Under the pieces are notes generated by a model. The model was not told where the DNA came from and ran no database searches. It was given only the letters and a program-made list of their open reading frames with translations. A program made the translations under genes and the position numbers. A stretch of DNA of 64,000 nucleotides from Spirochaetota bacterium. Its GTDB lineage: Bacteria > Spirochaetota > UBA4802 > UBA5550. Location of the stretch: contig JBNKTL010000019.1 of assembly GCA_050298055.1 (NCBI GenBank), positions 1-64,000 on the forward strand. The letters run 5' to 3'. This document shows positions 1 to 64,000 of this stretch, in pieces (position 1 is the first letter of the stretch; every line of letters begins with the position of its first letter).

Positions 1-566
1 TTGCTTCTCTTCTCCCCATGAAAATCTACACTGGGGTTGCCCGGATCACCGTCATCTTTACGGTCTTCTCCGCTGTCTGTTTTTTGAAAGCTTTTCAGAC
101 TGGCCCAGGCCTCAACAAGAGTTCCGTCAACAGTGAAGTGTTCCTCTGATACAAGGTTCTTTTTCTGGGCAACTGCTATAACCTTTTCAAAAAGACGATC
201 TGCTATTTCACCCTCAAGCAGTCTTGCCCGATTTTTTGAAAAAACTGATTCATTCCAAATTTTATCGTCTGCTTTCAGACCTAAAAACCAGCGATAAAGA
301 AAATTAAAATCTATCTGCTCAAGCAAAAGGCGTTCACTCCGTATTCCGTAAAGTATTTGCAAAAATAAGGCTTTCAGCAACATCTCCGGTGGTACACTGG
401 GACGGCCCGTATGTGAATACAGTGCATCGAAATCTTTACTCATCTCCTCTAGCACACTGTCAGTTATTTCCTTTATCTTTCGTAAAGGGTGATTCCGGGG
501 TATCCGTGATTCTATTGGGATATAACTGTAAAGTTCGGTCTGGTTATCTGAATGTTGTCCTCTCAT
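1..566 (-). CDS. IS5-like (DUF772/DDE) transposase, 3' part outside the window; absent from the ORF track
   Basis: Manual translation from ATG at 566: MRGQHSDNQTELYSYIPIESRIPRNHPLRKIK...GRPSVPPEMLLKALFLQILYGIRSERLLLEQIDFNFLYRWFLGL...HFTVDGTLVEAWAS. The HPL, GRPS, SER, YRWF and DGT motifs are typical of IS5/IS1182-type transposases. Confidence 0.92.
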   Translation of the reverse strand, partial: MRGQHSDNQTELYSYIPIESRIPRNHPLRKIKEITDSVLEEMSKDFDALYSHTGRPSVPPEMLLKALFLQILYGIRSERLLLEQIDFNFLYRWFLGLKADDKIWNESVFSKNRARLLEGEIADRLFEKVIAVAQKKNLVSEEHFTVDGTLVEAWASLKSFQKTDSGEDRKDDGDPGNPSVDFHGEKRS

Positions 567-637
567 ATTCCTTTTATTGGTGATATACCCTTAAATTGCA
601 ATTAATTCTTGATACTCATGAGTTTTTCAGGAAACTG
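1..637 (-). mobile_element. IS5-like insertion sequence, left end
   Basis: Transposase plus a terminal-repeat-like end (minus strand CAGTTTCCTGAAAAACTC, 637-620) starting right after the TAG at 640-638. GC is visibly higher than in the neighbouring gene. Confidence 0.75.
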
Positions 638-2683
638 CTAATACAATCTGGGAATTTGGTTCACTCTTTTTAATATTTCAATTCCATCAAGACCAAGAAC
701 ATCAAAATACCATTTTAATCCATTTATTCTTGGTTTGTTTTCTTCTTTTACGATACTCAGTGCTTTTTTTCTTGATAATGCGCCTTCTCTGATTTGATTA
801 CTTCGGAATGTATCGTTTTCTGTAAAACCAGCTACAAGATAATATATATAGTTGTAAAAAGCTGAAGTACCATCACCAATACGCCATGTGCTTGTTGTAT
901 CATCAGCTAATTCCCATTCAAAATCATTCCTCAAAATCGTCATTATATTATCTTCATCCCAATCAATATAATTAAAAAGAAAGATATAATTGTGTGGAAT
1001 ATAGTAAGAGGATAAAAATGCCCTGAAGGTATCGGTTAAAGAGGAATTAATATACATTGAATTAAAAAGAAATTGTTTTCCATAATAATTAAATAACTTA
1101 AGTTTATTCCATATAGATAACTTTAGCTGTCCTTCAGTAGAACCTTCTTTTATACCACAAAAACCAGTTTTAAAATCAGTTTTTTCATAATGATTTCCGG
1201 CACAGAATATCATAAGATCGATATCAGTCTGCTTGCTTAATTTATTTGCAAAATAATAAAATTGTTTATCACCAGCCATAAACAATGGAACCATACCCAG
1301 ATCAGGCTTTTTTAACCATGCATTTATATTTTTTCTGATGTTGATTCTTTTTTGCCTTATATCTGCCGAGATTATTATATGCTCTATCCCAAGTTTATCA
1401 CACATTCTTGAAATATTTCTTCTTGCAAGATCAGTTACCATACCCCAATCATAAGTATACGCGATAGGATTCATTTTCATTTTGTCTTTTAAATAGTATA
1501 ATCCATAACAACTATCACGTCCTCCGCTTACTGATATTAAACAATCCGCTTCGCCATTACCTGATCGGTAACCGCTTAAGTACTCATTCAGTTTTTCCTT
1601 TCCGCATCTTTTAATCTTTTTATGGTTATTACAATAATTGCATACTCCCTTATCATCGAATTCAATAAATGGGAAAGTTTCTGGCAAAATGCATTGTGAA
1701 CATCTTTTGAAATTCAGTTCATGAGGGAAATTGTTAAGTATAGTTTGTTCAAAATTATTATTGAAATTTATATTAATTCTGTTATTAACATCAGAAGTGG
1801 AATCTCTTATTCCCAAATTATATTTTTTTTCGAATGATTGGTCATGAATTTGGTACTTATGTATATCACGTTTACTAATAATATTTTTATTTTCTTTTCC
1901 ATTTATAACAAATTTATGAAAATTAGAATTGTAAATGTCTATTATAAATCCACTATTTGGTTTTACCCAATTAATATCTGTTTCACTTAGAAAATTAAAA
2001 TAGTTCTTTTTTAACAGGCTATACAGGATATATCTTTCTGAAGTAAAGATGAGTAATCCTTTACTCCTATCTTCACAAACATAAAGAGAACCATTATTTG
2101 TTGCAATTACAAGGGCATCATTCTCTTCAAAAAGAGTAGCAATTGTTGTTGCACCTATAATTTTCTGATATGCTTGATTTATCGAATTTATTAGTGAAGG
2201 ATTTTTTGAATAAAAATCCTCAATAAGTGACAGAATTACTTCTGTATCAACCTCATATTTTCTATTGATTTCTTTATTCTTCTCCCACAATTCCTTATCA
2301 TTAACAATGATTCCATTGTGAACACCAACAATACGATCTGTAATAACCGGTTGATTATTGTCATGTATCTCCATACTGCCATTTGTTACAAGCCTCGAAT
2401 GCCCTATTATTGCAATTGGAGAACTAATTAAACCATTGCTGTTTCTTATATTAGAATTAACTGAGTCATTTAAAAAGTGTTTAAAACCTTTTGATCTAAT
2501 CATCACTGATGCAGGGATTGACTTTTTATAAACATTAATTTTACTTCCTGAAGTAATCGCAATACCTGCTGCTTCTTTACCTCTTGATTCAGAAAGAAGA
2601 AAAAGATCATTAATAATTGATATTAATAAGTCATTGGAAATATTAGTTTGCTTATTTACTGTAATTCCAAATATACCACACAT
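638..2683 (-). CDS. Fusion of class II (Ntn) glutamine amidotransferase and N-acetyl-sugar amidotransferase (WbpG-like PP-loop)
   Basis: N-terminal MCGIFG, SRG, GHSR, HNGII. C-terminal CSQC..CNYC and SGGRDS PP-loop. Confidence 0.8.
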   Translation of the reverse strand: MCGIFGITVNKQTNISNDLLISIINDLFLLSESRGKEAAGIAITSGSKINVYKKSIPASVMIRSKGFKHFLNDSVNSNIRNSNGLISSPIAIIGHSRLVTNGSMEIHDNNQPVITDRIVGVHNGIIVNDKELWEKNKEINRKYEVDTEVILSLIEDFYSKNPSLINSINQAYQKIIGATTIATLFEENDALVIATNNGSLYVCEDRSKGLLIFTSERYILYSLLKKNYFNFLSETDINWVKPNSGFIIDIYNSNFHKFVINGKENKNIISKRDIHKYQIHDQSFEKKYNLGIRDSTSDVNNRININFNNNFEQTILNNFPHELNFKRCSQCILPETFPFIEFDDKGVCNYCNNHKKIKRCGKEKLNEYLSGYRSGNGEADCLISVSGGRDSCYGLYYLKDKMKMNPIAYTYDWGMVTDLARRNISRMCDKLGIEHIIISADIRQKRINIRKNINAWLKKPDLGMVPLFMAGDKQFYYFANKLSKQTDIDLMIFCAGNHYEKTDFKTGFCGIKEGSTEGQLKLSIWNKLKLFNYYGKQFLFNSMYINSSLTDTFRAFLSSYYIPHNYIFLFNYIDWDEDNIMTILRNDFEWELADDTTSTWRIGDGTSAFYNYIYYLVAGFTENDTFRSNQIREGALSRKKALSIVKEENKPRINGLKWYFDVLGLDGIEILKRVNQIPRLY

Positions 2684-2713
2684 TATATTAATCCTAGATT
2701 ATAATTTTATATT

Positions 2714-3988
2714 TTAAACGATTATTCCAAGAGCACCTTTTGTAATAATGATGATAAGTGCTACATTTAAGACAAAAGATCCAGAAGTAGCAAAAGCAGC
2801 GCCATTTATTCCAAATACAGGTATAAGTACATAATTAAATATGATATTAAATAACACAAGAATTGTTATCATCATTGTATGGAGACCTGGTTTACCTGCC
2901 TGCAGTAAAATCTGGCTGAAAGGGATATAACCGGAACTGATCAATATACCTATTAATAATATTGAGAATACAGGCCAACTTTTCACAAAACTATTATTTT
3001 CCATTATAATATCCACTGCATATGGGTATATAAAAATTGCAATTATAATTACAGGTAGCATTATTCCATATGTTATTAGCTTTCCTTTAACAATAATCTT
3101 TTTCAGATCCTCATATTTCTTCTCTGCAATTAATTTTACTAGTAAAGGATTATAATTCGTCCTCAACACAATTAGAAGCTGAAACAATCCTTCTGCAAGT
3201 ATAGCAGCAAAACTATATACTCCAACAATTTTATCACTTAAAAAATATCCAAGCATAAGAACATCAATCCGGGAATTCAATTCCATCAAAACACCACTAA
3301 AAAAACTCTTAAATCCAAAATCAAAATGCTTCTTTATCCAGTTAAATACACCTGAAGTTTCAGATATGATAATATCATTTCTTAGTATAATTATCAGAAT
3401 AAAAAATAGTATTACTTCACCACTACTTAGAACCACAACCAGTTTTTCTCCAGAAAATGATAAAATAATACAAAAGATTAGACTGGTTATTATTAATATA
3501 TATCTTAAACCTTGGAAAACAGCAAATATTTTCATCCGTCTCAAACCGTTCAAGATAGATAGCAGTACTTTATTTATTGCAAAGAAAAAAAGACCCGGAG
3601 ATGCCCAGACGATTCCAGTTGTGACACCCTTGCTATTTAGTAAGCTTCCAATTACCGATTTTGAAAAAAAGAAAATACTAGAAAATAGTAAAGACAGAAA
3701 GAAAGTTAGCAATAACGACGCAATTATTATTCTAGAAATTGTTTTCTTATCATTACTGAATTCGGCAACATGCTTGAGAGTTGATAAGTGTATACCACCA
3801 ACTGCAAATTGTGAAATGAAAATATATGCTGCATAAACCTGATTAAAAATACCGAGAGTCTCGGCATCATAGTAAATACCAATCATGATATTAAGGATAA
3901 TACCACTGACACCCATAATACCGAAACTGACAATATTCCATAAAATATCTGTCTGGAATTTTCCCAAACTCTTATTTATCCTGATCAT
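2714..3988 (-). CDS. Wzx/MOP-family flippase
   Basis: About 12 hydrophobic segments, with RIDVLMLG..VGVYS and LIPVFGINGAAFAT motifs. Confidence 0.85.
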   Translation of the reverse strand: MIRINKSLGKFQTDILWNIVSFGIMGVSGIILNIMIGIYYDAETLGIFNQVYAAYIFISQFAVGGIHLSTLKHVAEFSNDKKTISRIIIASLLLTFFLSLLFSSIFFFSKSVIGSLLNSKGVTTGIVWASPGLFFFAINKVLLSILNGLRRMKIFAVFQGLRYILIITSLIFCIILSFSGEKLVVVLSSGEVILFFILIIILRNDIIISETSGVFNWIKKHFDFGFKSFFSGVLMELNSRIDVLMLGYFLSDKIVGVYSFAAILAEGLFQLLIVLRTNYNPLLVKLIAEKKYEDLKKIIVKGKLITYGIMLPVIIIAIFIYPYAVDIIMENNSFVKSWPVFSILLIGILISSGYIPFSQILLQAGKPGLHTMMITILVLFNIIFNYVLIPVFGINGAAFATSGSFVLNVALIIIITKGALGIIV

Positions 3989-4002
3989 TGTATATAAAAA
4001 TA

Positions 4003-4608
4003 TTATTTTCGATATTTAATGACTTTTGCCGGATTCCCAGCTACAATAGTGAAACTATCAATATTCTTTGAAACAATTGAACCAGCTCCGATTACAGCAC
4101 CTTCTCCAATTTTAACATTTGGCAATATTGTAACATTCGCACCAATCCATACATCATTCTCAATAATAATCGAACCTGTTGTATATCCTTGATGTTTTAT
4201 TTTAATATCTTTTTTAATATAATTATGATTAGTTGTAAAGAAAGAGACATTGGGGCCAATTCTTACCCATTTCCCAATTTTAACTTCACCAGTTGCTTCA
4301 ATAAAACATCTGTAACCAATACCTGCATTATCATCAATTGAAATATTTGAAGGTTCAATAAATTTAACATTCTCAAGAATAGTAACATTTTTACCCATTT
4401 TCTTAAATATTATTTTATAATAGATAAATCTAAATAGGAGCCCAGCAATGCCAGGTATTGAATTAATGATGAAAGATATATAATCCAGGAAAAAGTAATT
4501 TAAAACCAGTTTCCAAATTGGTTGTTTTACATTTAACTTTCTATGGTAGTAAAAGATGAATACAATAGTTATAATTATAATTAAAACAAACAGGATTATA
4601 TAAATCAT
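4003..4608 (-). CDS. Hexapeptide-repeat (LbH) acyltransferase with an N-terminal membrane anchor
   Basis: IENDVWIGANVTILPNVKIGEGAVIGAGSIV..GNPAK; hydrophobic N-terminus. Confidence 0.9.
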   Translation of the reverse strand: MIYIILFVLIIIITIVFIFYYHRKLNVKQPIWKLVLNYFFLDYISFIINSIPGIAGLLFRFIYYKIIFKKMGKNVTILENVKFIEPSNISIDDNAGIGYRCFIEATGEVKIGKWVRIGPNVSFFTTNHNYIKKDIKIKHQGYTTGSIIIENDVWIGANVTILPNVKIGEGAVIGAGSIVSKNIDSFTIVAGNPAKVIKYRK

Positions 4609-4611
4609 ATA

Positions 4612-5559
4612 TTATCTTCCATCTTTATTATAATCCATATCCATCCAAATTGCGAAAAGGATTGATTGAAATGTTATTAAAAAAGTAAAGATAAGTATTG
4701 TTAGTGTAGTCTTGGGTAATTCATCTTGTGAATAATATAAAACAAAGAACCTGATTGTAAATGGGATCAAAATAAACAGAAAATTAAAAAAAGAAAAAAT
4801 ATAGAAAAGAATAAGAGGATGAAAATCGAGAATAACATATCTTTTCCATAATCTTTTAATAAAAAGTTTAAATAAAATCCAACTGGTCTTAGGTATATAT
4901 TTCCATAATTTAATTTTGCTTTTTTCTTTTCCATATACAGGTCTTATCTCAACATCAGCAACCCTATATTTTAATATATTAAGCATACAGAGAATATCAG
5001 CATTATATCCATAACCTTTAGTCATTTTATCTATGGGAATTCGTTTCAGTGCATCATTTTTGATTGCTGTATAACCCGACTGAGGATCCATCAAGTTGTA
5101 ATATCCTGTAGCGAACTTGGTTAAAATGGTCAGTACTGAGTTACCAATATACCTGTATGTTGGCATTAAGCCAATAACATCACGGTGAAGTAATCTATTT
5201 CCTTTTACATAGTCATAGTTCTCTACAATTAATTTGTCCAGCAGTGCTGGCAAGTCATCCGGATGCATCTGGTTGTCACCAGCCATAACTGCTGTTATGT
5301 CTACATCTCTTTTTTTGCTTTCAATATATCCATCAATTAATGATTGTCCCAATCCTTTATTCTTTTCATGATTAATAATAACAATTCTCTTATCTATATT
5401 TTTTTGTTTTTTAATTAATACTAAAGTCCTATCCGTACTTGCATCATTTATGACAAATATTTTATCAATGAGTTTTGGCATTCCACTAAGTGTATCAAGT
5501 ATGAGCTCTTCTTCATTAAAAGCAGGGACAATTACTCCAATTCTATTTTTTTTATACAC
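4612..5559 (-). CDS. GT2 glycosyltransferase, polyprenol-phosphate glycosyltransferase (DPM/GtrB/ArnC)-like
   Basis: VPAFNEE, NDASTD, MAGDNQM, DPQSGY, and two C-terminal TM helices. Confidence 0.85.
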   Translation of the reverse strand: MYKKNRIGVIVPAFNEEELILDTLSGMPKLIDKIFVINDASTDRTLVLIKKQKNIDKRIVIINHEKNKGLGQSLIDGYIESKKRDVDITAVMAGDNQMHPDDLPALLDKLIVENYDYVKGNRLLHRDVIGLMPTYRYIGNSVLTILTKFATGYYNLMDPQSGYTAIKNDALKRIPIDKMTKGYGYNADILCMLNILKYRVADVEIRPVYGKEKSKIKLWKYIPKTSWILFKLFIKRLWKRYVILDFHPLILFYIFSFFNFLFILIPFTIRFFVLYYSQDELPKTTLTILIFTFLITFQSILFAIWMDMDYNKDGR

Positions 5560-6526
5560 TGACTTCTCCTTTTTTAATGAAATAATCCTTTGCCCATTCG
5601 ATAGTTTTTATTAAACCCTTTTTAAAATCGGTAATAAATTCAATATTTAGTGCTTTAATTATTTTTGTGTTATCAATATCAAATACCTTAATATCACCTG
5701 GAGTCCAATCCTCATATCTGATTTCATTATTTTCTATGTTGAGAATCTCTGCAACCATATCTGCTAATTGCTTTATAGTAACTTTTATTCCAGATGCGCA
5801 ATTGTAAACTTCACCATTAGATTCCGGATCTATTGCACTCATGATGTTAGCTTTTACAACATCTTTCACAAAAGTAAATGACCTTTGTTGTGTACCATCT
5901 CCAAAAATTGTAACTGGTTTCCCATTCATCATCTTTCTTGTAAATATTGAGACAACTCCTCCAACATCGCTCGATTCCTGTCTTGGTCCATACACATGAA
6001 AATATCTTAAAACAGTTGTATCTAATCCATATAAATGATTAAAAACTTTTACATACTTTTCTCCAGCAAGTTTACTGATCCCATAATAAGATGTTGGATT
6101 TAACGGATGATTTTCATCCTGAGGGAAATACTGTGCTTCACCGTAAACAGAACCAGTAGATGCATGAACAAATTTCTTAACACCATGCTTTAAAGATAAT
6201 TCTAGAAGATTAAACGCCCCTTTAGCATTTATATCCAAGTCTCTTCTGGGATCTTTTAAACAGATTGTTTTTTTTGATGCAGCTTGATGAAATACAATAT
6301 CAACACCATTAAAATACTTTTCTAAACCATTATAATCTGTAATATCACATTTGATTTCATGGAGATTATCATATGATTTTAAGTGTGACAAATTTTCTTC
6401 TTTTCCGGCAAAGTAGTCATCTATACTAACAGTTTCAACACCCATTTTAACAAGCTCCTCAACTAAATGACTGCCAATAAAACCAGCACCACCTGTAACA
6501 ATGGCTTTTTTATAGGGAAAATTCAT
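5552..6526 (-). CDS. NAD-dependent nucleotide-sugar epimerase/dehydratase (extended SDR)
   Basis: TGGAGFIG, YGISK (YxxxK), YGPRQ. Confidence 0.92.
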   Translation of the reverse strand: MNFPYKKAIVTGGAGFIGSHLVEELVKMGVETVSIDDYFAGKEENLSHLKSYDNLHEIKCDITDYNGLEKYFNGVDIVFHQAASKKTICLKDPRRDLDINAKGAFNLLELSLKHGVKKFVHASTGSVYGEAQYFPQDENHPLNPTSYYGISKLAGEKYVKVFNHLYGLDTTVLRYFHVYGPRQESSDVGGVVSIFTRKMMNGKPVTIFGDGTQQRSFTFVKDVVKANIMSAIDPESNGEVYNCASGIKVTIKQLADMVAEILNIENNEIRYEDWTPGDIKVFDIDNTKIIKALNIEFITDFKKGLIKTIEWAKDYFIKKGEVSV

Positions 6527-6552
6527 AAATTATTCCTCTTTCATTATATTAA

Positions 6553-8247
6553 TTAAATAATTTTTATTAAATAATAAATATTATTATACCAGGATATTCT
6601 ATTAATTATCAAATATTCAGAGTAATATTTTTTTATTGTGCTTAATTCATTTGTAAGTAAATACTTATGTTCTAATTTTTTTAATTCATTTTCAGTTTTA
6701 ATATATTTAATACTTGATTCAACATTTTTTCTGGTTTTAGCTAAAGCATCATAATCATTACTAATTGGATATTTTTTATTGAAAAAAACCCAGTAAAGCC
6801 ATATAATCCTTTCACTTTTGCTAATTTTATTCCAATCTGATATATAAACACTAAATTTCATTTCAGAGACTTCATTGAAAAGCGGAGCATTTTTATAAAA
6901 AAAAGATAAATGTTTTTTATTAGTAATTGCACTATAATATGCAATTGCGCTATTTGTTAATGAGCTCCAAAATGATATAACTAATATTAACAGAATAACT
7001 ATATATTGAGATTTTGAAAATTCAATATATGATAATGCAATAACAATAAAAACAGGCAAGAGAATTGGCATCCATTTGATTAAGATTGAAACATTTGAAG
7101 ATGAATATAATTTATTAATAAAAGTTGGATAATTAATACCTATTACAAATCCCATTATCATTAAAACTATAACGGCAAAATAATATACAATATCAAAATT
7201 GAATGATATTCCAAATTTTTGTTTTAATTGATTATCAAAATCATTATTCCGAATTAATTTAGACAAATATAATGATAATCCAATTGAAAAGAAAATAAAT
7301 GATGTATATATATATAAAGGAATGGGATTTCCGCCTCTATAACTAAAAGTATAAATAAAAAAAATAATTCCGACATACCCCCATCCAAATTGATAAAATT
7401 TCTTAACAACCTTATCGCGATATACACCAATTAAAATGAAGAGAGAAATAAAAACAGGAAAGAACTTTGTATCAAGAAGAACAGGTAAATACGATACGGC
7501 ATTATTACCTCTGGATGTCAAATTTGCATGAATACTACTTTTAAAAAACCTAAATGCAGCATGATATAGAGATTGATAATTATATACTAAAATATAAAGC
7601 AAAAAAATAAATAATGTTCCAATAATTAAACCAAGAATAAATTTCTTAATATCTTTAATTCTCTTTAAAACAATTAAATCAAATAGAAGCAATATAATAA
7701 CGACAATACCGGTTACTTTACTAAACAGAGCAAATGCGGAAAAAAATCCTGCAAGAAAAACATTATCAAAAAACCTATTGTTGGTGCTGTTATAAAAATA
7801 AAACATATAGAAAGAAATTAATGAATATAAGGCTAGCGTTTGATTCGGATATATACTTGAAGAATATATCAGAAAATAATTCGAGGTAATAAGGAACACA
7901 GCACAAAAAACAGCACTAATAAAACCTCCTAGTTTATATGAAATATATATACTAAATGACAATAATAATGTGCTTACAAATACAATATAAACAATCCCAC
8001 CAATATATATTTTATTAAAGAAAATTGTAAAAAAACCAAGCCCTATTCCTAAAGTCAACCTGTCAAACCACATCCACCATCCCCAACTGGTTCCAAATGC
8101 AGAAGGTGTCAAATATTGTAATGCATCACTTGGTCCAGGTAGTTTTAAAAAATAAAACTTTATCATAAAAAGATAAAAAAGGACAAAACTTACCAGTATT
8201 AATATCTTTAAATAATATATTTTATTATTATTTATATTTTTTTGCAT
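6553..8247 (-). CDS. Polytopic membrane protein, GT-C (ArnT/PMT)-like glycosyltransferase candidate
   Basis: Many TM helices, an acidic motif PSDALQY after TM1, FALFSKVTG, and a soluble C-terminal domain. Confidence 0.5.
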   Translation of the reverse strand: MQKNINNNKIYYLKILILVSFVLFYLFMIKFYFLKLPGPSDALQYLTPSAFGTSWGWWMWFDRLTLGIGLGFFTIFFNKIYIGGIVYIVFVSTLLLSFSIYISYKLGGFISAVFCAVFLITSNYFLIYSSSIYPNQTLALYSLISFYMFYFYNSTNNRFFDNVFLAGFFSAFALFSKVTGIVVIILLLFDLIVLKRIKDIKKFILGLIIGTLFIFLLYILVYNYQSLYHAAFRFFKSSIHANLTSRGNNAVSYLPVLLDTKFFPVFISLFILIGVYRDKVVKKFYQFGWGYVGIIFFIYTFSYRGGNPIPLYIYTSFIFFSIGLSLYLSKLIRNNDFDNQLKQKFGISFNFDIVYYFAVIVLMIMGFVIGINYPTFINKLYSSSNVSILIKWMPILLPVFIVIALSYIEFSKSQYIVILLILVISFWSSLTNSAIAYYSAITNKKHLSFFYKNAPLFNEVSEMKFSVYISDWNKISKSERIIWLYWVFFNKKYPISNDYDALAKTRKNVESSIKYIKTENELKKLEHKYLLTNELSTIKKYYSEYLIINRISWYNNIYYLIKII

Positions 8248-8818
8248 AATAATATTTTTAATCTTTTATTCTAAAATAGATTTTTCAATTTTTGGGTTAT
8301 AACCAAAAATATATTTTTTCATCAAATTATTAAAAAAAATAATTAATCATACTTAATTTGGACTTGACCCTACTACAGTTTTCGATTTCTTATAGGTCTA
8401 TTTTTTCCTTAACTAATTTATAATGGTACTGTTTTCCCGTCATTCTTTTTAATCTTTTTTTGTGACTTTTCAAAATTATGTTCCTTCCACTAATTATATA
8501 TGATATCCCAGTCCAAATTTATTTTTAAAATAATGAACATTCAGGTATTCATTTCAAAAAGCCCCATTAATACTTTCCATATGGTAATTTTTTCCGCTAA
8601 GAATAATATTCAGATTAACAAATGAAAACCGGAAAGTGAAGTAAATGAAATAACAGGAGGGGAGTCACTTTGAATGTCAGATAACACTATTCGAACCATA
8701 GTTAGCAATTAGATACTTTATCTTATCAATTCATTGTTTTCTTATACCTTCTTCAATCTTCTTGCTGTTCAAAAACAGAAAGGAAAATATAGTAATATTA
8801 ATACAGTTAGACTTTTGA

Positions 8819-9052
8819 AACTTTTATCCAGGCAACAGATACATTGTTGAAGGCCACTTAAAGATGCCATTTGTCCACTGGGAAAGATTGGAAAATAAAA
8901 GTAATACTGAAAAAACAGATGAGTATTACCAGTATAATATAAATAGTACTTATTATAGAAGTATATCCAAAATTAAAAAAATACTTACAAATGCAGGTTT
9001 TAAAGTGAATTTTGATACAATAAACCCTCCTCTTGTAAAAATCATTTCATAA
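8819..9052 (+). pseudogene. Probable remnant of a class I SAM methyltransferase
   Basis: In-frame NFYPGNRYIVEGHLKMPFVHW...YYRSISKIKKILTNAGFKV resembles the ExHxxxPFxHW C-terminal region of glycan-locus methyltransferases. No N-terminal half; it lies in a 1.1 kb gap with no full-length gene. Confidence 0.4.
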
Positions 9053-9347
9053 TTGGAAAATTAATTAATCAAATATTATTACGATTTATTAGTCAGGAAT
9101 TGCTTTTAACAAAAATGAATAATACACATATTATTGATAAAGAATGAAATGATTCTTTCTCTTTACTTAAAATCTTGTTAACAGTACTGCTCGATATCAG
9201 AGTTCCTATGTTTTTCAAAATTTCATGAATTTCTGGTTATATTATATTGAGTTCATAATTTTAAAAAGTTACCGAAGAAGTTTTCTATATTACTGCACCG
9301 GTATTTGATGCTAAATGATTCAAAATATTTTGTAAAGACATTTGCCT

Positions 9348-10748
9348 CTATTCTTGTAATAATTTCCTATGTGATTTTATTATGAAATAAATAATAAAAA
9401 ATATCAATATAAACGAAATAAACATTTTATAAATAACTGCAATAATATATAACCTAAATACAATTAATGTAATAAAAGTTAATAAAACAATAAAGAAATA
9501 TAATAGTCTTGAAAAACCGATATAATACATTTTTTCAGAAAAATACCAGTTAATAATATTCAAAATTAAATTTCCAATTACCAAAGATATTGGTACAGCA
9601 ATAAGACCATGTATAGGTAATAAAATCAATAGACATATAATATGTATACCAACACTAATAAAAAAAGATACTGTGTTATATATTGTTTTTTTTCTAATCC
9701 GTGGTCCTAAGCAAATAACCTGGTTAATCATCCTCATTCCAAATGCGAATAAAATAATTCCAATTAGCCTAGAAGCCTGTAAATAGTCCTTGCTTGTAAA
9801 AATGTTTAGAAGTTCTTTTGAAAATAATGAAAAAATAATAACAACTGAAAATGTTATTATCATTAATGTTTTTGCAATTATTTTATATAATTCAATATGA
9901 TTTTCCTTATTAAATTGTTCCCACATAAACGGACCCCAGGCCATTCGGAAAGCATTTTCAAAAAGAGTAAAGATTGATGCAATTTTAAATGCTACTGAAT
10001 AGATACCTATTTCATACAGAGAAAGATATCCAAGCATTATAAGCCTACTGGCATAAGAGTTAATCCAGGAACCACCGGTAGAAGGTACTAGCGGCAGTGA
10101 GTATTTTAGCATTAATTGTAATTTTTTAAAATCAAAATTACAATTAATATTTTTTCTTAAATACAACAATATTATAACATTTGTACAAATGAACCCGGCA
10201 ATTCTTCCATAAAATGCTCCTATAATTCCAATCTCAAATACTACAACAAATAATATTGAAAAACTAAGAACACCTATTAGTTGGACAATCATGAATAATG
10301 AAAACTGAATAGGCTTTTTCATAAAACGCATAATAATTGAAAAGAACATATAGAAGTTAGAAAGAGGAATAATAAATGATGATGCAATAATGACTTTTTT
10401 ATATTTAATATCATTCAACAAGAATGTTGAGATAATACCTGAAAACAGGATAATAACAATCATCCAAAAAATTGAAAAGAAAGCTATAGTCCAGAACGCT
10501 GTTGAAATATAGAATTTTCTTTCCTCCTCATTATCTGCTTCATAAAAATGCCGGGCAACAGCAGATTCAAGTTGAAGCATTCCTAATATACTCATGAACA
10601 TTATTATAGTATTTATAATTTCAATGATTCCATATTCAGATGGGGTAAAAGTTTTAGTATATATAGGGATAAGAAAAAAACCGATTAAACTACTGATACT
10701 ACCAGCAAAACCATATATAACTATTGAATATAATAAATCTTTTATCAT
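9348..10748 (-). CDS. Second Wzx/MOP-family flippase
   Basis: LIPIYTKTFTPSEYG, LKYSLPLVP, EIGIYSVAFKIAS; about 14 TM segments. Confidence 0.88.
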   Translation of the reverse strand: MIKDLLYSIVIYGFAGSISSLIGFFLIPIYTKTFTPSEYGIIEIINTIIMFMSILGMLQLESAVARHFYEADNEEERKFYISTAFWTIAFFSIFWMIVIILFSGIISTFLLNDIKYKKVIIASSFIIPLSNFYMFFSIIMRFMKKPIQFSLFMIVQLIGVLSFSILFVVVFEIGIIGAFYGRIAGFICTNVIILLYLRKNINCNFDFKKLQLMLKYSLPLVPSTGGSWINSYASRLIMLGYLSLYEIGIYSVAFKIASIFTLFENAFRMAWGPFMWEQFNKENHIELYKIIAKTLMIITFSVVIIFSLFSKELLNIFTSKDYLQASRLIGIILFAFGMRMINQVICLGPRIRKKTIYNTVSFFISVGIHIICLLILLPIHGLIAVPISLVIGNLILNIINWYFSEKMYYIGFSRLLYFFIVLLTFITLIVFRLYIIAVIYKMFISFILIFFIIYFIIKSHRKLLQE

Positions 10749-10848
10749 ATATATTCAATCTTTCAAAATATTACAGATAACATTTTATTTTTACTTTGCA
10801 TAATCTGAATTCAAACAATAAATTAAAACCAACTATTACAATATTTAA

Positions 10849-11740
10849 TTAATCCAAATAAGAATGACATGTTTCATTTAATCCATCAACAAATCTTGTT
10901 TCAGGTGAACATAAATATTTTTTCATTATTTCATTATCAGCTATCAAATTAAAATCAGATTTATTTTGGTATTTATAAATTGGAATGTTCCCAGTTATTT
11001 TTCCAATTATATTCGTAATTTTTTTTATTGATACAATTTCATCACCAGCAATATTAAAAATATAATTCCCTGACAAATTCAATAGATTTGAGACTATTTT
11101 TTGTTGCATCATCAATATAAATGGGATTTATTCTGATCCCATTTATACTCGATAATATTATCTCTTTTTTATTTATAACATTTTCAATCAATCTGGGGAT
11201 CAGCATTGTTTTATCCTGATCTGGACTATAAATAAAAAAAGGCCTCAATATTGCAAAACATTCAAAATAACTTGAGTAACTATTTAATAATATTTCTGCT
11301 GATAATTTGCTATCCAAATATATTCCTTTATTATTTGCACTAATTACATGTGACTCTTTAACAGGTTCAACTGAATTATTTATTATACACACCTCCGCTG
11401 GATGTATAAAAGAACATCTTTACATTATTATTAATTGCCCAATTTATATTTTAAATGGTGAATTAATATTTATTTCGAAGATATCACTTGCACCATTGGG
11501 AAATTCTCTAAATCTTTTGGATTGAGCAAGATAAAATATTACATCAATATCTTTTAGTAATATTTTTACATTAAAGTTATATAGATCTGACTGAATTATT
11601 TGTATTTGTTGGTCAATGTTAACATTTTCTATAAAAACAGCTTTATTTCGAACAAGAGCATAATTATTATGTTTAAGACTTAACTTTTTAACTAATTCTT
11701 TTCCAAGGAGACCATTTGCACCTGTAATTAATATTTTCAT
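10849..11740 (-). pseudogene. Frameshifted NAD-dependent epimerase/dehydratase
   Basis: GANGLLG (11740-), then out-of-frame FFYTSSGGVY, then YLDSK..LRPFFIY..PIYIDDA, then IFNIAG in a shifted frame. Three frameshifts are needed to rebuild one SDR. Confidence 0.85.
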
Positions 11741-11944
11741 TTCATTCTATTGATTAACATCCAAATAGTATACTTTTCTCCGCTGAAGTTGTCAGGGAGA
11801 TAATGTTATAATCATAATTTTATATTGTTAATTATAAATACTTAACAACAATAATTAATTTATTAATAACTTTTGTTTTAAACTTTAAATAATTTACTGA
11901 ATTTTCAAACAACAAAATAAAAATACTGCTAACTAAATAGATAA

Positions 11945-13507
11945 TTACAAATGATATACCGCATAATCATTGTTTTCAAAAAGAATTTTATATTTGTTAA
12001 AATTATAATTAATTCCTAATTTATTTGCATATAATAAATCATTTTTTTTAACAGCGAGCGTATTGACTTTGTATTTCCTTTTAAAACTGTCTATATCAGG
12101 CTTAATGAAATAAAGAAAAGCAAAATCATCTCGCATGTATTTTAATCCATCAATCTTATAATAATTTGATATATGATCATAATAAAAAACAGCATCATTA
12201 GTATTTATTGAACTTGCTATTTTGAAATTCCATTTAGTGGGAATTGAAATTAATTTCATATTTTTTATTTTACTTAAACAACTAATCAAATTATTATAGT
12301 TGTCATCTTCTTTTGCACGTGTTATATCCAGTATTTTACTATTATTTAAAAAAATATAATTAATTAAGATAATTATAATATTATATATTACAAACCAGTA
12401 GATTATACTTGGATTATACATTGAAGTATAGAATACAAAAAGTATATATATAGCTCCGACACTATATTCAAAATACCTTTCAGCTTCACCAAGAAACAAA
12501 AATGGCTTTAAAGATGTGATAATAAATATAATTATTGTAGAAATCGATAAAGATGATAAATAAAATAATAAATCATCATTAAGAAAAGTGTTAATTATAG
12601 TATTATCACTAATAGCCCAATATATTAGGAATAAAACTGGTGGAATTGAATACATTATAATGAGTGGTGTTATTGACCAAAAAATACACTTAATAAATTT
12701 TTTTATATCTGTAAACAAATAATATGGCAATAGGAGAATATCTTTTAAACTGTTTTTTTTTGATACTTCATTTAATCTTTTCATGCCACTAAAAAACCAG
12801 TAGTAATGATCAATTTTTCTCTGTAATAGTTTTTTTATCCCTAAACGGGGAATAATAAAACTAAATAGAATTGATATAATAACAGTTATCATTGGGAATG
12901 GATTTAAATAAATAATTGATACAAAAAATGAAAAGAAAAATATAACTTGAGTTGCAAATTGTGATGAGATAACAATTAACCAGAATAAAGGAATGCATAT
13001 GAATAAAAAGACATATTGGTGTTCTATTAAGTAAAAACCTAATAGTGTGAAATATATTAAACTCAAAGTATTTCCAAATGTTCTTCCTCCAATTCCCAAT
13101 AAACGTGCTGTTGTCGGATGGAGTATTGGCGAGACGGCGAACAGAAGAGTTGTTAAATCTTCAAAGTTTAAAGGACCCAGATTACTAATTTTATATTCAT
13201 GAGATATAAATAGTGTTATTAAATAGAAAATGATTATTGAAATTATATCATATAATATATTGATAATCTTACCCGATACTTTCCAATATTTTTCAGGGAA
13301 AAGTTTAACAATAATAAAATGGGGAAATGGTGGATAGCCTCTATATCCATTAATTATTGATTTTTCAACATTATCAATAAATAACTTGTTCTTTTTTTTT
13401 ATTGCTTTCATCATCCATATATGTGAATATTCGTCTGATGTTCCTTGTGAAGTAAAAAATAATATTCTTGTGATTATTCCTAAAAATGTAATCAAAATAA
13501 TATTCAT
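11945..13507 (-). CDS. Polytopic membrane protein, GT-C-like candidate
   Basis: SDEYSH after TM1, GYPPFPH, GEAERYFEY, many TMs, and a soluble C-terminus. Confidence 0.45.
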   Translation of the reverse strand: MNIILITFLGIITRILFFTSQGTSDEYSHIWMMKAIKKKNKLFIDNVEKSIINGYRGYPPFPHFIIVKLFPEKYWKVSGKIINILYDIISIIIFYLITLFISHEYKISNLGPLNFEDLTTLLFAVSPILHPTTARLLGIGGRTFGNTLSLIYFTLLGFYLIEHQYVFLFICIPLFWLIVISSQFATQVIFFFSFFVSIIYLNPFPMITVIISILFSFIIPRLGIKKLLQRKIDHYYWFFSGMKRLNEVSKKNSLKDILLLPYYLFTDIKKFIKCIFWSITPLIIMYSIPPVLFLIYWAISDNTIINTFLNDDLLFYLSSLSISTIIIFIITSLKPFLFLGEAERYFEYSVGAIYILFVFYTSMYNPSIIYWFVIYNIIIILINYIFLNNSKILDITRAKEDDNYNNLISCLSKIKNMKLISIPTKWNFKIASSINTNDAVFYYDHISNYYKIDGLKYMRDDFAFLYFIKPDIDSFKRKYKVNTLAVKKNDLLYANKLGINYNFNKYKILFENNDYAVYHL

Positions 13508-13960
13508 GTTGCACTTACCTTAAAATTGTTATGTGAATAATTATAATTAATCTTCGTCAACTGAACGTTAGTGATATTTTACTAATGCTATATTTTTTAT
13601 TAATTTTTTCACAATTTAATATTTTAATAATATGATTTTGTTTACGGCTTGTATATTAAAAATTACAGAAAGTATTTATAAAAATATTCTGAGAATTTTA
13701 AATAGTATTTATTCTAAAATATTAAATTATTTTTCATAATAAGTTTCTTTATAATTCTATTAATTATCAATAGTAAAAAAAGACATCTTTTCAACAGATA
13801 TTAATACGTATGTTTCTAATTAAAATTATTAAATAACTTGATTTTTAATTTATAGGAAGAATAAACAACTAAATTTTAATAATATTTTACAAAAACATCT
13901 ACAGTATTGACATTATATGATACATAATGAAAATGTTATTTATTTTAAAAAAGGTATACA

Positions 13961-15433
13961 ATGAATATATTATTAATAAATCCACCACAACCAAAGAAAG
14001 ACTTGAAGTCTGCATTCAGTAAAGGAACAGGATATATTTTACCATACAATCTTCTCTGTTTGGCCACTTATCTAAATGAAAAAGGTATTAAGACTGAAAT
14101 AATCGATGGTGTTGCAGAAAATTATGATAATAATGATATTTCAAAAATAATTAGCAAAAAACATTATGACGTAGTTGGACTTACCGGTTTTACTTTCTCA
14201 ATTCCAAGAGCATATGATACAGCAAGAGTAGTGAAGAAAGCATCTCCAGCAACAAAAGTTGTTATTGGAGGTATCCATGCTACCATATTACCAACACAAA
14301 CTCTTAAGGAATGCAAAGCTTGCGACTATGTTGTTATTGGTGAAGGCGAAAAAACATTACTTTCATTAATAGAAAGTTTCAATAGTAAAAAATCTTTAAA
14401 AAATATACCGAATATCGCATACAGAAAAGATACTGAAATTGTGCAAACTGAAATTAATCGAAATCCAATAGATATTAATGAATTACCAATTCCAGATTAC
14501 TCTCTGATTAAAATGGAATTATATATACCCCACACCGGGAATTATAAAGTTCTTCCTACATACAGTTTTTATGCCAGCAGAGGGTGTGCGTTCCCCTGTA
14601 CTTTCTGTTCTGCAAACATCGTTCTTGGAAAAAGAGTACGATATAAAACAATTGAACGGGCAATTGAAGAGATCAAAGTTCTCGTAAATAAATATAATAC
14701 AAAGGGATTACTTTTTCAAGACTCAACTTTTACAATAAATAAAAACTGGGTTAAAGAGCTTTGCAATAGACTAATTAAAGAAAAAATTCAAATAATATGG
14801 CGAGCAAACTCAAGAGTTGATTGTGTTGATGAAGAAACACTTTCAATTATGAAAAAAGCAGGGTGTCATAGAGTCAACCTTGGTTTTGAGTCAGGGAATC
14901 AGAAAACTTTGGACTTTTTGAAGAAAAAAACAACTGTTGAACAAAACCTGGAAGCTGCAAAATTAGTGACTGGTATGGGAATGGAATTAGGTGCATCATT
15001 TATTATTGGATTACCTAATGAAGGTTTGAATGAAGTAATTAATACAATAAATTTTGCGAAGAAGATAGGTTCAAAATTTACACAATTTTATATACCAATT
15101 CCCTATCCGGGAACAGTGTTACGAAACCAGTGTGGGAATGATGTTCGTGAGGATGCGCCATGGGAGCATTATAGCTCAAGAGATTTTTCCAATCCGGTAT
15201 ATATCAATAAGAATTTTGAGGATGATATATTTAAAAAATTGCCTGAATTTGCATCAAGAGAATTTTATTGTAATTTAAGTGTTATCTGGAGAATAATTAC
15301 AAATATAAAAAGCTTTGTTGAATTAAAAGATACTGTTTTAATATTAAAAGAAATATTTAACAAATGGAGAAATTTTTCATTAAAAAAAACTGGGACTTAT
15401 CTTATAAATGAATATACAAATAAATTTAAATAA
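13961..15433 (+). CDS. B12-binding radical SAM protein (class B methyltransferase-like)
   Basis: N-terminal cobalamin-binding domain (LINPP, GGIHAT, GEGE), SRGCAFPCTFC (CxxxCxxC), GFESG, PYPGT. Confidence 0.92.
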   Translation: MNILLINPPQPKKDLKSAFSKGTGYILPYNLLCLATYLNEKGIKTEIIDGVAENYDNNDISKIISKKHYDVVGLTGFTFSIPRAYDTARVVKKASPATKVVIGGIHATILPTQTLKECKACDYVVIGEGEKTLLSLIESFNSKKSLKNIPNIAYRKDTEIVQTEINRNPIDINELPIPDYSLIKMELYIPHTGNYKVLPTYSFYASRGCAFPCTFCSANIVLGKRVRYKTIERAIEEIKVLVNKYNTKGLLFQDSTFTINKNWVKELCNRLIKEKIQIIWRANSRVDCVDEETLSIMKKAGCHRVNLGFESGNQKTLDFLKKKTTVEQNLEAAKLVTGMGMELGASFIIGLPNEGLNEVINTINFAKKIGSKFTQFYIPIPYPGTVLRNQCGNDVREDAPWEHYSSRDFSNPVYINKNFEDDIFKKLPEFASREFYCNLSVIWRIITNIKSFVELKDTVLILKEIFNKWRNFSLKKTGTYLINEYTNKFK

Positions 15434-15563
15434 TCAAAATATTTAGTTGAGATAGTTGTATATATCAAATGAATCAAATTTATGTTTATCAGCTATATAT
15501 AGTTGTTATAAATTTTATAAATATTTTCTTTTTCATTATGATAATTAATTAAACACTTAAAAA

Positions 15564-16370
15564 CTATTGATAAAAACCAAATTTTCCCATAATATAATGA
15601 GCATGTTTATTAAACTTCTCATATAAAATATCATCCCAATCATTATGGCCTTTAAATCTATCTTTTGAATGGATTTTACTCGTATTTATTTTTGAAGATA
15701 TTAAAGATTTTACTACTTCATGATTATAACCTCTAAGTCCAATAAATTCAAATATATCCTTTATTCCATTTTCATCTAAATTATTCATGTTGATAATTTT
15801 GTACTTATCTTTATTGATAGTTTCAATCTTTTCTAAAAGTATTGAATTATATTTTGCCCATCCCCATGAAAATTTTTCAAATCTATCCATTTTACGCCAC
15901 TCATTGTATACTTTTTCTTCTTTGTGTGGCCGAATTCTTGCGAAATCCCAAAACCTTTCTTCCGCTTGAGTTATTGAATATTGATCACCATCTTCATATA
16001 AAACATAACCATCTTCTCTTTTTGTATAAAAGTCCATACTGCTTCTTACAACATCTCTTCCATCTCGTATGAGAAACAAGATATTGCAATCCCAAACATT
16101 AATAATATTTTCGAGAAAAAAAAGATAATTAGGATTTTTATCACCATATATTAACCCTTTTTTTAGAGTTTCTGAAATATGCTTATTTTTACTTTTATAA
16201 ATGAAGTCATCCGGATACTGCATAACTCCATCATATTTCATTCTCGCTGCAATACATAACTTTGGATCTTGTTCAACAAATGATTCAACATTTGAAGCTG
16301 TCGATAATATATTTGAAATGGCAGTTGTTCCTGAACGACCTACGCCGATAACAAAAAATATTCTTCTCAT
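15564..16370 (-). CDS. PAPS-dependent sulfotransferase
   Basis: 5'-PSB loop GVGRSGTT and 3'-PB motif IRDGRDVVRS. Confidence 0.88.
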   Translation of the reverse strand: MRRIFFVIGVGRSGTTAISNILSTASNVESFVEQDPKLCIAARMKYDGVMQYPDDFIYKSKNKHISETLKKGLIYGDKNPNYLFFLENIINVWDCNILFLIRDGRDVVRSSMDFYTKREDGYVLYEDGDQYSITQAEERFWDFARIRPHKEEKVYNEWRKMDRFEKFSWGWAKYNSILLEKIETINKDKYKIINMNNLDENGIKDIFEFIGLRGYNHEVVKSLISSKINTSKIHSKDRFKGHNDWDDILYEKFNKHAHYIMGKFGFYQ

Positions 16371-16373
16371 ACT

Positions 16374-17150
16374 TCATTTCACTCCAAGTACTTCATAAAC
16401 ATTATTAAATATAAAATATTTCGCTTTATAGAATTGCTGTGTAGACATGTCACTTTTATATCGTAAGCACCCGTCCGCACTGGAAACAATATTTTTGAAT
16501 CCGATTTTTTGTAATATTTTAATTGTTTTATTTTTTGGCATTATTAAATCACAATTTAACATTTTATTCTTTGTGAATTTAAATATTACACTATTTAATA
16601 ATGTCATAATTGCATTTTTTCTTGGATTATAATCGCTTGATGGATTATGATTAATAATTATATTATATAAATACCAACCAAAATCATTGGTTGAAATATA
16701 TAATTTCCCGCCTTTTTTTAATACTCTGTGAAACTCATATAATGTTTTCTGATAATCAGTTAGATATATTGCACTATAAGAATAAATTGCATCAAACTGA
16801 TTATCTTTAAATGGTAGTTTTTCAATAGATCCAACATAATAATTAATATTTGTCTGATTGAAATATCTAGTTATTGTATCTGCAGCCAGAATTCGTTGTT
16901 TACTGAAATCTATTGCGCTTACTCTTTCATTAAACATAGATAAAGCAATACTCCACTGTCCAAAGCCGCAACCCGCATCAAGGACATGGTGCATATTTTT
17001 AAAGTTTATCAATTTCATACGATAGAGATATTTACTAAAATCTGTTTTAAAAATTCTTTGAAAGAAATCCCGATCTCTATAATTATCTAATATATTACTA
17101 ATTTCTTCTATTCTTTTATTTAAGTTGTTCATAATAATAACGTAATGCAA
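16374..17150 (-). CDS. Class I SAM-dependent methyltransferase (start may be ATG at 17132)
   Basis: VLDAGCGFG, LPFKDNQFDAI, RVLKKGG. Confidence 0.92.
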   Translation of the reverse strand: MHYVIIMNNLNKRIEEISNILDNYRDRDFFQRIFKTDFSKYLYRMKLINFKNMHHVLDAGCGFGQWSIALSMFNERVSAIDFSKQRILAADTITRYFNQTNINYYVGSIEKLPFKDNQFDAIYSYSAIYLTDYQKTLYEFHRVLKKGGKLYISTNDFGWYLYNIIINHNPSSDYNPRKNAIMTLLNSVIFKFTKNKMLNCDLIMPKNKTIKILQKIGFKNIVSSADGCLRYKSDMSTQQFYKAKYFIFNNVYEVLGVK

Positions 17151-17151
17151 T

Positions 17152-17889
17152 TCATTGTGAGTTAACTACTTTCCTAATTAAATTAATTAAAAATGATTCA
17201 ACTCCATAATTTTTATTTCTTAATTTATATAGCATTTCGTGATTCTGGTGATATTTTCTATTGTTAACATATAATCCCATATTATTTGAATTTAGGTATA
17301 TATGAATGGGATGTATATTAAACACTTTTAATCCTTCTCTTTTCATTAACGAATCAATATTCATCTTGCTTAAATCAGCTCCCTGCATAAAGTGAAGATC
17401 ATCCTCCCAATAAAATGGGACTCTGATTAGACTTTCATTCCAGTTTTTCCATGGTTTTAATACGATGTTTGAATAATATGGTATAAATACATTGCAATCA
17501 TATTTATAATCATATAAAGCAAATTCATCTAATAACAGAGAACTTTGGACCAATGAATGCGATCTTATTGAAATTGCTTCTGGAACAATTTTCCTATAAT
17601 ACTTAATGATTTCCCTGTATGTACTCCCATATTTAAAGTCACCATTTAATATATAGTTAAAGTTAGGATGAATTCCTAATTCAATTTTTGGATTTTCCAT
17701 TATTCTTTTATTAAGTATGGTATTATGAGTAGTAAAAAAAGTGGCAGAAATATCATTTTTTTCTATTATATCAAGAGTATGGGATAAAATTGCATCAGAT
17801 GCCCAATCAATATCAAAAGTAAGATAAATTGTATTTTTCAACTTATTATCATTATTTATCTGAATATTTTTAATTTTATCAAACTTCAA
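17152..17889 (-). CDS. Polysaccharide deacetylase, WbmS-like
   Basis: LTFDIDWA, ELGIHPNF, RSHSL, WEDD, NIHPIH. Confidence 0.82.
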   Translation of the reverse strand: MKFDKIKNIQINNDNKLKNTIYLTFDIDWASDAILSHTLDIIEKNDISATFFTTHNTILNKRIMENPKIELGIHPNFNYILNGDFKYGSTYREIIKYYRKIVPEAISIRSHSLVQSSLLLDEFALYDYKYDCNVFIPYYSNIVLKPWKNWNESLIRVPFYWEDDLHFMQGADLSKMNIDSLMKREGLKVFNIHPIHIYLNSNNMGLYVNNRKYHQNHEMLYKLRNKNYGVESFLINLIRKVVNSQ

Positions 17890-17964
17890 ATTAATTTATC
17901 CTTACTCAATTATGCATTAAGTAAAATATGTATATCTAAACTTCGAGAGATATTATAAATAATA

Positions 17965-20007
17965 TTAGATTTTGGATGAATAATTATTAAACTGGCTATT
18001 CCACTCATTAAAGTTCAAAAGTGACCAAATCAACAACCTTCTGTTCTTTTCGCCATTCAAATGCTCATCTACCAGATTTTTTACTGCACATTTATCGAAA
18101 AAATCATATATCTTTGAATTATCATCATATATGACATTCTTCACAAACTCAATACTTTCACCTTTAAACCAACTGCTGTCAGGAGACGAAAAGCCCTGTT
18201 TAGTAAGACCTGTTATTTTTTCTGGAATATATTTTTTCATTCCTTTTCGTAAAATCAGTTTTCCGTCTTTAGTTTTCTGAAAATATTTTTGGGACTTTGA
18301 TCCCGGCTCATTTTCATTAATTCGAATGACTTCATCGAGATTGCCTAACTTGTATTTAACAGGAAGTTTCATGGCAAAATCCACAAGATCATTATCAAGA
18401 AAGGGAACCCTTGATTCGAGGCTATGGGCCATGTTCAATTTATCTTTTACTACTAATAAACCGTTAAGAAATGTTTTCGCTTCAAAATAGAGTGAATGGT
18501 TTACATAGTCTTCCGGTTTTGTCAATTTATCCGCATGCTTTTTAAAAACATCCCTGAAAATATCCCGGGTCCATACATGGGATACTTTATCCCATATGGG
18601 AGAAAAAACTTCCTTAATAACTTGATTAGGAATTAATCTTTGCCAGTAGTGGTAATACTTATCAATATAATCCTCGAAGTTATCATTCACAACTGCACGA
18701 TAATAGCGCCAGGGATATCCTCCGAAAAGTTCATCTCCTCCCGTACCGCCCAACACGACTTTGACAAAACGGCTTGCCAGGTTTGCAGCATAATAATTAG
18801 GATAGCTCTGCCCAACCCTGGGCTCTTCCAGGTGCCAGGCAAATTTCGGCATAATTCTCTCCATATCCCCGGCTTTAAGGACCATCTCATAGTGTTCTGT
18901 TTTAAAGAGATAGGACATATATTCAGATTTTTCCCTTTCATCAAAACCGAATTCAAAACCGGTCGCAGAGTGAAGGTCAAATCCAACGGTAAATGTTTTC
19001 AGGTTTTCAATACTCTTTGCAGCAATTGCCGTAATTGAACCCGTATCCATACCTCCACTGAGAAAAGTCCCGATTTCAACATCACTGACAAGCTGCCTGT
19101 TTACAGCCTGTGTGAAGAGAAAATCCAATTCTTCGAGATAGTTTTTTTCACTTTTTTTTGAAACCGGTTCAATAAAATCAAAATCCCAGTACTCAGTATA
19201 ATTTATATCATAGATATTGTCTGAAAAAGACCTGTTTAAATCCAGCTCAATATAATTCCCCGCAGGAAGCAGCTTTATATCTTTATACAGGGTTCTGTCA
19301 GTAAAAATGTTTTGGAAAGTAAAATATTCAAGGAGTGCTTCGTAATTAAGAGAGAAGCTGCATTCCTTATACTCAAGAATCGCCTTAATCTCACTGCCAA
19401 AAATAAGCATCCCGTTATTCAGTACTGTATAATAAAGAGGTTTTATTCCAAACCTGTCTCTTACCAAATAAAACCTGTTTTTTAACCTGTCCCATAAAGT
19501 AAAAGCAAACATCCCGTTGAATTTAATAAAACAATCAGCACCCCACTCTTCATAAGAGTAGATTATTACCTCAGTATCGGAATGAGATCTGAATACGTAA
19601 CCAAGATTTTCCAGTTCAGATCTCAACTCTTTAAAGTTATAAATCTCCCCGTTATATGCGACCCATATATTATTTGAGAGATCACTCATAGGTTGATGCC
19701 CCGCTGCCGAGAGGTCAATGATTGACAAGCGGCGGTGACCCAGGAAAATGTTCCAGTTATAAGATCTCAGTTCATTCTGACCGGCCTTGCTGTCAATTTC
19801 CGGCAGGAGAGGAGAAATATGATGAAATTCCCTGTCAGTAAAATTTATAAAGTGTGATATTTTCTTTGTATTCAGATTGCCGTTCTGTGCCAATAAATAA
19901 CCGGCATCATCCGGTCCCCTGTGTGATATTACATCACTCATGGATTTGATGTACTCTGTTTTTAACGGATCCCCATTAAGTGAGACTATTCCACAAATAC
20001 CACACAT
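17965..20007 (-). CDS. asnB: Asparagine synthase (glutamine-hydrolysing) family amidotransferase, probably sugar-amidating
   Basis: MCGICG, HRGPD, GHRRLSIIDL, NGEIYN, RDRFGIKPLYY, LSGGMDT, GGDELFGGY. Confidence 0.92.
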   Translation of the reverse strand: MCGICGIVSLNGDPLKTEYIKSMSDVISHRGPDDAGYLLAQNGNLNTKKISHFINFTDREFHHISPLLPEIDSKAGQNELRSYNWNIFLGHRRLSIIDLSAAGHQPMSDLSNNIWVAYNGEIYNFKELRSELENLGYVFRSHSDTEVIIYSYEEWGADCFIKFNGMFAFTLWDRLKNRFYLVRDRFGIKPLYYTVLNNGMLIFGSEIKAILEYKECSFSLNYEALLEYFTFQNIFTDRTLYKDIKLLPAGNYIELDLNRSFSDNIYDINYTEYWDFDFIEPVSKKSEKNYLEELDFLFTQAVNRQLVSDVEIGTFLSGGMDTGSITAIAAKSIENLKTFTVGFDLHSATGFEFGFDEREKSEYMSYLFKTEHYEMVLKAGDMERIMPKFAWHLEEPRVGQSYPNYYAANLASRFVKVVLGGTGGDELFGGYPWRYYRAVVNDNFEDYIDKYYHYWQRLIPNQVIKEVFSPIWDKVSHVWTRDIFRDVFKKHADKLTKPEDYVNHSLYFEAKTFLNGLLVVKDKLNMAHSLESRVPFLDNDLVDFAMKLPVKYKLGNLDEVIRINENEPGSKSQKYFQKTKDGKLILRKGMKKYIPEKITGLTKQGFSSPDSSWFKGESIEFVKNVIYDDNSKIYDFFDKCAVKNLVDEHLNGEKNRRLLIWSLLNFNEWNSQFNNYSSKI

Positions 20008-20128
20008 TGTCTATTACCTTATGTATTGTTCTTTTAAAATATTGAAAATAATTATACTATCTTCTCTTTTCAACTGCTTTTTGAACTTTTCATCAAACCA
20101 CGGTTTTGTAAGTAGGAATATTCCTCAT

Positions 20129-21115
20129 CTAATTAGCTTCCATTGTATTATTCCGCCACTGGATCAACTGTTTAAGACCATCCTCAATTGAAAATTTATA
20201 CGTAAATCCAATCTCATCTGTGGCTTTTTTTGCTGAACCGATTCTATTTTGAACGAATTGTCTTGCATCATCGGCACTGTACGGTTTATACTCGACCTTA
20301 AGATCAGAATTCTTCAACCGAAGAATAGTATTGCATAGTTCACGAATTGACGTTTGGACTTCAGTTCCTACATTATAAAACCCATAATTAACATCTGACT
20401 TTAATGCAGCAATGTTTGCCCGGGCAACATCTTCAACATAGATAAAATCATAAGCCTGAGAACCATCCCCATTTATTACCGGTTGTTCCTTAGCATCGAT
20501 TTTGTTAAGCATAATGGGAACAACACCGCTGTATATATTATGCTGGTCCTGTCCCGGTCCATAAACATTCATATACCTGAGTCCAATAACTTTTAATCCA
20601 TACCTGTCATTATAAGCAGTGCACATGGCCTCACCTGCGATCTTTGTTGATCCGTAAAAATTCTTGTTATTAAAAGGGTGGTCTTCCGTCATGGGGACTT
20701 CAACTGCATCACCATAAACAGAAGCAGACGATGAGTATATTAGCTTTTTAACATTATTATTCACACATGCTTCCAACACATTAAACGTACCTTCAATATT
20801 AACTTTGAAAGCGGTTCTCGGATAATCCTTACAATGAAGAAGCCACATTGCTGCGAGATGAAATACATAATCAACATCTTTCATTGCATCATTGAGTATA
20901 TCAATATCCCTGATATCCCCGCCATTTGGATAAACTGTGCAACGCGGATCATGGAGAGATCCATTAATATTCTCCAGTTTCCCCCGCACAAAATTATCAT
21001 AAATAATAACTTCACTAACATCCTCTTTCAGTAATTCAGAAACGACAAAACTTCCAATAAAACCCGCTCCTCCAATAACGAGGACCCTTGTCCCTTTTAT
21101 ATCAATTTTTTCCAT
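20129..21115 (-). CDS. NAD-dependent nucleotide-sugar epimerase/dehydratase
   Basis: GGAGFIG, SSSASVYG, YGSTK. Confidence 0.92.
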   Translation of the reverse strand: MEKIDIKGTRVLVIGGAGFIGSFVVSELLKEDVSEVIIYDNFVRGKLENINGSLHDPRCTVYPNGGDIRDIDILNDAMKDVDYVFHLAAMWLLHCKDYPRTAFKVNIEGTFNVLEACVNNNVKKLIYSSSASVYGDAVEVPMTEDHPFNNKNFYGSTKIAGEAMCTAYNDRYGLKVIGLRYMNVYGPGQDQHNIYSGVVPIMLNKIDAKEQPVINGDGSQAYDFIYVEDVARANIAALKSDVNYGFYNVGTEVQTSIRELCNTILRLKNSDLKVEYKPYSADDARQFVQNRIGSAKKATDEIGFTYKFSIEDGLKQLIQWRNNTMEAN

Positions 21116-21132
21116 GATAAATTTCCTGATAA

Positions 21133-22962
21133 TTATAATTTATTAATCTGTTTTATGACTTTTCCGATAGAATTTTCAATATCATTCAGAGAATCTATAT
21201 AAATATCATATTCCAGGTCAACCTGATTTTTTTCTCCTACCCATATGGTCAGGATTCTATCCGTATTAACACTTGTGTTAATGATTTTTAGGTCCTCCCT
21301 GTTTATCTCTATAGCAGTAATAATAAGAATTATTCCTGCCTCAATCATGATATTCGAAACTTCTGCCAGCCTCCTGATATGTTCTTCCCTGATATCCATG
21401 TCTGAAATACCCTTTATATCAGCATCAACACCATATATGATATTACCAATACCGAGAAAATATGACAACCTGCCTTTTTCTACTAGTTCTTTTTCAATCT
21501 TTTTAGCAAATGTCTTTTTACCGGCATCCTTTTTTCCCGAAATTACAACCAATGACGAATTTTGATTATATTTTTTTGCTCTTTCTTCATACGGGATACT
21601 GCTCATCTCCCATTTATAATTCCTGATTGAGACCTTATCTCTCTGCCAGTTTTGCTGATCTTCCAGACATTCTCTGATAATACCACCCCCGGCTATTTCA
21701 TAATCGTCTACGATTACAAACCGGCTCGTATACTGGTTATCCTCAACTTTATCAAATGCAACCGGCTTCAGCAGAGAGAGTATACATTCAGCAACATCAT
21801 GTCTGTTTATATTATCACTTTTCTGTTCATAGTCAAGGCTCGATGCATCAATAACCTTAATAATTTTTTCAAGCCGGGCAGATACCTTGGCTTTACCGAT
21901 TTTTATATAATAATCTTTATCCGGCTGCATAGGTTTTCTTCCAAGCCAGAACAGGCTTACCATTATTCTCGATGATACTTCTGGCTTCTTTTCGCCGGTT
22001 TTTACTATCAGTTCTCCTCTGGGGATATACAACTCATCTTCAAGTGTAAATCCTGTTGCAAAAGGAGATTCCACTGATTTATTTTCAGGGGAATTGAACG
22101 ATTCAATACTCTTAATGTTACTCTTTTTACCTGATGGGTAAAAGATAATTTCATCTCCAACAGTGATTGATCCTGTTAATACAGTACCGGCAATTATTCT
22201 TCTGTTATCACCAAACTTAGTAAATTTATAAATATCCTGTACCGGCATCCTGAAGGGCAAACTCTCTTCCTTTTTCTCAGAATTAAAATTATCAAGGGAA
22301 TCCAGAAGACAGGAACCTTTAAACCATCCCATTCTATTGAATTCTGATGTTATATTGTCACCATTTATTCCACTGACGGGAATAAAGGTTGAAGGCTCAA
22401 TACCAATCTCATTGAGAAACAGCATATACTGGTTGGTAATATCATTATAAACAGATTCATCATAATCTACTAAATCCATTTTATTTATGATAACGGCAAC
22501 CTGCGTTATCCCGAGCATTGAGAGCATGTATCCATGTCTTTTTGAATTTTCTTTAATACCTTCACTTGCATCAATAACAAGGACTGCAGCTTCAGCGTGT
22601 GATGCTCCGGTTATCATGTTCTTTAAAAACTCAATATGACCAGGTGCGTCAAAAATGACATAATGCCTTTTTCCTGTTTTAAAAAATATTCTTGCAGTAT
22701 CAATTGTAATACCCTGTGACTGCTCATCCTTTAAAGCATCCAGCAAAAAAGCATATTCAAAGGGTTTTGAACTTTTCTCACATGATTCCCTTACTTGCTC
22801 AAGTTTGCCCTCAGGAAGCGACCCTGTCTCAGCGAGGAGTTTTCCTACAATTGTGCTTTTCCCATGATCAACATGACCGACTATTACAATATTCATGGAG
22901 TCGGTTGAAGATCCTCCTAAAGCTGTATTTTCCGCTGATTTTTCTGATTTGCTAATATTCAA
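21133..22962 (-). CDS. cysN: Sulfate adenylyltransferase subunit 1 with a degenerate C-terminal APS-kinase-like domain
   Basis: [20 protein letters not shown] and NKMD GTPase motifs. C-terminal P-loop reads [10 protein letters not shown]. Confidence 0.92.
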
Positions 22963-23002
22963 ACGTCTTTTCCAAATTATTATAAAATACCGATATTAAA
23001 GT

Positions 23003-23884
23003 CTACATATAACCTTCACGTCTTAATGTTTCCAATCCACCGCCATCATCTTTATCCTGTTCACGCCCGGACCTTTCAGCAATATTTTTCAAGTTGCCGC
23101 TTTTCAACTCTTCAATTATTTCCGGGACATTCCTGGATTCCGAATCTATCGGTTTTGTACAGGGCCAGCAACCGAGAGATCTGTACCTTTTCCCATTACC
23201 ATTATTATAATAGAGAGATACTGTTGGGATTTTCTCCCTGTTAATATATTCCCAGATATTAAGCTCGGTCCAGTCAAGAAGAGGATGAATTCTCACATGT
23301 GTTCCCGGAGCAAAGTCAGTTTTATACTGGTCCCAGAATTCAGGGGGTTGATCACTGATGTCCCATTCACTCTGTTTATCCCGGGAAGAAAAATATCTTT
23401 CTTTTGAGCGAGACCCCTCTTCATCAGCTCGTGCACCCACAATGACACCTGTGTACATCTCTTTGTTCGTATCAGTTTCATATTTATTTGTTTCATGATT
23501 ATACTTATACCTGGTCCAATGACCATTCAATGTATTGATCAGGGCATTTGTTTTTAAATTCTTACAGCAGTTGATTCTGTCAACATTCCCATCCGGAAAA
23601 GTTTCTTTTTTTTCCAGCGCATCATTATTCTGTCCATAAACCATGTAAAGTTTCCATTCCTTTGTCAGTTTGTCGCGGTATTCAATCATCTCAGGGATTT
23701 TATAGTTTGTATCAATATGTACTAACGGAAACGGGACATGGCCGAAAAAAGCTTTCCGTGTAAGCCAGAGTAATACCGTAGAATCCTTCCCAATAGACCA
23801 GAGCATGCAGAGATTTTTAAAATTTGCATAAGCTTCTCTGATTATATGTATACTGATATTTTCAAGTTGATCAAGCCGATCCAT
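23003..23884 (-). CDS. cysD: Sulfate adenylyltransferase subunit 2
   Basis: [31 protein letters not shown]-terminal REGYM. Confidence 0.95.
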
Positions 23885-23900
23885 TCAACTCTCCACTTTC

Positions 23901-24635
23901 CTAGTTAAAAGTATATTTTTGCATCCTGTTGATAGAGCCAATGATTTTTTTTACCGAATCATTAACATCCATTTCATCAGTCTTAATTGTAATCTCAGGA
24001 TTTTCAGGTACTTCATAGGGATCATCAACTCCGGTAAAATTTTTAATTTCTCCGGAACGGGCTTTTTTATATAAACCCTTCGGATCCCTTCTTTCACAAA
24101 TTTCCAGAGACGCAGAAACATATACTTCAACAAAGTTATTTGTAATACTTCTTACAAAGTTTCTTGTTTCTTTATAAGGCGAAATGAATGAACAGATGAC
24201 GATTGTTCCCTGTTTTTCTAACAGTGAAGCAATGTAACCCACTCTTTTAATATGATGATCACGATCTTCTTTAGTAAAACCCGTTGACGGAAATATAGAC
24301 CGTATTGTATCACCGTCAAGATGTTCGACTTTATAACCCATATCTTTAAGTTTTTTTAAAGTCATTTGAGCAAGCGTGCTCTTACCCGATCCGGAAAGAC
24401 CGGTAAACCACAGAACAAAAGGCTCTGCCTGGTCTTTACCAATCTGGATAAGATTCCACAATCTCTCATGAAAATAATAAAGCAATAGTTTTATAAAAAC
24501 TTCAATCCCCCCTATGACAACTGCAACCTGTATTTTACCAACAAACAGGTACACTAACGCAATAGTAGCTAAAGTTGCTAATAATCGCCAGGATAATGTT
24601 TTAATTAATGCTCTTGTTCTGGTTTCAAGATACAA
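23901..24635 (-). CDS. cysC: Adenylyl-sulfate kinase with an N-terminal DUF2061-like membrane domain
   Basis: N-terminal RALIKTLSWR..YYFHERLW. WFTGLSGSGKST, LDGD, RDPKGLY, FTGVDDPYE. Confidence 0.93.
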   Translation of the reverse strand: MYLETRTRALIKTLSWRLLATLATIALVYLFVGKIQVAVVIGGIEVFIKLLLYYFHERLWNLIQIGKDQAEPFVLWFTGLSGSGKSTLAQMTLKKLKDMGYKVEHLDGDTIRSIFPSTGFTKEDRDHHIKRVGYIASLLEKQGTIVICSFISPYKETRNFVRSITNNFVEVYVSASLEICERRDPKGLYKKARSGEIKNFTGVDDPYEVPENPEITIKTDEMDVNDSVKKIIGSINRMQKYTFN

Positions 24636-24638
24636 CTA

Positions 24639-25778
24639 TTATACCCTTTCCTTTTTTAAAAAACTCTCTATTAAATTTATAATTTTCTGAGCTGCCAATC
24701 CTTTGCCATATAGATCTATCCAGTTATTATCCTCCCTTTTCCAATTAATCCCAATAGAAGCGAGTATATTTTCAATATTATTCCCCGCCAATTTCGCCCA
24801 TCCTGCCTCAACAAGTTCAATCCATTCAGTCTCATTCCTTGCAATAACAGATGGTGTTTTAAAAAAATAACTTTCCTTCTGTACACCGCCCGAATCGGTT
24901 AGAACAACCCTCGCATTCTTTTCAAGAATAACCATTTCGGTGTAGGAAACAGGTTCCGCTGTAACAAGATTACCAGGTAGTTTATCATTTATCAGATTAT
25001 AAAGTTCAAGACATTTCCTGGTCCGTGGGTGAATGGGGAAAAATACCTTTTTACCCGAATTTGCAAGCTTTATTAATGATTTCCATATATTTTTCAGTTT
25101 ATTTTCATTATCAGTATTCTCAGCTCGATGTATGGTCACAAGGACAAAGTTCTCAGGTTCAAGGTCATATTTCCCAAGTATTTCACCGGTTTTGTTTTCA
25201 ACTCTTTCATAAACCTCCAATGCAACATCAAACATTACGTCACCCACATTGGCTATCACTGGATTATGATCAGATGAAAGAGAATATCCCTCTTTGATAA
25301 GGTTCTGAATAGCTGTTTCTGTGGGACAGAAAAGTACCGATGAGACATTATCGGTAAGGATCCTGTTTATCTCTTCAGGCATTTTCTTATTGTAGCTCCG
25401 CAGTCCCGCTTCAACATGAGCTACTGGGATGTGGAGCTTTACAGCAGCAATGGCACCGGCAAGCGTAGTATTGGTATCACCATATACAAGGACCATTTCC
25501 GGTTTTTCATCAGCCAGGACCTTTTCAATCTCTATAAGCATCTTCCCGGTCATTTCACCATGACTTCCGGAACCTACTTCCAGGAAATAATCCGGTTCAG
25601 GGATCTCTAGTTCAGTAAAGAATACCTCGGACATATTGAAGTCGTAGTGCTGGCCAGTGTGAACAATCTTCTCCCGGTATCCCGCTTCTCTCAATTTTTT
25701 CGAAACGATGGATGCTTTTATAAACTGAGGTCTGGCACCGACTATGGTTAGTATCTTATCCTTGATATTGTTCTTCAT
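24639..25778 (-). CDS. wecB: Non-hydrolysing UDP-GlcNAc 2-epimerase family (WbpI-like)
   Basis: GARPQFIK, HTGQH, GDTNT, HVEAGLRS, TDSGGVQKE. Confidence 0.93.
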   Translation of the reverse strand: MKNNIKDKILTIVGARPQFIKASIVSKKLREAGYREKIVHTGQHYDFNMSEVFFTELEIPEPDYFLEVGSGSHGEMTGKMLIEIEKVLADEKPEMVLVYGDTNTTLAGAIAAVKLHIPVAHVEAGLRSYNKKMPEEINRILTDNVSSVLFCPTETAIQNLIKEGYSLSSDHNPVIANVGDVMFDVALEVYERVENKTGEILGKYDLEPENFVLVTIHRAENTDNENKLKNIWKSLIKLANSGKKVFFPIHPRTRKCLELYNLINDKLPGNLVTAEPVSYTEMVILEKNARVVLTDSGGVQKESYFFKTPSVIARNETEWIELVEAGWAKLAGNNIENILASIGINWKREDNNWIDLYGKGLAAQKIINLIESFLKKERV

Positions 25779-25867
25779 ATGATAATTACATACTGAAATG
25801 AAAGCCTTTCATAAAGACATGACGAGTGACTTATAGTTAAAAAGAACTGAGAAATCCTTATAAATCA

Positions 25868-26986
25868 TTACTTGCGGGATCCTTCCTTAATTGCGTCAAT
25901 AATTATATTCTGATCATATTCTTCCAGGTACCCGTGCATTGGCAGGCTGAATATTTTTCCCGATATTTCTTCACTTACAGGAAAATCACCCTTTTTATAT
26001 CCAAGACTCTCATATGCTTTGAGGAATGGGAGCGGAGTTCTATAATAGACCATTGCAGGGATATTATTGTCGCTGAGATGAGACATGATTTTTTCACGTT
26101 TATCAGAAATCACTGAATACTGAGCCCATGCGGAAACATTCCCATCCTTAACAGATGGTATTTTTACAATATCCTGTAATCCTTCATTATATCTGCTTGC
26201 CACAGCCTGCTTTCTGGTAAGTTCATCAAGAAAAATATCAAACTTTGCAAGCATTATTGCAGCCTGTAGCGTATCCAGCCGCCCATTTACTCCTATTCTA
26301 ATATTATCATACTTATCTTTACCCTGTCCGTGTACTCTGATAGATTTTAGTTTATCATATATTTCTTCACTGTCCGTAAAAACCATCCCCCCGTCTCCAT
26401 AGCATCCGAAAGGTTTTGCAGGAAAAAAGCTTGTTGCCGCAACATTAGTAAGGGAACAGTTTTTCTTTCCTTTATAAGAGCCTCCAAATGATTGAGCTGC
26501 ATCCTCAAGGACAAAGAGGTTATTTTTTTTTGCTAATGCGTTTATTTCATTAAAATCTGCCGCCTGACCGAAGAGGTCTACAGGTATAATTCCCCTGGGT
26601 GTTAAATTATTTTCATTTTTAACCTTTTCTATCGCTTTCTCAAGCTCTCCCGTGTCAATATTGAAGGTATCCTTTTCAATGTCGACAAAAACAGGTGTAG
26701 CTCCGAGCAGGCTAATAACCTCAGCCGTTGCGATAAAGCTGAAAGCGGTTGTAAAGACAGCATCTCCCGGACCGATATCATATGCCATCAGGGGCATTAG
26801 GAGAGCATCGGTTCCGCTTGACACTCCAACAGCATACTTGGTACCGGTATAATCGGCAAGTTTCTCCTCAAGCTCACTGACTTCCGGACCGTTTATATAC
26901 CTTCCGTGATCCAGGACTTTTTTTATATTTTTTTCAATATTATCACGTATACGTTCCTGTTGTGATTTAAGATCAATAAATTGCAT
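25868..26986 (-). CDS. DegT/DnrJ PLP aminotransferase (WbpE-like)
   Basis: MQFIDLK, EDAAQS, SFFPAKPFGCYGDGG. Confidence 0.93.
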   Translation of the reverse strand: MQFIDLKSQQERIRDNIEKNIKKVLDHGRYINGPEVSELEEKLADYTGTKYAVGVSSGTDALLMPLMAYDIGPGDAVFTTAFSFIATAEVISLLGATPVFVDIEKDTFNIDTGELEKAIEKVKNENNLTPRGIIPVDLFGQAADFNEINALAKKNNLFVLEDAAQSFGGSYKGKKNCSLTNVAATSFFPAKPFGCYGDGGMVFTDSEEIYDKLKSIRVHGQGKDKYDNIRIGVNGRLDTLQAAIMLAKFDIFLDELTRKQAVASRYNEGLQDIVKIPSVKDGNVSAWAQYSVISDKREKIMSHLSDNNIPAMVYYRTPLPFLKAYESLGYKKGDFPVSEEISGKIFSLPMHGYLEEYDQNIIIDAIKEGSRK

Positions 26987-27062
26987 TTGTTCAAAACCTC
27001 ATGCTATTTCATTAGTTAAAATTAAATATAATTCAATGAATTTATCCATAACCGGCAGAGAA

Positions 27063-28037
27063 CTACCTGCTTAACTTCTCCATTAAGTCTATACCCTCCA
27101 GAACCTCTTCAACTGAAGGAAAAAGCTCAAAGTTTCCCTGCACAATGTGTTCATACATTTTATCATGTCCCCTCAGGTGTCCGTCATTTTCCGTAAAATC
27201 GATGTCCGGTTTTTCCAGACCATCCACATCCCAAAAACTTATGGTATTAAGATTAGTTCCGGTTAAATGCACTGTTCCTTTCTTCCCTATTATACTCATC
27301 TCAGTAATGTAGTTCTCCCTGAATGTGCTTATAGTCGCATTAAGTGTTCCAACTGTTCCCGATTTAAATTTAAAAACAGCTGAAATCGTGTCTTTTATAT
27401 CAAGATTCCTCAAATCCCCATTAAGTCCCTTGTAGTCGTCCAGGTTCCCAAAGAAATAGAGCAGCATATCAACATAATGGCTTGCCTGAGTGTAGAGAAT
27501 TCCCCCATCCATATCCGGTGAACCATGCCAGTCAACCTTAAAATACTCATCATTCCTGTTCCAGAAAATATTCACATTAAACTGGAAAATTTCACCAAAA
27601 ACACCCTTTTTTATCAGCTCCCTTATAAATTCAACAAGAGGATTATACCTGTTCTGGTATACCGGAAGGAGAATTTTTTTATTATCTTTTGCAAAAGAAA
27701 AAAGGTCCATTGTTTCCGTTACAGTGAGGGCAATCGGTTTTTCACAAACAATACAGGTTGCATCAGATTTTTCAATGGATGTTTTTATATGTTCAGGGTG
27801 TAAACCTGAAGGCGTAGTGATTGAGATCACATCGACGCCATTAATCTCAGAAATTTCTGTTACATGTTTTATACCGAGTGATTCGGCTGTTTCCCTGGCT
27901 TTTCCCTCATCAGAATCACATACTACAGAGATCTCTATCCCCTCTGTTGAATTTATCGCATCAATATGCCGTTTTGCAATACGCCCGCATCCAACAAGGG
28001 CGACTTTTTTTCTGGTCATAAATTCGTCCTTATCCAC
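27063..28037 (-). CDS. Gfo/Idh/MocA oxidoreductase (WbpB-like 3-dehydrogenase)
   Basis: VGCGRIA, TPSGLH, CEKP, QASHYVD. Confidence 0.9.
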   Translation of the reverse strand: MDKDEFMTRKKVALVGCGRIAKRHIDAINSTEGIEISVVCDSDEGKARETAESLGIKHVTEISEINGVDVISITTPSGLHPEHIKTSIEKSDATCIVCEKPIALTVTETMDLFSFAKDNKKILLPVYQNRYNPLVEFIRELIKKGVFGEIFQFNVNIFWNRNDEYFKVDWHGSPDMDGGILYTQASHYVDMLLYFFGNLDDYKGLNGDLRNLDIKDTISAVFKFKSGTVGTLNATISTFRENYITEMSIIGKKGTVHLTGTNLNTISFWDVDGLEKPDIDFTENDGHLRGHDKMYEHIVQGNFELFPSVEEVLEGIDLMEKLSR

Positions 28038-28094
28038 TTAAAATCAAAATATTTTATTGATGATATTGTTCTATCATCAAATATCACTTTCAAC

Positions 28095-29432
28095 TTATAA
28101 TTTATAAATTTTTTCCCCATCATCAATTCCATGAGTGGCATTTCTTAAATCAACAACCAGGTTGGCTCTGTCAACAATACTTTTAACATCAAAGACAGAG
28201 TGATTCGTAGTAAAAACAATACAATCCATTTTTTCGATCAATTCATCCGTTAAGTCAGAATTATTATACTCTCTCCCTTCCGAAGTTGAAATATTTTTGA
28301 TATAAGGATCATGGAAATAGACTTCACCCTTCTTCTTTGCCACTTCATCAATTATTTTTAGCGCCGGGCTCTCCCTCTCATCATCAATTTCAGGTTTGTA
28401 TGCCACACCGAGGAAAAGGATCTTTGAACCATTAATTGATTTTTTATGACGATTCAGTGCCGTATTGATTTTAATTGACATTCTGTGAGGCATCAGGTTA
28501 TCTATATGGCCTGCAGTGTGAATCATTGTCAGATCAAACTGGTAGTTTTTTGCAATATGCTCCAGGTAAAAGGGATCAAGAGGTATACAGTGGCCGCCAA
28601 TACCCGGTCCGGGATAAAAAGGCTGGTATCCGAATGGTTTTGTCTTTGCCGCTTCAATAACCTCCCATATATCGATATCCATTTTTCCGGAAAGAAGCGC
28701 CATTTCATTAATAAGGCTGATATTAATAAGCCTGTATGTGTTTTCAAGAATTTTCACCATTTCGGCAATCTTCGGAGAACTTACAGGATGCACTTGCTGT
28801 ATGGCCTTTTCATAAAGAGCAATTCCGATCTCATTAGCGTCTTTACCAAAACCTCCGACCACTTTAGGTGTATTCTCTGTCTTATGGATATGATTCCCCG
28901 GATCAACCCTTTCAGGAGAATAGCAGAGCCAAAAGTCTTTCCCACACTCCATTCCCGATTCCCTTTCAATAATAGGCTTCATGAAGTTTTCAGTTGTTGT
29001 TGGATAAGTTGTGCTTTCAAGAGATATAAAAGTCCCCCTTTTCATATTCTTTCCAATATCAATACATGAATTTTCAATATAAGTCATATCCGGTTTTTTA
29101 AACTTATCCAGGGGGGTGGGAACACAGATAATGATAATATCACACTCTTTTATAACTGTTTCATCAGTGGTTGCCTTAAGAAACCCATCGTTAACAACAT
29201 TCTTCAGTTCATCATTACTGACATCACCAATATAGTTCTTTCCTGAATTCACAAAATCAGCCTTCTTTGAAGATTTTTCAATCCCAATAACATTCAGTTC
29301 TTTTTTAGCAAAAAGAACTGCCAGGGGTAATCCCACATATCCCAGCCCAAGTATCCCGATTTTGACTGTCTTATCTTCAATATTTTTCAATATTTCTTCT
29401 TTCAAAGAACTATCTGCATCTTTAGTATTCAC
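28095..29432 (-). CDS. UDP-GlcNAc 6-dehydrogenase (WbpA-like)
   Basis: GLGYVGLP, CVPTP, SPERVDPG, GGHCIPLDP, RESP. Confidence 0.93.
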   Translation of the reverse strand: MNTKDADSSLKEEILKNIEDKTVKIGILGLGYVGLPLAVLFAKKELNVIGIEKSSKKADFVNSGKNYIGDVSNDELKNVVNDGFLKATTDETVIKECDIIIICVPTPLDKFKKPDMTYIENSCIDIGKNMKRGTFISLESTTYPTTTENFMKPIIERESGMECGKDFWLCYSPERVDPGNHIHKTENTPKVVGGFGKDANEIGIALYEKAIQQVHPVSSPKIAEMVKILENTYRLINISLINEMALLSGKMDIDIWEVIEAAKTKPFGYQPFYPGPGIGGHCIPLDPFYLEHIAKNYQFDLTMIHTAGHIDNLMPHRMSIKINTALNRHKKSINGSKILFLGVAYKPEIDDERESPALKIIDEVAKKKGEVYFHDPYIKNISTSEGREYNNSDLTDELIEKMDCIVFTTNHSVFDVKSIVDRANLVVDLRNATHGIDDGEKIYKL

Positions 29433-29492
29433 ATGTTCTCTCCATACTCATCATCTATCAGCTGTAATGTAAAATCCCAACAACCTAATTTT

Positions 29493-30065
29493 TTACTTTT
29501 CTACAACCGGGACTAAAACTCCTTCGGCTTCCCTATACTCATTACCGCATTTGTGACAATTAAGCACACTCCCTTTCAAAACCTCTCCACACTTACAGAC
29601 CCAGCCGCTCCTCAGAGCAGGGACCCCTGTCATGAGCGCATACTCCGGAACATCTTTGGTTACAACAGCACCGGCACCGATTAAAGCATATTTTCCTATG
29701 GTAATTCCGCAGACAATTGTTGCATTTGCTCCTATTGTAGATCCCTGCTTTAACAATGTTTTTCTAAATTCATCTTTTTTTTCAACAAAAGCCCTGGGAT
29801 TAATAACATTTGTAAAAACCATTGAAGGACCGCAGAAAACATCATCTTCAATTTCCACACCTTTATAGACAGATACATTGTTCTGGATTTTACAATTATT
29901 CCCGACTTTTACATTTGGTCCAACAACAACATTCTGACCTATTACACAGTTGTTTCCGATAATTGTATCAGATAATATATGTGAAAAGTGCCATATTTTT
30001 GTGCCATTTCCAATTATAACATCTTCATCAATGAAACTGCTTTTATGAACAAAATTTTCAGACAT
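29493..30065 (-). CDS. N-acetyltransferase (WbpD-like, LbH)
   Basis: [32 protein letters not shown]-terminal CKCG..CHKC. Confidence 0.92.
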
Positions 30066-30274
30066 AAATAACCTTAACCCTTTAACAATAAGTTTCCACT
30101 TTCCAAGGTGTATTTACTATTTTATTATGTTTTATTATAGTTGTTTACGATAAATTGAAAAAAAGAAAAAGGGAATTTCCCAGCTCATTTTACACAAAAA
30201 TTTTTAATAATTAAGCTACAAAAGTGAACTTTTTTATAATGAATATTATACTGTCAACTTCTTTTGCATAAACA

Positions 30275-31324
30275 TCACCTATAATACTCTCTGTACCACT
30301 CCACAAACCTGTTAATCCCTTCCTGAAGGGGAGTATCAGGTTTGAATCCCACATCCTTTATCAGGTCATCAACATCGGCATAGGTTTCAAACATATCCCC
30401 GGGCTGCATGGGCTTCATGTTTTTCTTCGCTTTCTTCCCCAGGGCTTTTTCTATGGACCCGATAAAATCCATGAGATTTTCCGGTGAATTGTTTCCGATA
30501 TTATAGACCCTGTATGGCGCGTTTGATCTACCTGGATCAAAATCATCGATATCCCGGTCATTATTCCCTGTTGGCGGATTATCAATAACTCTTACAACAC
30601 CTTCAACGATATCATCGACATAAGTAAAGTCCCTTTTCAGGTTACCGTCATTGTAGACATCTATGGCTTTCCCTTCCAGGATGAGCCGGGTAAATTTGAA
30701 ATAAGCCATATCAGGCCTCCCCCAGGGTCCGTAAACAGTAAAAAACCTGAGCCCCGTAGTGGGTATACCGAAGAGATGGCTGTAGGTATGGGCCATGAGC
30801 TCGTTTGACTTCTTGCTGGCCGCATAGAGGGTGATGGGATGGTCTACATTGTCCTTTGTGCTGAAAGGAATTTTTTTATTCAGGCCGTATACAGAGGATG
30901 TGCTGGCGTAGACAAGGTGCTTTGTCCCGCCATACCTGCAGCACTCCAGGATGTTCATAAAGCCATTGATATTCGAATCTATATAAGCATAGGGGTTCTC
31001 TAATGAATACCTTACGCCAGCCTGGGCCGCCAGGTTGCAGACAGCATCGAACTTCTCTTTCTCAAAAAGTTTCGGCAGGTTTTCCCGGTCACCCAGGTCC
31101 ATTTTAACAAACCTGTAATTGTTATGCTTTACAGACCTGACCGGAACATTATATTGAATATTATCCTTCTCAATTCCTGTCTCTTTAAGACGGCCGTATT
31201 TCAGTTCCGTGTCATAATAATCGTTTATGTTATCAAGACCCACTACAGTATCTCCCCTTTCGAGAAGTTTTTTTGCCGTATGAAACCCGATAAAGCCCGC
31301 TGTTCCCGTAACCAGTATTTTCAT
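30275..31324 (-). CDS. UDP-glucuronate 4-epimerase-like SDR
   Basis: [37 protein letters not shown]. Confidence 0.92.
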
Positions 31325-31484
31325 CTATTACCTTTCTTTTTCATTGTTTTTCTCAAAGAATCCAATCAAATATTTCCAATTTGTACTGAAGGTCAAGACA
31401 TTTATTATTTCATTGCAGTTATCAAAATAACCTTGATAAAATTTGATACTCAAAATATATGTATGGGGAATATAAAGATAACTG

Positions 31485-31519
31485 ATATGTCCCCGCTAAC
31501 AAAGGCGGCAGGGACATAT
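31485..31519. repeat. Intergenic hairpin
   Basis: atatgtccc-cgc...gcg-gca-gggacatat inverted repeat in a divergent intergenic region. Confidence 0.5.
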
Positions 31520-31576
31520 TATTGATTTTTTAGTAAAATACATATAATCAAGGCTTAAAATAAATTAAAATCTTCT

Positions 31577-31610
31577 CCCTCTCTTTCAAGGTGAGGGCCG
31601 GGGTGGGGTC
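31577..31610 (+). repeat. Degenerate copy of the REP-like element at 32600
   Basis: ccctctc...gagggccggggtggggtc versus ccctctccc...gagggggccggggggtgagggc. Confidence 0.5.
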
Positions 31611-31612
31611 AA

Positions 31613-32560
31613 ATGGTCCGGGTAAAAAACCTGAAAAAACACTTTAAAACAAGGAAGAGCGGTCTTTTCGATAAACCGGGGACTGTTCGTGCACTGGACG
31701 GTATCGATTTTAGCATTAAGAAAGGACAGACCCTGGGGATGGTGGGCGAAAGCGGAAGTGGAAAGACAACTGCCGCCCGGTCAATACTTCGCCTCATAGA
31801 ACCGGATGAAGGGGAGATTATCATTGATGACGTACATGTACATTCTCTCGAAAAAAATGAACTCAGGGAGTTCAGGAAGAACATGCAGCTGGTTTTCCAG
31901 GACCCTTACAGTTCCCTCAACCCGCGGATGACCATAGGAAAGATAGTATCCGAACCTCTTCGGATACACTCGATTTTAAGAAAAAATGAAATTTCAGACA
32001 GGCTTGATGATCTTCTTGAGATGGTGGGCCTGAAACCGGAACATGCCGGGAGATACCCCCACGAATTCAGCGGCGGCCAGAGACAGAGAATCGGAATAGC
32101 CCGGGCCATCGCCCTTAATCCGAAATTTATCATACTGGATGAACCGGTGTCAGCCCTGGACGTTTCCATTCAGGGTCAGGTCCTCAACCTCCTCTCTGAC
32201 CTCCAGGAAAAACTGGGCCTCACCTATCTCTTCGTAGCCCATGATCTTGCTGTTGTTGAGCATATGAGTGATGAACTTGTGATCATGTACCTGGGACGAG
32301 TTGCTGAGAAGAGCACAAAGAAAGGTATATATGAAAATCCCCTGCATCCCTATACAAAAAGCCTCATGAAATCCATACCTGAGATCAGACCGGAAAAGAG
32401 GGGGATAACGGCCCTCAAAGGGGAGATCCCCTCACCGGAAAATCCGCCGCCAGGCTGCTATTTTCATCCCCGGTGCCCCCGTGCCATGGATATTTGCAAA
32501 AAAGAATACCCCGAAAAAAGAAGTGTCGGGGAATCGGAAGTTGCCTGTCATCTCTACTGA
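31613..32560 (+). CDS. Oligopeptide/dipeptide ABC transporter ATP-binding subunit (OppF/AppF-like)
   Basis: GESGSGKT, FSGGQRQR, LDEP, HPYT, PPPGCYFHPRCP. Confidence 0.95.
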   Translation: MVRVKNLKKHFKTRKSGLFDKPGTVRALDGIDFSIKKGQTLGMVGESGSGKTTAARSILRLIEPDEGEIIIDDVHVHSLEKNELREFRKNMQLVFQDPYSSLNPRMTIGKIVSEPLRIHSILRKNEISDRLDDLLEMVGLKPEHAGRYPHEFSGGQRQRIGIARAIALNPKFIILDEPVSALDVSIQGQVLNLLSDLQEKLGLTYLFVAHDLAVVEHMSDELVIMYLGRVAEKSTKKGIYENPLHPYTKSLMKSIPEIRPEKRGITALKGEIPSPENPPPGCYFHPRCPRAMDICKKEYPEKRSVGESEVACHLY

Positions 32561-32579
32561 TAAAAGTAATAATAAATTG

Positions 32580-33551
32580 ATGAAGTTAACTAGATTACAC
32601 CCCCCCCTCTCCCTTCCTTCTCCTTCAAATCTCTGGGAGAGGGGGCCGGGGGGTGAGGGCATAAAAGTTCAGAAAGAATCGATTCCTACAAGAAAGAGGA
32701 AATATCTTCTATTATTTCTTTTTATAATAATTTCAATTCCGGCCGTTTCAGCAGAATTTGACATCCATGACCTGGTACGCCTTCTTCAGGAATCCCCGGA
32801 AGAAAAAGTCCCAAAAGAATATATGGAAACGAGGGACGGTATTCTCTTCCTGAGCGGAAAGAGCAGGGCCGCAGAAGCAAACAACAGGGCGGCAGAATTA
32901 ATGAAAAAAGGAAAGTTTACCGAAGCTGAAAAAATATTAACCAGGGCCCTGAAGCATGACGCTCTTTTTTTCCCGTTCAGATTTAACCTTGGGATCTGCT
33001 ATCTCTATCTCAACAAACTCAAAATGTCCCTGATAAACTTTACAAAAGCCCAGCAGGTCTTTCCCGAATACTCAAGAACATATTTGAGGATAGGCTATAT
33101 CTATCAGCGCTGGAACATGGAGAACAAGGCAATCTCATCTTTCCGTGAAGCATTGAGGAGAAACAGGAAGGAGCTCGATACATTTATCCTGATCGGTGAC
33201 ATCTACTTCCAGAGGAACCAGCTGGAACTGGCAAAAAAATATTACGAAACATCACTGACTGTTGACAACAGGTTCCCCAATGGGCTCCTGGGGCTTGCAA
33301 AAGTCCTCTTTAAAAAAGGAAAATACATCCAGTCTATTGTACAACTGAAAACAGTAAAAACCGACGGCAAATACGACAAGGCCCTCCACTTCTACTACGC
33401 TGAAGCCTCATTTAAGCTCCGGGACTATAAAAAAGCCGCAGAAGAATATGAGAAACTGCTGCAGTTCAAGAACGATAAATTCTTTCTCACCTACTCCAGG
33501 GAGTTAATCAAACACAAGCTTGATCTGAGCAGGCGGTTTACAGGGCAGTAG
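32580..33551 (+). CDS. Exported TPR-repeat protein (start revised to ATG 32580)
   Basis: Signal-like LLLFLFIIISIPAVSA and repeated NLG/LG..Y TPR helices. The ORF-track start overlaps the upstream gene. Confidence 0.8.
   Translation: MKLTRLHPPLSLPSPSNLWERGPGGEGIKVQKESIPTRKRKYLLLFLFIIISIPAVSAEFDIHDLVRLLQESPEEKVPKEYMETRDGILFLSGKSRAAEANNRAAELMKKGKFTEAEKILTRALKHDALFFPFRFNLGICYLYLNKLKMSLINFTKAQQVFPEYSRTYLRIGYIYQRWNMENKAISSFREALRRNRKELDTFILIGDIYFQRNQLELAKKYYETSLTVDNRFPNGLLGLAKVLFKKGKYIQSIVQLKTVKTDGKYDKALHFYYAEASFKLRDYKKAAEEYEKLLQFKNDKFFLTYSRELIKHKLDLSRRFTGQ
32600..32660 (+). repeat. REP-like palindromic element inside the 5' coding region
   Basis: ccccctctccc (32603-32613) pairs with gggagaggggg (32635-32645), followed by ccggggggtgaggg. 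Confidence 0.7.
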
Positions 33552-33700
33552 GTCCATATTCAAACTTCTCTCATAGGATATTGCATAACATATGCCTGAG
33601 TCCCCCTCTATTTTTTACGATTTTGATTCATTAGTTTATTGACTTTTTTTTATACATCAATACTTTTTATTATAGATGATAAGACTTTGAAGGTATTAAA

Positions 33701-33910
33701 ATGAAGAATATGAAATACACGGTTTGGAAAGAAGATAAGTTTTTTGTATCTCAATGTCTCAATGTTGATATATCCAGTTTTGGATGCACTATTGATGAAG
33801 CTGTGAATAATCTCAGGGAAGCCCTGGAATTATATTTTGAGGATAATGAAAACCCGGTATATACAGATATTGAGAATGTCATGATCGGTGAGTGCCTGGT
33901 TAATGCCTAA
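33701..33910 (+). CDS. hicB: Short HicB-family antitoxin
   Basis: FVSQCLNVDISSFGCTIDEAVNNLREALELYFE; no C-terminal DNA-binding domain. Confidence 0.88.
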   Translation: MKNMKYTVWKEDKFFVSQCLNVDISSFGCTIDEAVNNLREALELYFEDNENPVYTDIENVMIGECLVNA

Positions 33911-34109
33911 ACTTTATTCTTCAAAAGAAATTATAAATATTCTCGAAAATAAAGGGTTTATTTTTAAATCTCAAAAAGGAAGTCACTGCAAATATATTAA
34001 AGATAATCGTATTGTAATTGTACCGCATCCAAAAAAAGAAATACCCTCTGGAACATTTTCATCTATTTTGAGACAGTCGGGGCTTAATAAAGAGGATTTT
34101 TTAATATAA
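33903..34109 (+). CDS. hicA: HicA-family mRNA interferase (start ATG 33903)
   Basis: EIINILENKGF..QKGSH..VIVPHPKKEIPSGTFSSILRQSGL; overlaps the hicB stop. Confidence 0.92.
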   Translation: MPKLYSSKEIINILENKGFIFKSQKGSHCKYIKDNRIVIVPHPKKEIPSGTFSSILRQSGLNKEDFLI

Positions 34110-34165
34110 AAACTCAAGTTATTTGAGCCCGTATCAGTTATTTCCATAAGAAATGTATTGTTAAA

Positions 34166-35275
34166 TCAATAAAACGTGATTTTATTAATAAACGAATAAG
34201 GAATCCTTAATAAAATCGGCTGATAGATTGCCGGGTTTATATATATGGCATAGATATTTTTTTCCGTGGAAAATATCTCCTTCCCGGAGTAGTAGATGTA
34301 GAAGATCCGCGTCTTGATCTCCGGGAGTTTATCCGGCAGATAGACTGTGGCAGGTTGTATCTTTTCCAACCGGGAAAAATCCCGGAAAGCCGCCAGGTTT
34401 ATCCAGCCGCCGCTCCCGCAGAAAATAACCAGGTACTTTTTCAGGAACTCATTGTATGAGAGTGAAGGCTCACCGAATACTTCACCAAAATATCCATGGG
34501 CATCCTTCAGTTTCTGTGACCACGAACCGTCTTTTTTCAGGAAGCTGTAATTTTCTCTCTTTTCTATTCCCGCGGGTCTTACCCGGGCAAAATACCCGTT
34601 GACTTTTTTTCCGGAACTCCCATGTCCTATGAGGTAGAGGTATCCATCTTTTAATATCACAGAGTCCCCGAATACGGGTTCATTTTCCCTGAAGATCCTG
34701 CCGATCTTCCTGAAATTCACTCTGTCACCCGGTTTCCATCCTGCGGGAATATCCCAGTATGCCAGACCCGTACCAAAAACAGTGAAAGGGAGAACTCCTT
34801 TCCTTTTTTGCATTTTGACGATAATATAGTAGAGATAGAGTCGTTCTTTGATTTTAATTCCGTCAATTGCCCATATTTTGTAATATGCTCCGTCATTTCT
34901 CTTTTTCGGATCAATGAAGCTTGTGACTTTGCCTTTTTTCTTTAAGAATTTGAATGTAAGATCACCGATCTTTTCATTATCGGGATATTCGGTAAAGGCA
35001 AGGGAATTGCTTATCATCCCTTTAAACCGGGCTGAATTTTCAAAGGTCATACTCGCGGTCACATCTCCTTTCCACTCCCCGAACAGGGTATCACCGAAGG
35101 TCCAGAGAACATATCTTTTGTCTATGGGAACCGGCGTACATCCGTCCTGCCCGGCAACATCTGCCAGCCGGCTTTTCCCGAAAATACCGAGATTTTCAAC
35201 CTTTTCCGGTGAAGTACAGGATGCAAGGAACAGGAATGTTAATATTAGAATTATTTTCTTTTGATTAAAAATCAT
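34166..35275 (-). CDS. DUF4185-like lipoprotein
   Basis: Lipobox LASC, GQDG, LWTFGDT, SNSLA, EPSLSYN. Confidence 0.65.
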   Translation of the reverse strand: MIFNQKKIILILTFLFLASCTSPEKVENLGIFGKSRLADVAGQDGCTPVPIDKRYVLWTFGDTLFGEWKGDVTASMTFENSARFKGMISNSLAFTEYPDNEKIGDLTFKFLKKKGKVTSFIDPKKRNDGAYYKIWAIDGIKIKERLYLYYIIVKMQKRKGVLPFTVFGTGLAYWDIPAGWKPGDRVNFRKIGRIFRENEPVFGDSVILKDGYLYLIGHGSSGKKVNGYFARVRPAGIEKRENYSFLKKDGSWSQKLKDAHGYFGEVFGEPSLSYNEFLKKYLVIFCGSGGWINLAAFRDFSRLEKIQPATVYLPDKLPEIKTRIFYIYYSGKEIFSTEKNIYAIYINPAIYQPILLRIPYSFINKITFY

Positions 35276-35288
35276 CTATGTAACAAAA

Positions 35289-35359
35289 AAGTTACGAGTT
35301 TCAAGTTCCGAGTTTTTTGCAGAATTAACATGGAACTTGAAACCAGCAACTCGAAACTA
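35289..35359. repeat. Inverted array of heptamer repeats
   Basis: aagttac-gagtttc-aagttcc-gagtttt ... ggaactt-gaaacca-gcaactc-gaaacta, containing a perfect 12-bp inverted repeat (35298-35309 / 35332-35343). Confidence 0.6.
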
Positions 35360-35360
35360 A

Positions 35361-36677
35361 TCAATAATTAACCCTGGCCCCAAGCATTATTTCAACAACA
35401 ACCCCCTCCGTATCATGGGCAGCAAGAGCATCAAAGGCGCCCCCGGGGAAGAAAAAGCCCGCGGTAAGAAACAGAGAGAGCGCTTCCCTGTAGATATACT
35501 CTGCCCTGAAATCCGCTTCACTTCCCAGCCAGTTACTGGAATTTCCATTAAATTCAAATTCCTTTGTTGTCCTGAAATCCAATCCCTTAAAGACCATGGT
35601 AACGGAATCGAAGAGGGCATATCGTATTCTCATGCCATATCCGTAGAGACCATACCAGCTGGACTCACCGCTCCCTCTGAAAGCAAGCCCCCCCTGGTCA
35701 TCAACCACAATAAAAGAAAAACCATGAGAAGACTTAATGTCCTGAAATGAATTTTTATCAAATGCATTTGACGCATCTCCTGTGGCCCCCTCGGCAACAG
35801 CGGATACCTGGAAACTCCCCACCCGGTACCCGGCATCAATCTCCATGAGGCCTGCGTTTATATCGGTTTTGTTAAACCTGGATGTTGTTCCATTCCAGAG
35901 ATAAAGCTTTCCCCGGTTATAGATCCCGCCCAGTTTCAGGTGAAATCCGCCTGCAAGGATCTTATTGTGAAAACCGATCCAGTGAAGTCCTGACTTTCTC
36001 TCATCACTGCCACCGGCAACATCCTCATATGAATCCCGCTCATAGACATAGTAAATCTCATTGGTCATGGTCGGAATGAATTTTATCTTCATCCCGCCAA
36101 AGTAAATATTATCGTCGGAATATTTCGGAGGGTCAGAGTTGTTCCCGAAGCTGTCGTCAGCATCATCGTAAGCTTTGACAACCGCGGCATAAACATTCAG
36201 GCTGTTCTTCATAAATGAATGATCATACTGCGCCCCTGAAGCGTCCCGGGCAAGGATATACCCTCCGGGAAGACTGAAGGGACGCAGCCCCAGTGAAAAT
36301 TCTGAACTTTCAGTAGGGTTTATGACCATATAAACATCCCTGGTCACAAGATTTGTCTCTCCACTCCCTATGGCAAAACCGCCTTTTCCCAATTTTGCGC
36401 TAACATCAAAAACCGCCCTGATCTGAACATTGGGAAGGGCCTTAAGATAAAACCTGTTTCTGAAAAAGAGATCTTCATAATATGCGTTCTTATAATCATC
36501 AGCATAATCGAAGTTATTCCCCACCTGTGATTTGCTTGTAAGGTTCCAGTGCCTGATACGAAGAAATCCGGAAAGATCAAGGTTTTCAAGGGTGGGATCT
36601 ATTTCAGCTGAGAACAATTTCGGAACAACAGGTGATAAAATCAGAACAAAAGCAGCTATGTATATAATTCTCTTCAT
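35361..36677 (-). CDS. Outer-membrane beta-barrel (alginate-export/porin-like); start revised to MKRIIY
   Basis: Signal peptide, alternating aromatic beta-strands, C-terminal IMLGARVNY barrel signature. Confidence 0.7.
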   Translation of the reverse strand: MKRIIYIAAFVLILSPVVPKLFSAEIDPTLENLDLSGFLRIRHWNLTSKSQVGNNFDYADDYKNAYYEDLFFRNRFYLKALPNVQIRAVFDVSAKLGKGGFAIGSGETNLVTRDVYMVINPTESSEFSLGLRPFSLPGGYILARDASGAQYDHSFMKNSLNVYAAVVKAYDDADDSFGNNSDPPKYSDDNIYFGGMKIKFIPTMTNEIYYVYERDSYEDVAGGSDERKSGLHWIGFHNKILAGGFHLKLGGIYNRGKLYLWNGTTSRFNKTDINAGLMEIDAGYRVGSFQVSAVAEGATGDASNAFDKNSFQDIKSSHGFSFIVVDDQGGLAFRGSGESSWYGLYGYGMRIRYALFDSVTMVFKGLDFRTTKEFEFNGNSSNWLGSEADFRAEYIYREALSLFLTAGFFFPGGAFDALAAHDTEGVVVEIMLGARVNY

Positions 36678-36691
36678 AATGTTTTTTACTC

Positions 36692-37516
36692 TTATTTCTG
36701 GTCGTATTTTTTCAGCCATTCTTCAATCAGCCCTTCTCTTATTAATTCTTCAATGAACACATCGACCTGGTTTTTTAAAATTGTGTCCCCAAAGGGAAGG
36801 CCCGCGCAGATCTTCTCAACAAGGCTCCCCCCTGTGAGAAGCCTGTAGGGTGTTCTGTATGACGCGCTGGTGCTGTAAAGATACTGCAGGTAAAGTGAAT
36901 CGTGAACAAAACCGTGAGCTTTCCCCGATTTCAGCATATTGAGCCCTTCCTCAGTGGTCTTTACAATGACTTTCGGCATATTGGGCATCTTATTATTGAG
37001 GAGGTATTCATAGGTGCTTCCCTTCTTTACGGCAAACCGGAACCTGCTTATTCTCTTCAGGTCCCAGATTGTCTTGATAGGGCTCTCCTCAAATTCATCT
37101 CCAAACCTGGTCTGCGGCAATACTCCTTTAACAACAAGCACTCCGGGGGAAAGGGTAATATAGGGTTTGGAAAACCAGATATATCTTGCCCGTTGAATAT
37201 TTCGAGAAAACCCCGCAATGACAATATCCACTTTTCCTTTTCTGAGAGCGGGAAGAAACTCACCAACTGTCATGGGAACCTTAACAACCCTGACCCCCAG
37301 AAATTCACCAAGTTTCTTTGCCATTTCAATTTCCACACCCTTCTTTCCCGAATGAAAATTCAGTGGCGGATAGTGTGTTGAAATCCCTATCCTGATGACT
37401 TTTTTATCCATGATGCTTTTATAAACCTGGCCCGGGTTATAGCTGTCAGCATTCAGGGAAATACTTATTAGCAGAACGGTTACCGGTAAAAATATTCTCC
37501 GCTTTAAAATACGCAT
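36692..37516 (-). CDS. Family 3 (amino-acid type) periplasmic substrate-binding protein; start revised to MRILK
   Basis: IRIGISTHYPPLNF, GKVDIVIAG, FSKPY, VKKGST. SD GAGG before ATG 37516. Confidence 0.88.
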   Translation of the reverse strand: MRILKRRIFLPVTVLLISISLNADSYNPGQVYKSIMDKKVIRIGISTHYPPLNFHSGKKGVEIEMAKKLGEFLGVRVVKVPMTVGEFLPALRKGKVDIVIAGFSRNIQRARYIWFSKPYITLSPGVLVVKGVLPQTRFGDEFEESPIKTIWDLKRISRFRFAVKKGSTYEYLLNNKMPNMPKVIVKTTEEGLNMLKSGKAHGFVHDSLYLQYLYSTSASYRTPYRLLTGGSLVEKICAGLPFGDTILKNQVDVFIEELIREGLIEEWLKKYDQK

Positions 37517-37629
37517 TTCGACCTCTGTTGAACCTGTATTATGACGTTGATCGTAACATCGATTCAACATCAAAAAAGTACATTAATCAAGGAAAAAAAT
37601 GAAATATTATAATAGATGCTACTTAGCTA

Positions 37630-37843
37630 TGTCATAGCGAGCGCAGCGTGGCTCATCTCGATACGATCCTGCTCACCGGGCAGCCAGGAAACGGCGTGTT
37701 GATATGCAGGATCACTCGATGAGCATCAGTTGTGTTCCCCGAGTGATTTGCCGCTTTATTGATACAGTGCTTTGTGTTTTAAAATACGGCAAATTGTATC
37801 GAGGGGAACGGATCATTGCGTCGTTTCGCTTCTCATGATAACA
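37630..37843. repeat. Nested palindromic MITE/REP-like element
   Basis: Stems gatcctgc/gcaggatc, gttcccc/ggggaac and atttgccg/cggcaaat, inside degenerate outer arms gtcatagcgagcgcagcgtggc ... cattgcgtcgtttcgcttctcatga. Confidence 0.55.
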
Positions 37844-37883
37844 GAGTCTTCAACTCGGAATTTGGAACACGAAACCCGGAACT

Positions 37884-40800
37884 CTACTCTATCCTCAACC
37901 GGGAAATTTCCACCTTGTAGAGATTATGAGTGTTATTAAGCATCTTCTTGACGTTCTGGATCAATTCCCTGTCTGTTGATCTCTTCTGGACGTACATTTC
38001 AATCTCCTTGAGTTGTTTGCCCAGCTTCAACCCGATATCTTCAAGGTCACCGGCGATTGAAATCGAAGAAGTCGCCGTTGTCTTAAGTCTCAGTTTCTTA
38101 AGCTCCTGTTCAATCTGAGAATCCTGTTCTTTCTTCTCCTCTTCCTCTTTAATCTTTTCTTCAATCAGACTATTGGCAATTTCATGGAAATTAATGGGGT
38201 TGATAACCTCAAAGTGTTCATATCCTGAAGAGTAACTGGTATAAAGCATTTCAGAAACAGGATTTACCGCAAAAGCCTTCTCTACGATGTCAAGGGTATT
38301 CCGGTCCAGAATTATCCTGTTATCAAGTATATCACTGTTTGAAGCATCCATGCTGAAAAAGGGAAGATGAATGATCTCATCATTGAGCAGATCCACTTCA
38401 CCGGTGATAATCTGCATTTTTGTTTTAATGGATTTATTTACGATCCTTGACCGGGTAAATGTATTAATATTTTCGTTTATGAGAAGTGACGTTTCTATGG
38501 CCGGAATTGTATCGACAAAAATTGCCACAATACCCCGGCTGCTCATTCTTGATATGATGCCTTTGTTATCAAGTATATCCTGTACCATAAGAGTTTTTAT
38601 TTTTAAATTCAGGCTGATGAGTTCGGATATGTCAATCTCATCTATATCCTCCTCATAGCTGATATTGATATTCAGTAATGTGACTTTTCTCTTTTTAAGA
38701 TTACTGACCTCAATAATTTCCTGTTCGGTTTTTGGTTCAATATCTCCCAGATCAGGCGCTTCATACTTTCTGAAAATATTAACGATAAAGCTGTCGACCT
38801 CCTTCAGATCTTCCTCGGGAAGCATTTCGAGAACTGAGATTATATCGTCTGTGATACCATACTCCTCTTTCAGCAGTGATACAAGGAAGAATGAAAATTC
38901 AACAGACCTCAGGTCCCCGAGAATCGTCAGGATTTCTCTCTGAATGCTCTTATTCTTGATAATAAGCATATCCCTGATTGACTTGAGAGCTTCCTTGTTC
39001 CCCAGTTTTACGAGCAGGAGACATGAATAGACCCTTATCCTGATACCCGGTTCCTTGAGGTATTCGGAAAGGTGTTTCATCACCGTTCTCTTGTCAAAGT
39101 CGTGGCTTATTGTTGCAATTGAACCGATAGCCCGTACAATATGGTCCTTTGTATCATTGTCAGTAATTGAATAGAAGAGCTCATGAAGGTATTCAATATC
39201 TGCCTCCAGGCCGCATTTTCCCACTCCAAGGATACCCAGTCTCAGGATATTCTGGTTCTTTGTTATGCTGATTATCTTTTTTAAAACCTGGTTGGCTGTG
39301 GCATTTCCCTCAATATCCCTCTCAATGAGGATATTGATAGCCAGTTCCACAATCTCTGATTCTGCAGTAATATTATTATGGATGAATTCAAGGAGGACAT
39401 TCAGCGACCGTTGTTCCGTGAAAAGGGAAATCAGCTGAAGGGATTTTAGTTTCTCACTGTCATTTCCTGTTGTAAGCAGGACCTCTATTTCCCCGAGCAT
39501 ATAAGAGTAGTTTAATACGGAAAGTGTATAGATGGCTTTATCTGTAATTTCCGGATCGGGATATTTTTTGAGATAGTTATAGATATTAACCAGTGTGGAA
39601 GACGCGTCATTGATATAAAGCCTGCTTATTATTTCACACAGGCGTATAATCCTGTTCCTGAGATATCTCTTCTCAAAATTAAGGTCCTCTATCCTGGTTG
39701 CCGAATTCTCCCGTGATTTATTATCGGTGTCGAAGAATATCTCAATAAGGTGGTTGAGGACATTTTCGTCATCCCGATCCAGGTGCTTAACATAGTCTCC
39801 TAACTCCCTTACAATATTCCTTATTGCTGACGAGTCATCGTGATTTAAAAAAGTCAGGATCTTCCTCTTGTACTCGGGATTGAGTTTTTCAAGGATAAAA
39901 ACCCTTATCTTCTGAAAGCTCTCGGGTAAACTCTTTTCAGCTACATCCGTTATCATGAACTCCTTTCTAAATGTTTCGAAGTAAGTTTCAAGTGTAACAA
40001 CAATGTAGCTGTAAAGCTTGTCTTTAAGGATATTGTACTGTCTTGAGATCCTCTCCTGCGTGAAAAACCTTGTAAAAATAGTTATGATCAACTCATTCTC
40101 AACCGGGAATTCGGTTGTAAGAGCAATGAGATTTCTGAACAGCTTATCCGGGTCCCTGATCCTGTTGATGTTGATGAAAAGAGCGTAAAGTGTCAATATG
40201 ACAAGCTTCCTGTCACCGGATGTAAGGGCTTTCATAGTATAGATCAGGTATTCCCTGTGGTTGCAGGAGATCATGGCACAGATAAAAGCGACCTTTGTCT
40301 CAACCGAGTATAAATCAAACCTGGATGAGAGCTTGCCAAGGAGCACCCTGATATCAAGGAGTATTTTATCTTCATCCTCCTCCGAATAGGTAAACAGGGC
40401 CGATTCATCAGTACTGTTTTTTATCGCTTCATCTGTGAGTTTTTTATTCAGGTCATAGATTGACCTGTAAACAGCGTAACAGAGCCTGTCATCTCCTTCC
40501 TTAAGAATATTCTCAAATGTGGATGTGGCTTTGAATTTTGAAAGTGAAAGGATACCCAGTGCCTTTATCTCCATATCAATCTCTTCACCGGAAACAAGGG
40601 AAAGCAGGTAATTCAGCACATCCTCTGACTCTCCTGAAGCCGATTTCAATGCCTCAAAGGCCGTGGTTAAAACAGGAAGCTCTTCCGGATCATCTTTCTT
40701 TGAATCAATATAGTCAATAATATCCTGTACAATTTCCTCATTCCCGTTGTCCCTGATGTGAGAAAAAATCAGGATCTTTTCTTCACGTGAAAGATCACTC

Positions 40801-41039
40801 TTTAAAAGGGGTATAAGGGCCTTCATGACCTCAGGTCTCCTGAACTTTACCAGAACAGATATTGCACTGGACCTGATATAAGGTCCCTTATCCAGTTCCT
40901 TTAAGAGGATATCCAACCCGGTATCAGATTTGAGAATACCGAGGATCTTATGAAATGACAGTCTCTCATAGGGTACCAGTTTAAAACTTCTGCTGATTTC
41001 AAGCTTTATTGACTGGAGGAAACTTTTTTCTTTTACCAA
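37884..41039 (-). CDS. Large HEAT/ARM-repeat protein with a degenerate class III nucleotidyl-cyclase-like domain and a C-terminal coiled coil
   Basis: HEAT-like repeats (IRSSAISVL, IVRAIGSI, IRVYSCLLLVKLG). Cyclase-like beta/alpha pattern at about 38700-38200. Confidence 0.65.
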   Translation of the reverse strand: MVKEKSFLQSIKLEISRSFKLVPYERLSFHKILGILKSDTGLDILLKELDKGPYIRSSAISVLVKFRRPEVMKALIPLLKSDLSREEKILIFSHIRDNGNEEIVQDIIDYIDSKKDDPEELPVLTTAFEALKSASGESEDVLNYLLSLVSGEEIDMEIKALGILSLSKFKATSTFENILKEGDDRLCYAVYRSIYDLNKKLTDEAIKNSTDESALFTYSEEDEDKILLDIRVLLGKLSSRFDLYSVETKVAFICAMISCNHREYLIYTMKALTSGDRKLVILTLYALFININRIRDPDKLFRNLIALTTEFPVENELIITIFTRFFTQERISRQYNILKDKLYSYIVVTLETYFETFRKEFMITDVAEKSLPESFQKIRVFILEKLNPEYKRKILTFLNHDDSSAIRNIVRELGDYVKHLDRDDENVLNHLIEIFFDTDNKSRENSATRIEDLNFEKRYLRNRIIRLCEIISRLYINDASSTLVNIYNYLKKYPDPEITDKAIYTLSVLNYSYMLGEIEVLLTTGNDSEKLKSLQLISLFTEQRSLNVLLEFIHNNITAESEIVELAINILIERDIEGNATANQVLKKIISITKNQNILRLGILGVGKCGLEADIEYLHELFYSITDNDTKDHIVRAIGSIATISHDFDKRTVMKHLSEYLKEPGIRIRVYSCLLLVKLGNKEALKSIRDMLIIKNKSIQREILTILGDLRSVEFSFFLVSLLKEEYGITDDIISVLEMLPEEDLKEVDSFIVNIFRKYEAPDLGDIEPKTEQEIIEVSNLKKRKVTLLNINISYEEDIDEIDISELISLNLKIKTLMVQDILDNKGIISRMSSRGIVAIFVDTIPAIETSLLINENINTFTRSRIVNKSIKTKMQIITGEVDLLNDEIIHLPFFSMDASNSDILDNRIILDRNTLDIVEKAFAVNPVSEMLYTSYSSGYEHFEVINPINFHEIANSLIEEKIKEEEEKKEQDSQIEQELKKLRLKTTATSSISIAGDLEDIGLKLGKQLKEIEMYVQKRSTDRELIQNVKKMLNNTHNLYKVEISRLRIE

Positions 41040-41242
41040 TTCCGTTTACCTGTATTACACATTTGTCTCATATTTTAATATATTTCATTCTATTTCAAGA
41101 ACAATTCCAAATGAATGGATGAATAAAAGAATCTTCTCTTTAAAATCATATAATGATTATTATGCCAGGCTTCAGTAATTAAAAAGATAACTCTTATGGG
41201 GTGAAACCCCCTACATTTTACCATTAAATTTATGAAAACAAA

Positions 41243-41272
41243 TTGACGAGTTGGAGAGAATATTGTTATATT
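41243..41272 (+). promoter_or_regulatory. Candidate sigma70 promoter
   Basis: TTGACG-18 nt-TATATT with an extended TG, upstream of the lipoprotein gene. Confidence 0.4.
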
Positions 41273-41357
41273 AACATTTTATTCAAAAAGGGGCTATCAG
41301 GAACTCTGTAGTTTTCAAGATTGTGTCCCTTAAAAATGTAAATCAGAAAGAGGTATT

Positions 41358-42587
41358 ATGATGAAGATGAGAAACTCTATTATTGCTGCTGTATTGATTC
41401 TCTCCATGGGATTTGTTTCCTGCGGCGGCGGGAAAGCCGTAAAGAAAACAACACGTAAGGGACCGTCAAACAGGGGGACAGCGCAGGGTTACGCGACAAT
41501 TTTTGATAATGATAAATCACTTGCACGAGACAGGGCAACCGATGATGCCAAATCCAAGCTGGTAAGAAAGGTTCTTGGTGAGACAATAGAAGGACGAAGC
41601 ATAATGAAGGATTATGAGCTTGTTGCAAATATTGTTGAGGCAAAATCCGTAGGTCTTGTAAAGGATGTCAATCTCCTGGAATCGAAACAGCAGGGTAACG
41701 AGATGTTTGTTACTATTGAGGGGACGGTAGAGCCCGCCGCGGTCAACGATGCGATCCAGGCAGCACTGGAAAACTACGGGCGTCCCAAGTTTATGGTGCT
41801 GATAAATGAAACATTTGACGGCAAAAGGAACCTTCCCGGCTTCACAGAGACCGAGACCATCATGCAGGAAGTTATGGGAGATTCCGGTTTCGAGTTTGTT
41901 GATGCCGCAATGACGCAGCAGATGATGAAGAGAGAAAGGGCACGGATGCAGAACGCAATGGCAGGAAGGGTTAACGAGGATGTTCAACAGCTTCTTCTCA
42001 ATACTGCAGGGGCGGAAGTCCTTATTCTGGGAACTGCCGAAACACGGGACCAGTCGGGGGCCATCAGGGCATATGCCAAGAACATGAAATCAAAATCCGC
42101 AATTATCAGGATAAAGGCCCTTGACGTCTATACCGGTAGAATTCTTGCAACTATCAGCAGGAACGCCCCCGGTATCCATATTGAATCGGCAACAGCTTCC
42201 AAAAAGGCCATAGAGAACGCCCTGAAGAAAATTCTCGGCAAGAAGAACAGGGATACCGGCAAATTTGAAACGGGAAAGTTCATTAACTCAATCGTTGCTA
42301 AATTTGTAAAAGCAGCTTCTGCCAGGGAGATCAATGTACTGATCTCCGGTCTTGATTATAAGGGGCTTACAAAGTTCAGGAACAACGTATCACAGAGGAT
42401 AAGAGGAGTTTCCAAGGTTATCTCCAAGGGGCAGATTGGAACAGCAGCCAGGGTGATGATCTACTTTGCGGGAAAAACAAATGACTTTACCGATGAGCTC
42501 CTTGCCAAGGCCGGGAACATGGGATTTGAAATTAATATTAAGGAGATCTTTCCCAATAAGATCGTGATGACGGCAAAATTGCAGTAA
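41358..42587 (+). CDS. Lipoprotein, Leptospira LipL46-like (FlgT N-terminal-like domain)
   Basis: Lipobox FVSC. GYATIFDNDKSLARDRATDDAK..VRKVLGE, YGRPKFMVL and AEVLILG..ETRDQ recall LipL46. Confidence 0.65.
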   Translation: MMKMRNSIIAAVLILSMGFVSCGGGKAVKKTTRKGPSNRGTAQGYATIFDNDKSLARDRATDDAKSKLVRKVLGETIEGRSIMKDYELVANIVEAKSVGLVKDVNLLESKQQGNEMFVTIEGTVEPAAVNDAIQAALENYGRPKFMVLINETFDGKRNLPGFTETETIMQEVMGDSGFEFVDAAMTQQMMKRERARMQNAMAGRVNEDVQQLLLNTAGAEVLILGTAETRDQSGAIRAYAKNMKSKSAIIRIKALDVYTGRILATISRNAPGIHIESATASKKAIENALKKILGKKNRDTGKFETGKFINSIVAKFVKAASAREINVLISGLDYKGLTKFRNNVSQRIRGVSKVISKGQIGTAARVMIYFAGKTNDFTDELLAKAGNMGFEINIKEIFPNKIVMTAKLQ

Positions 42588-42683
42588 ACACAATCAGTAC
42601 CCGGTGAATATATTCCTTCTCCTCAGCCGAAGGCGGCGGAAAGGATATTGATTTCGTCATCATTAACTGATTAATAAAAAAAT

Positions 42684-42722
42684 AAAGGGCTGTTCAATTG
42701 AAAAAAGAACAGCCCTTTTTTT
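42684..42722. terminator. Bidirectional intrinsic terminator
   Basis: aaagggctgttc-N11-gaacagcccttt flanked by A and T tracts, between convergent genes. Confidence 0.8.
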
Positions 42723-43841
42723 CTAAACATAGTTCCTGAGAAGAGCACTCATTGCTTCATCAAATGAGTTATAACTCTCCTTTAAACTGTTTTTTATCCT
42801 CTCAATCTCAGGATCGGGTTTAAAATCGGAAAGAAACCTCACCCGGCCCGTTCTTCTTGCTGTGATAAATGACTCACGGGAATCTTCGTCCATTTCAAGG
42901 AAACGATCGATGGTATCAAGGATCTTCTGTTTATCATGGGGGAATTTCCCCTCTACATCCTCAATAAGGTTCATGATATGGTCACTGTGAAGTTCTGACT
43001 CGATCCCCTCCAGGCTTTGAATAAAGAGCCTGATCTCTTTCACTTTTTCGATCTCCGACAAAGGATTCCATTTTCCCTCATCCATAAGCACATGCAGAGG
43101 TGTACCCGGGATGGGGACGGTACTCCTGAGCCTGATAAAATCGGGGTTTATCATGTTTATGACCCTGGCTGATTCACGGGCATTCTCCCCGGAATAATCT
43201 GCTCCCCCTGATCCCGGCATAAAATACTCAGAGAGTTCAAAACCGGCACTCCTTGCTTTGATCCCCGCATCGACCTGTTCCGCGGAAGTTACGCCTTTAT
43301 CAATTAACTTGAGCACGGAATCCGATCCCGATTCCATACCAACATGGATCCTGTTCAGTCCCGCATTACGAAGGAGCTTCAGTTCATCCAGGGATTTCCG
43401 GCTCACTGTCCGTGACCGTGCATAGGTTGTGATTCTCTCCACAGAGGGAAGTTTTTCCCTCAGATGATCCAGTACTCTGACAATATCATCTGTTTTCAGC
43501 ACAAGGGAGTCGGCATCCTGGAGAAATACACTTTTCATTCCCCAGCTGTACCAGTACATGACCATTCGAATAAGTGCATCCTCAACTCCCTCTATCCGGA
43601 TATCTCGGAAGAGAACCTGTTCTCCTGCTTCTCTCTCCTGCTGGAGTATCCTTTCTTTGATGAAAGAGATAGAATCGATATCTGAAATAACATCTTCAAC
43701 AGGTCTCCGTGAGAACTTCCTGCGTTTGTAAACCGGGCAGAAGGCGCATTTGTTCCAGGGACAGTTTCTTGTGAGCCGGATAAGAATTGACGCCGCCTCA
43801 CTGGGGGGCCTGATAGGTCCCATTTCAAAATTACAGTTCAT
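42723..43841 (-). CDS. Radical SAM protein of unknown function
   Basis: GPIRPPSEA, CPWNKCAFC, FLQDAD, GMESGSD, PIPGT. Confidence 0.9.
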   Translation of the reverse strand: MNCNFEMGPIRPPSEAASILIRLTRNCPWNKCAFCPVYKRRKFSRRPVEDVISDIDSISFIKERILQQEREAGEQVLFRDIRIEGVEDALIRMVMYWYSWGMKSVFLQDADSLVLKTDDIVRVLDHLREKLPSVERITTYARSRTVSRKSLDELKLLRNAGLNRIHVGMESGSDSVLKLIDKGVTSAEQVDAGIKARSAGFELSEYFMPGSGGADYSGENARESARVINMINPDFIRLRSTVPIPGTPLHVLMDEGKWNPLSEIEKVKEIRLFIQSLEGIESELHSDHIMNLIEDVEGKFPHDKQKILDTIDRFLEMDEDSRESFITARRTGRVRFLSDFKPDPEIERIKNSLKESYNSFDEAMSALLRNYV

Positions 43842-44082
43842 TATATTTTTTGTTAAACCTCTTTAACAATTATATTCTCTCTCTAACCGCTTCCCGGTGA
43901 ATACCTCAGCCGAAAGCGGGGAAAACTACAGTTTTTTGTATTAATGACCGGAAACTCATTAACTCATTATCATTAATAAGAATAAATCAATTCCGGATGT
44001 TACCTGTCAATCAAGATTACAAAAGAGTCAAAAATGATATTTTATAGTTGATAATATTCTGCTGTATCTGGTAATCTGAGTT

Positions 44083-44454
44083 ATGAAAAAGATCATAATG
44101 TTATTACCCATCCTTATCTTCCTCTCCGCAACTCTGCTTTCCTCTTCTTCTTACGCGATGAGTGAAAATGATAAGATCCTGCACCTTTTGAAAGAGATTG
44201 AAGTTTCAGGTTATACCTTTATCAGGAACGGCAATGAATATCCCTCACGGAAGGCCAGGGAGCACCTTGAATTTAAACTGAAGAGAGCCGGGAAGATTAA
44301 AACAGCGGGTGATTTTATCAGAAAAATTGCGTCCCGGTCTTCATTTTCAGGTAAACCCTATTATATCAGGATGAAATCCGGCAGGATAATAAAAACAGAA
44401 GAGTGGCTCAAAGCAAAACTGAATGAACTGGAAAAACGCCAGAATTCGAAATAA
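44083..44454 (+). CDS. Exported DUF5329/YfeK-family protein
   Basis: Signal peptide; FIRNG..A..HL..K, FIRKIASRSSFSGKPY. Confidence 0.8.
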   Translation: MKKIIMLLPILIFLSATLLSSSSYAMSENDKILHLLKEIEVSGYTFIRNGNEYPSRKAREHLEFKLKRAGKIKTAGDFIRKIASRSSFSGKPYYIRMKSGRIIKTEEWLKAKLNELEKRQNSK

Positions 44455-44507
44455 CGGGAATGCCCATAGTTGTTATTAATCAGTAATTCACTGTAAAAAG
44501 TTAACAA

Positions 44508-44813
44508 TTAACAACAGGAGACTGAACCGGAATCATCCCCGCAACCGCAGGTTGGTTCGGTGCCCTTGATCATGCCCGTTAAAATACCGGCAGCACATCC
44601 CACACCCGATTGAACACTTATTGCTCCCTCCCGGCAGTTGAGAGCGCAGGCGCCGCATTCCATACAGAGGTCCCGGTTGACCAGTTCCGCCTTATTCCCC
44701 TTCATTCTGAAAACCTCATGGGGACAGACCTGTGTACAGAGAGTACATCCCGTGCATCTTTCACTGTCATACTTTAACGTGGTAACATTTTTTAAATAGG
44801 TTAATCCAAACAT
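44508..44813 (-). CDS. hgcB: Mercury methylation ferredoxin
   Basis: CTGCTLCTQVCP, the diagnostic CMECGACALNC, GVGCAA, and a C-terminal CGC..CC; directly downstream of hgcA. Confidence 0.96.
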   Translation of the reverse strand: MFGLTYLKNVTTLKYDSERCTGCTLCTQVCPHEVFRMKGNKAELVNRDLCMECGACALNCREGAISVQSGVGCAAGILTGMIKGTEPTCGCGDDSGSVSCC

Positions 44814-44846
44814 ACGCTCTCCCCAAATAAAAACTCACACAATCTT

Positions 44847-46010
44847 TTAAAGAAACCTGCTGATAATAAACAATACCAGCCCTGCCGATGCCGCAACTGC
44901 CTGTACCGGAACAGCAATCTTCAACTCCTTCATAACTCCGGAGAGTGAAGTAAATGTTGTTGATCCCGTAAAATTCATGGCAAAAAACGAAGTTATTGAA
45001 AGAGTAAGCAGCAGCAGGGACACGAGCTCTACATATCCCCCGCCGTTAAAACCGGGTAAGAAGAAATAGAGCATGCAATAAAGAAAAATGCCGGAAATAA
45101 GACCTTTAAAAGAAAAGGCCCTTCCCGGAATAAAGGGAATCAAAAGTGGTGTTATGACTGTTCCCGCAAGAAATGCCAGGATGAGGACAAGTAACGGATG
45201 GGCACCCCGGCTGATAATATTATCAAGGGAAAAACCCCTGCTGCTTATTCCGGAAAGTAAAAGAAAAACAGCAATTGCCATAAAGAGATATTTAAGGGCC
45301 AAAGAAAATTCAACCGGTGTCAAAATCAGCCTGCTGATAAATCCGAAACGGACTCTCCTCATCTCTCTGTCTGCCTTCATTCCCGCATCAAGAAACCTCT
45401 TGATGTCCGCAGCCCTCACCGGACCGTAAACAGGCTTAAAGCCGGTCTCCCGTGCCACAATATGCGCTGCCACACCGGGAGCGCCAAGCTGGGGGAGGAT
45501 AACCCTTCTGTGACTGACAACTTTCCCAAGAGAAGCAATTTTTATCCTTTTAATCATTTCATCCGTACCGAAAGTCCCTTTTCCTGCAGCGCACCATACA
45601 TTGATCCCCTTTGTATCCAGGACCAGTATCCAGGCATTAATTCCGGATAAATGACTTCTCAGGTGATCAAAACTCAGCTTGTAATTAGCTGAAACAAGTA
45701 CCGGTGAGTTTTTATCAGGATCTCCCGCGGCATAAAGACCCGGTGCTATCATATAGTTGTCTCTGCCAATATTGAGCCTTACCTTTACGGTCCCTGCCCG
45801 GTCCCGGGCAGAGAGCTGAGTATTAACTTTCGGTATCCTCCCTGCGGCTGTTTCCACATAACCCTTTACATCAAGATCCCGGTATGAAGTTTTCTGTTTC
45901 GACTTCCCATCCGGTCCGCAACAGGAACTTTTTGTGATAACCGGCAGCGGCTGTGAGCTATTTTTAATGGTTGGCTTCTTTTCCGATATATTCGGTCCTG
46001 TTGCTTTCAT
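44847..46010 (-). CDS. hgcA: Mercury methylation corrinoid protein
   Basis: PGLYA.G, SANYKLSFD, cap helix GINVWCAAGKGTFG, LPQLGAPG, GPVRA, five C-terminal TM segments with MNFTGSTTFTS. Confidence 0.97.
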   Translation of the reverse strand: MKATGPNISEKKPTIKNSSQPLPVITKSSCCGPDGKSKQKTSYRDLDVKGYVETAAGRIPKVNTQLSARDRAGTVKVRLNIGRDNYMIAPGLYAAGDPDKNSPVLVSANYKLSFDHLRSHLSGINAWILVLDTKGINVWCAAGKGTFGTDEMIKRIKIASLGKVVSHRRVILPQLGAPGVAAHIVARETGFKPVYGPVRAADIKRFLDAGMKADREMRRVRFGFISRLILTPVEFSLALKYLFMAIAVFLLLSGISSRGFSLDNIISRGAHPLLVLILAFLAGTVITPLLIPFIPGRAFSFKGLISGIFLYCMLYFFLPGFNGGGYVELVSLLLLTLSITSFFAMNFTGSTTFTSLSGVMKELKIAVPVQAVAASAGLVLFIISRFL

Positions 46011-46017
46011 GCTTTGA

Positions 46018-46485
46018 TTATTCTCCTTTTTGCAGAGGATTACAGCATCCCAAAACAGGTTTACTCACTGCAGTGTCCAGAAGCTTTAAAGAGTTAATAA
46101 CATCTTCCCTTTTTCCCACAGGGATGTTTCCCAGGATTTCTCCTGTATATTCCAGAGAACAGCTGTGAAGTTTCTTCTGAAGATTTAAACCCTTTTTCGA
46201 TAATACGAGAAAAACCTTTCTTCTGTCATTTTCACTGCGGTTTCTTTTGACGATTCCATCCCTGACAAGAAGGTCAACCACTCTTGTTAACGTGCTGGTT
46301 GCCAGTCCCGTTTCGTCGCTGAGACGGTTCATGGATATCTCTTCATTCTCATGAATGATTTCAATTATCTGGCACTGTGATACCGTCACACCATGGCAGA
46401 TCTTTTCGTTCCTGTCTATCCTGTTTACCTTTCTTAAAAGATTTTTCAGGATCAGTGTAAATTCTCTGTTCTCGTTATTATCCAT
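46018..46485 (-). CDS. Cys-rich MarR-family regulator
   Basis: wHTH STLTRVVDLL..DRRKVFLVLSKKG. Cys at ICH, SQC, HSC and terminal GCC. Ends 7 nt before hgcA. Confidence 0.9.
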   Translation of the reverse strand: MDNNENREFTLILKNLLRKVNRIDRNEKICHGVTVSQCQIIEIIHENEEISMNRLSDETGLATSTLTRVVDLLVRDGIVKRNRSENDRRKVFLVLSKKGLNLQKKLHSCSLEYTGEILGNIPVGKREDVINSLKLLDTAVSKPVLGCCNPLQKGE

Positions 46486-46493
46486 TTTAATAA

Positions 46494-46533
46494 TTGTATA
46501 CTACAAATATATTATAATACAAGTAAATGTCAA
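46494..46533 (-). promoter_or_regulatory. Candidate promoter and palindromic operator of marR-hgcAB
   Basis: Minus strand TTGACA (46533-46528)-16 nt-TATATT, overlapped by TTGTA-N3-TACAA (46506-46494). Confidence 0.55.
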
Positions 46534-46719
46534 GGAAAAAATTTAAAAACCGGTTATTGGAATTAGATTGAATAAATAGCTGAGCAGCTGTTATGATGGT
46601 AAAATTTCACCCCCACGGGGCCTAATTTTTTCTTGTGAAAAATATAATTATCAATTACACTTACCTGTGCTCAGCAACGGAGAGAAAAATTTTACATAAC
46701 TCAAAAAACGGAGATACGG

Positions 46720-47109
46720 ATGGAAACAATCAACGTTAAATCAGTAAGCAGCGAAGAACTCATTGAGATAACAGGGGAAGTGAGCAGGATAGTAAAAAAC
46801 AGCGGGAAAAAAGAGGGGATCTGCATCATCTATACTCCCCATACAACCGCAGCCATCACCATAAATGAAAATGCAGACAGGACCGTAAAGAGTGATATTT
46901 TGAAAGGACTGAAACATCTCGATTTTGAAAGAGTCAGGTTTGATCACGGAGAAGGCAATTCTCCCTCACATCTCAAATCATCAATCATCGGCTGTTCCGA
47001 AACATTAATGATAAACAGAGGTTCTCTTGAACTGGGGACCTGGCAGGGGATCTTCTTCTGCGAATTTGACGGTCCCCGGTCAAGGAAAGTCCATATAAAA
47101 GTTCTATAA
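46720..47109 (+). CDS. yjbQ: YjbQ/UPF0047 family protein
   Basis: PHTTAAITINEN, HGEGNSPSHLK, LGTWQGIFFCEFDGPR. Confidence 0.93.
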   Translation: METINVKSVSSEELIEITGEVSRIVKNSGKKEGICIIYTPHTTAAITINENADRTVKSDILKGLKHLDFERVRFDHGEGNSPSHLKSSIIGCSETLMINRGSLELGTWQGIFFCEFDGPRSRKVHIKVL

Positions 47110-47125
47110 GGAAAAAAGGAGGCCT

Positions 47126-47581
47126 ATGATGAAGTTATCCAGTTCCGCATTTCAGGCAGGTGAAATGATACCTGCAGTCTACACGTGCGACAGTGATAAT
47201 ATATCACCGCCGCTCTCATGGAACGATGTACCGGACAAGACGGCAAGCTTTGCCCTCATTAACGATGATCCCGACGCGCCCCGGGGATGGGTCCACTGGG
47301 TCATATACAATATTCCCGCGGCTTCAACCGGTCTGGAAAAAGGAGTAAAAACTTCCGGCGTCCTTCCCGACGGCTCCGTCCAGGGAAGGAACGACTTCAG
47401 AAAAACCGGTTACGGGGGACCCTGCCCTCCCGGTGGAACTCACAGGTATTACTTCAGGCTCTATGCCCTTGATACCCTCCTTGAAAAAACAGAGGGAATG
47501 ACAAAAACCGAACTACTGGGAAAAATGAAAGGCCACATCCTCGCGGAAGCCGAACTCATGGGAAGATACAGCAGATCTTAG
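47126..47581 (+). CDS. YbhB/YbcL (PEBP/Raf kinase inhibitor-like) protein
   Basis: SPPLSW, DPDAP..WVHW, GYGGPCPP..HRYYFRLYALD. Confidence 0.93.
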   Translation: MMKLSSSAFQAGEMIPAVYTCDSDNISPPLSWNDVPDKTASFALINDDPDAPRGWVHWVIYNIPAASTGLEKGVKTSGVLPDGSVQGRNDFRKTGYGGPCPPGGTHRYYFRLYALDTLLEKTEGMTKTELLGKMKGHILAEAELMGRYSRS

Positions 47582-48696
47582 CCTGGAAGGGAAACCATCT
47601 CCTGAAAAAGATCATCGTACACGGAACAGATGTTCCCCCAGTCAAATCTGCCCACCTCTGATCTGAGCTGATCGGTGCATATTGCGGGAAAGTCATCCAT
47701 CATCTCTTTGAGCTTCACAACAAGCTCTTCTCTCTCCCGGTAAAAAAACCTCTTAAATTCATCACCGGGGAAGAGCTCGGGATAGGTAAGCCTGACCGGG
47801 AGAAGAGGCACTGTTCTGCAGTACACCGCTTCGGCAATGCTGATACCAAAAAAGTCCTGGTTTGATGTTACAGGAAGAATATCCGCCATCCAGAGCCACC
47901 GGGCATACTCTTTAAAACTTTCCACATACCCGTACTTCACTATTCTGTCACCATACCTTGCCCTGGCTTTCTCAAATTCAGAAGGAGATTTCCTGAAATT
48001 TTCACCCAGAATCGCAAGGCTGAAACCGATCCCCTCCCTGTCTATCTCTTCCAGGACCCCGAAGAACTCACTGGGATTCTTGTCATACTCCCACCTGTGG
48101 TTCCAGAGGATAAGGGGGAGATCACTCTTTCCCCTTTCCGGGATGCTGATACTGTCATACCTGTCAAGGGGCAGGCCCAGATGAAGGACCCTGCTCTTTT
48201 CACGAATGAACTCCACTTTATCAAGCTCATTGAAGTCGGGAAACTGTTTCAGGAAACCGGGGAGGGCATCCAGGAAGCTGTTTCTGTGAAATTCCGAGTT
48301 AAAAAGTACGTGGTCCGCGGCAAGTGCCGATGAAAAATTGATAAAACCGTAATGGCTGTCCCTGCTGTTTATAATATCCCTGTCAGCAGGTGACCAGGGA
48401 TACGTGACCTGATTTTCATGAAAATAGAGGACCACGGGGATATTACGGCACTCCCTCCTGGTAAGTGAAAGGAAGACAGTGAGATCAAGCATATCCGAAG
48501 CGACAATAAGATCGGGCCTTGGGGAAAGTTCTCTGTACATCTGTGCAAGAGTAACGGCGCCCCCATGCATTCTCCACTTCCAGTATCTTCCGGGCAGGCC
48601 CAATACAGTCACTTCATGCCTGCTCTTTTCCCGTATCCCCTCAATCCATAATTTATGGGACCCGGTATAAAAGGGTTCGACAAAGAGGATCTTCAT
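47578..48696 (-). CDS. DUF3524 / GTDC1 (tRNA-queuosine mannosyltransferase)-like GT-B glycosyltransferase
   Basis: EPFYTGSH, LPGRYWKWRM, YFHENQ.TYP, FNS.FH, WNHRWEYDKNP, FFGIS. Confidence 0.85.
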   Translation of the reverse strand: MKILFVEPFYTGSHKLWIEGIREKSRHEVTVLGLPGRYWKWRMHGGAVTLAQMYRELSPRPDLIVASDMLDLTVFLSLTRRECRNIPVVLYFHENQVTYPWSPADRDIINSRDSHYGFINFSSALAADHVLFNSEFHRNSFLDALPGFLKQFPDFNELDKVEFIREKSRVLHLGLPLDRYDSISIPERGKSDLPLILWNHRWEYDKNPSEFFGVLEEIDREGIGFSLAILGENFRKSPSEFEKARARYGDRIVKYGYVESFKEYARWLWMADILPVTSNQDFFGISIAEAVYCRTVPLLPVRLTYPELFPGDEFKRFFYREREELVVKLKEMMDDFPAICTDQLRSEVGRFDWGNICSVYDDLFQEMVSLPG

Positions 48697-48807
48697 TTTT
48701 CAGTTTAACAAATGAAAGCACTTTGTATATTATTTTGTTGACACATGGTAATTCAATAACATATATTAATCACCTCTGAGTAAAGTGAAAAAATCGAAAA
48801 AGAGGAC

Positions 48808-50796
48808 ATGATAATGAAAAGATATATTATCCTTATTACTGCCTTTGCCCTGCTGCTTGCGGCTTCAGGTGATCTCAGGGCGGAGTGTATAAGCGGCAAC
48901 TGTAAGGAGGGAAGCGGAACGAAGATATATCCCAGCGGCAGCAAGTACACAGGTGAATTCAAAGACGGGAAAGAGCATGGGAAAGGGACACTCTACTTTT
49001 TTAACGGAAGCAGTTATGAGGGCGAATTCAGGAACGGGGAATTCCATGGTAAAGGGAAAATCAGGTATTCCAACGGAAGTGAATACCAGGGGCAGTTCCT
49101 TGAAGGGAAGATAACCGGCGAAGGTGAATTTATCCCCCCGAAAATGATGGAAGAGGTCAGGAGCATCCCTGACATCCTCCCGGAGAAGACAGATATTTTC
49201 ATCACGGTGCCTTCAATATCAGACATCTACCGGCACTTCTCAATAAGAAGGGACAGAATTTTCGGAAATCCTGTAAAGGAAATATCAAAAATTGAGAAAA
49301 ACCTCGGTATTAATCCCCTCTCCATCTGGGACCTTAAGTCAATTGGTATCGACACCACCAGGGAAACGGGATTTTTTATTTCCGGACTGAAGATAGAGAA
49401 AAAGAAAAAACCGGTTATGAATGTTTTCTTATATTTACCTCTTTCCGATAACCAGCTCTTCATGCAGAGAATAAAAAGCGCAATTGAGAAAAACGCCCCC
49501 AAAGTGACCTTTACTGAAAAAGACGGGTATACGGTTATGGGAAAGGAGGGGCAGAAAGACAAGATCTATATGATAAAGATAAAGAACTATCTTCTGATCG
49601 GTACAAACACAAACGGAGACGCTGTTCCAACAATAAAGAGGATACTCTCAGGAGAAAGCAACCTTCAAAAGTCAAAGCAATACAGGGATTTTTCTTCACG
49701 GTTCAAATCTTCAGGAAAGATATATTGCTACGCTGATATTGAAGGAATATTAAACAACAACAGGGATGCCTTTAAAAAACTTTACAAATCATTAAAGGTA
49801 TATGACAGGAATTCAATTGAAAAGTTGATGAATGCCTACCAGGACTACAGGAACGCCGCTCTCACCCTGGACCTTGAAAACAGTGACTTTAATCTCGATA
49901 TTTATTACCTGCTCAAACCCCGGGCAAAAACACTTTCACTCTTCAAAGGAATTATCTTTAACAGAACAAGTATACTGGGAATAGAAAAAAATCCGATTTT
50001 TCTGGCTATACTCGGTTTTAATACGGAGCAATACTACAAGTATTTCATGTCAATGATGCCCGAAATTTTTTCAAAATCCCTGAAGAAGAAATTCGCGGAT
50101 ATCAGGAAAGAATACAAACTGGATGTTGAAAAGGAGATCATCCCCAACCTGGGAGGAAATTTTAACCTGGGAATGTACGACGGGAAGACCCTGAACATGT
50201 TCAACTACAACGCTCTTCTCACATTAACCGTAAAGAACAGAAGGACATTTGAAAAGGCCATTAAGAAGATAACAAAGACTGTACCGAAAGAGATGAAAAT
50301 GAGAGAAAAAATCGCCGGGGTCAATACCGATGTCTACTCCATGGGAATGGTGAAAATCTATTCTGCCTTTAAAGGTAACCAGTTTATCCTCTCTCCGAGC
50401 AAACCTGTTTTTGAAGAGGCACTCAGGGCAAAAAAAACCGGCGGTTTCACTAAGACAATGAAAGATAAAAAACTCGTTGCTTCAATGAAAAAGGATATCT
50501 CAATGCTCTATATAAATGTTGACGAAGCTGTTCTGGCCTTAAGAAACTTCGGTCCCATGTCAAAGTTGAATTCACCGGATCTGCAAAACCAGATCAAGAA
50601 GTTTGTTTATCTTCTCATCTCCAGCAAAATTAAAAAGACCTTTATTTCAGGTACTGTGATTGTAAAAACCCGGTTTAACGATCCCTTTTTCATTGGACTT
50701 AAAAAGGTTGTTGATGAGGCCAAAAGATTGAAAGCAAAAAGAAGAAAATACAGGCACAAAAGAAGAGGAGTTGTCCCTTATCAGAAATCAGAGTAA
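48808..50796 (+). CDS. Exported protein with N-terminal MORN repeats and a large domain of unknown function
   Basis: Signal peptide, CISGNC, repeated Y.GEF.NG..HGKG. Confidence 0.8.
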   Translation: MIMKRYIILITAFALLLAASGDLRAECISGNCKEGSGTKIYPSGSKYTGEFKDGKEHGKGTLYFFNGSSYEGEFRNGEFHGKGKIRYSNGSEYQGQFLEGKITGEGEFIPPKMMEEVRSIPDILPEKTDIFITVPSISDIYRHFSIRRDRIFGNPVKEISKIEKNLGINPLSIWDLKSIGIDTTRETGFFISGLKIEKKKKPVMNVFLYLPLSDNQLFMQRIKSAIEKNAPKVTFTEKDGYTVMGKEGQKDKIYMIKIKNYLLIGTNTNGDAVPTIKRILSGESNLQKSKQYRDFSSRFKSSGKIYCYADIEGILNNNRDAFKKLYKSLKVYDRNSIEKLMNAYQDYRNAALTLDLENSDFNLDIYYLLKPRAKTLSLFKGIIFNRTSILGIEKNPIFLAILGFNTEQYYKYFMSMMPEIFSKSLKKKFADIRKEYKLDVEKEIIPNLGGNFNLGMYDGKTLNMFNYNALLTLTVKNRRTFEKAIKKITKTVPKEMKMREKIAGVNTDVYSMGMVKIYSAFKGNQFILSPSKPVFEEALRAKKTGGFTKTMKDKKLVASMKKDISMLYINVDEAVLALRNFGPMSKLNSPDLQNQIKKFVYLLISSKIKKTFISGTVIVKTRFNDPFFIGLKKVVDEAKRLKAKRRKYRHKRRGVVPYQKSE

Positions 50797-50807
50797 TTCA
50801 AATCAGT

Positions 50808-51983
50808 TTATTTTAACCCCGTCCGGGGCTTCTCCTTTCTTTCGGCATAGACGAGGTGATATGTCATATCATCAAATCCGTATCCATATCCGTACTCAAA
50901 TGGAAGGGGCCCCGATGAGTTCATTTTCACCAGCTTTTTTAAATCCTTCTGATAGTGCATCTTGAAGACCTTCAGGGGTCTGTGATACTGACCGTAATAT
51001 GATATCTTCCAGACCTTTTCTGACAGGACACTGTGAGGCATTCCCGAATCGTCCTGTAATATCGAACTGCTCTTTTTTAAGATAAGGTTTCTTATTCTGA
51101 GAAAGCCGAGCCGGTGGTGCATGAGGTATGATGCCGATTTTATTATGGTTGTATACATTGGCCCCTTTTCAATGAAACGGGAAAAGAGGGGAAACTGCCT
51201 TGACCTGTCTGATATGTCCAGCCTGAAAAAGCGGACCCGCCTCAGGAAATTCTCCCCCTCCTTCATGAAAATAATCTCCACACCGGGGATCCTGTTCCAG
51301 TAGATACCCGCCGGCTTTTTCTCAACTATCTCTGACTTCTTATTGAGCCAGATCTTCCTCACATGGCAAACCTCGTAACCCTCCCTTGCCAGGAAAAACA
51401 TCATGATCCCGGTAATCCCGGTATAGGGATTTCTTCCAACCTTTTTCCCCATATCAAGCGTCACAAAGAAGGCATGCTTCAGAGTAAAGTTGAGTACCCG
51501 GGGAAGCCCCCAGAGATACCGGACCGCCCGGTCTGTCCCCAGGTTTACCGGGTCCGGTATCGCGCCCACCGGTTCGAGACCGAACATGATGATATCCTTT
51601 GCATGGGGGAAAAAAGTCAGGGGATGGAGAACATCCGGTCCGCTGAAGGGGTAGAAGAGAGCGGTATCGTATTTTTCGGGAAGATGGCTGTTTCTCCAGG
51701 CCCGGATTTTCCCCATGTTCCTTGCCAGGTAGTTGTTCCAGCTTTTGTCTATGACAGTACTGTACCGCCTGTATCTTTTATCGGCTGTGAGCTTGTTTAA
51801 TATCGATTTTTCAGGAAGTTCCCTCCCCGCCATGAAACGGGCAGTCTGGTTGCAGAGGGCGGAAGCAAACCTGCCGGGAGTTTTTTTCTTTTCTGTTTTA
51901 CCCGGTTCATCTGCGCAGATGCAGCTGCAGGTAGCGCTCATAAATAAAAGACCGTATAAAAGTGTGGTTTTTAGATTCTTCAT
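50808..51983 (-). CDS. Hypothetical exported protein; start revised to MKNLK
   Basis: Long ORF with a signal-like N-terminus and motifs FYPFSGPD, KSASYLMH, QDDSG, LPFEYGY. The ORF-track start overlaps the upstream gene. Confidence 0.7.
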   Translation of the reverse strand: MKNLKTTLLYGLLFMSATCSCICADEPGKTEKKKTPGRFASALCNQTARFMAGRELPEKSILNKLTADKRYRRYSTVIDKSWNNYLARNMGKIRAWRNSHLPEKYDTALFYPFSGPDVLHPLTFFPHAKDIIMFGLEPVGAIPDPVNLGTDRAVRYLWGLPRVLNFTLKHAFFVTLDMGKKVGRNPYTGITGIMMFFLAREGYEVCHVRKIWLNKKSEIVEKKPAGIYWNRIPGVEIIFMKEGENFLRRVRFFRLDISDRSRQFPLFSRFIEKGPMYTTIIKSASYLMHHRLGFLRIRNLILKKSSSILQDDSGMPHSVLSEKVWKISYYGQYHRPLKVFKMHYQKDLKKLVKMNSSGPLPFEYGYGYGFDDMTYHLVYAERKEKPRTGLK

Positions 51984-52014
51984 GTTTATCTCTGTCGTTG
52001 ACTCCTTTCGGGTA

Positions 52015-53556
52015 TCAGGCCGTATTACTGTCGTTGTTATCTTTTTTCCCGGTAAAGTGGACAAGGAGCAGTACAAGAGCGAAGAGAAGGTACCCCAGCG
52101 AGATCTTTCCCGCCATCCCCACACCAATTTCCGATGAGTGAATAAAACCAAAATATGAACAGATGATCAAGGGGAGAGTCCAGTAGAACGACCTGAGAAA
52201 ATCCTTCTCAATGAGGTAGACCGCGACCGCGCTGAGAAACATCGCGGAGAGAAGTGCCCCCTCGGAGAATGTCAGTATCCCCTTCAGCCGGGGAAGGGCT
52301 TCGGCGATGATCCTATTTGACTCCGCCGTGGATTTTCCACCGCTGCTGTTTATGAACTGCCTGAGGAGGTTTACTCCCCATGCTGTGATCGCGGGCATAA
52401 GCCCCAGAGCCACTGCCGGAGCGTGCTCCCGGGGTGTTGTCTGGAAGGCCTGTGCTGTAATGACGATCCCAATCCAGAGAAGAATGGGGTAACCCGCTTC
52501 AAGAGGTATGGCCGCAGCTATGATACTCATCATCCCCGAGAAACAGATCAGGGTAACCACCGCACCGTTTATCACAGAGTAACCTGCCCGGGCGCCCAGC
52601 CCCTTCCAGCCGGGATGGCCGATATAGACCGTAGTAGGGAAAGGAGAACCGAACAGGGACCCGACGATTGTACCGATACCGTTCATTGCGAGTGCAGGCA
52701 TAGCCGGATAGCTGTCCCCTGCGGCCGAGGCAGATTCTATGTTCTGTAAGGTGCCAAAAAAACTCATGATTCCCATGGGTATTGATACAGAGAGATAGGG
52801 CATGATCTTTGCCAGTTCAACACCGCTTAAAATTTCCGTAAAGGCCAAGCCGGGAAAGGAGAAAGAGACACTCTTGACAGATTCGGCAAGCGCTTCGCTG
52901 TTCATTGCCCCCGTAGTCCATGCGATCAGGGAGCCCGCAAGAAGGGCATAAAAGCCCGCGGGAATCCTGAAAGGGAGCCTTACCCGGGAAAAATATTCTA
53001 CCAGAATCAGCGCCAGTGGGATAAAGGCGATAACCGGCTTGTCCCAGATCTTGACGGTATGTTCCAGGGCGATAAAGACAATGGCGATCCCCGCAAGTGT
53101 GGAGAGCAGCGCGGCCCGGGGGGATATCTTCCTGATCCTGTCCCCGATGAAAGCACCGGCCCCCTCGAATATTCCGCTGATGAAGGCGCTGATAACCCCG
53201 ACCTTCCAGGCAAGCCAGGGGTCCTTTGTCCGGACAAATACAGGGACTATTATCAGGAAAAAAAACGCAAAAAGGCTTACGGTATTGATCCCGTAAGGAA
53301 GGGCGGCAACATCAAGCCTCTTCTCTTTATGAGCGAGCTTCCTGGCCTGGTATGAGTAAAAGATATTCCCCGCCAGTACAGAGAGGGCCGTTCCGGGAAG
53401 TATCCATCCGAAGACAAGTTCCGAAGGCATCCCTATTGATCTGCAAAGCCCCGTGATAATCAGGAGATTTACAAGGTTGTCAATAAAGAGCCCGATAAAT
53501 CCGTCAACATCACCTCTGACAAAGAGCGGAAACCTGAACTCACTGTTTGCTGTCAT
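52015..53556 (-). CDS. NCS2-like (xanthine/uracil) permease
   Basis: GDVDGFIGLF.DN, ALPYGINT, ESASAAGD, TTVYIGHPGWK; many TMs. Confidence 0.85.
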   Translation of the reverse strand: MTANSEFRFPLFVRGDVDGFIGLFIDNLVNLLIITGLCRSIGMPSELVFGWILPGTALSVLAGNIFYSYQARKLAHKEKRLDVAALPYGINTVSLFAFFFLIIVPVFVRTKDPWLAWKVGVISAFISGIFEGAGAFIGDRIRKISPRAALLSTLAGIAIVFIALEHTVKIWDKPVIAFIPLALILVEYFSRVRLPFRIPAGFYALLAGSLIAWTTGAMNSEALAESVKSVSFSFPGLAFTEILSGVELAKIMPYLSVSIPMGIMSFFGTLQNIESASAAGDSYPAMPALAMNGIGTIVGSLFGSPFPTTVYIGHPGWKGLGARAGYSVINGAVVTLICFSGMMSIIAAAIPLEAGYPILLWIGIVITAQAFQTTPREHAPAVALGLMPAITAWGVNLLRQFINSSGGKSTAESNRIIAEALPRLKGILTFSEGALLSAMFLSAVAVYLIEKDFLRSFYWTLPLIICSYFGFIHSSEIGVGMAGKISLGYLLFALVLLLVHFTGKKDNNDSNTA

Positions 53557-53577
53557 CGCTTTTACCCGTCACTGTTC

Positions 53578-54618
53578 TCAAAAAAGACCGCCCTGGTTAT
53601 CACTCCCGTTGCTCTTGATAAAATCAAGACCCAGGTGGTTATAGGCTGTTTCCGTTGCGCAGCGCCCCCGGGAAGTTCTCTGGAGGAGCCCCATCTGCAC
53701 GAGAAACGGCTCATAGAAATCCTCAAGGGTATCGGTCTCCTCACCTACGGATATGGCAATGGTTTTGAGGCCCACGGGACCTCCGTTGTAGTTCCCTATT
53801 ATCACCGAAAGGATTTTCCTGTCCATCTCATCCAGCCCGAGGTTGTCAATCTCAAGTTTCTCAAGGGCATACCTGGTTATCTCAATATCAATCCTCTCTT
53901 TTTTGTTTACAGTGGTAAAATCGGCAACCCTCTTTAAAATCCGGTTTACGATCCTCGGAGTCCTTCTTGACCTTCTGGCTATCTCGAAACCCGCGTCATC
54001 GCTTATGGAGCAGCCAAGGATACGGGCGGTTCTCATTGCTATGAGCTTCAGATCATCGGGAGTATAGTAATCGAGCCTGAGCGGGATCCCGAACCTGTCC
54101 CTGAGGGCGGACGTGAGAAGCCCTGTCCGCGTAGTGGCCCCGATGAGGGTAAAAGGAGCCAGGTTAATCTGAATGCTCTTCGCACCCACGCCCTGTCCTA
54201 TGATGATATCAATTGTCCTGTCCTCCATGGCGGGATAGAGTATCTCCTCCAGGGCAGGAGACAGCCTGTGGATCTCATCGATAAAGAGTACATCATTCTC
54301 CTCAAGACCGGTAAGGATTGAGGCAAGGTCTCCCGCTTTTTCAATGACAGGGGCGGAAGTGCTCCTGATATTGACACCCAGTTCCCGTGAAATGATATGT
54401 GCAAGGGTGGTCTTCCCCAGTCCGGGAGGACCAGCAAGAAGGACGTGGTCAAGGGACTCTTTCCTCATCCGGGCAGATTCTATGAAAACCTTCAGGTTGT
54501 CAGTTATCCTGCTCTGACCGATAAACTCCGAGAGTTTTTCCGGTCTGAGTGACTTTTCACTCTCAACCTCCTCAAGATCAAGCCTGTGGGTACTGAGAAT
54601 TCTTGATTGTTCTTCCAT
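53578..54618 (-). CDS. ruvB: Holliday junction helicase RuvB; start revised to MEEQS
   Basis: [38 protein letters not shown]. Confidence 0.97.
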
Positions 54619-54631
54619 GGATTGTATCAGC

Positions 54632-55114
54632 TTACTTTTTCTGACTCGAAGGCTGCTCAAACTTCTTCATTGCATTGAGAATGGAAGCCGCTGTTTTCAG
54701 GGTAAGAATCTTCCCCCTCAGTTCATCATTACTCATCATCCTGGCAATATTGGCCAGGGTTTTTATATGCTGGGTCAGCTTCATTTTCGGGACAAGAAGC
54801 AGTATAACAATACTCACGGGGCCATTATCTATGGCATCAAAGTCTATACTGTTCTTGCAGAGGGCCAGTACTATGACCAGTTCTTCAACCCTGGGAGTAG
54901 TGCAGTGTGGTATGGCAACACCGTTGCCAATACCTGTACTCATGGATTTTTCTCTCTCAACGAGAGCATTCCTGACTACATCCCTGTCATCAGGATTAAT
55001 ATCCTTGTTCTTCACTGCAAGGTCAACCATTTCATCAATCAGGTCCCAGCGGTTTTTCGACTTTGCGTTCAGTATAATATTATTTTTTTTAAGACTATCT
55101 GATAAAACCATCAA
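54632..55114 (-). CDS. PTS EIIA (fructose/Ntr-type) domain protein
   Basis: [26 protein letters not shown]. Confidence 0.92.
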
Positions 55115-55367
55115 TTATAGTATAGTAATAATATTAATTTAAAGATCTGAAATGAACATACGTTAAATTATTCTCATCAATGAAATTAGTCAAGTCTATA
55201 AAATTGAAAATTCTAACTCATGCCTTAATTTGATATCACTATTTTTTTATTGACTCTATCTCCATTATAAAATATTAATACTAACAAAAAAACCAGTATA
55301 AGAATGACCGGGTAACGGTCCTCCTGTTAGATATATATTTTGAAAGATTTAAAAATGAGAGGAAGAA

Positions 55368-55700
55368 ATGATAAAAGTAGAAGATAAGGGTGATGGATTC
55401 TTTATTATCAGTATCGTTATGCAGGAAGTTCACACTCTTGATGTCCCTGACCTGAAAGATAAACTTCAGAATGCCATAGTTGACAATAAAATTGAAAAGC
55501 TTGTTCTGGATCTTTCAAATGTAAAGATGATTACCAGTTCAGGCATAGGCATATTTCTCAATATTAACCAGACACTGAAGTCGAAGATGAGACTGGCGGC
55601 TGTTAACGATGATGTGAAAAAAGTTCTGGAACTAACAAAGGTATCATCTGTGATTAATATGTATGAAACAGTTGACGAAGCCCTGAACAGTATGAGTTAG
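55368..55700 (+). CDS. STAS-domain anti-sigma-factor antagonist
   Basis: LVLDLSNVKMITSSGIG, VKKVLELT. Confidence 0.88.
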   Translation: MIKVEDKGDGFFIISIVMQEVHTLDVPDLKDKLQNAIVDNKIEKLVLDLSNVKMITSSGIGIFLNINQTLKSKMRLAAVNDDVKKVLELTKVSSVINMYETVDEALNSMS

Positions 55701-55725
55701 CATTTCAGTAGGATATTTTCCCGCT

Positions 55726-55747
55726 ACCACGGGTTTAAGCCCGTGGT
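55726..55747. repeat. Short hairpin (REP-like or weak terminator)
   Basis: accacggg-tttaag-cccgtggt, with no U-tract. Confidence 0.5.
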
Positions 55748-55839
55748 TCCCTGAGCTTTCATTGATTGATCACAATCCTAACCGTTAGATAAAACTTTCA
55801 TTATAATCAGAAAAGAGAAACATAAAGAGGAAACCGTTA

Positions 55840-56589
55840 ATGGATAGAAACAGGATACAGAAGATCCTGGAAGATGTGAAAACCGGTTCGATGGATACAT
55901 ATACAGCCCTGAATGCACTGAGAAACCTGCCTTTCGAGGACCTGGGATATGCAAAGATCGACCACCACAGGTCACTCCGGACAGGATACCCGGAAGTCAT
56001 ATTCTGCAGAGGGAAGAGTGTTGAAGAGATAACCGGAATTTTTCAGGAGATGTCCCGGCACAACAATACCATAATCGCAACCAGGGCCGAAAGAGATGTC
56101 TATGAAGCGGTAAAAAAAATAAGGAATGATTCGGTCTATAATGAGAAAGCGAAACTTCTCACTACCGGGAAAACTCCGGACCCGGTTTCTCCGTCAATAA
56201 TTGCTGTTGTGAGCGCCGGGACATCTGATATACCCGTTGCCGAGGAGGCCGCGGCAACCGCAGAGGCCCTGGGGAACAGGGTGGAGAGGCTCTATGATGT
56301 AGGCGTTGCGGGTATACACAGGCTCCTGGACAACATGGAGCTCATCATCAACTCAAGTGTCCTGGTTGTAGTAGCGGGAATGGACGGCGTTCTTCCCAGT
56401 ATTGTGGGAGGTCTTGTTGACAGACCGGTTGTCGCCGTGCCCACAAGTGTGGGCTACGGGGCAAGCTTTGACGGTCTGGCGGCACTTCTTACAATGCTCA
56501 ACAGCTGCGCACCGGGTGTAGCTGTGATGAATATCGATAACGGGTTTGGCGCCGGATATTTTGCCAGCATGCTCAACAGGGATAAATGA
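55840..56589 (+). CDS. larB: Nickel-pincer cofactor biosynthesis protein LarB
   Basis: AKIDHHR..RTGYPEV, AGTSDIPVAEE, DVGVAGIHR, PTSVGYG, NIDNGFGA. Confidence 0.95.
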   Translation: MDRNRIQKILEDVKTGSMDTYTALNALRNLPFEDLGYAKIDHHRSLRTGYPEVIFCRGKSVEEITGIFQEMSRHNNTIIATRAERDVYEAVKKIRNDSVYNEKAKLLTTGKTPDPVSPSIIAVVSAGTSDIPVAEEAAATAEALGNRVERLYDVGVAGIHRLLDNMELIINSSVLVVVAGMDGVLPSIVGGLVDRPVVAVPTSVGYGASFDGLAALLTMLNSCAPGVAVMNIDNGFGAGYFASMLNRDK

Positions 56590-57773
56590 AAACCGCGTAT
56601 TTCAACTGCTTTGCCGGTATAAGCGGCGATATGATAACAGGGGCTCTCCTGGATGCCGGGGCCGACTTCGGTCACCTGGAATCAGAACTGAAGAAACTGG
56701 AAATCACCGGCTTCGGAATAAGTGCGGAGAAGGTGAGTAAAAACGGGATTGGCGGAACAAAATTCAGTGTTAATATAACCGGAGAACAGCCATCAAGAAA
56801 ACTCCCGGAGATAGAGAAGATCATTAACTCAAGCAAACTGGGGAGCAGTATCAAGAAAAAGTCACTGGAGATATTCCGGCTTTTGGCCCAGGCTGAATCC
56901 TCCGTCCACAATATTCCCCGGGAAGAGATCCATTTTCACGAGATAGGAGCGGTTGATACAATTATTGACATTGTATCCGCATCCGTTGCCCTGGAAAACC
57001 TCGGGATAGAGAGGGTCTTCTCCTCGCCCCTTCACCTGGGTACAGGATTTGTCGAGACACTTCATGGAAGGCTTCCGGTACCGGCACCTGCAACTGTGGA
57101 GATCCTTAAGGGAAAACCGGTCTATTCAACGGGGATAAAATCAGAGCTAACAACCCCTACCGGCGCGGCTATAATCTCGATAATTGCGGAAGAATTTTTC
57201 AGCATCCCCCACATGAAACTTGAGTCAACAGGTTACGGTGCCGGGACCCGGGACCTACCCATACCGAATCTTTTAAGGGTCGTTATCGGGGAATCCATTA
57301 AAGAGAGGCACCCTGCAGATACAGTCATCTGCCTTGAGACCAACATTGATGACATGAACCCGGAATTCTACCAGGATGTAATGGATAAGCTCCTGGGAAA
57401 CGGGGCCCTTGACGTCTACCTGCAGCCGGTGATCATGAAAAAGTCAAGACCGGGAAATATCCTTACGGTACTTGCCGAGCACCGGGACGAGGAAAAACTT
57501 GCCCATATCATTTTCAGGGAAACAACAACTTCCGGAATAAGGATAAGCAGTCTGAAGAGGAGAAAACTGGCCAGGGAAACAGGAAGCGTGGAAACACCTT
57601 TTGGTGAAGTGGCTGTAAAGGTTCTCTCCGGTGAGGGAAAGATCATTACACTCTCCCCGGAATATGAAAGCTGCAAAAAAGTATCGGAAGAGATGAAAGT
57701 CCCGGTAAAGGATGTTTACTACGCCGCAAAAGCTGCCGCAGATCATAAATACGGTAATTTAAAAAATTCATAA
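56586..57773 (+). CDS. larC: Nickel insertase LarC
   Basis: GISGDM, HFHEIGAVD, TPTGAA, ETNIDD, MKKSRPG, PEYE; ATGA overlap with larB. Confidence 0.95.
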   Translation: MKTAYFNCFAGISGDMITGALLDAGADFGHLESELKKLEITGFGISAEKVSKNGIGGTKFSVNITGEQPSRKLPEIEKIINSSKLGSSIKKKSLEIFRLLAQAESSVHNIPREEIHFHEIGAVDTIIDIVSASVALENLGIERVFSSPLHLGTGFVETLHGRLPVPAPATVEILKGKPVYSTGIKSELTTPTGAAIISIIAEEFFSIPHMKLESTGYGAGTRDLPIPNLLRVVIGESIKERHPADTVICLETNIDDMNPEFYQDVMDKLLGNGALDVYLQPVIMKKSRPGNILTVLAEHRDEEKLAHIIFRETTTSGIRISSLKRRKLARETGSVETPFGEVAVKVLSGEGKIITLSPEYESCKKVSEEMKVPVKDVYYAAKAAADHKYGNLKNS

Positions 57774-57780
57774 AAAAATT

Positions 57781-59268
57781 TCAACCCTCAAAGGCTGCAG
57801 ACATCTCATACCTGTTCTTAATATTTTTATGGAACTGGTTGAACTTTTCTTCACTGTTAATCCCGAAACGCTCAAGAACATCATCCTCAAGGTAGTAGTA
57901 GTAATACTTTCTGTCCTCAATCCCGATAAGCATGTTCGCAAGATACGTAACGAAAACAATATCCCTGTTCCCGGGACTGGCGCTGAGCGGAGCATGGTGG
58001 TGCTGTATCGATTCAACGAGATAATCGGGGAAGTTCCATTTCCTGGCGACCAGTTCACCGATGCTTGAGTGGCTGATGCCGATTGAGATCTCTTCAAGTA
58101 TCGTGGAGGTCTTTATCTTCCTCTCTTTTACCTGGTCTGCAATCTGGTTTACAAGCGCCTTGTTGGTAGAAAGGATGATAATCTTCCCCAGGTCATGAAG
58201 CAGCCCCGTAAGAAACGAATTATCGAGAACCTGCCGCTTTTTCAAGGTTGCGGCAATTGCCCTTGAATAGAAGGCGACCTTGTTGCAGTGTTCCCAGATC
58301 TCCTCATATTTGGCATACCTCTCATTCAATATCTTTCTGGCGTTACTTGCAGTAAGGATGCCATTTACATTTTTCAGACCAATGGTCATTACCGCGTCAT
58401 AAACAGATTCTATCCTCTTACCCGGGACAAATCCCGCCGAATTTGAAAGTTTGATGACATCTGCCGAGAGTGCGGGATCGAGCTGGATCTTTCGGGAGAT
58501 AAGATCGATTGATGATTCGGGATCATTGCAGAGCTTTTGCAGCTGAATAATATTTTCCGGAAAGGTAGGAATCCCCTGAACATCTTCAATTATCTGGTCC
58601 CGTACTTTTGTGGTTATCATTGGCGGTCTGAGTTGTTTCGGGATAAAGATCGTTGTAGAGGTTTCTCTGCCATTTGAAGTCAGTGTAAAAGTTGTCGGGT
58701 CTATTCCCATGCTCTTCAGGAAAAGAATGGTTAATACAATGCCAAGCCCGGCACCCTCAGTATCGTCCTCGGTTTCGGCATAAGCCTCTGAAAAATCGCT
58801 GTATTCAATGGCCTTTTCTATCCTGAGGTTTACCCTCTCCAGTTCCCTGGGAAGGATCGGAGCATTATTGGCTATGACCACATGCAGGTCATCACCTTCA
58901 AATGTAAAATCTAAATTGATGTAGTAATCACTCTGCATTATCTTGTCCTGAAATTGTGGAAGATCGCCAATAACATTCTCCTTGAAGTCCGTCATTCCCC
59001 GGTCATAGCTTACTGTATCCTTTATATCAATATCATGTATTCTGAAATATATCCTCTTGGCATTTGCCTTCTGGGCATTAACAACAACTTCACGAAGAAT
59101 TGTAACGATAGAGTTAAGAAGGAAAATACGGTCCATTTTTGCCAGCAGTTTCGCCATAATTGTATTAATAAACATTATATTCTCTTTACTGGCAAATTTG
59201 AACTTGAAATTAAATGGAGCACCATTTTTTATTTTCTGTTCAATTTCCTTCTTCTGAGGTACATTCAT
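57781..59268 (-). CDS. HDOD-domain protein with an N-terminal HATPase-like domain
   Basis: EVVVNAQKAN and EGAGLGI (N and G boxes). DPALSA..NSA, GLLHDLGK, WNFP..HHH. Confidence 0.88.
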   Translation of the reverse strand: MNVPQKKEIEQKIKNGAPFNFKFKFASKENIMFINTIMAKLLAKMDRIFLLNSIVTILREVVVNAQKANAKRIYFRIHDIDIKDTVSYDRGMTDFKENVIGDLPQFQDKIMQSDYYINLDFTFEGDDLHVVIANNAPILPRELERVNLRIEKAIEYSDFSEAYAETEDDTEGAGLGIVLTILFLKSMGIDPTTFTLTSNGRETSTTIFIPKQLRPPMITTKVRDQIIEDVQGIPTFPENIIQLQKLCNDPESSIDLISRKIQLDPALSADVIKLSNSAGFVPGKRIESVYDAVMTIGLKNVNGILTASNARKILNERYAKYEEIWEHCNKVAFYSRAIAATLKKRQVLDNSFLTGLLHDLGKIIILSTNKALVNQIADQVKERKIKTSTILEEISIGISHSSIGELVARKWNFPDYLVESIQHHHAPLSASPGNRDIVFVTYLANMLIGIEDRKYYYYYLEDDVLERFGINSEEKFNQFHKNIKNRYEMSAAFEG

Positions 59269-59614
59269 ACTCTATAACCTGATATTATGATAATTCTATC
59301 ACCCAAAAAAGTCCAGCACAAAGCCGGATTAAAACATTTATCATCTGTTATTTTAATGGTCAAGTAATTAATAATGCTAATTTGTAACAACTCGATATGG
59401 ATAATATTTACCTGTTATATCTTTATGCATACGACTGTTCTTCTCCATAGCTGAGAATAATGCAAATTTAATGATAAAAAATACCTTGCATAAATTGAGA
59501 ACACTCATAGGATGAAACAAGAGATAAAGGAAGGGAAACAATTTGAGTTCTTGACCTCTCATGTCGATTTATTAATATGGACTTTACCATCTTTTACTGG
59601 AGACCGAACCTGAA

Positions 59615-60574
59615 ATGCTTGTAAAACTCTGGGGTGTAAGAGGATCCATCCCATCTCCATTAGGGAATGCCGAATATAAACAGAAAATTAACAGAATGCT
59701 GGAACATGCAGTCCGGCAGGGATTAAAGGACGTATCCGAAATTCCCGGTTTCATTAACAGCCTTCCAGATGACCTGAAATTCATTTACGGGGGAAATACA
59801 ACCTGTGTAACTGTCACTTCTGATTCGGGCAAAACTTATATCCTGGACTGTGGGACGGGTATAAGAAATCTCGGCTATGATCTTATGAAGGGGCCCTGCG
59901 GTGAAGGAAAAGGTATCCTCGACATTTTTCTTACTCACAACCACTGGGACCATATCCAGGGGCTTCCCTTTTTTACACCAATTTATATAAAGGGAAACAT
60001 TCTCAATTTCTATTCTCCCTACGATAACCAGGAAGAATATCTTAAAACACAGCAGTCTTTTCCTTTTTTTCCCGGGCTCTGGGAACAGACCCCATCGGAA
60101 AAAGTTATCCATAAGCTTGACAGTGAAAATTTTACACCTCTTGAAATTGAGAAAGACCTTCTGGTTGATTTTTACCCTCTCAACCATCCCTTCGGAAGCT
60201 ACGCATACAGGTTCAGGTATAAAAATAAGACATTTATACTGGCTACAGATGCTGAGTTTACAGGAGAGGTCCTGGAGCAGATAGGTGATCAGACAGACTT
60301 TTTCTTCAATGCAGACCTGCTTATCCTTGATTCACAGTATACTCTTCAGGAGTCATTCCTGAAAATTGCATGGGGACATACAAGCTATACCATGGCGGTA
60401 AACTGCGGTGTCCGATGGGGTATTAAAAACCTGGTTCTCACTCATCATGAACCTGCATACTCTGATTCCCGGCTCTATGAAATCCACAAAATGGCCCTTG
60501 AACACAGTCAGCTTATTCACAATGACTCTACAAAAATACATATGGCCAAAGAAGGAATGGCCTTTAAACTTTAA
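59615..60574 (+). CDS. MBL-fold metallo-hydrolase
   Basis: WGVRGSIP, YGGNT, THNHWDH, WGH, HHEP. Confidence 0.92.
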   Translation: MLVKLWGVRGSIPSPLGNAEYKQKINRMLEHAVRQGLKDVSEIPGFINSLPDDLKFIYGGNTTCVTVTSDSGKTYILDCGTGIRNLGYDLMKGPCGEGKGILDIFLTHNHWDHIQGLPFFTPIYIKGNILNFYSPYDNQEEYLKTQQSFPFFPGLWEQTPSEKVIHKLDSENFTPLEIEKDLLVDFYPLNHPFGSYAYRFRYKNKTFILATDAEFTGEVLEQIGDQTDFFFNADLLILDSQYTLQESFLKIAWGHTSYTMAVNCGVRWGIKNLVLTHHEPAYSDSRLYEIHKMALEHSQLIHNDSTKIHMAKEGMAFKL

Positions 60575-60582
60575 TCTCTACA

Positions 60583-61416
60583 ATGAACCATTCCCCGGAT
60601 AAAATGAAATCACCGGCAAAAATAACCAGGATTGCGGCATTTTTTATTATAGCTTCACTCACGGTTCCATTAGTCCAACTCAGAGCACAGAGGACTAAAT
60701 CAAGTCTCCGTGCGGGACAGCAGCGTTATGCAGAAAAGGGTCTCAAGGACAACAGGTATTTTTTCTATTTCATAAACTCATCTCTATCAAACTTCGGCGT
60801 GGAGAAAGATCAAAGAATCTATAAGGAAGCCGTATTGAGGGACATCCTGTCACAGCTGCTCTACATGAAATTCCTCTTCACAGAGTCCTTTGAGCAGATA
60901 AGAGAATCACAGGAGATACTCATAGGCCTCTACAGGAATACCATTATAAGGGACATCAGGATAACCATGAAGCTTCTTAACGACTACGCTCCCCGGGTTA
61001 TCAAGTCAAAGGATGACAAGGCCAGGCTTTATTTAAGACTCGGGTACAGGGACTCTGCTGTTGCAAAACAGTACATGATCATGGCGGATAACTACAGGGA
61101 AAAACTCTACTCCCTGAGACTCTACAAATATGTAAAGGCAATCAAAAAGGCAAAACATGGCAAGCGCTATGCATTTCTTTCCGCCATACAGTGCAGGCTC
61201 AAAGACAAGGAGAAAGTCATTGGCCTCAGGTGGAAGTCCTTTGATGATCTTGAGAAACTACTTGTCAGATTTTACCCGGAAAGGATAGAATTTCTTCGAA
61301 AAATCCATTACGACAACTACTATCGAACAGCCGGGAAGAAATCTCTCTATGATAGTGTATGGGAAAATCCGGATTTCCATGAACTTCCTGACTATGAAAA
61401 ATACATGAAAAAATAG
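60583..61416 (+). CDS. Exported helical protein, Leptospira OmpL37-like
   Basis: Signal peptide. FINSSLSNFG, YLRLGYRD and IHYDNY resemble the OmpL37 family. Confidence 0.5.
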   Translation: MNHSPDKMKSPAKITRIAAFFIIASLTVPLVQLRAQRTKSSLRAGQQRYAEKGLKDNRYFFYFINSSLSNFGVEKDQRIYKEAVLRDILSQLLYMKFLFTESFEQIRESQEILIGLYRNTIIRDIRITMKLLNDYAPRVIKSKDDKARLYLRLGYRDSAVAKQYMIMADNYREKLYSLRLYKYVKAIKKAKHGKRYAFLSAIQCRLKDKEKVIGLRWKSFDDLEKLLVRFYPERIEFLRKIHYDNYYRTAGKKSLYDSVWENPDFHELPDYEKYMKK

Positions 61417-61426
61417 TGATTCCGTT

Positions 61427-63703
61427 GTGAGACTGCAGATAATTTTCACAATAACCCTTGTTCTTTCCTGCTCGGGGAATTCTCCGGGGGAAAATCTCTC
61501 CAGAACAGGTTTCACTATACCTTCCAAAGAGATAATAAAAATCTACAGCGGCAGAAAACTCTCATACCATGAACACTTCGTAGTAGCATCAGCTTTAAAA
61601 AAGGAAAAAAGATACCTCGAATCTGTTTTCCATTACCTGAATAGCTGTTACACAAAAGCTCCGTTTGAGAAAAATCTGAAATTATTCAACAGTAAAATTT
61701 TACGGTCCCTTGAAACCGAAAATGGGAGAACAGAGCTCTTTGAGGATGCCGCATACGAAATTGCTGATATTACTTACAGGTACAGAAGATACAGCGAAAC
61801 CGTGAAAATTCTGAAACAGCTTTCTGAAAATAAATCGGGTCTCCACCTGGATGCCGTTCTCCTCAAAGCAGAAGCATATAAAAAGCTGAAGATGCCTGAG
61901 AAGGGAATGGATGTTCTGAAAAAAGCACTGACCCTCTATAACGACATCCCTGCAGTATCCTTTTTGAGGATACGGATTGCATCAATCCATGAAAAAAAGG
62001 AGAAGTGGGATTCTGCGTTCAGGGAATACCTTAAAATCGTGGAACTTGATGATAAGAGCTGGCAGGCCAGGGCAGCTTCAGGAAGAATCAGCAGTATCTT
62101 AAAGGGCAAAGAGATAAGTCCCGGGAACAGAAAAGAACTCTTTCTCACCGCAAAGGCCCTCTCCATAAATAGAGAGTATGAAAAGTCCCTGTCTCTCATA
62201 GAGAGAGGAGGATACTCAGGAAAAAAAGAATATCTTCACCTGGCGGTTAAAAACCTCTGCCGTACCGGAAAAGAAAAAAGTCTTTTGTCCCTCTTGAGTC
62301 AGAAGAGAGAGAAAAAATTTATTCTTGAACTTAAAAAAACAGCCGCCGCTGAATACGGGAAAATGAAAAAGAGGAAAAATTCCATTGCCCTTTACTCGCA
62401 GATTGCCGTCTCGGGCACTGAACCCTATAAGAAAGACGCCCTCAAGAAAATTGCCCGGTATTATTCACTGAATGAGAAGAGCATGGGAAGCATGTTCATT
62501 ACAAAATTTTATAAGAGTTATCCCGAAGACCCGCTGTCAGGGAAATTGCTCTGGCTGAAGGGAAAATCAGCTTTACAGAAAGAAGACTATCGGAAAGCAG
62601 CAGGATTTTTGGAACAATCTCTTAAGATATCACCGGGAGGGAGCTACTCCGAAAACTGCAGGTTCTGGCTCTACAAGATCTACTCCAAACAAAAAAAGAG
62701 CAGCAGGGCAACAGCAATTCTCCAGGATATTGTCCTGAAAAATCCCGGCTCATCATATACAATGATCCTTCTTAAGAGGCTTCTTAAGGGAATGTCAATT
62801 CATGAAATTAAAAAATCTTTTGGCAAAACAGGAATCGGTTCAAAAAATGATCAGAGACTCTTTTATTACTCACTCATTTATTTTAAAAATGCAGAGATTT
62901 CTCAAAAGATAAAGTCACCTGGTTTTAGAATATCTGATAAAATCGGGAAATACAGAAAAGCCTACAGCGATATCACAGGATTTGCCATAAAATCTTCCCG
63001 GAGAAAGAGAATTGAAAAACTTGAACACTATTTCAGAATCGGATATAACCGTGGGCTTAAGCGTGAAATCTACAGGCTCAGAAACGAAAACATTGATCCG
63101 GAAAACCTCTCTCTTGCCCTGTCACACTTCGGACTTAAGTATTCAAATTACTACTACTTGGCATACTATTCCCTCCTCACACTAAAAAATCGAAAACTTG
63201 CGGTGGATCCCTTTTTCATGCCCCGGAAGTTTTTGAAAATACTCTACCCCGCTCCTTATAAGGAATGTATGAGGAATATAAGCAGAAAATACCGGCTTGA
63301 GAAAAATATGCTCTATTCTCTTATACGAGCAGAATCATTCTACAGGACCAGCGCGGTGTCACGGTCAGGTGCAGTGGGACTTATGCAGCTTCTTCCATCC
63401 ACCTCAAGAGATATCGCCAGAAAACTTAAACTGAAAAATTTTACTCTTATGGATCCCTGCACATCACTTGAGATTGGATCAAACTATATTAACTGGTTAA
63501 AAAAATATGTGGGAGACACCAGGACTAAAATCCTCGCTGCTTACAATGCCGGACCGGGACGGGTAAGGAGCTGGAAAATCCTGATGGAACAAAACAGTGA
63601 CCCGGACTTTGCCATAGAGTTAATCCCTTATGATGAAACGAGAAGTTACGTACTCAGGATCAATAAATATATTGAATACTACAGGATGATATACGACCGA
63701 TAA
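61427..63703 (+). CDS. Soluble lytic transglycosylase (Slt-like) lipoprotein with a TPR region
   Basis: LIRAESF, GAVGLMQL, AAYNAGPG, PYDETRSYV; N-terminal VLSC. Confidence 0.9.
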   Translation: MRLQIIFTITLVLSCSGNSPGENLSRTGFTIPSKEIIKIYSGRKLSYHEHFVVASALKKEKRYLESVFHYLNSCYTKAPFEKNLKLFNSKILRSLETENGRTELFEDAAYEIADITYRYRRYSETVKILKQLSENKSGLHLDAVLLKAEAYKKLKMPEKGMDVLKKALTLYNDIPAVSFLRIRIASIHEKKEKWDSAFREYLKIVELDDKSWQARAASGRISSILKGKEISPGNRKELFLTAKALSINREYEKSLSLIERGGYSGKKEYLHLAVKNLCRTGKEKSLLSLLSQKREKKFILELKKTAAAEYGKMKKRKNSIALYSQIAVSGTEPYKKDALKKIARYYSLNEKSMGSMFITKFYKSYPEDPLSGKLLWLKGKSALQKEDYRKAAGFLEQSLKISPGGSYSENCRFWLYKIYSKQKKSSRATAILQDIVLKNPGSSYTMILLKRLLKGMSIHEIKKSFGKTGIGSKNDQRLFYYSLIYFKNAEISQKIKSPGFRISDKIGKYRKAYSDITGFAIKSSRRKRIEKLEHYFRIGYNRGLKREIYRLRNENIDPENLSLALSHFGLKYSNYYYLAYYSLLTLKNRKLAVDPFFMPRKFLKILYPAPYKECMRNISRKYRLEKNMLYSLIRAESFYRTSAVSRSGAVGLMQLLPSTSRDIARKLKLKNFTLMDPCTSLEIGSNYINWLKKYVGDTRTKILAAYNAGPGRVRSWKILMEQNSDPDFAIELIPYDETRSYVLRINKYIEYYRMIYDR

Positions 63704-63736
63704 TTATTCTGTTTATAATTTCCAGCGGTCAATGAG

Positions 63737-63765
63737 TTGACATAAAAACAACTATTTGATAAATT
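63737..63765 (+). promoter_or_regulatory. Candidate sigma70 promoter
   Basis: TTGACA-17 nt-TAAATT with an extended TG, only 7 nt before ATG 63773. Confidence 0.4.
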
Positions 63766-63772
63766 TTATCAT

Positions 63773-64000
63773 ATGAAAAGAGAAAGAACTATCAGGCTGA
63801 TCTTTCCCCTGTTCATCTTTATTTTTTTCTCTGTTTTGAAACTCTCTGCATATGAGATAGGGAAAATAATACAGTCAGAAGGTAAAATTGAGAGGTCCTC
63901 CATCACAACCGGAAAACGGTATCCTGTAAAAATCGGAGGATCGGTACGATACGGACAAAGGATAAGAGTCGGCAAAGACTCTCTTCTGGAAATCCTTCTC
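63773..64000 (+). CDS. Exported protein, FecR-like N-terminus (truncated by the window; absent from the ORF track)
   Basis: MKRERTIRLIFPLFIFIFFSVLKLSAYEIGKIIQSEGKIERS..GGSVRYGQRIRVGKDSLLEILL, open to the window end. Confidence 0.65.
   Translation, partial: MKRERTIRLIFPLFIFIFFSVLKLSAYEIGKIIQSEGKIERSSITTGKRYPVKIGGSVRYGQRIRVGKDSLLEILL

Follow-up and report, generated by a model that had tools for sequence, protein, structure and literature searches.

Control of hgcAB expression is an open question, and one that limits how well gene abundance can predict methylmercury production. The window analysed here, a stretch of 64,000 nucleotides from a Spirochaetota bacterium, raises this question in a particular form, as its hgcA and hgcB genes are preceded by a gene for a small, cysteine-bearing regulator of the MarR family. 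Does this protein control hgcAB, and if so, in response to which signal? The features bearing on the question are collected in Table 1.

Table 1. Features of the marR-hgcAB locus, with positions numbered from the first letter of the window.
Feature	Description	Position	Strand	Basis
marR	155-aa Cys-bearing MarR-family regulator, MarR_ars-like	46018..46485	minus	Pfam, AlphaFold2 model, family tree
hgcA	Corrinoid membrane protein of mercury methylation, 387 aa	44847..46010	minus	NF040863, 438 bits (cut-off 275)
hgcB	2x[4Fe-4S] ferredoxin with C-terminal Cys pair, 101 aa	44508..44813	minus	NF040864, 119.3 bits (cut-off 99)
Shine-Dalgarno-like site	AAGGAG, for hgcA	46023..46028	minus	Read from sequence
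-35 box	TTGACA, marR-hgcAB promoter	46528..46533	minus	Consensus scan
-10 box	TATATT	46506..46511	minus	Consensus scan
Operator site 1	TTGTATTATAATA, within the -35/-10 spacer, differing at two positions from TTGTA-N3-TACAA	46510..46522		Predicted
Operator site 2	TTGTAGTATACAA, perfect palindrome	46494..46506		Predicted

As stated in a preliminary description of this DNA, the three genes lie on one strand with short gaps of 7 nt (46017-46011) and 33 nt (44846-44814), and the Shine-Dalgarno-like hexamer of hgcA falls within the last codons of marR, 12 nt before the hgcA ATG (46010). We infer that marR, hgcA and hgcB form one operon and are co-transcribed. The HgcA translation includes the stretch NVWCAAGK, which we take to be the cap-helix motif, and an SSCCG stretch in its N-terminal extension, while HgcB carries two CxxCxxCxxxC motifs and ends in ...SCC. 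The window had also been described as devoid of ars and mer genes, which holds for those searched for across the whole genome: no match to ArsM, the ArsR HTH_5 domain, Acr3 or MerA above cut-off was located on the window's contig, and none to MerA anywhere in the genome.

The product of marR matched both MarR_2 (PF12802; E 2.8e-13, 50.2 bits against a cut-off of 27) and MarR (PF01047; E 5.3e-12, 45.9 bits against 24.6). It scored 18.8 bits against a cut-off of 55 for ArsR/SmtB (NF033788), and the whole-genome search yielded no ArsR HTH_5 (PF01022) match at the marR-hgcAB locus. Proteins of the MarR family are homodimers. An AlphaFold2 model (pLDDT 90.5) predicts the canonical helices (residues 3-21, 35-47, 52-59, 63-75, 97-119 and 123-141) and wing (strands 79-83 and 91-95), that is, the six-helix fold with a β-wing and with N- and C-terminal helices as the putative dimerisation region by which the family is recognised. 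Foldseek returned 327 PDB matches to the model at E <= 0.001, and all 38 matches listed were MarR-family structures. Searching solved structures by sequence recovered generic MarRs only, the best being 3S2W (E 3.1e-20), and none of these close solved relatives possessed the cysteine motif.

The cysteines singled out in the preliminary description are present as C30 (ICH), C38 (SQC), C109 (SC) and C147/C148 (GCC). Among 103 unique family members, Cys is found at position 30, in the α1-α2 linker, in 100, at position 31 in 91 and at position 38, in α2, in 91. Position 31 is His in the window's protein and Tyr in its nearest relative. At least one Cys occurs among the last 25 residues of 93 of the 103 members, and 72 have a CC pair there; in the window's protein the corresponding C147-C148 are placed by the model in a low-confidence tail after α6. 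The notion that such a Cys-rich protein serves as an Hg chaperone and not as a regulator was dropped in view of its complete winged helix-turn-helix and the conserved operator described below.

The survey of hgcA neighbourhoods suggested in the preliminary description found the linkage in other genomes too. Among 401 genomes assigned to Spirochaetota by record titles, a MarR of this type lies directly upstream of hgcA at no fewer than 30 of 80 hgcA matches, a lower bound of uncertain tightness, as it was drawn from the best 150 of 817 MarR-profile matches. Adjacency of marR and hgcA far exceeds what chance would give: in these genomes, 28 of the 35 strongest profile matches stand immediately before hgcA, on the same strand, and, in a search of genome contigs for relatives built on a nine-sequence MarR alignment, 69 of the best 80, spread across about ten phyla, precede hgcA-hgcB, proportions that partly reflect orthology since hgcA-linked genes went into the MarR profile. 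In all 84 unique hgcA-linked family members marR and hgcA share a strand, and in 79 of them no more than 50 nt separate the marR stop from a candidate hgcA start, chosen by a heuristic. With recurrence in so many other genomes, the linkage was no longer entertained as a one-off.

Upstream of marR, the predicted promoter TTGACA-16-TATATT agrees with the consensus at 11 of 12 positions, and a TTGAC box occupies the equivalent place in seven relatives and in many further family loci. The two predicted operator sites are 16 bp apart, centre-to-centre; site 2 overlaps the end of the -10 box and the probable start of transcription and is situated 8 nt before the marR ATG. A TTGTA-N3-TACAA palindrome with no more than one mismatch was detected upstream at 75 of 102 family loci, compared with 0 of 101 control stretches, while the remaining 27 of 102, where start codons were chosen by a heuristic, yielded no such site. 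Tandem pairs occur at 45 of the 102 loci, and the same palindrome also precedes ars-linked marR genes on plasmids. In the 4.7 Mb genome of the window itself, six perfect sites were found against about eight expected by composition, the other five being inside ORFs or on a 759-base contig, so that the perfect-site scan indicated no wider regulon in this genome beyond the marR-hgcAB operon. An internal promoter-like match in marR (46229-46200, 10/12) and some weak hairpins, considered as terminators, close to the 3' end of hgcA were given no weight, as the scans returned counts near chance expectation (six promoter-like sites against 5.4 expected, and five terminator-like sites against 3.0).

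Members of the family are also found at the head of arsenic genes, which bears out the earlier suggestion that arsM-associated MarRs be compared. ArsM is encoded by the next gene at four loci (L031-L034), three of which were scored (NF008823, 334-342 bits against a cut-off of 263); L032 and L033 are near-identical copies within one genome. At a locus from Clostridia, ArsM (293 bits) likewise follows a marR of the family. Among plasmid proteins, the window's own MarR has its best relatives on C. felsineum p330, in the order marR-GNAT-arsR-acr3-LMW phosphatase-arsD-arsA (arsN-acr3-arsDA type), and on Priestia pB2.1, where marR adjoins a radical SAM gene with an RCCLKC tail and an ArsR gene. Both plasmid proteins nest among hgcAB-linked members in the family tree (SH-aLRT 92), in which ars-linked and hgcAB-linked members interleave, and the small lineage of the window joins an arsM-type branch with moderate support (SH-aLRT 81-85). 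A literature search on arsM-linked MarRs found no paper.

A Cys-bearing family with arsM- and ars-linked members, together with an operator over its own promoter, makes a thiol-based, metalloid-sensing autorepressor the best reading of this MarR. On the proposed mechanism, a sigma-70-type promoter would drive marR-hgcA-hgcB as one operon, and a MarR dimer would occupy the two tandem 13-bp palindromes, one in the promoter spacer and the other at the -10 end and transcription start, thereby repressing both marR itself and hgcAB. MarR thiolates would then bind a soft metalloid, with As(III), methylarsenite or Sb(III) the most probable. The candidate thiolates are those of C30, located in the α1-α2 linker, and of C147/C148, part of the flexible C-terminal tail; C38 and C109 may contribute further ligands. 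By analogy with AdMarR_ars, the As(III)/Sb(III)-responsive regulator compared below, binding would free the DNA of repressor, and entry of metalloid into the cell would lead to hgcAB transcription. DNA binding, repression and the nature of the ligand are all predicted here from sequence and context. We put the probability of this reading, one operon autorepressed through two palindromes and released by a soft metalloid on thiolates, at about 60%. Arsenic-like metalloids are probably the inducers, given that relatives in many phyla precede hgcAB or head arsenic genes. The thiol-based autoregulator of the preliminary description is, to this extent, retained, with the Cys-bearing family, its arsM and ars relatives and the conserved palindrome on its own promoter in its favour; its standing as a singular architecture is not.

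Other signals for the same thiols have to be weighed. Direct sensing of Hg(II) or methylmercury would place hgcAB under substrate or product control, the logic of MerR in a MarR fold. Cys pairs bind Hg(II) very tightly, the operon encodes further pairs in the C-terminal CC of HgcB and the N-terminal SSCCG of HgcA, and the window is without an ars gene; yet family members outside hgcAB loci head arsM and ars operons and not mer genes, and MerA is missing above cut-off from the genome. hgcAB is not known to be induced by Hg in cultures. The available passages on AdMarR_ars report a response to As(III)/Sb(III) and do not mention one to Hg, and sensing of mercury itself appears unlikely. Oxidation might instead be the trigger, in the manner of OhrR and SarZ, with an intersubunit disulfide, formed by C30 or C38 of one subunit and the C-terminal Cys of the other, freeing the DNA and hgcAB following redox state. 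The 2-Cys OhrR layout, a Cys in the N-terminal helix region and a C-terminal Cys, is shared by the window's MarR, OhrR and SarZ are among its sequence and fold matches, and oxidant sensing is plausible in anaerobic hosts. Against this, the OhrR score was 36.9 bits with a cut-off of 200, no peroxidase or thiol-repair gene was found beside any locus examined, and metalloid binding is the better match for the vicinal CC pairs and for the arsenic genes that accompany relatives, which makes a redox switch quite improbable.

A similarly slim chance is accorded to the remaining explanation, in which a metal such as Zn(II), in a structural or co-repressor role, is held by the cysteines and tightens DNA binding, after the pattern of ZitR/AdcR, or the protein is a ligand-independent autoregulator. 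The top Foldseek match was the Zn-responsive ZitR (6fi9, E 5.7e-8), but near-equal E-values for dozens of MarRs mean that ZitR is not singled out, and sequence identity is 16-17%. The mutants listed for 6fi9, C30 and H42, fall in the same general region as C30-H31 and C38 of the window's MarR, which could suit Zn, and there is a weak AdcR-family match (E 0.0036); no zinc-uptake genes were present in any context examined.

If metalloid-responsive autorepression is the correct reading, then the window's locus and about 84 alike would have a named repressor, a 13-bp operator and candidate ligand residues, all predicted. Should it hold across groups that include Spirochaetota, Syntrophorhabdaceae, Syntrophomonadaceae and Acidobacteriota, the presence of arsenic or antimony as co-contaminants would predict methylation potential, the native role of HgcAB would shift towards metalloid metabolism, and surveys restricted to ArsR-type HTH domains near hgcAB would have missed a large share of regulators.

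A broader reading can be offered tentatively. Among 19 hgcA loci of the window's own order, hgcA is preceded by ArsR at eight and by MarR at seven, in alternation, and HgcC, an AbrB-type 'HgcAB-associated protein' (NF040962), occurs at two. It is conceivable, if somewhat doubtful, that in at least nine phylum labels hgcAB is coupled to arsenic-type thiol sensors which also head arsM and which come in three unrelated folds (MarR_ars-like, ArsR and AbrB/HgcC), and that it belongs to a metalloid response induced by As(III) or methylarsenite, with the sensors swapped repeatedly at one and the same position within one Spirochaetota order. Exposure to arsenic, and not to mercury, would then be a main control on the timing of methylmercury formation.

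The closest characterised protein, compared here by its description, is AdMarR_ars of Achromobacter deleyi As-55, the founding member of the MarR_ars subfamily, which binds its own and the arsV promoters until As(III)/Sb(III) releases it (Yu et al. 2021, bioRxiv 10.1101/2021.08.12.456183). Its cysteines are C36, C37 and C157; Cys-to-Ser mutants lost the response, which was weakened by C37S alone (Yu et al. 2021). Both proteins have the MarR fold, AdMarR_ars having been modelled by its authors on 3S2W, also the best sequence match of the window's MarR, and both carry Cys just N-terminal of the winged helix-turn-helix and at the C-terminus, where C147-C148 would be the counterpart of C157. Each heads the genes under its control and is autoregulatory, as a prediction in the case of the window's MarR. 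Location beside arsenic genes, as described for MarR_ars, does not, for the families searched for, apply to the window itself but does to relatives of its MarR, found with arsM and in operons with arsN-like, acr3, arsD and arsA genes, and the nesting of the two plasmid ars-operon MarRs inside the family serves as a proxy for grouping with MarR_ars. The two regulators differ in their targets, which are arsV, arsN or arsP on the one hand and, by prediction, hgcAB on the other, and in their hosts, the family considered here belonging to anaerobes of other phyla. Where AdMarR_ars has a vicinal Cys pair and a single C-terminal Cys, the window's MarR has C30-H31 and a CC pair, positions 30/31 being likened to C36/C37 by place in the fold as AdMarR_ars is known from its description; the vicinal pair is present in 91 of the 103 family members, and its incompleteness in the window's MarR tells against a response like that of AdMarR_ars. 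C38 in α2, conserved in the family, is not among the three cysteines named for AdMarR_ars.

A functional parallel is provided by the ArsR-like ArsR2 of Pseudodesulfovibrio mercurii ND132, which is co-transcribed with hgcAB and arsenic-responsive, and which responds to S-adenosylhomocysteine too (Gionfriddo et al., bioRxiv 10.1101/2022.10.17.512643), so that hgcAB regulators may respond to more than arsenic, or have something else as their native signal. As in the window, where repression is a prediction, a small Cys-bearing winged-helix repressor is encoded immediately before hgcAB, on the same strand, with no other ars genes at the locus as described; protein family, Cys layout and operator differ. 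A MarR-family regulator gene immediately upstream of hgcA was noted in two bacterial isolates, in one sentence and by COG label only, the passages in question giving neither a Cys motif nor an operator, and neither a family assignment nor a distribution (Zhang et al. 2023, PMC10349881). MarRs are encoded upstream of hgcA in Geobacter daltonii FRC-32 and Dethiobacter alkaliphilus AHT1. HgcC is likewise a small DNA-binding protein encoded just before hgcA, with an unrelated fold (AbrB/SpoVT), and is absent from the window. The distinct architecture for methylmercury production once proposed for this locus finds no support in that form: the arrangement recurs widely, a MarR before hgcA is already in print and a MarR subfamily that uses cysteines in a like manner to respond to As(III)/Sb(III) has been characterised. 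Taken together, the comparisons suggest a recurrent, MarR_ars-like putative autorepressor of hgcAB, a variant on already known kinds of regulator.

The marR, hgcA and hgcB ORFs are arranged head to tail on one strand with intergenic gaps of 7 nt and 33 nt, and the layout given in the preliminary description, with AAGGAG inside the 3' end of marR, was confirmed from the ORFs and the sequence. HgcA and HgcB scored 438 and 119.3 bits against NCBIfam cut-offs of 275 and 99, respectively. The regulator matched Pfam MarR_2 (E 2.8e-13) and MarR (E 5.3e-12) but yielded 18.8 bits against the ArsR/SmtB model, for which the cut-off is 55; it is therefore not an ArsR protein, and the earlier assignment of a MarR in place of ArsR at the head of the operon stands. 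Structure matches in Foldseek and HMM searches were to the MarR family only, the top Foldseek match being the Zn-responsive ZitR with an E-value barely ahead of dozens of others. HgcA exhibits a 58-residue N-terminal extension ahead of the family-model start (window 45837-46010), which includes SSCCGPDG, a further vicinal cysteine pair within the operon. The locus of the nearest relative has a look-alike divergent ORF at the same place as the UPF0047 gene.

Features of the predicted marR-hgcA-hgcB operon and its surroundings (window positions)
Feature	Position	Strand	Remark
DUF5329 gene	44083-44454	+	convergent, abuts operon end
hgcB	44813..44508	minus	ORF, 101 aa
hgcA	46010..44847	minus	ORF, 387 aa
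AAGGAG	46028-46023	minus	within last marR codons, 12 nt ahead of hgcA ATG
marR	46485..46018	minus	ORF, 155 aa
Perfect palindrome	46506-46494		ends 8 nt ahead of marR ATG
TATATT box	46511-46506	minus	promoter-like site, 16-nt spacer after TTGACA
Degenerate palindrome	46522-46510		on promoter
TTGACA box	46533-46528	minus	promoter-like site
UPF0047 gene	46720-47109	+	divergent, upstream of operon

The best-supported reading of the MarR heading hgcAB, predicted from sequence, is the thiol sensor that had been proposed for it. The regulator has cysteines at positions 30, 38, 109, 147 and 148, with histidine at position 31. Among 103 unique members of the family, that is, the Cys-bearing MarR type to which it belongs, cysteine occupies position 30 in 100, positions 31 and 38 in 91 each, position 110 (beside C109 of the window's protein) in 59, position 147 in 92 and position 148 in 82. 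At least one cysteine falls in the last 25 residues of 93 members and none in those of the other 10, while a CC pair is found there in 72. An AlphaFold2 model (82 sequences; pLDDT 90.5) places C30 in a short strand between α1 (3-21) and α2 (35-47), C38 in α2, C109 in α5 (97-119) and C147/C148 in a low-confidence tail beyond α6 (123-141).

The top promoter-like site in a consensus scan of 44000-47000, TTGACA-16-nt-TATATT, matched at 11 of 12 positions. This marR promoter is overlain by a pair of 13-bp palindromes, one perfect and one degenerate, built on the pattern TTGTA-N3-TACAA, a putative operator. Across 102 unique family loci with sufficient upstream DNA, a perfect site lies within 150 nt of the start in 43 and a tandem pair 15-17 bp apart in 45; allowing up to one mismatch, a site is present in 75 and absent from 27, start codons having been chosen heuristically. 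The site occurred in none of 101 control stretches of the same length taken 700 nt downstream. Perfect sites in the window's own genome number six against approximately eight expected from base composition. Since they do not exceed expectation, and the remaining five fall within ORFs or on a contig of 759 bases, the action of the regulator looks confined to the marR-hgcAB operon.

A survey of hgcA neighbourhoods, as the preliminary description had suggested, established that the linkage is not unique to this genome. In the window's genome together with 40 relatives from the same family and order, 19 hgcA matches passed the curated cut-off, and the gene directly upstream encodes the window's MarR type at seven, an ArsR/SmtB protein at eight (NF033788, 65-75 bits, cut-off 55) and HgcC at two (NF040962, 74 and 128 bits, cut-off 70); no regulator lies upstream of hgcA at the other two. 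Scanning of 401 Spirochaetota genomes returned 80 hgcA matches in 77 genomes. A profile built from the seven order-level MarRs gave 35 matches of at least 120 bits, with ordinary MarR paralogues clearly apart at 108 bits or below. In 28 of the 35 cases hgcA follows immediately on the same strand, a reverse count that partly reflects orthology, the profile being derived from hgcA-linked genes. Two weaker matches, of 85.8 bits and of 84.6 bits (profile positions 69-154 only), are also directly upstream of hgcA. At least 30 of the 80 hgcA matches of the phylum, a forward count unaffected by the origin of the profile, carry this regulator among the best 150 of 817 MarR matches. A prokaryote-wide scan, using one genome per species and a query alignment of nine family members, found 220 relatives; hgcA and hgcB lie directly downstream in 69 of the best 80, again partly through orthology. 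Judged from record titles and tree labels, the hosts include Spirochaetota, Thermodesulfobacteriota (Syntrophorhabdaceae, Syntrophaceae), Bacillota (Syntrophomonadaceae, Christensenellaceae), Acidobacteriota, Bacteroidota, Calditrichota, Candidatus Moduliflexota, Candidatus Walliibacteriota and KSB1. In all 84 unique hgcA-linked family genes marR and hgcA share a strand, and in 79 of them a candidate hgcA start, chosen heuristically, is found no more than 50 nt from the marR stop.

Seven of the eight upstream ArsR/SmtB proteins at order-level loci (L005, L008, L009, L014-L018) possess a C-terminal cysteine pair or near-pair, for example ...SCCGDKK, ...KKGCC and ...TKGCC. A C-terminal thiol tail is thus a shared feature of two regulators with unrelated folds that occupy one position ahead of hgcA. 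Four relatives (G003, G027, G037 and G002) carry HgcA-like genes of 162-176 bits (L020-L023), below the cut-off of 275, each adjoined by a ferredoxin gene and with no regulator seen upstream; two of these genomes have arsM-type MarRs elsewhere.

The seven strong phylum matches not adjoining hgcA form one sub-branch. At four of these loci (L031-L034) marR is followed by an arsenite methyltransferase gene, L032 and L033 being near-identical copies in one genome; the three scored ArsM proteins reached 337.5, 334.0 and 342.3 bits (NF008823, cut-off 263). Two further loci have a weaker ArsM-like methyltransferase (~78 bits) in this place, and the following gene at the remaining one has no family assignment. 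Two members of this arsM-type sub-branch head hgcAB. The gene that follows arsM at the arsM-linked loci is membrane methyltransferase-like and related to the methanethiol S-methyltransferase MddA (117-144 bits at the two loci scored, below the cut-off of 270), and in two of them a 7TMR-DISM adenylate/guanylate cyclase comes next. The 11 of the best 80 prokaryote-wide relatives outside the hgcAB-linked 69 comprise one with ArsM (293 bits), one with a C-GCAxxG-C-C protein, one with a MATE transporter, three at contig ends and five without assignment.

Among plasmid proteins, the best relatives of the window's regulator, at 31.9% and 34.4% identity, are both annotated in arsenic contexts. The Clostridium felsineum p330 set comprises marR, a GNAT acetyltransferase, arsR, ACR3, an LMW phosphatase, arsD and arsA; on Priestia aryabhattai pB2.1, marR and a permease lie near an ArsR gene and a radical SAM gene with an RCCLKC tail. 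The Cys motif is present in both proteins and the operator motif precedes both genes, perfect in Priestia and with one mismatch in C. felsineum. With an ATP-grasp gene also among its neighbours, the pB2.1 locus (L155, record 102365-110790), where the MarR_ars-like gene has a perfect TTGTATTTTACAA operator, resembles an arsinothricin-type cluster.

In the tree against arsM-associated MarRs that had been proposed, the window's protein falls in a small lineage together with its nearest relative, with which it shares 50-51% identity. This lineage lies outside the large 92-member branch and attaches to the arsM-type sub-branch, with moderate SH-aLRT support of 85 and 81. A Bacillota group (SH-aLRT 92) contains both plasmid MarRs as well as one hgcAB-linked and one arsM-linked member. 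Once the two plasmid rows are left out of the tree, the hgcAB label requires 12 changes, at least seven of these being forced by well-supported branches; the regulator has thus switched on several occasions between hgcAB and arsenic genes.

Whole-genome searches gave no Acr3, ArsR HTH, ArsM or MerA match above cut-off on the window's contig, and for these the noted absence of ars and mer genes from the window holds. The genome as a whole likewise has no ArsM (best 169 bits) or MerA above cut-off. It possesses a conventional arsR-acr3 pair on another contig (G000:C4:80452-81815; Acr3 453 bits, ArsR HTH match 243 nt upstream). This distribution suggests that the organism would sense arsenite for efflux via ArsR elsewhere, the window's MarR being dedicated to hgcAB. 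A 137-aa winged-helix MarR-like ORF, with a single cysteine and no Cys motif, overlaps at its end with the genome's top ArsM-like gene (169 bits, 218 aa; L144, G000:C30:12451-15984).

According to the available text of Gionfriddo et al. (bioRxiv 10.1101/2022.10.17.512643), hgcAB of ND132 shares a transcript with an ArsR-like gene, the product of which responds to arsenic and S-adenosylhomocysteine, and the accompanying survey relied on an ArsR HTH model only. One sentence in the available text of Zhang et al. 2023 (PMC10349881) concerns two isolates with a MarR-family gene upstream of hgcA, and beyond it no report tying this MarR family to hgcAB was found in the literature covered, subscription papers being outside its scope. 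The marR-hgcAB arrangement is widespread, and one relative of the regulator family has been characterised as arsenic-responsive; because of both, the claim of a distinct and unrecognised architecture is only partly right. That relative, AdMarR_ars, belongs to MarR_ars as defined in the accessible portion of Yu et al. 2021 (bioRxiv 10.1101/2021.08.12.456183), where it is described as having conserved C36, C37 and C157, repressing marR and arsV, binding both promoters, and being released by As(III) and Sb(III), a response that is gone in C-to-S mutants; orthologues precede arsV, arsN and arsP. The family resembles MarR_ars, so described, in cysteine layout, in its position at the head of the target genes and in the ars contexts of relatives, whereas the window's protein does not have the second cysteine of the pair and lies outside an ars context. 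For these reasons, and since the comparison with AdMarR_ars was by description rather than by alignment, the window's regulator is termed MarR_ars-like and not a proven member.
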